DNA of 4,814 nt, taken from the IMG/VR virus record IMGVR_UViG_2671180986_000010. The stretch is one strand, 5' to 3'. The position numbers were made by a program, and so were the translations under genes. Under the pieces are notes generated by a model. It ran no database searches, was not told the DNA's origin, and was given only the letters and a program-made list of their open reading frames with translations. This document shows positions 1 through 4,814 of the stretch, piece after piece. Numbering within the stretch: position 1 is the first letter of the stretch; each line of letters opens with the position of its first letter. Origin of the DNA: a virus. Its lineage: Duplodnaviria > Heunggongvirae > Uroviricota > Caudoviricetes.

Positions 1-37
1 AAACACTATCAATAAGTTGGAGTCATTACCCCAATTT

Positions 38-51
38 TTTACGTACGTAAA
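38..51. promoter_or_regulatory. 14-bp perfect palindrome TTTACGTACGTAAA flanked by T/A runs; possible protein-binding site
   Basis: Read directly from sequence: positions 38-51 equal their own reverse complement. Function unknown. Confidence 0.2.
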
Positions 52-115
52 CCACTAAATGATATTTGCGAGAATGCTACCGAGTATTGAAAACACCACT
101 ACAAATACATAAGCA

Positions 116-365
116 NNNNNNNNNNNNNNNNNNNNNNNNNNNNNNNNNNNNNNNNNNNNNNNNNNNNNNNNNNNNNNNNNNNNNNNNNNNNNNNNNNNNN
201 NNNNNNNNNNNNNNNNNNNNNNNNNNNNNNNNNNNNNNNNNNNNNNNNNNNNNNNNNNNNNNNNNNNNNNNNNNNNNNNNNNNNNNNNNNNNNNNNNNNN
301 NNNNNNNNNNNNNNNNNNNNNNNNNNNNNNNNNNNNNNNNNNNNNNNNNNNNNNNNNNNNNNNNN
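116..365. other. 250-nt run of N (masked or unknown sequence) upstream of the porin gene
   Basis: Sequence shows only n from 116 to 365; no content can be interpreted. ORFs spanning it in the track are artefacts. Confidence 0.99.
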
Positions 366-372
366 TTACATC

Positions 373-401
373 TTGAAATAATCACATTGATTAGATAAAT
401 A
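373..401 (+). promoter_or_regulatory. Candidate sigma70 promoter for the porin gene (TTGAAA, 17-nt spacer, TAAATA)
   Basis: -35-like TTGAAA at 373-378 and -10-like TAAATA at 396-401 with a 17-nt spacer, about 54 nt upstream of the ATG at 455. Motif match only. Confidence 0.3.
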
Positions 402-454
402 TTTATCGCGCAGTGACATCATTTTTTAATAATAGTTCAAAAAAAGGGCTCACG

Positions 455-1560
455 ATGAAAAAATTAACAGTGGCAATTTCTGCTGTAGCTGCATCAGTAC
501 TGATGGCGATGTCTGCTCAGGCAGCTGAAATTTATAATNNNNNNNNNNNNNNNNNNNNNNNNNNNNNNNTAACAAGCTGGATCTGTACGGGAAAGTTAAT
601 GCTAAGCACTACTTCTCCTCTAATGATGCAGATGATGGTGATACTACTTATGCCCGTCTTGGCTTCAAAGGTGAAACCCAAATCAACGATCAACTGACTG
701 GTTTCGGTCAGTGGGAATATGAATTCAAAGGCAACCGCGCTGAATCTCAAGGTTCCTCCAAAGATAAAACCCGTCTTGCCTTCGCTGGCCTGAAATTCGG
801 TGACTACGGCTCCATCGATTACGGCCGTAACTACGGTGTAGCATACGACATCGGTGCGTGGACTGACGTCCTGCCAGAATTCGGTGGTGACACTTGGACT
901 CAAACAGATGTGTTCATGACTGGTCGCACCACTGGTGTTGCAACTTATCGTAACAACGACTTCTTTGGTCTGGTTGATGGTCTGAACTTTGCTGCTCAGT
1001 ATCAGGGTAAAAATGACCGCACTGACGTAACTGAAGCTAATGGTGATGGTTTCGGTTTCTCCACTACTTATGAGTATGAAGGATTCGGTGTAGGTGCAAC
1101 CTATGCTAAATCTGACCGCACTAATAATCAGGTTATCTACGGTAACAACAGCCTGAATGCATCTGGTCAAAATGCTGAAGTATGGGCAGCTGGTCTGAAA
1201 TATGATGCGAACAACATCTATCTGGCTACCACCTATTCTGAAACCCAGAACATGACTGTTTTTGGTAATAACCATATTGCCAACAAAGCACAAAACTTCG
1301 AAGTAGTTGCACAATATCAGTTCGACTTCGGTCTGCGTCCGTCCGTTGCTTACCTGCAATCTAAAGGAAAAGACTTGGGTGCGTGGGGTGATCAGGACCT
1401 GGTTGAATATATTGATGTAGGTGCAACCTATTACTTCAACAAAAATATGTCCACTTTTGTTGATTACAAAATCAACCTGATTGATAAGAGCGATTTCACG
1501 AAAGCATCTGGCGTTGCTACCGATGATATCGTTGCTGTAGGTATGGTTTACCAGTTCTAA
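455..1560 (+). CDS. nmpC: OmpC/OmpF-family general porin, NmpC/OmpD-like (prophage-borne), interrupted by a 31-nt N-run with a frame change across it
   Basis: N-terminus [28 protein letters not shown] is a typical porin signal peptide plus mature start. After the N-run: [17 protein letters not shown]...[18 protein letters not shown]...PEFGG...[23 protein letters not shown]...AYLQSKGK...[21 protein letters not shown]...VAVGMVYQF with the terminal Phe typical of porins. AAGGG lies 6 nt upstream of the ATG. Start frame (455) and downstream frame (571 onward) differ by one base across the N-run; stop TAA at 1558-1560. Confidence 0.85.
539..569. other. 31-nt N-run inside the porin coding sequence
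   Basis: n at 539-569. Flanking codons AEIYN (ends 538) and NKLDLYGKV (starts 571) are in different frames. Confidence 0.99.
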
Positions 1561-1575
1561 TTTGATTACTAAAAG

Positions 1576-1609
1576 ATATGTTGCGGGAGGCTTTGCCTCC
1601 CCAACATAT
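1576..1609. terminator. Long imperfect hairpin (ATATGTTG-c-GGGAGGC TTT GCCTCCC CAACATAT) 16 nt after the porin stop; candidate terminator, strand ambiguous
   Basis: 7-bp GC-rich inner stem (1585-1591 with 1595-1601) plus 8-bp outer stem (1576-1583 with 1602-1609) and a 1-nt bulge. On the minus strand it is followed by CTTTTAG; on the plus strand there is no U-tract. Confidence 0.3.
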
Positions 1610-1610
1610 A

Positions 1611-1630
1611 AGTGGCTCCCTCAAGCCACT
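1611..1630. other. Second hairpin AGTGGCT-ccctca-AGCCACT in the convergent intergenic region
   Basis: 7-bp inverted repeat with a 6-nt loop, read directly; no adjacent U-tract. Confidence 0.25.
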
Positions 1631-1697
1631 TCCTTTAGGAGCACAACCTTGCTTCTAACTATATAAACCTTCTGTTATATATTACCCTTTATTTTTG

Positions 1698-1731
1698 GGG
1701 GCGTTGCAACGCCCCATTTTTAATAATTTTT
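1698..1731 (+). terminator. Rho-independent terminator: 18-bp perfect palindrome GGGGCGTTGCAACGCCCC followed by ATTTTTAATAATTTTT
   Basis: GC-rich 7-bp stem with TGCA loop, then a T-rich tract on the plus strand. The upstream flank is T-rich, so the minus-strand reading gives an A-tract and is not a classical terminator in that direction. Confidence 0.55.
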
Positions 1732-1748
1732 AGTAAACAATTGGCATA

Positions 1749-2132
1749 TTAATTAGAGTTATTAACAACGATATCCATCTCTAACCGGATATCTAATGCC
1801 ATTAACATCCCTTCAATTATGCCCTCAGCCTTCTGTAACCTTTTCCCGATATAACCATCAGAGCAGCAATGCTTACCTGCCAGTGACATGAATGTCATAC
1901 CGACTACATAATAATCTACTAATAAATCGTGCAAATCGCTGTTGTTCTTTTTCAGACGGGCCATGCACCCGCAAATAATCATCGCGTCATCGTCACAACA
2001 TTGCGGGCGAGATTTTACTTTTGAAGTAATTAATCCCTTAAAACCGGCGGCAATGGACGACCAGGTCACATCTTCATGATTATTAGCCGCCCACGCTCCC
2101 CAACGCTCAAGAACCATCTGAATATCACGCAT
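1749..2132 (-). CDS. quuD: Phage late-gene antitermination protein Q (QuuD-like, lambdoid prophage)
   Basis: Translation [26 protein letters not shown]...[20 protein letters not shown]...[14 protein letters not shown]...NNSN (127 aa), a Cys-rich Q-type antiterminator I recognise as QuuD-like. ATG at 2132 is preceded by GGAG at appropriate spacing; the ORF track extends to a TTG at 2147, which I consider less likely. Confidence 0.85.
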
Positions 2133-2217
2133 CAACTTACTCCACAAAAATCAGACCAGAACGCCAATTACAAGCAAAAATCAACAAAACAGTATTAGTT
2201 GATTGTTATCTCTGACT

Positions 2218-2358
2218 TCATACTCCTGCTCCTGTCAGGGTTTTGGCGTAATTCTTCAGTATTCGGTAATCGGTCAAAACAGAACCGGGGAAACGATATA
2301 AGCGCAGATGCCCCCAGCGGTGGCGAAGAAGTTCTGCCATATAAAACTCAAACATCAT
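2218..2358 (-). CDS. ylcG: Small nin-region protein YlcG-like (46 aa), below the ORF-track length cutoff
   Basis: Hand translation of the minus strand: [46 protein letters not shown], stop TGA at 2220-2218. The start ATG overlaps the rusA stop (ATGA-type overlap). Sits between rusA and Q as in DLP12. Confidence 0.6.
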
Positions 2359-2717
2359 TCATTCCCCATTTCGGTGATGGTCAGTTCCAGCCTCCCACCT
2401 TTGGTAACAGGCATCTTCACAACGCGGTAATCAACGACCTGAGCATCATCCAGCCAGAAACCTGCTTTGGTGAGTGCGTCAAAAGCGGCTTTTTGCAGAT
2501 TATCCAGGTCACGGCGACGGCGATCCGGCATGTGGCACTCAATACGGATTTTCACTGGCATAGCCAGGCCGATATCCAGCATTGCGTTTTTAATGATTCG
2601 GGTGACGTTATCGCGGTATGCCTGCCCTTCTGCGCTGATGTGTGTGCGCCCGCGATTATGGCGGTAATAGCGGTTATTGCTCGGAGGCCAGGGTAATGTG
2701 ATGCTGTAGGTATTCAC
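2355..2717 (-). CDS. rusA: Crossover-junction endodeoxyribonuclease RusA (Holliday junction resolvase)
   Basis: 120-aa translation [38 protein letters not shown]...[48 protein letters not shown] matches RusA as I recall it, including the acidic catalytic region. Confidence 0.9.
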
Positions 2718-3004
2718 GCCTTAATAACCCCCTCTTTCAGCCAGATAACCTGCGTTCTCGCCATACCTTCCAGCGCGCATTCTTTTGCATACTCAGCATC
2801 GACAAAATATGTGCGGCGGTCGATTTCGTCGTGACAGGCAGAACATGCAATGGTGGCAATCAGGTCTGGCGGTTTGATACCGGTACCGCACAATCCAGCC
2901 AGCCGGATATGTGCCAGTACTGACGTTTCAGGATTGCCATTACATACGCCAGGGATTCTTACCTGGCATTCCCGACCACGCGCTGCTTTTCTCAAATCAG
3001 CCAT
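2714..3004 (-). CDS. ybcO: YbcO-like nin-region protein (DUF1364, putative Zn-binding nuclease)
   Basis: Translation [64 protein letters not shown]... (96 aa) with Cys/His cluster. Strong SD AAGGAGG 5 nt upstream of the ATG at 3004. The ORF track start at 3043 would overlap ninE in another frame and lacks an SD. Stop overlaps the rusA start (ATGA). Confidence 0.8.
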
Positions 3005-3167
3005 GATTCCTCCTTGCTGCCAGTCGCAACCATTTTTTATCAACCAGGCTAGCGGTATATCCGAGCAGTGTTGGTATTTCGGATGGCTTCAGCTCAGGCT
3101 TACGCTTACGACGATTTGATACTCTGTAGATGTGCCCGTTCATGACACGAATAAGCGGTGTAGCCAT
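2997..3167 (-). CDS. ninE: NinE-family small protein (56 aa), below the ORF-track length cutoff
   Basis: Hand translation: [56 protein letters not shown], stop TGA at 2999-2997. The ATG at 3167 overlaps the ybcN stop (TAATG). Position between the ninB-like gene and ybcO matches lambdoid nin-region order. Confidence 0.7.
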   Translation of the reverse strand: MATPLIRVMNGHIYRVSNRRKRKPELKPSEIPTLLGYTASLVDKKWLRLAARRNHG

Positions 3168-3622
3168 TACGCCTCCTGCTTATCGCGCAGCTGCTGGTAT
3201 TCACAGCTCTGCGGAATTGTCAGGTGGCAGCCGATATTCATCGCCCAGGCTTCGACTTTGCACAGGAAGATGTACATCTCGCCGGTTTCCAGCTCTGACG
3301 TATGGCGGAGGGATTGGACGGTGGTGACCTCGCCGGACACGACATCTACACGGTCTTTGCTTTCGTAGCCGAGATAGGTGTGCTTCATCGCGTCTTTGAC
3401 CCACTCAGGCGTAGCGAAGGTCTTGCCGCGGGCGATGAGATATTCGCTGATCTCCGTGTACCACATGTGGCTGAGCGCGTTCTGCGACAGGCTGCGCTTC
3501 TCGCGCCACGGCTTAACCTGCAGGCGTAAGCATTGCCCGGCATCCAGCAATGGCTGAATCTGCTGGCCGATGGCCGCGAAGTTACCGCGATGGAGTTTGA
3601 TGCCGTCTACTGGCAGAGTCAT
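3167..3622 (-). CDS. ybcN: NinB/YbcN-family protein (DLP12 YbcN-like; recombination / DNA base-flipping protein)
   Basis: 151-aa translation MTLPVDGIKLHRGNFAAIGQQIQPLLDAGQCLRLQVKPWREKRSLSQNALSHMWYTEISEYL... recognised as YbcN-like. GGGAGG SD upstream of the ATG at 3622. First gene of the minus-strand coupled operon in this window. Confidence 0.8.
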   Translation of the reverse strand: MTLPVDGIKLHRGNFAAIGQQIQPLLDAGQCLRLQVKPWREKRSLSQNALSHMWYTEISEYLIARGKTFATPEWVKDAMKHTYLGYESKDRVDVVSGEVTTVQSLRHTSELETGEMYIFLCKVEAWAMNIGCHLTIPQSCEYQQLRDKQEA

Positions 3623-3648
3623 ACGGCCTCCCTAACGGAAACCGCAGA

Positions 3649-3678
3649 ATGCAGAAAATCGCAGGTGCATTTCTGCAT
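3649..3678. promoter_or_regulatory. 9-bp perfect inverted repeat ATGCAGAAA-N12-TTTCTGCAT, 27 nt upstream of ybcN; operator-like or tR2-like terminator candidate
   Basis: Read directly: 3649-3657 is the reverse complement of 3670-3678. Lies between the AT-rich cassette and the nin operon, where lambda carries tR2 upstream of ninB. Confidence 0.3.
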
Positions 3679-3710
3679 CTGTGACAAGGTGATGAGTTCA
3701 GATTGTGGTC

Positions 3711-3732
3711 GCATTTAAGTCCCCTTAAATGC
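3711..3732. promoter_or_regulatory. Hairpin GCATTTAAG-tccc-CTTAAATGC (9-bp stem, 4-nt loop)
   Basis: Perfect inverted repeat read directly; no strong U-tract on either side, so terminator function is uncertain. Confidence 0.3.
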
Positions 3733-3821
3733 GCAGAAGTCACCGGAGTTGTTCAGGCTCCGATGAGAGGATTATGGCGGATTGATTACGATAAATCAAA
3801 ACTATCTTGAAGCCAAAACAG

Positions 3822-3850
3822 TGATCTTCGCTTTAAAAACCTTGTATACT
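3822..3850 (+). promoter_or_regulatory. Weak candidate promoter for the two-gene cassette (TGATCT, 17-nt spacer, TATACT)
   Basis: -10-like TATACT at 3845-3850 with a poor -35; TSS would be about 30 nt upstream of the ATG at 3887. Motif only. Confidence 0.2.
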
Positions 3851-3886
3851 TTCACCTAATCACAGCCAGAACTATGGATCTAACCA

Positions 3887-4264
3887 ATGACCAACAAAGA
3901 AAACAAAGATAAATATATTAACAAGTTCAAGAAAGAGCTTTCAAAATATATACAACCAACTGCTGGAGTGGACATTCAATTATTTAACTCTAAGGATGGT
4001 GGTGGTGTAATTAAAGCCACTTTGAATAGAAGTGGAAAAAGAAAATCATCTATTGCTGGTAATTTTACTAAATTAGGTGAGGCAATTACCTCGAGTGGGC
4101 AGAGGGTTTTTGGTGGTGATCTATCAAATGTGAATTTTTACGGAACAAATACGATTTTTGATGGAGATACAATATTTTTAATTAAATCACCTGATTCAGA
4201 GGAGTGGTCATCACAAAAAGCTTCCAAAGACGTAGAGGGCATCGTATTTGGAGGGAAAAAATGA
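3887..4264 (+). CDS. Hypothetical soluble protein (125 aa), Lys-rich N-terminus, Gly-rich motifs; first gene of AT-rich two-gene cassette
   Basis: ORF MTNKENKDKYINKFKKELSKYIQ...NSKDGGGVIKATLNRSGKRKSS...VFGGDLSNVNFYGTNTIFDGDTIFLIKSPDSEEW...IVFGGKK. No hydrophobic segment and no family recognised. Weak SD. Stop TGA overlaps the ATG of the next gene (ATGA). Confidence 0.6.
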   Translation: MTNKENKDKYINKFKKELSKYIQPTAGVDIQLFNSKDGGGVIKATLNRSGKRKSSIAGNFTKLGEAITSSGQRVFGGDLSNVNFYGTNTIFDGDTIFLIKSPDSEEWSSQKASKDVEGIVFGGKK

Positions 4265-4689
4265 TTAACATTACTACTAAGGATGGCACTCAAGTCAGTG
4301 GTGAAGTAAGAGATCTAGTAATTCTTCTTGAAACTGATGGAAAAACGGTGTCTGATTATTTGCAGCCAATCCCTCCCAAAAAAGATACACACTGGAGCAT
4401 GATTTTCATTCCGGTAGCAATTTATATACTACTTAATCTTGTATACATTATTGCTCACCCATTATTTCCTGAAAAATATCTAAAAACATCAACATCTATA
4501 TTTCTATTCATTTCCTTCATATTAAGTGCAATAGTAGCATATTTTGTTTTCCATAAGCATAAATCTGCCACTCTATCCATATGCAGCTTAGTGTTCTTAG
4601 TGTTAATTGTAGGTGCTAACGTAGGGTTTATCAGTTACAGCGACCTAACACAAAAAGCGACGCAAAAATTAGATAGTTTGTCTAAATAA
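4261..4689 (+). CDS. Hypothetical small membrane protein (142 aa): about 45-aa N-terminal soluble domain plus three predicted TM helices
   Basis: GGAGGG SD 6 nt upstream of the ATG at 4261 (the track's GTG start at 4204 lies inside the upstream gene). Hydrophobic stretches SMIFIPVAIYILLNLVYIIAHPLF, SIFLFISFILSAIVAYFVF and LSICSLVFLVLIVGANVGFISY. Low-GC codon usage. Confidence 0.65.
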   Translation: MINITTKDGTQVSGEVRDLVILLETDGKTVSDYLQPIPPKKDTHWSMIFIPVAIYILLNLVYIIAHPLFPEKYLKTSTSIFLFISFILSAIVAYFVFHKHKSATLSICSLVFLVLIVGANVGFISYSDLTQKATQKLDSLSK

Positions 4690-4696
4690 TTATGTT

Positions 4697-4717
4697 GCCA
4701 TGCGAAGTATGCATGGC
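4697..4717 (+). terminator. Hairpin GCCATGC-gaagtat-GCATGGC just after the cassette stop; weak terminator candidate
   Basis: 7-bp inverted repeat 8 nt after the TAA at 4687-4689, but no clear U-tract follows. Confidence 0.2.
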
Positions 4718-4814
4718 TGCATGTCTGCCTTCCATTTAAAATGGGCTAAGACCTATAACCCTAAATATTATTCTTTATTATCTTCTTTACCACTTCGGTG
4801 ATGCTGCCAACTTA

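What the first reader, a model, noticed from the sequence alone, without database searches (positions are those of the whole stretch)
3733..4814. Compositional island boundary between the nin operon and the cassette
The nin/Q genes (2200-3622) are GC-balanced, with GC-rich codons and runs such as GGGAGG and CGGCG. From about 3780 to the window end the sequence becomes AT-rich (AAAGAAAACAAAGATAAATATATTAAC and similar). A sharp compositional change next to conserved phage genes is typical of horizontally acquired cargo. The right boundary is not in the window, and the last roughly 120 nt stay AT-rich, so the island probably continues.
Basis: seen in the sequence. Interest (0 to 1): 0.45.

Follow-up and report, generated by a model that had tools for sequence, protein, structure and literature searches.

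The report
AT-rich two-gene cargo cassette in prophage
The GC drop is real: it marks a self-contained, roughly 0.95-kb cargo cassette of two unannotated genes (a small soluble protein and a small membrane protein) between a lambda-like prophage's replication and nin genes, it ends inside the window, and the gene pair recurs across bacterial phyla, twice inside known anti-phage systems.

Summary
The compositional shift is confirmed. The maximum-likelihood change point is at 3781 (GC 0.53 to 0.34, log-likelihood ratio 41). GC3 is 0.26-0.28 in the two AT-rich genes against 0.46-0.76 in the nin genes.

orfB stops at 4689, replication gene P stops at 4768, and an IS1 cuts P at 4797/4798. The window's first 30 nt are also an IS1 end.

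The island is a two-gene accessory cassette, antisense to the early-right operon:
- orfA, 3887-4264, 125 aa, soluble.
- orfB, 4261-4689, 142 aa, three TM helices, with an ATGA overlap onto orfA.
- A conserved -10-like box and a conserved stem-loop after orfB travel with it.

It occurs in 46 of 5,426 complete E. coli genomes and in none of 50,697 phage records. Related phages carry other genes, such as ren, at the same slot.

Both genes are under purifying selection (dN/dS 0.07-0.19). Their low GC3 persists where synonymous sites are saturated, so low GC is maintained and is not just a trace of recent import.

A+B is a module conserved across phyla with no Pfam, NCBIfam, PADLOC or PDB match. 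It sits between Type III R-M genes in one locus and upstream of BREX in another.

The kind is ordinary (a moron). The cargo is an untested candidate membrane-acting phage-exclusion module.

The parts
1..30 (.). Terminal 30 nt of an IS1 copy, which is the left end of the window
   Evidence: Exact reverse-complement match to one end (L010 1933-1962) of the annotated IS1A in E. coli CV839-06.
3167..3622 (-). ybcN/NinB-family gene, the last backbone (nin module) gene before the island
   Evidence: Pfam NinB at E 3.6e-5. Annotated 'YbcN family protein' in L001. GC 0.577, GC3 0.76.
3640..3800 (-). Conserved leader of the ylcH/orf33-ybcN module. This is the backbone side of the left junction and holds perfect palindromes at 3649-3678 and 3710-3733.
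   Evidence: Shared at 79-95% identity with phi80, HK225, HK639, phage 82, CobraSix and lambda-like phages, but no further right than 3758-3803. Phage 82 record X92588 annotates orf33, a putative promoter and a regulator-binding site here, and phi80 annotates IR4. Palindromes found.
3781..3803 (.). Left junction of the island, where the GC change point and the homology break point coincide
   Evidence: ML change point at 3781. Homology with cassette-less phages and prophages ends at 3800-3803.
3844..3850 (+). Conserved -10-like box (GTATACT) belonging to the cassette, 36 nt upstream of the orfA ATG
   Evidence: GTATACT / GTATGAT / GTATAAT is conserved in every cassette variant, including those whose upstream DNA is otherwise unrelated. 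The generic promoter scan did not flag it because there is no good -35. Function is inferred.
3876..3878 (+). Shine-Dalgarno-like GGA, 8 nt upstream of the orfA start
   Evidence: GGA(A)TC is conserved across variants. Coordinates checked.
3887..4264 (+). orfA: a 125-aa soluble, Lys-rich protein of an unannotated family (phrog_18061, WP_000182282)
   Evidence: ORF. No TM segment. phrog_18061 at E 9e-85, function unknown. No Pfam, PADLOC or NCBIfam hit. dN/dS 0.07-0.12. 111 clusters at 50% identity in the deep profile search. K100 is invariant; Y10, G39, F84, G86, T87, W107 and D115 are at least 90% conserved.
4261..4689 (+). orfB: a 142-aa membrane protein (phrog_16940, WP_000608370) with a ~44-aa soluble N-terminus and three TM helices; its start overlaps the orfA stop (ATGA)
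   Evidence: ORF. TM-like segments at 47-65, 79-97 and 106-124. The AF2 model shows three long helices. phrog_16940 at E 2e-96. dN/dS 0.07-0.19. Homologous to the partner proteins in other phyla: hhalign probability 97.2%, E 3.6e-11.
4697..4717 (+). Conserved stem-loop GCCATGC-N7-GCATGGC, 7 nt after the orfB stop; a candidate 3' end of the cassette transcript or a binding site
   Evidence: Present in every cassette variant, and homology between divergent contexts ends here (window 4704-4720). It has no U-tract and shows no covariation, so its role is unproven.
4718..4767 (.). Intergenic spacer between the cassette and P. It holds a terminator-like hairpin on the - strand at 4761-4743.
   Evidence: terminator-like site; GC of 4690-4767 is 0.41.
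4768..4797 (-). Last 9 codons plus the stop of replication gene P; this is backbone, and the right limit of the slot
   Evidence: Annotated 'replication protein P' in L001 and L002, ending at the position equal to window 4768. Identity to L001 and L002 runs to 4797 and then stops.
4798..4814 (.). Terminal inverted repeat of a second IS1 copy, inserted in P. It has the same orientation as the IS1 end at 1-30.
   Evidence: GTGATGCTGCCAACTTA matches the other end of IS1A in L010 (2683-2699, reverse complement). The junction is ambiguous by 1 nt (the G at 4797).

Best explanation
SHOWN. The GC drop at 3781-3803 is the left junction between the conserved ylcH-ybcN-nin backbone of a DLP12-type lambdoid prophage and a self-contained accessory cassette (a 'moron') of about 0.95 kb at about 34% GC. 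The cassette occupies the variable slot between replication gene P and the nin genes, where lambda carries ren. It closes inside the window: orfB stops at 4689, a conserved stem-loop lies at 4697-4717, and P stops at 4768. P is then cut by IS1 at 4797/4798.

The cassette is transcribed antisense to the early-right operon. It carries its own conserved -10-like box, an SD-like GGA, two translationally coupled genes and a conserved 3' stem-loop. The genes are orfA (125 aa, soluble) and orfB (142 aa, three TM helices, ATGA overlap). The pair moves as a unit among mosaic lambdoid prophages of Escherichia/Shigella, Enterobacter and Klebsiella. It is the enterobacterial branch of an unannotated two-gene module found across bacterial phyla. 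Its AT-richness is maintained over long divergence, and both genes are under purifying selection.

INFERRED. In the lysogen the early-right promoter is repressed, so the cassette can be expressed from its own promoter. Cytoplasmic OrfA probably binds the cytoplasmic N-terminal domain of OrfB and controls it. On a cue from an infecting phage, OrfB acts at the inner membrane, either by depolarising or permeabilising it (abortive infection) or by blocking genome entry (superinfection exclusion). That would make it work like lambda RexA/RexB without being homologous to them.

My confidence is about 0.9 in the anatomy and the moron reading, and about 0.4 in the phage-exclusion function. The figure below is for the whole statement.
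For: Composition:
- Change point at 3781, log-likelihood ratio 41, with the GC3 contrast.
- The cassette is 0.33-0.36 GC in ten other contexts whose flanks are 0.50-0.55.
- In L001, P is 0.571 and the nin block 0.535 on either side.

Accessory status and slot:
- Present in 46 of 5,426 E. coli genomes and 0 of 50,697 phage records.
- Cassette-less relatives share the flanks but carry ren or other small co-directional genes in the slot.
- Homology breaks at 3800-3803.
- PMC13043305 states that accessory genes are often encoded after the replication genes in lambdoid prophages.

Right end: P annotation and the IS1 termini.

Unit integrity:
- A and B are always adjacent and antisense, with varied neighbours.
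- The conserved -10-like box and stem-loop travel with the cassette.
- The ATGA overlap is present.

Real genes: dN/dS 0.07-0.19.

Wide module:
- The orfA profile finds 111 clusters at 50% identity. The distant clade alone has 478 clusters at 90% identity.
- In all 14 genome loci from Bacteroidota, Myxococcota, Acidobacteriota and Proteobacteria, and in all the extra loci looked up, a 122-154-aa protein with 2-3 TM helices follows directly.
- That partner is homologous to orfB.

Defence or mobile context:
- Between Type III Mod (E 2e-205) and Res (E 2e-290) in L030, and directly upstream of BrxA/B/C in L021.
- Beside KAP-NTPase and SNIPE/T5orf172 in L057, and at a prophage end in L059/60.
- In integrase, IS91, BrnT/A and group II intron islands in L061 and L065.

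Topology: three TM segments. Basic residues precede TM1 (PPKKD) and fill the second loop (HKHKS), which fits an N-terminus-in orientation.
Against: - There is no functional evidence of any kind. No defence, toxin or channel family matches either protein: PADLOC, Pfam, NCBIfam and PDB all came back empty.
- The AF2 models are low-confidence (pLDDT 58.5 and 67.8), and the fold searches were uninformative.
- Only 2 of the 14 distant genome loci are directly embedded in known defence operons. Ten immediate neighbours from six of the other loci gave no PADLOC hit at E <= 1e-8. Many loci lie among housekeeping genes.
- The promoter is inferred from a conserved -10-like box only; there is no convincing -35.
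- The stem-loop has no U-tract and shows no covariation.
- The prophage in this window is a degraded fragment bracketed by IS1, so the cassette may not be doing anything in this particular host.
Confidence: 0.55

Rival explanations
1. The pair is a toxin-antitoxin or addiction-type module. OrfB would be a small membrane toxin and OrfA its cognate protein antitoxin. The module would stabilise the prophage or island that carries it, rather than (or as well as) excluding phages.
For: The architecture is that of a classic TA pair: two small genes with a 4-nt overlap, a soluble protein first and a membrane protein second. It occurs in integrase, IS and TA-rich islands (BrnT/BrnA in L061; YjhX toxin nearby in L055). 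It persists in a degraded prophage fragment bracketed by IS1.
Against: Neither protein matches any toxin or antitoxin family in Pfam, NCBIfam or PADLOC. OrfA has no recognisable DNA-binding domain for autoregulation. In E. coli CV839-06 an IS1 disrupts orfA while orfB stays intact and is still annotated. That is hard to reconcile with OrfA being an essential antidote to a constitutively toxic OrfB, unless orfB is silent there.
Confidence: 0.2
2. This is the first reader's reading taken literally: the low GC is a fresh footprint of recent horizontal import from a low-GC donor, and the window catches only the start of a larger foreign island.
For: The junction is sharp. Distribution is patchy. 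Family members in Flavobacteriia sit at the GC of their own genomes (0.28-0.31 against 0.30-0.32), so a low-GC lineage is a plausible ultimate source.
Against: The island closes at 4689-4767 and is followed by P. Enterobacterial variants that differ by dS 1.4-2.8 keep the same GC3 of 0.25-0.32 and the same cassette GC of 0.33-0.36 in Escherichia, Enterobacter and Klebsiella. The composition has therefore been held through long residence in hosts and phages of 50-57% GC. The nearest non-enterobacterial relatives are only about 30% identical, so no recent donor is visible.
Confidence: 0.1
3. The cassette is a lysogenic-conversion cargo unrelated to phage or plasmid conflict. For example, it could be a small membrane transporter or stress protein with a cytoplasmic partner that changes host physiology.
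For: OrfB is a small polytopic membrane protein, and one source labels it 'VIT1/CCC1 family predicted Fe2+/Mn2+ transporter'. Many distant loci lie among housekeeping genes.
Against: The VIT1 label has no support from Pfam or NCBIfam at any threshold. Three TM helices in 142 aa is small for a transporter. The recurrent placement in prophage accessory slots, integrase islands and inside R-M and BREX operons points to conflict systems.
Confidence: 0.1
4. The compositional shift is chance or ordinary backbone heterogeneity with no biological unit behind it.
For: Lambdoid prophages are compositionally patchy. In L001 the SD of GC across 800-nt windows is 0.063, and another block is equally AT-rich.
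Against: The log-likelihood ratio is 41 for a single change point. The change point coincides to within about 20 nt with an independent homology break point. The AT-rich block corresponds exactly to a conserved, selected two-gene unit. The other AT-rich block in L001 is also accessory cargo.
Confidence: 0.02

Closest known systems
Morons of lambdoid phages (Hendrix/Juhala concept; examples are lambda bor, lom and rexAB, and HK97 gp15); this item is from my own knowledge
   Same: Extra genes are present in some but not other otherwise collinear phages at one position. Their base composition differs from the backbone. They have their own transcription signals, and their orientation allows expression from the repressed prophage.
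   Different: Expression from the prophage, and the function of the promoter and terminator, are inferred here and not shown. The cargo belongs to no characterised moron family.
Lambda ren and the variable genes between P and ninB / ylcH-ybcN
   Same: The chromosomal slot is the same. Prophages L007 and L008 and phages phi80, HK225 and CobraSix carry ren or other small genes exactly between P and the conserved ylcH-ybcN leader.
   Different: Those genes are co-directional with the early-right operon and are not AT-rich islands with their own signals. The A+B cassette is antisense and shares no sequence with them.
Lambda RexA/RexB abortive-infection (exclusion) system; the mechanism is from my own knowledge
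   Same: It is a prophage-borne two-gene unit expressed in the lysogen. A soluble partner is paired with a small polytopic inner-membrane protein of about 140 aa, and the unit is carried as accessory cargo. This is the working analogy for how A+B might act.
   Different: No sequence relationship was detected. PADLOC and Pfam gave no hit of any kind, at E up to 1 and 0.1 respectively. OrfA (125 aa) is less than half the size of RexA. OrfB has three predicted TM helices, not four. The genomic position is different.
Accessory genes embedded in BREX and Type III restriction-modification loci
   Same: Distant A+B pairs lie directly upstream of brxA-brxB-brxC (L021) and between the Type III mod and res genes (L030).
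   Different: This was seen in only 2 of the 14 distant genome loci. Nothing shows that the pair depends functionally on those systems, and the enterobacterial copies are not next to BREX or R-M.

Membership tests
Moron (accessory cassette of a lambdoid phage) | Present in some but absent from other related phages at the same collinear position | tested here: met
   46 of 5,426 E. coli genomes and 0 of 50,697 phage records carry it. Relatives with the same flanks carry other genes there.
Moron (accessory cassette of a lambdoid phage) | Nucleotide composition distinct from the surrounding backbone | tested here: met
   GC 0.34 against 0.53 and 0.57, change point at 3781, log-likelihood ratio 41. 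The same contrast holds in ten other contexts.
Moron (accessory cassette of a lambdoid phage) | Own promoter and terminator flanking the gene(s) | tested here: inconclusive
   A conserved -10-like box (3844-3850) and a stem-loop (4697-4717) travel with the cassette. There is no clear -35 and no U-tract, the consensus scan did not flag either element, and there is no covariation.
Moron (accessory cassette of a lambdoid phage) | Expressed from the repressed prophage | not testable with these tools
   This needs RNA-seq or 5'-RACE of a lysogen. The antisense orientation to the early-right operon is compatible with it.
Known anti-phage defence systems (PADLOC-DB 2.0.0, which to my knowledge includes RexAB) | Protein matches an HMM of a described or candidate defence component | tested here: not met
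   The window's orfA and orfB gave 0 families at E <= 1. The L021 homologues gave 0 families.
Defence-island gene (guilt by association) | Recurrent location next to known defence genes across unrelated genomes | tested here: inconclusive
   2 of 14 distant genome loci lie inside or adjacent to Type III R-M or BREX, and 1 extra locus lies next to KAP-NTPase and SNIPE/T5orf172. The other immediate neighbours that I scanned gave no PADLOC hits, and many are housekeeping genes. No background-corrected enrichment was computed.
Type II toxin-antitoxin module | Two small, adjacent, translationally coupled genes | tested here: met
   125 aa and 142 aa with an ATGA overlap. There is a 4-nt overlap in 7 of the 14 distant loci, and the remaining pairs abut or overlap.
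Type II toxin-antitoxin module | Homology of either protein to a known toxin or antitoxin (or DNA-binding antitoxin) domain | tested here: not met
   No Pfam, NCBIfam or PADLOC hit, even for distant members.
Type II toxin-antitoxin module | Toxicity of one partner that is neutralised by the other | not testable with these tools
   This needs expression experiments. One indirect observation: strain CV839-06 keeps orfB intact although IS1 has disrupted orfA.
IS1 composite transposon carrying the prophage fragment | Two IS1 copies bracketing the segment | tested here: inconclusive
   Both window ends are IS1 termini in direct orientation. Only 30 nt and 17 nt are visible, and this pattern is also what a short-read contig broken at IS1 repeats looks like.
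IS1 composite transposon carrying the prophage fragment | Target-site duplication outside the two IS copies | not testable with these tools
   The sequence beyond the IS1 ends is not in the window.

The most novel reading that the evidence does not exclude
OrfA+OrfB is the enterobacterial, prophage-borne branch of a previously undescribed two-gene anti-phage system that is widespread across phyla. A small cytoplasmic sensor or regulator is translationally coupled to a three-TM membrane effector. The system has no homology to any catalogued defence system and is carried as a portable AT-rich cassette in lambdoid prophages, integrase islands, and BREX and Type III R-M loci.
Probability: 0.35. 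Interest if true: 0.65.

Novelty: new member of a known kind. Interest (0 to 1): 0.4.

Why it matters
As a compositional boundary this is textbook moron biology and would not surprise a specialist.

The value lies in what the boundary delimits. It is a compact unit of about 0.95 kb with sharply defined ends, so it is easy to clone. Its two proteins have no Pfam, DUF, NCBIfam, PADLOC or PDB relative, yet they form a module conserved across phyla: at least 111 clusters at 50% identity, with 478 clusters at 90% identity in the distant clade alone. The module is under purifying selection and recurs in prophage accessory slots, in integrase islands, and inside BREX and Type III R-M loci.

If it excludes phages, it adds a very small membrane-acting system to the defence catalogue. 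It would also show that the P-nin junction of lambdoid prophages is a place to look for such systems.

The persistence of about 34% GC and GC3 of about 0.27 across saturated synonymous divergence, in hosts of 50-57% GC, is a clean case against reading low GC as 'recently acquired'.

Tried and rejected
- Family searches. Pfam, NCBIfam and PADLOC gave nothing for either protein, including for distant members. PHROGs returned only two 'unknown function' families.
- PDB profile search. Only chance-level hits, E >= 0.025.
- Structure prediction. The AF2 models came from shallow alignments and are weak, with pLDDT 58.5 and 67.8.
- Rfam at E <= 1 over 3500-4814: no match.
- Transposon-like ends. There are no terminal inverted or direct repeats around the cassette. 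One 13-nt imperfect direct repeat near both edges (3826-3838 and 4729-4741) is poorly kept in Enterobacter variants and is probably chance.
- The consensus promoter/terminator scan did not flag the conserved -10 box or the stem-loop.
- RNAalifold on the stem-loop showed no convincing covariation, because the arms are conserved in sequence and the ungapped alignment was imperfect.
- Literature. No paper cites WP_000182282, WP_000608370 or the PHROG ids. Searches on hotspots and nin-region morons gave general context only.
- The search for related loci with the 72-sequence alignment failed because no stretch was conserved enough. I repeated it with a sub-clade.
- Coordinates transferred from L002 for the 33-aa ylcH/orf33 ORF gave a reading frame with no start codon in the window. 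I did not resolve whether ylcH is intact here.
- Rejected reading: 'the island continues past 4814'.
- Rejected reading: 'low GC means recent import'.
Full report
**1. What the window is**

The window is a fragment of a DLP12-type lambdoid prophage read in reverse orientation. The genes are:
- an ompC/nmpC-like porin on the + strand;
- on the - strand, the antiterminator Q/quuD (1749-2147), ylcG, rusA (2355-2717), ybcO (2714-3043), ninE (2997-3167) and ybcN/NinB (3167-3622).

Two stretches are N-masked, 116-365 and 539-569. The early-right operon therefore runs right to left in window coordinates.

Yes for the shift.
- Sliding GC falls from 0.50-0.60 to 0.30-0.40.
- A two-segment likelihood scan over 2200-4767 places the change point at 3781, with GC 0.526 on the left, 0.344 on the right and a log-likelihood ratio of 41.
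- Third-position GC is 0.26 and 0.28 in the two AT-rich ORFs, against 0.46-0.76 in the nin genes.

- Over 19 kb, the mean GC of 800-nt windows is 0.466 with an SD of 0.063.
- The cassette is 0.337 (z = -2.1), the nin block 0.535 and P 0.571.
- Another accessory block, ImmA/IrrE+DUF4411 next to the repressor gene, is just as AT-rich at 0.334.

So the drop is sharp and significant, but it is one of several cargo-associated AT-rich patches.

**3. The right end is inside the window**

It does not.
- orfB stops at 4689.
- The stop codon of replication gene P (- strand) is at 4768, as annotated in L001 and L002.
- Identity to those genomes ends abruptly at 4797.
- The last 17 nt, GTGATGCTGCCAACTTA, are the terminal repeat of IS1. 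They match exactly one end of the annotated IS1A in E. coli CV839-06.
- The first 30 nt of the window are the other IS1 end, in the same orientation.

The 'last ~120 nt' (GC 0.39) therefore consist of 73 nt of intergenic DNA, 30 nt of P and 17 nt of IS1. The window is a prophage fragment of about 4.77 kb bracketed by IS1 ends. That could be a composite-transposon-like arrangement, or simply a short-read contig broken at IS1 copies. The second reading fits an IS1-rich host such as Shigella sonnei, where identical proteins are abundant.

**4. The left end**

Cassette-less phages and prophages share the ybcN gene and a conserved leader of about 160 nt upstream of it. This group includes phage 82, CobraSix and two E. 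coli prophages.
- Their homology to the window stops at 3800-3803. For phi80, HK225 and L009 it stops at 3758.
- That is within about 20 nt of the GC change point.
- The leader corresponds to orf33/ylcH plus a putative promoter and regulator-binding site in the phage 82 record, and to IR4 in phi80. It holds two perfect palindromes, at 3649-3678 and 3710-3733.
- Beyond it, each relative carries different genes before P: ren and small ORFs in L007 and L008, an N15 gp45-like gene in phi80 and L009, and several small genes in HK225 and CobraSix. All of them run in the same direction as the operon.

The slot is therefore a variable cargo position. PMC13043305 says the same of lambdoid prophages in general.

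**5. Anatomy of the island**

Between 3801 and 4767 there are two + strand genes, antisense to the operon.
- orfA, 3887-4264, encodes a 125-aa Lys-rich protein with no hydrophobic segment.
- orfB, 4261-4689, encodes a 142-aa protein with an N-terminal soluble region of about 44 aa and three TM-like segments at 47-65, 79-97 and 106-124.
- The orfA stop and the orfB start overlap as ATGA.

Two non-coding elements are conserved across cassette variants, even where the surrounding DNA is unrelated:
- a -10-like box (GTATACT / GTATGAT / GTATAAT; window 3844-3850) 36 nt upstream of the ATG, with an SD-like GGA at 3876-3878;
- a stem-loop, GCCATGC-N7-GCATGGC (4697-4717), just after the orfB stop.

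In the most divergent contexts, DNA homology covers only 3886-4704. I found no transposon-like terminal repeats and no Rfam family. This is the anatomy of a moron, although promoter and terminator function are inferred. There is no good -35, no U-tract and no covariation.

**6. Distribution and mobility**

- The cassette is in 46 of 5,426 complete E. coli genomes, always between P and ybcN, and in none of 50,697 deposited phage genomes. It is on 18 IMG/VR prophage contigs.
- The protein families are narrow at close range: 13 and 17 clusters at 90% identity, all Enterobacteriaceae.
- In Enterobacter and Klebsiella prophages the pair is again adjacent, antisense, and located between the replication and nin modules. 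Its neighbours differ, though: YbcN or DUF1367 on one side, and P, Ead/Ea22 or other small genes on the other. The prophages carry DnaB-, DnaC- or P-type replication modules. One locus (L016) has colicin-like, immunity and DndB-like genes in the same interval.
- Cassette GC is 0.334-0.355 in all ten contexts, against flanks of 0.50-0.55.

**7. Selection and composition**

Pairwise dN/dS is 0.07-0.19 for both genes, while dS reaches 1.4-2.8 between the E. coli and Klebsiella-type variants. GC3 stays at 0.25-0.32 throughout. So these are real, constrained genes. Their AT-richness has been maintained through divergence that saturates synonymous sites, inside GC-balanced phages and hosts. This contradicts the simple equation of low GC with recent import. 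It points instead to a maintained property of the cassette. Possible reasons are selection on expression or silencing (H-NS, for example), or AT-biased evolution in the accessory gene pool. I could not tell these apart.

**8. A module conserved across phyla**

- A profile of orfA searched against 1.84 billion representatives found 111 clusters with E <= 0.001, nearly all full-length proteins of 120-135 aa.
- A 72-sequence alignment shows an invariant Lys (K100), with Y10, G39, F84, G86, T87, W107 and D115 at least 90% conserved.
- A scan of one genome per species with a distant sub-clade gave 14 usable loci. They come from Flavobacteriia, Bacteroides, Lentimicrobium, Myxococcales, Deltaproteobacteria, Acidobacteriota and a betaproteobacterium.
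- In every one, the orfA homologue is followed directly by a 125-154-aa protein with a short soluble N-terminus and 2-3 TM segments. Seven of the 14 have the same 4-nt overlap.
- These partners are homologous to orfB: hhalign probability 97.2%, E 3.6e-11 over 109 columns.
- The distant clade alone has 478 clusters at 90% identity, all annotated 'hypothetical'.
- The module's GC is clearly below its surroundings in L021, L022, L026, L029, L030, L033 and L034. It equals the local GC in most of the Flavobacteriia loci.

No Pfam, NCBIfam, PADLOC or PDB relative exists for either family, even among distant members.

**9. Context as a clue to function**

- In L030 (Bacteroides) the pair sits between the Type III methyltransferase (E 2e-205) and the restriction enzyme (E 2e-290).
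- In L021 it lies directly upstream of brxA-brxB-brxC.
- In Acinetobacter dispersus it is next to KAP-NTPase and SNIPE/T5orf172 genes.
- In A. johnsonii it lies at a prophage end, beside lysozyme and tail-fibre genes.
- In two metagenomic lineages it lies in islands with a tyrosine integrase and a group II intron reverse transcriptase; one of them also carries an IS91 transposase and BrnT/BrnA.
- Against this, ten immediate neighbours from six other loci gave no PADLOC hit. Several loci are small islets among housekeeping genes, such as between a response regulator and ValRS. In A. baumannii it sits among small accessory genes.

The association with conflict systems and mobile elements is recurrent, but it is not quantified against a background.

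**10. Most likely mechanism (inferred)**

In the lysogen the early-right promoter is off, so antisense transcription does not oppose the cassette's own promoter. Translational coupling suggests that OrfA and OrfB are made together and form a complex. Basic residues precede TM1 and fill the second loop (HKHKS), which fits a cytoplasmic OrfB N-terminal domain that OrfA could reach.

The simplest model has OrfA as a cytoplasmic sensor or regulator and OrfB as a small oligomerising membrane effector. OrfB would either collapse the membrane potential on infection (abortive infection) or block genome entry. This is how lambda RexA/RexB is thought to work. Membership of that family is excluded by the lack of any detectable homology.

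The main rival is a membrane-toxin/antitoxin addiction module. One observation argues weakly against OrfA being an indispensable antidote: strain CV839-06 has orfA disrupted by IS1 and orfB intact.

**11. Verdict**

The claim about the right side is wrong.
- The interpretation 'acquired cargo next to conserved phage genes' is right in kind. It is wrong in extent, and in what the low GC implies.
- As a class (a moron at a known variable slot) it is ordinary.
- The cargo is an uncharacterised, compact, widely conserved two-gene module and a reasonable candidate for experimental testing.
- Overall interest is 0.4. The reading that it is a new defence system has a probability of about 0.35, and would merit about 0.65 if true.

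Noticed in passing
window 1-30 and 4798-4814: Both ends of the window are IS1 termini in the same orientation, so the roughly 4.77-kb prophage fragment is bracketed by IS1. The right-hand copy sits 30 nt inside the 3' end of replication gene P. This is either a composite-transposon-like structure or a contig broken at IS1 repeats, as expected in an IS1-rich host such as Shigella sonnei.
   Followed up: partly
L010 (E. coli CV839-06) 1934-2700, equivalent to window ~4023-4032: An independent IS1A insertion disrupts orfA in this strain, with a 10-nt overlap of the flanks that looks like a target duplication. orfB remains intact and annotated. IS1 has therefore hit this AT-rich cassette region at least twice.
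   Followed up: partly
window 3640-3800 (palindromes at 3649-3678 and 3710-3733): A leader of about 160 nt upstream of ybcN is conserved at 79-95% identity in many otherwise different lambdoid phages (phi80 IR4, phage 82 orf33 with a putative promoter and regulator site, HK225, HK639, CobraSix). It looks like a module-boundary or regulatory element. Coordinates transferred from L002 for the 33-aa ylcH ORF gave a frame with no start codon in the window.
   Followed up: partly
L001 13625-15273: A second accessory block in the same prophage type, ImmA/IrrE metallopeptidase plus DUF4411 next to the repressor gene, is equally AT-rich (GC 0.334). In strain BH100N a different pair occupies that position (a 353-aa hypothetical protein plus an ASCH-domain protein).
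   Followed up: no
L016 3665-5348 and 7850-8971: In one enterobacterial prophage the same replication-to-nin interval also carries a colicin-like gene with a colicin-immunity-like gene and a DndB-like gene. There the ylcH leader lies about 2.6 kb from the cassette, so this slot can stack several cargo units.
   Followed up: no
window 116-365 and 539-569: Two N-masked stretches lie upstream of and inside the 5' part of the porin (ompC/nmpC-like) gene. They make the GC profile of the first 600 nt meaningless.
   Followed up: no
window 3826-3838 and 4729-4741: An imperfect 13-nt direct repeat (CTTCGCTTTAAAA / CTTCCATTTAAAA, 11 of 13 identical) lies close to both edges of the cassette. It is poorly conserved in the Enterobacter variants and is probably chance, but its position is suggestive.
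   Followed up: partly
window 4587-4604: A perfect tandem duplication of 9 nt (CTTAGTGTT x2) lies inside orfB and encodes part of TM3 (LVFLVL).
   Followed up: no
L030 1969-7919: In an uncultured Bacteroides genome the A+B pair is inserted between the mod and res genes of a Type III restriction-modification system. That is an unusual place for unrelated genes.
   Followed up: partly

Follow-up and report, generated by a model that had tools for sequence, protein, structure and literature searches.

A two-gene cassette of an E. coli DLP12-like prophage belongs to a widespread unnamed family and is a candidate phage-exclusion module

We analysed a 4,814-nucleotide stretch of viral DNA (the window) and focused on a two-gene cassette, A and B, that lies on the plus strand inside an E. 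coli DLP12-like (lambda-like) prophage. Sequence comparison assigns this cassette, as the enterobacterial representative, to an unnamed mobile module of two genes that is widespread. A first-pass annotation had treated the pair as a local oddity, and this view was overturned, since the pair proved to be one member of a large and widespread family. By the same comparisons, the pairing of A with B and its breadth beyond enterobacteria are the new result, the enteric versions being already present in PHROGs. As to function, we favour, with slightly less than even confidence, a module that excludes phages or aborts infection through a regulator and a membrane effector.

The annotated arrangement of two open reading frames of 125 and 142 aa, joined by an ATGA overlap and with a GGAGGG Shine-Dalgarno sequence for the second, was borne out by the coordinates and signals read in the sequence (Table 1), and the RefSeq coding sequences of E. 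coli A7 agree with both calls. The described AT-richness was equally clear. A has a GC content of 0.341 (GC3 0.26) and B of 0.336 (GC3 0.28), compared with 0.577 for ybcN, 0.509 for ybcO and 0.523 for rusA (about 34% for the cassette versus 51-58% for the nin genes). Between E. coli and Klebsiella, dN/dS was 0.08 for A and 0.09 for B, and overall it ranged from 0.05 to 0.15 for A and, across the four closest pairs, from 0.03 to 0.17 for B, indicating purifying selection on both genes. The low dN/dS, together with homologous pairs in dozens of unrelated genomes, indicates that A and B are real genes rather than chance ORFs.

Table 1. Positions of the cassette, its signals and its neighbours in the window
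Feature	Position	Strand	Details
ybcN (YbcN/NinB-like)	3167-3622	-	other flank of the cassette
ylcH-like ORF	3619-3714	-	31 aa; between ybcN and the cassette
Intergenic region 5' of gene A	3623..3886	+	264 bp, 44% GC; expected place of any cassette promoter
Gene A	3887..4264	+	ORF, 125 aa; RefSeq E. coli A7, WP_000182282.1
Shine-Dalgarno GGAGGG for gene B	4250..4255	+	within the 3' end of A; 5 nt spacing to the ATG at 4261
A/B start-stop overlap ATGA (translational coupling)	4261..4264	+	ATG 4261-4263, TGA 4262-4264
Gene B	4261..4689	+	142 aa from the ATG at 4261; RefSeq E. coli A7, WP_000608370.1
B residues 1-42, conserved polar N-terminal domain	4261..4386	+	beta-hairpin plus short helix, low-confidence model
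B residues 44-126, three transmembrane helices	4390..4638	+	19-residue Kyte-Doolittle peaks 2.49, 2.52, 2.41
Hairpin just 3' of the B stop	4691..4723		GCCATGC...GCATGGC core; inverted repeat 4692-4722
Replication gene P	stop near 4768	-	one flank of the cassette

A B homologue directly followed A at every locus with readable downstream DNA (about 40 loci), and these loci span Nitrospira, several proteobacterial groups, Myxococcales and Bacteroidota. The pair was kept in 6/6 Klebsiella/Enterobacter prophage loci, in all four distant relatives located through protein look-up, in 10/10 genome loci with A and readable downstream DNA (Nitrospira, Gamma-, Beta- and Deltaproteobacteria, Myxococcales and Bacteroidota), and in 21/21 metagenome loci with sufficient downstream DNA. 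A came first in all paired loci, and the 4-nt ATGA overlap recurred in 9 of the 11 genome loci and in most metagenome loci of distant homologues. Pairwise identities of A and B were correlated (r = 0.85, 21 pairs). Pairwise BLASTP between enteric and distant B proteins was not significant, and profile-profile comparison was needed; hhalign of enteric B against 24 distant B proteins gave a probability of 97.4% (E 1.1e-11). At one locus (L025), A is frameshifted beside an intact B, which may be an assembly error. Near-identical copies cross phyla, as in the Nitrospira and Neptuniibacter loci (dN 0.04-0.05, dS 0.5-0.7). Searched with the enteric A profile, the species-representative genome set, which would include enteric species, yielded no locus, and blastn and tblastn searches of INPHARED phages and PLSDB plasmids returned nothing for A, B or distant A.

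Both proteins matched PHROGs over their full length, A to PHROG 18061 (E 9e-85) and B to PHROG 16940 (E 2e-96), each annotated 'unknown function', so the enteric versions were already catalogued as prophage proteins. These two entries cover close enteric versions only, whereas the pairing and the wider family are unrecorded there. Searches of PADLOC-DB v2.0.0 (known and candidate defence systems, 2023) with A and B gave no match at E <= 1. A had no match in Pfam or NCBIfam either, and for B nothing in Pfam, NCBIfam or PADLOC was significant, the sub-threshold matches being driven by its transmembrane helices. The view that neither protein belongs to a recognised family therefore stands. WP_000182282.1 and WP_000608370.1 were absent from the full-text literature searched; neither these accessions nor A/B peptides occurred in the DefensePredictor supplements, A/B peptides were absent from the supplements of a metagenomic-selection preprint, and a preprint on defence in mobile integrons described no matching cassette.

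We then considered the two proteins separately. A contains 17 Lys and 15 Gly, is basic (pI 9.5) and has the hydropathy of a soluble protein (Kyte-Doolittle mean over 19 residues at most 0.43), in agreement with its earlier description as Lys/Gly-rich and soluble. The A-family profile search retrieved 111 cluster representatives, proteins of about 125 aa, with conserved positions Y10, G39, F84-x-G86-T87, I99-K100, W107 and D115. A matched no HTH, RHH or AbrB domain of Pfam and has no recognisable DNA-binding domain, and a search of the A family against PDB sequence profiles yielded only noise (E > 0.05). The AlphaFold model of A, built on a shallow enteric alignment, was poor (pLDDT 58) and its fold matches were generic. 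In one relative (P0104, a single representative), the A domain is fused to an HNH nuclease (Pfam E 1.3e-12), and this fusion fits A as a regulatory or sensor domain that could be coupled to different effectors.

B is predicted to be an inner-membrane protein with a soluble domain of about 40 aa and three transmembrane helices. By hydropathy, the first 42 or so residues are polar and are followed by hydrophobic stretches at approximately 44-68, 77-98 and 105-126, and AlphaFold modelled a hairpin and helix followed by long helices at 44-68, 71-100 and 103-141 (pLDDT 68, shallow enteric alignment; structural matches were generic helical bundles). The two methods concur with the proposed short soluble N-terminus and three hydrophobic helices. 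Residues 1-36 are mostly invariant among enteric homologues, and the N-terminal family motif reads MK.G..EGT.EE...F...NGL...DY..KP. Conservation across the B family covers the N-terminal domain together with the RFK/KHK loop and TM3. From the positive KHK/RFK loop between TM2 and TM3, we infer that the N-terminal domain is probably cytoplasmic (N-in).

The cassette lies between the minus-strand genes P and ybcN and is therefore antisense to the early-right operon. The first-pass annotation had placed it directly upstream of, and opposite to, the NinB-like gene; the opposite strand was confirmed, but strict adjacency was not, because the ylcH-like ORF (3619-3714) intervenes. The NinB Pfam match of YbcN was barely above the cut-off (24.0 vs 23.8 bits). 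The region upstream of A (3623..3886) carries this ylcH-like ORF and two hairpins upstream of ybcN on the minus strand. On the plus strand it contains no sigma-70 consensus match, only a weak TATACT (3845-3850) whose -35 is poor. The sequence homologous to DLP12-like prophages that lack the cassette stops near 3801. The upstream region of the Klebsiella cassette is unrelated, and homology between the E. coli and Klebsiella cassettes stops at 4704. The hairpin downstream of B had a folding energy of -16.6 kcal/mol on the plus strand and -14.9 on the minus strand (z about -2.6) and lacks a U-tract; in the Klebsiella cassette, a 15-bp hairpin occupies the corresponding position, with a T-run on the minus strand. 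The hairpin in the window may mark the transcript end or form a bidirectional barrier, but it is no canonical intrinsic terminator. Rfam gave no match anywhere in the window.

At the same site, DLP12 of K-12 carries emrE-ylcJ-ybcK-ybcL-ybcM-ylcH and lambda carries only ren. The cassette is present in 46 of 5426 complete E. coli genomes, the ybcN flank in about 2600. Klebsiella lambdoid prophages contain the same cassette between unrelated flanks, and in both prophage types it is always antisense, AT-rich and at a variable cargo site. With regard to the features that define a moron, its composition deviates and it shows presence/absence polymorphism between related phages; for a promoter and terminator of its own, we found no sigma-70 match upstream and, at the 3' end, the stable hairpin described above. 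The GC contrast, the differing content of DLP12 and lambda and the sparse distribution thus uphold the earlier suggestion of an accessory, moron-like cassette at a lambdoid cargo site.

Other members of the family occupy different mobile contexts. At locus L015, the pair (5075-5835) makes up one cassette of an integron array and is bounded by attC sites; the other cassettes of this array include BrnA, Gp49/HTH, GNAT and Ymh. It lies between repeats of about 140 nt (4919-5058 and 5833-5972) with ends GCCTAAC...GTTAGGC, and these repeats recur between all cassettes of the array. These boundaries (ORFs bounded by RYYYAAC ... GTTRRRY) belong to the distant homologue at L015; the copy in the window is prophage cargo. 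Further loci lie in islands with integrases, resolvases and transposases, and many adjoin housekeeping genes, such as smc-zipA-ligA (L008) and, by Pfam summary, metabolic genes elsewhere.

We next assessed the neighbours of the pair against PADLOC. In 4 of 11 genome loci (a raw count), defence or candidate genes lay no more than about 3 kb from the pair. At L018, a PDC-M14A-like gene adjoins the pair, and a DrmD-like SNF2 helicase (E 9e-204) is also present; the neighbours were a full-length PDC-M49A (E 3e-275) at L022, PDC-S45 at L023 and PDC-S22 at L027. Several of these matches are to candidate (PDC) models or to generic SNF2/ABC ATPase domains. The association is modest. When 115 members of the A and B families were searched against PADLOC, the strongest matches were to nuclease models, which we attribute to the HNH part of P0104, and four other isolated hits had E values of 0.002-0.009.

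A pair that travels as a unit on prophages, in an integron cassette and in defence-type islands of many phyla makes a good candidate for an exclusion or toxin-antitoxin-like module. In the phage-exclusion reading, A and B would be co-produced in the lysogen through translational coupling, and B would be inserted in the inner membrane with its N-terminal domain of about 40 residues facing the cytoplasm. Soluble A would bind or control B through this domain, as a sensor controls an effector. As the trigger, a superinfecting phage may perturb A, or A may sense a phage cue, upon which B would act on the membrane, either through depolarisation (an ion leak and abortive infection) or through a block of DNA entry, and competing phages would be excluded from the lysogen. 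The antisense position relative to the pR early operon may allow N-antiterminated prophage transcription to dampen the cassette during induction.

The evidence for phage exclusion comprises the obligate A-B pairing across phyla, the family-wide homology of B with purifying selection on both genes, and the mobile accessory contexts, PADLOC-matching neighbours and A-HNH fusion. Against it, neither protein has a homologue among validated defence proteins, the association with defence-type neighbours is modest and many loci lie beside housekeeping genes, no sigma-70 promoter was found upstream of A, the structural matches of A (pLDDT 58) and B are generic, and the HNH fusion is a single representative. 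The L025 locus, with intact B and frameshifted A, is awkward if A restrains B. Of the earlier interpretation, the accessory cassette of two unrecognised proteins is retained, and the defence part gains circumstantial support from pairing, mobile carriage, the 4/11 loci with defence-type neighbours and the HNH fusion. A broader proposal, which we consider somewhat unlikely, is that the pair represents a new anti-phage family across phyla, in which a cytosolic sensor of about 125 aa would gate a three-helix effector via its N-terminal domain. Such a sensor would be modular, given the HNH fusion in at least one lineage, and at about 0.8 kb the pair would fit a single integron cassette or moron.

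A pure addiction module is an improbable alternative, and it overlaps the phage-exclusion reading because toxin-antitoxin function and abortive infection are not mutually exclusive. B would be a membrane toxin and A the antitoxin, encoded first and made in a fixed ratio, stabilising the carrier prophage, array or island with no dedicated anti-phage role. The gene order and the 4-nt overlap are typical of protein toxin-antitoxin operons, and by analogy the K-12 gene for soluble SdhE/CptB overlaps the start of the gene for membrane protein YgfX/CptA. The BrnA and Gp49/HTH cassettes in the L015 array are of toxin-antitoxin type, and antitoxin-type genes lie near the pair at L018 and L035 (nucleotidyltransferase type) and at L008 (Xre-MbcA/ParS). 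However, A lacks a recognisable DNA-binding domain of the kind through which type II antitoxins autoregulate their operon, the pair has no homology to SdhE/YgfX, and L025 keeps an intact B beside a frameshifted A.

We judge it similarly unlikely that the pair serves a non-defence accessory membrane function (lysogenic conversion, or a role in stress, envelope or transport), with B as a small adaptor and A as its cytosolic partner, spreading horizontally because it is useful to hosts in many habitats. The DLP12 site and its neighbours do carry genes unrelated to defence (emrE, ybcL and ybcM in K-12, a prophage porin, iss/bor), several of the distant loci have housekeeping or metabolic genes on their flanks, and the pair has no similarity to known defence proteins. 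Its patchy occurrence in E. coli and the lack of matches to the enteric profile in the species-representative set count against such a function, and near-identical copies in different phyla would be expected of genes involved in conflict or carried by mobile elements more than of physiological ones. The A-HNH fusion and the carriage in prophages and an integron cassette also speak against it.

A lysis-timing accessory, in which B would be holin- or antiholin-like, with A as its regulator, and would serve the lytic cycle of the carrier phage, is very improbable: B is small with three TM helices, like class I holins, and in another phage (L011, L012, L029) lysozyme and holin genes follow the pair on its own strand after a few kb, but in the window and in 6/6 Klebsiella-type prophages a long distance separates it from the lysis cassette and it runs antisense to early/late transcription, these prophages have a holin, an endolysin and spanins of their own, homologous pairs are found outside phages as well (integron cassette, chromosomal islands), and the predicted N-in, C-out topology with a folded N-terminal domain is unlike lambda S. 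Assignment of B to the class I holins was rejected on context, with essD-rrrD-rz about 4-5 kb away on the other strand, and B matched no Pfam holin family.

Should the pair prove to act in defence or exclusion, it would be a very compact two-gene system of about 0.8 kb without homology to known ones. Both proteins would then found new families, A as a soluble fold and B as a membrane effector of three helices that docks through a conserved cytoplasmic domain, and the P/nin junction of lambdoid prophages would be a cargo site worth mining beside the known P2/P4 hotspots. If it is instead a toxin-antitoxin pair, its toxin, a multi-pass membrane protein under the control of another protein, would be of an unusual type. 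Its carriers include prophages of clinically relevant E. coli, Shigella, Enterobacter and Klebsiella as well as environmental bacteria of several phyla, and the family alignments and the conserved-pair rule suffice for a detection model and for the choice of constructs.

Finally, we compared the pair with known systems. RexAB is expressed independently of lytic genes, and in the classical model its soluble partner activates a membrane channel, leading to depolarisation and aborted infection. Like A-B, it is prophage-encoded and combines one soluble with one small inner-membrane protein (RexB 144 aa, B 142 aa). RexB is described as having four transmembrane helices, compared with three in B, RexA is much longer than A (279 versus 125 aa), and rexA and rexB do not overlap, in contrast to the ATGA of A-B. 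Lambda rexAB adjoins cI in the immunity region, whereas the cassette has P on one side and the nin genes on the other, about 2.7 kb from an XRE-family repressor gene, with P, an O-like replication gene, ydaT and an HTH gene between them. Membership in RexAB was rejected, as hhalign gave probabilities of 0.6% for the B family (28 sequences) against RexB and 0.04% for the A family (81 sequences) against RexA.

CptA/CptB (YgfX/SdhE) has been described as a type IV toxin-antitoxin pair in E. coli, and YgfX as having two transmembrane helices. As in A-B, the gene for the soluble protein comes first and overlaps the start of a gene for an inner-membrane protein of about 135 aa. YgfX differs in belonging to the chromosomal core rather than to mobile DNA, and SdhE has a separate role as an FAD assembly factor. 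Membership in CptAB was also rejected (hhalign probabilities 0.1% and 0.2% in the comparisons with YgfX and SdhE).

Mycobacteriophage Butters gp30/gp31 is reportedly a prophage-expressed pair of a cytoplasmic and a multi-pass membrane protein that together exclude heterotypic phages. It resembles A-B by description only and differs in hosts, TM number and gene order. HK97 gp15, T4 Imm and P22 SieA are small inner-membrane exclusion proteins, encoded by accessory genes of phages or prophages, that act alone, at the membrane, against incoming phage DNA. The Pfam and PHROG annotations of A and B show no homology to these three proteins. A-B differs from them in its strictly conserved soluble partner and in its occurrence outside phages as well.

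Genes A (a small soluble protein) and B (a three-helix membrane protein) are genuine and are inherited together. The two plus-strand ORFs proposed in the first-pass annotation were found at 125 and 142 aa, as were the ATGA overlap joining them (ATG 4261-4263, TGA 4262-4264) and the GGAGGG SD of the second gene (4250-4255). The AT-richness claimed for the region also held, with a GC content of 0.34 in both genes versus 0.58 in ybcN, 0.51 in ybcO and 0.52 in rusA; their GC3 is 0.26-0.28. A proved soluble and Lys/Gly-rich as described (no hydrophobic segment, 17 Lys, 15 Gly, pI 9.5), and B showed the expected short polar N-terminus followed by three Kyte-Doolittle peaks >2.4. AlphaFold models B (pLDDT 68) as a beta-hairpin and a short helix, then three long helices; the shallow alignments behind the models left structure searches uninformative. 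Since the TM2-TM3 loop (KHK; RFK in relatives) is the most positive of the short loops, we infer an N-in, C-out topology with a cytoplasmic N-terminal domain. Between E. coli and Klebsiella, dN/dS was 0.08 for A and 0.09 for B.

The main new result is that A and B form a large unnamed two-gene family. Among 1.84 billion cluster representatives, a profile built from nine enteric A proteins matched 111 at E <= 1e-3, 30 of them at E <= 1e-10. Almost all measure 120-135 aa and align end to end, with conserved positions Y10, G39, F84-x-G86-T87, I99-K100, W107 and D115; no Pfam model covers the family, and sequence searches found no relative of solved structure. Directly downstream, every distant relative with a readable neighbourhood carries a B-like gene of 124-137 aa. 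Its product begins with ~35 polar aa bearing the motif MK.G..EGT.EE...F...NGL...DY..KP; two or three hydrophobic peaks (hydropathy threshold 1.6) follow, the last of them preceded by an RFK loop. The pairing held in four protein look-ups of distant relatives, in one IMG/VR phage contig, in all 21 metagenome loci with sufficient downstream DNA, and in 10/10 genome loci where A is present and the sequence behind it could be read (Nitrospira, Neptuniibacter, Nitrosomonas, Salinisphaerales, Syntrophaceae, Myxococcales, Mariniflexile of the Bacteroidota, and others). Most distant loci also repeat the ATGA overlap.

Enteric and distant B proteins were not significantly similar by pairwise BLASTP; profile-profile comparison gave a probability of 97.4% (E 1.1e-11, residues 8-135). 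Pairwise identities of A and B correlate (r = 0.85, 21 pairs), and the two genes have therefore been co-inherited without shuffling. Nitrospira and Neptuniibacter belong to different phyla, and their loci hold nearly the same pair (dN 0.04-0.05, dS 0.5-0.7), which indicates recent horizontal transfer. In a betaproteobacterial MAG (L025, 6998-7843), A is frameshifted after residue ~85, and an intact B reads through to a longer C-terminus; the frameshift may reflect either faulty assembly or true decay.

One A-family representative, P0104 (447 aa), joins an A domain (residues 7-119) to an HNH nuclease (191-231, Pfam E 1.3e-12) and an unassigned C-terminal region of ~200 aa. This single protein is consistent with A being a regulatory or sensor domain able to couple to alternative effectors. 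Four other representatives (P0083, P0116, P0132, P0136) each carry an extra 85-110 N-terminal residues without a Pfam hit.

Outside enterics, the pair was found in varied mobile contexts. Three loci (L011, L012, L029) represent a phage that encodes an integrase, lysozyme, holin and terminase. L015 is a chromosomal integron cassette array (1694-5972) with ~140-nt attC-like repeats, ending GCCTAAC...GTTAGGC, regularly spaced and lying between every cassette; the pair (5075-5835) is exactly one cassette, bounded by repeats 4919-5058 and 5833-5972. BrnA, Gp49/HTH, GNAT and Ymh cassettes neighbour it; the array holds two GNAT acetyltransferase genes in all, as well as an AHSA1 gene and an IS insertion. 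L008 is an island past smc-zipA-ligA that includes an Xre-MbcA/ParS antitoxin gene. Directly downstream of its pair lie two genes (6875-8255; 212 and 220 aa) with no Pfam match on record; by eye, each product has an N-terminal hydrophobic stretch, below the hydropathy threshold in both, and a long charged helical region, and they may be further island cargo. In other loci, translated ORFs read by eye included integrase, resolvase, transposase, ORF6N-type and nucleotidyltransferase genes. Strong PADLOC matches among the neighbouring genes were a PDC-M14A-like gene immediately downstream in L018, with a DrmD-like SNF2 helicase (E 9e-204), full-length PDC-M49A in L022 (E 3e-275), PDC-S45 in L023 (E 8e-114) and PDC-S22 in L027 (E 2e-119). 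PD-Lambda-3_B, PDC-S05 and PDC-S09 also matched neighbours, without assignment to a locus. This link with defence-type neighbours is only suggestive: several models are candidates or generic domains, the association is modest, and other loci have ordinary neighbours.

The window itself is part of a DLP12-like lambdoid prophage. The almost identical, annotated region of E. coli A7 belongs to a prophage at the tRNA-Arg (argU) site that looks complete, from int through head genes.

Features of the window and hydrophobic segments of B
Feature	Position	Strand	Remarks
Prophage porin gene	413-1560	+	OmpC/NmpC-type; N runs hide part of the gene
quuD	1749-2147	-	
ylcG	between quuD and rusA		
rusA	2355-2717	-	
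ybcO	2714-3043	-	
ninE	between ybcO and ybcN		
ybcN, NinB-like	3167-3622	-	
31-aa ylcH-like ORF, MRPQSELITLSQMQKCTCDFLHSAVSVREAV	3619-3714	-	4-nt overlap with ybcN start; position of K-12 ylcH
Two stable hairpins	3642-3678, 3710-3733	-	-16.7 and -13.8 kcal/mol, both z near -3; upstream of ylcH/ybcN
Gene A	3887-4264	+	between ybcN and P
Gene B	4261-4689	+	between ybcN and P
B hydrophobic segments	residues 44-68, 77-98, 105-126		Kyte-Doolittle
Replication gene P, 3' end	stop near 4768	-	

N runs occupy 116-365 (250 bases) and 539-569 (31 bases), the latter inside the 5' part of the porin gene. This gene, on the strand opposite quuD, is accessory cargo read against the phage operons, as is the A-B cassette; the E. 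coli A7 annotation calls the porin gene 'porin OmpC', and its K-12 equivalent is the IS5-disrupted nmpC. In the immunity region of the A7 prophage (L001, 16525-18173), ImmA/IrrE metallopeptidase and DUF4411 genes adjoin an XRE-family repressor gene as another two-gene accessory pair; related Klebsiella prophages have BstA (KilA-N plus BstA_C), an NYN-domain gene or a ParA-like gene there. No Rfam families were found in the window.

Close homologues (63-100% identity) are confined to E. coli, Shigella, Enterobacter and Klebsiella; of 5426 complete E. coli genomes, 46 carry the cassette, as do 18 IMG/VR contigs. Six Klebsiella-type prophage loci differ in replication, nin and Q modules, and all carry the pair together; in each, it lies antisense to the early operon, with the replication/ead genes on one side and the first nin gene on the other. 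E. coli and Klebsiella cassettes share DNA homology only over 3886-4704 (72% identity), with unrelated flanks. The suggestion that this is a 'moron' site was upheld: K-12 DLP12 has emrE-ylcJ-ybcK-ybcL-ybcM-ylcH there and lambda only ren, so the site is one of variable cargo. The cassette had also been placed directly upstream of, and opposite to, the NinB-like gene; the antisense position stands, but the two do not strictly adjoin, as the ylcH-like ORF and two hairpins intervene. That ORF is unannotated in E. coli A7 and a 'hypothetical protein' in other genomes. A U-rich stretch follows hairpin 3642-3678, and the hairpins, positioned where lambda has tR2, may be an early-operon terminator overridden by N antitermination. 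In E. coli CV839-06 (NZ_CP025753.1), IS1A is inserted within the stretch matching 3700-4814, which matches in two pieces with the IS1 transposase in between.

Our favoured reading, held tentatively, is that the pair acts at the membrane as a two-part module of phage exclusion or abortive infection. Translational coupling would ensure that A and B are made together; B would sit in the inner membrane, its conserved N-terminal domain facing the cytoplasm, and A would control B via that domain. Phage infection would then release or activate B, compromising the membrane or blocking DNA entry. In the lambdoid antisense orientation, pR-driven, N-antiterminated transcription might interfere with the cassette while the prophage is itself in lytic growth. 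Weak points of this proposal are that no promoter was identified for the cassette, that the hairpin after B has no U-tract, and that L025 keeps B intact next to a frameshifted A. It is unlikely that the pair acts purely as an addiction toxin-antitoxin module, and a non-defence accessory membrane function likewise seems improbable. A role as a lysis-timing accessory is very doubtful.

A and B represent two new protein families. As the first-pass annotation had supposed, neither is recognised: neither matches PADLOC, and a scan of 115 family members returned nuclease models as the sole notable matches, which the HNH portion of P0104 can explain. For the enteric proteins, existing catalogues offer only 'hypothetical protein' and PHROGs of unknown function, and no description of the pair was found in the literature as far as searchable. 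Holin identity fails by family and by position. Kinship with RexA/RexB was rejected (hhalign probability below 1%), and SdhE/YgfX (CptB/CptA) are not related. The resemblance to known systems is one of two-component membrane architecture, shared without homology with RexAB and CptAB and, by analogy, with Butters gp30/31.
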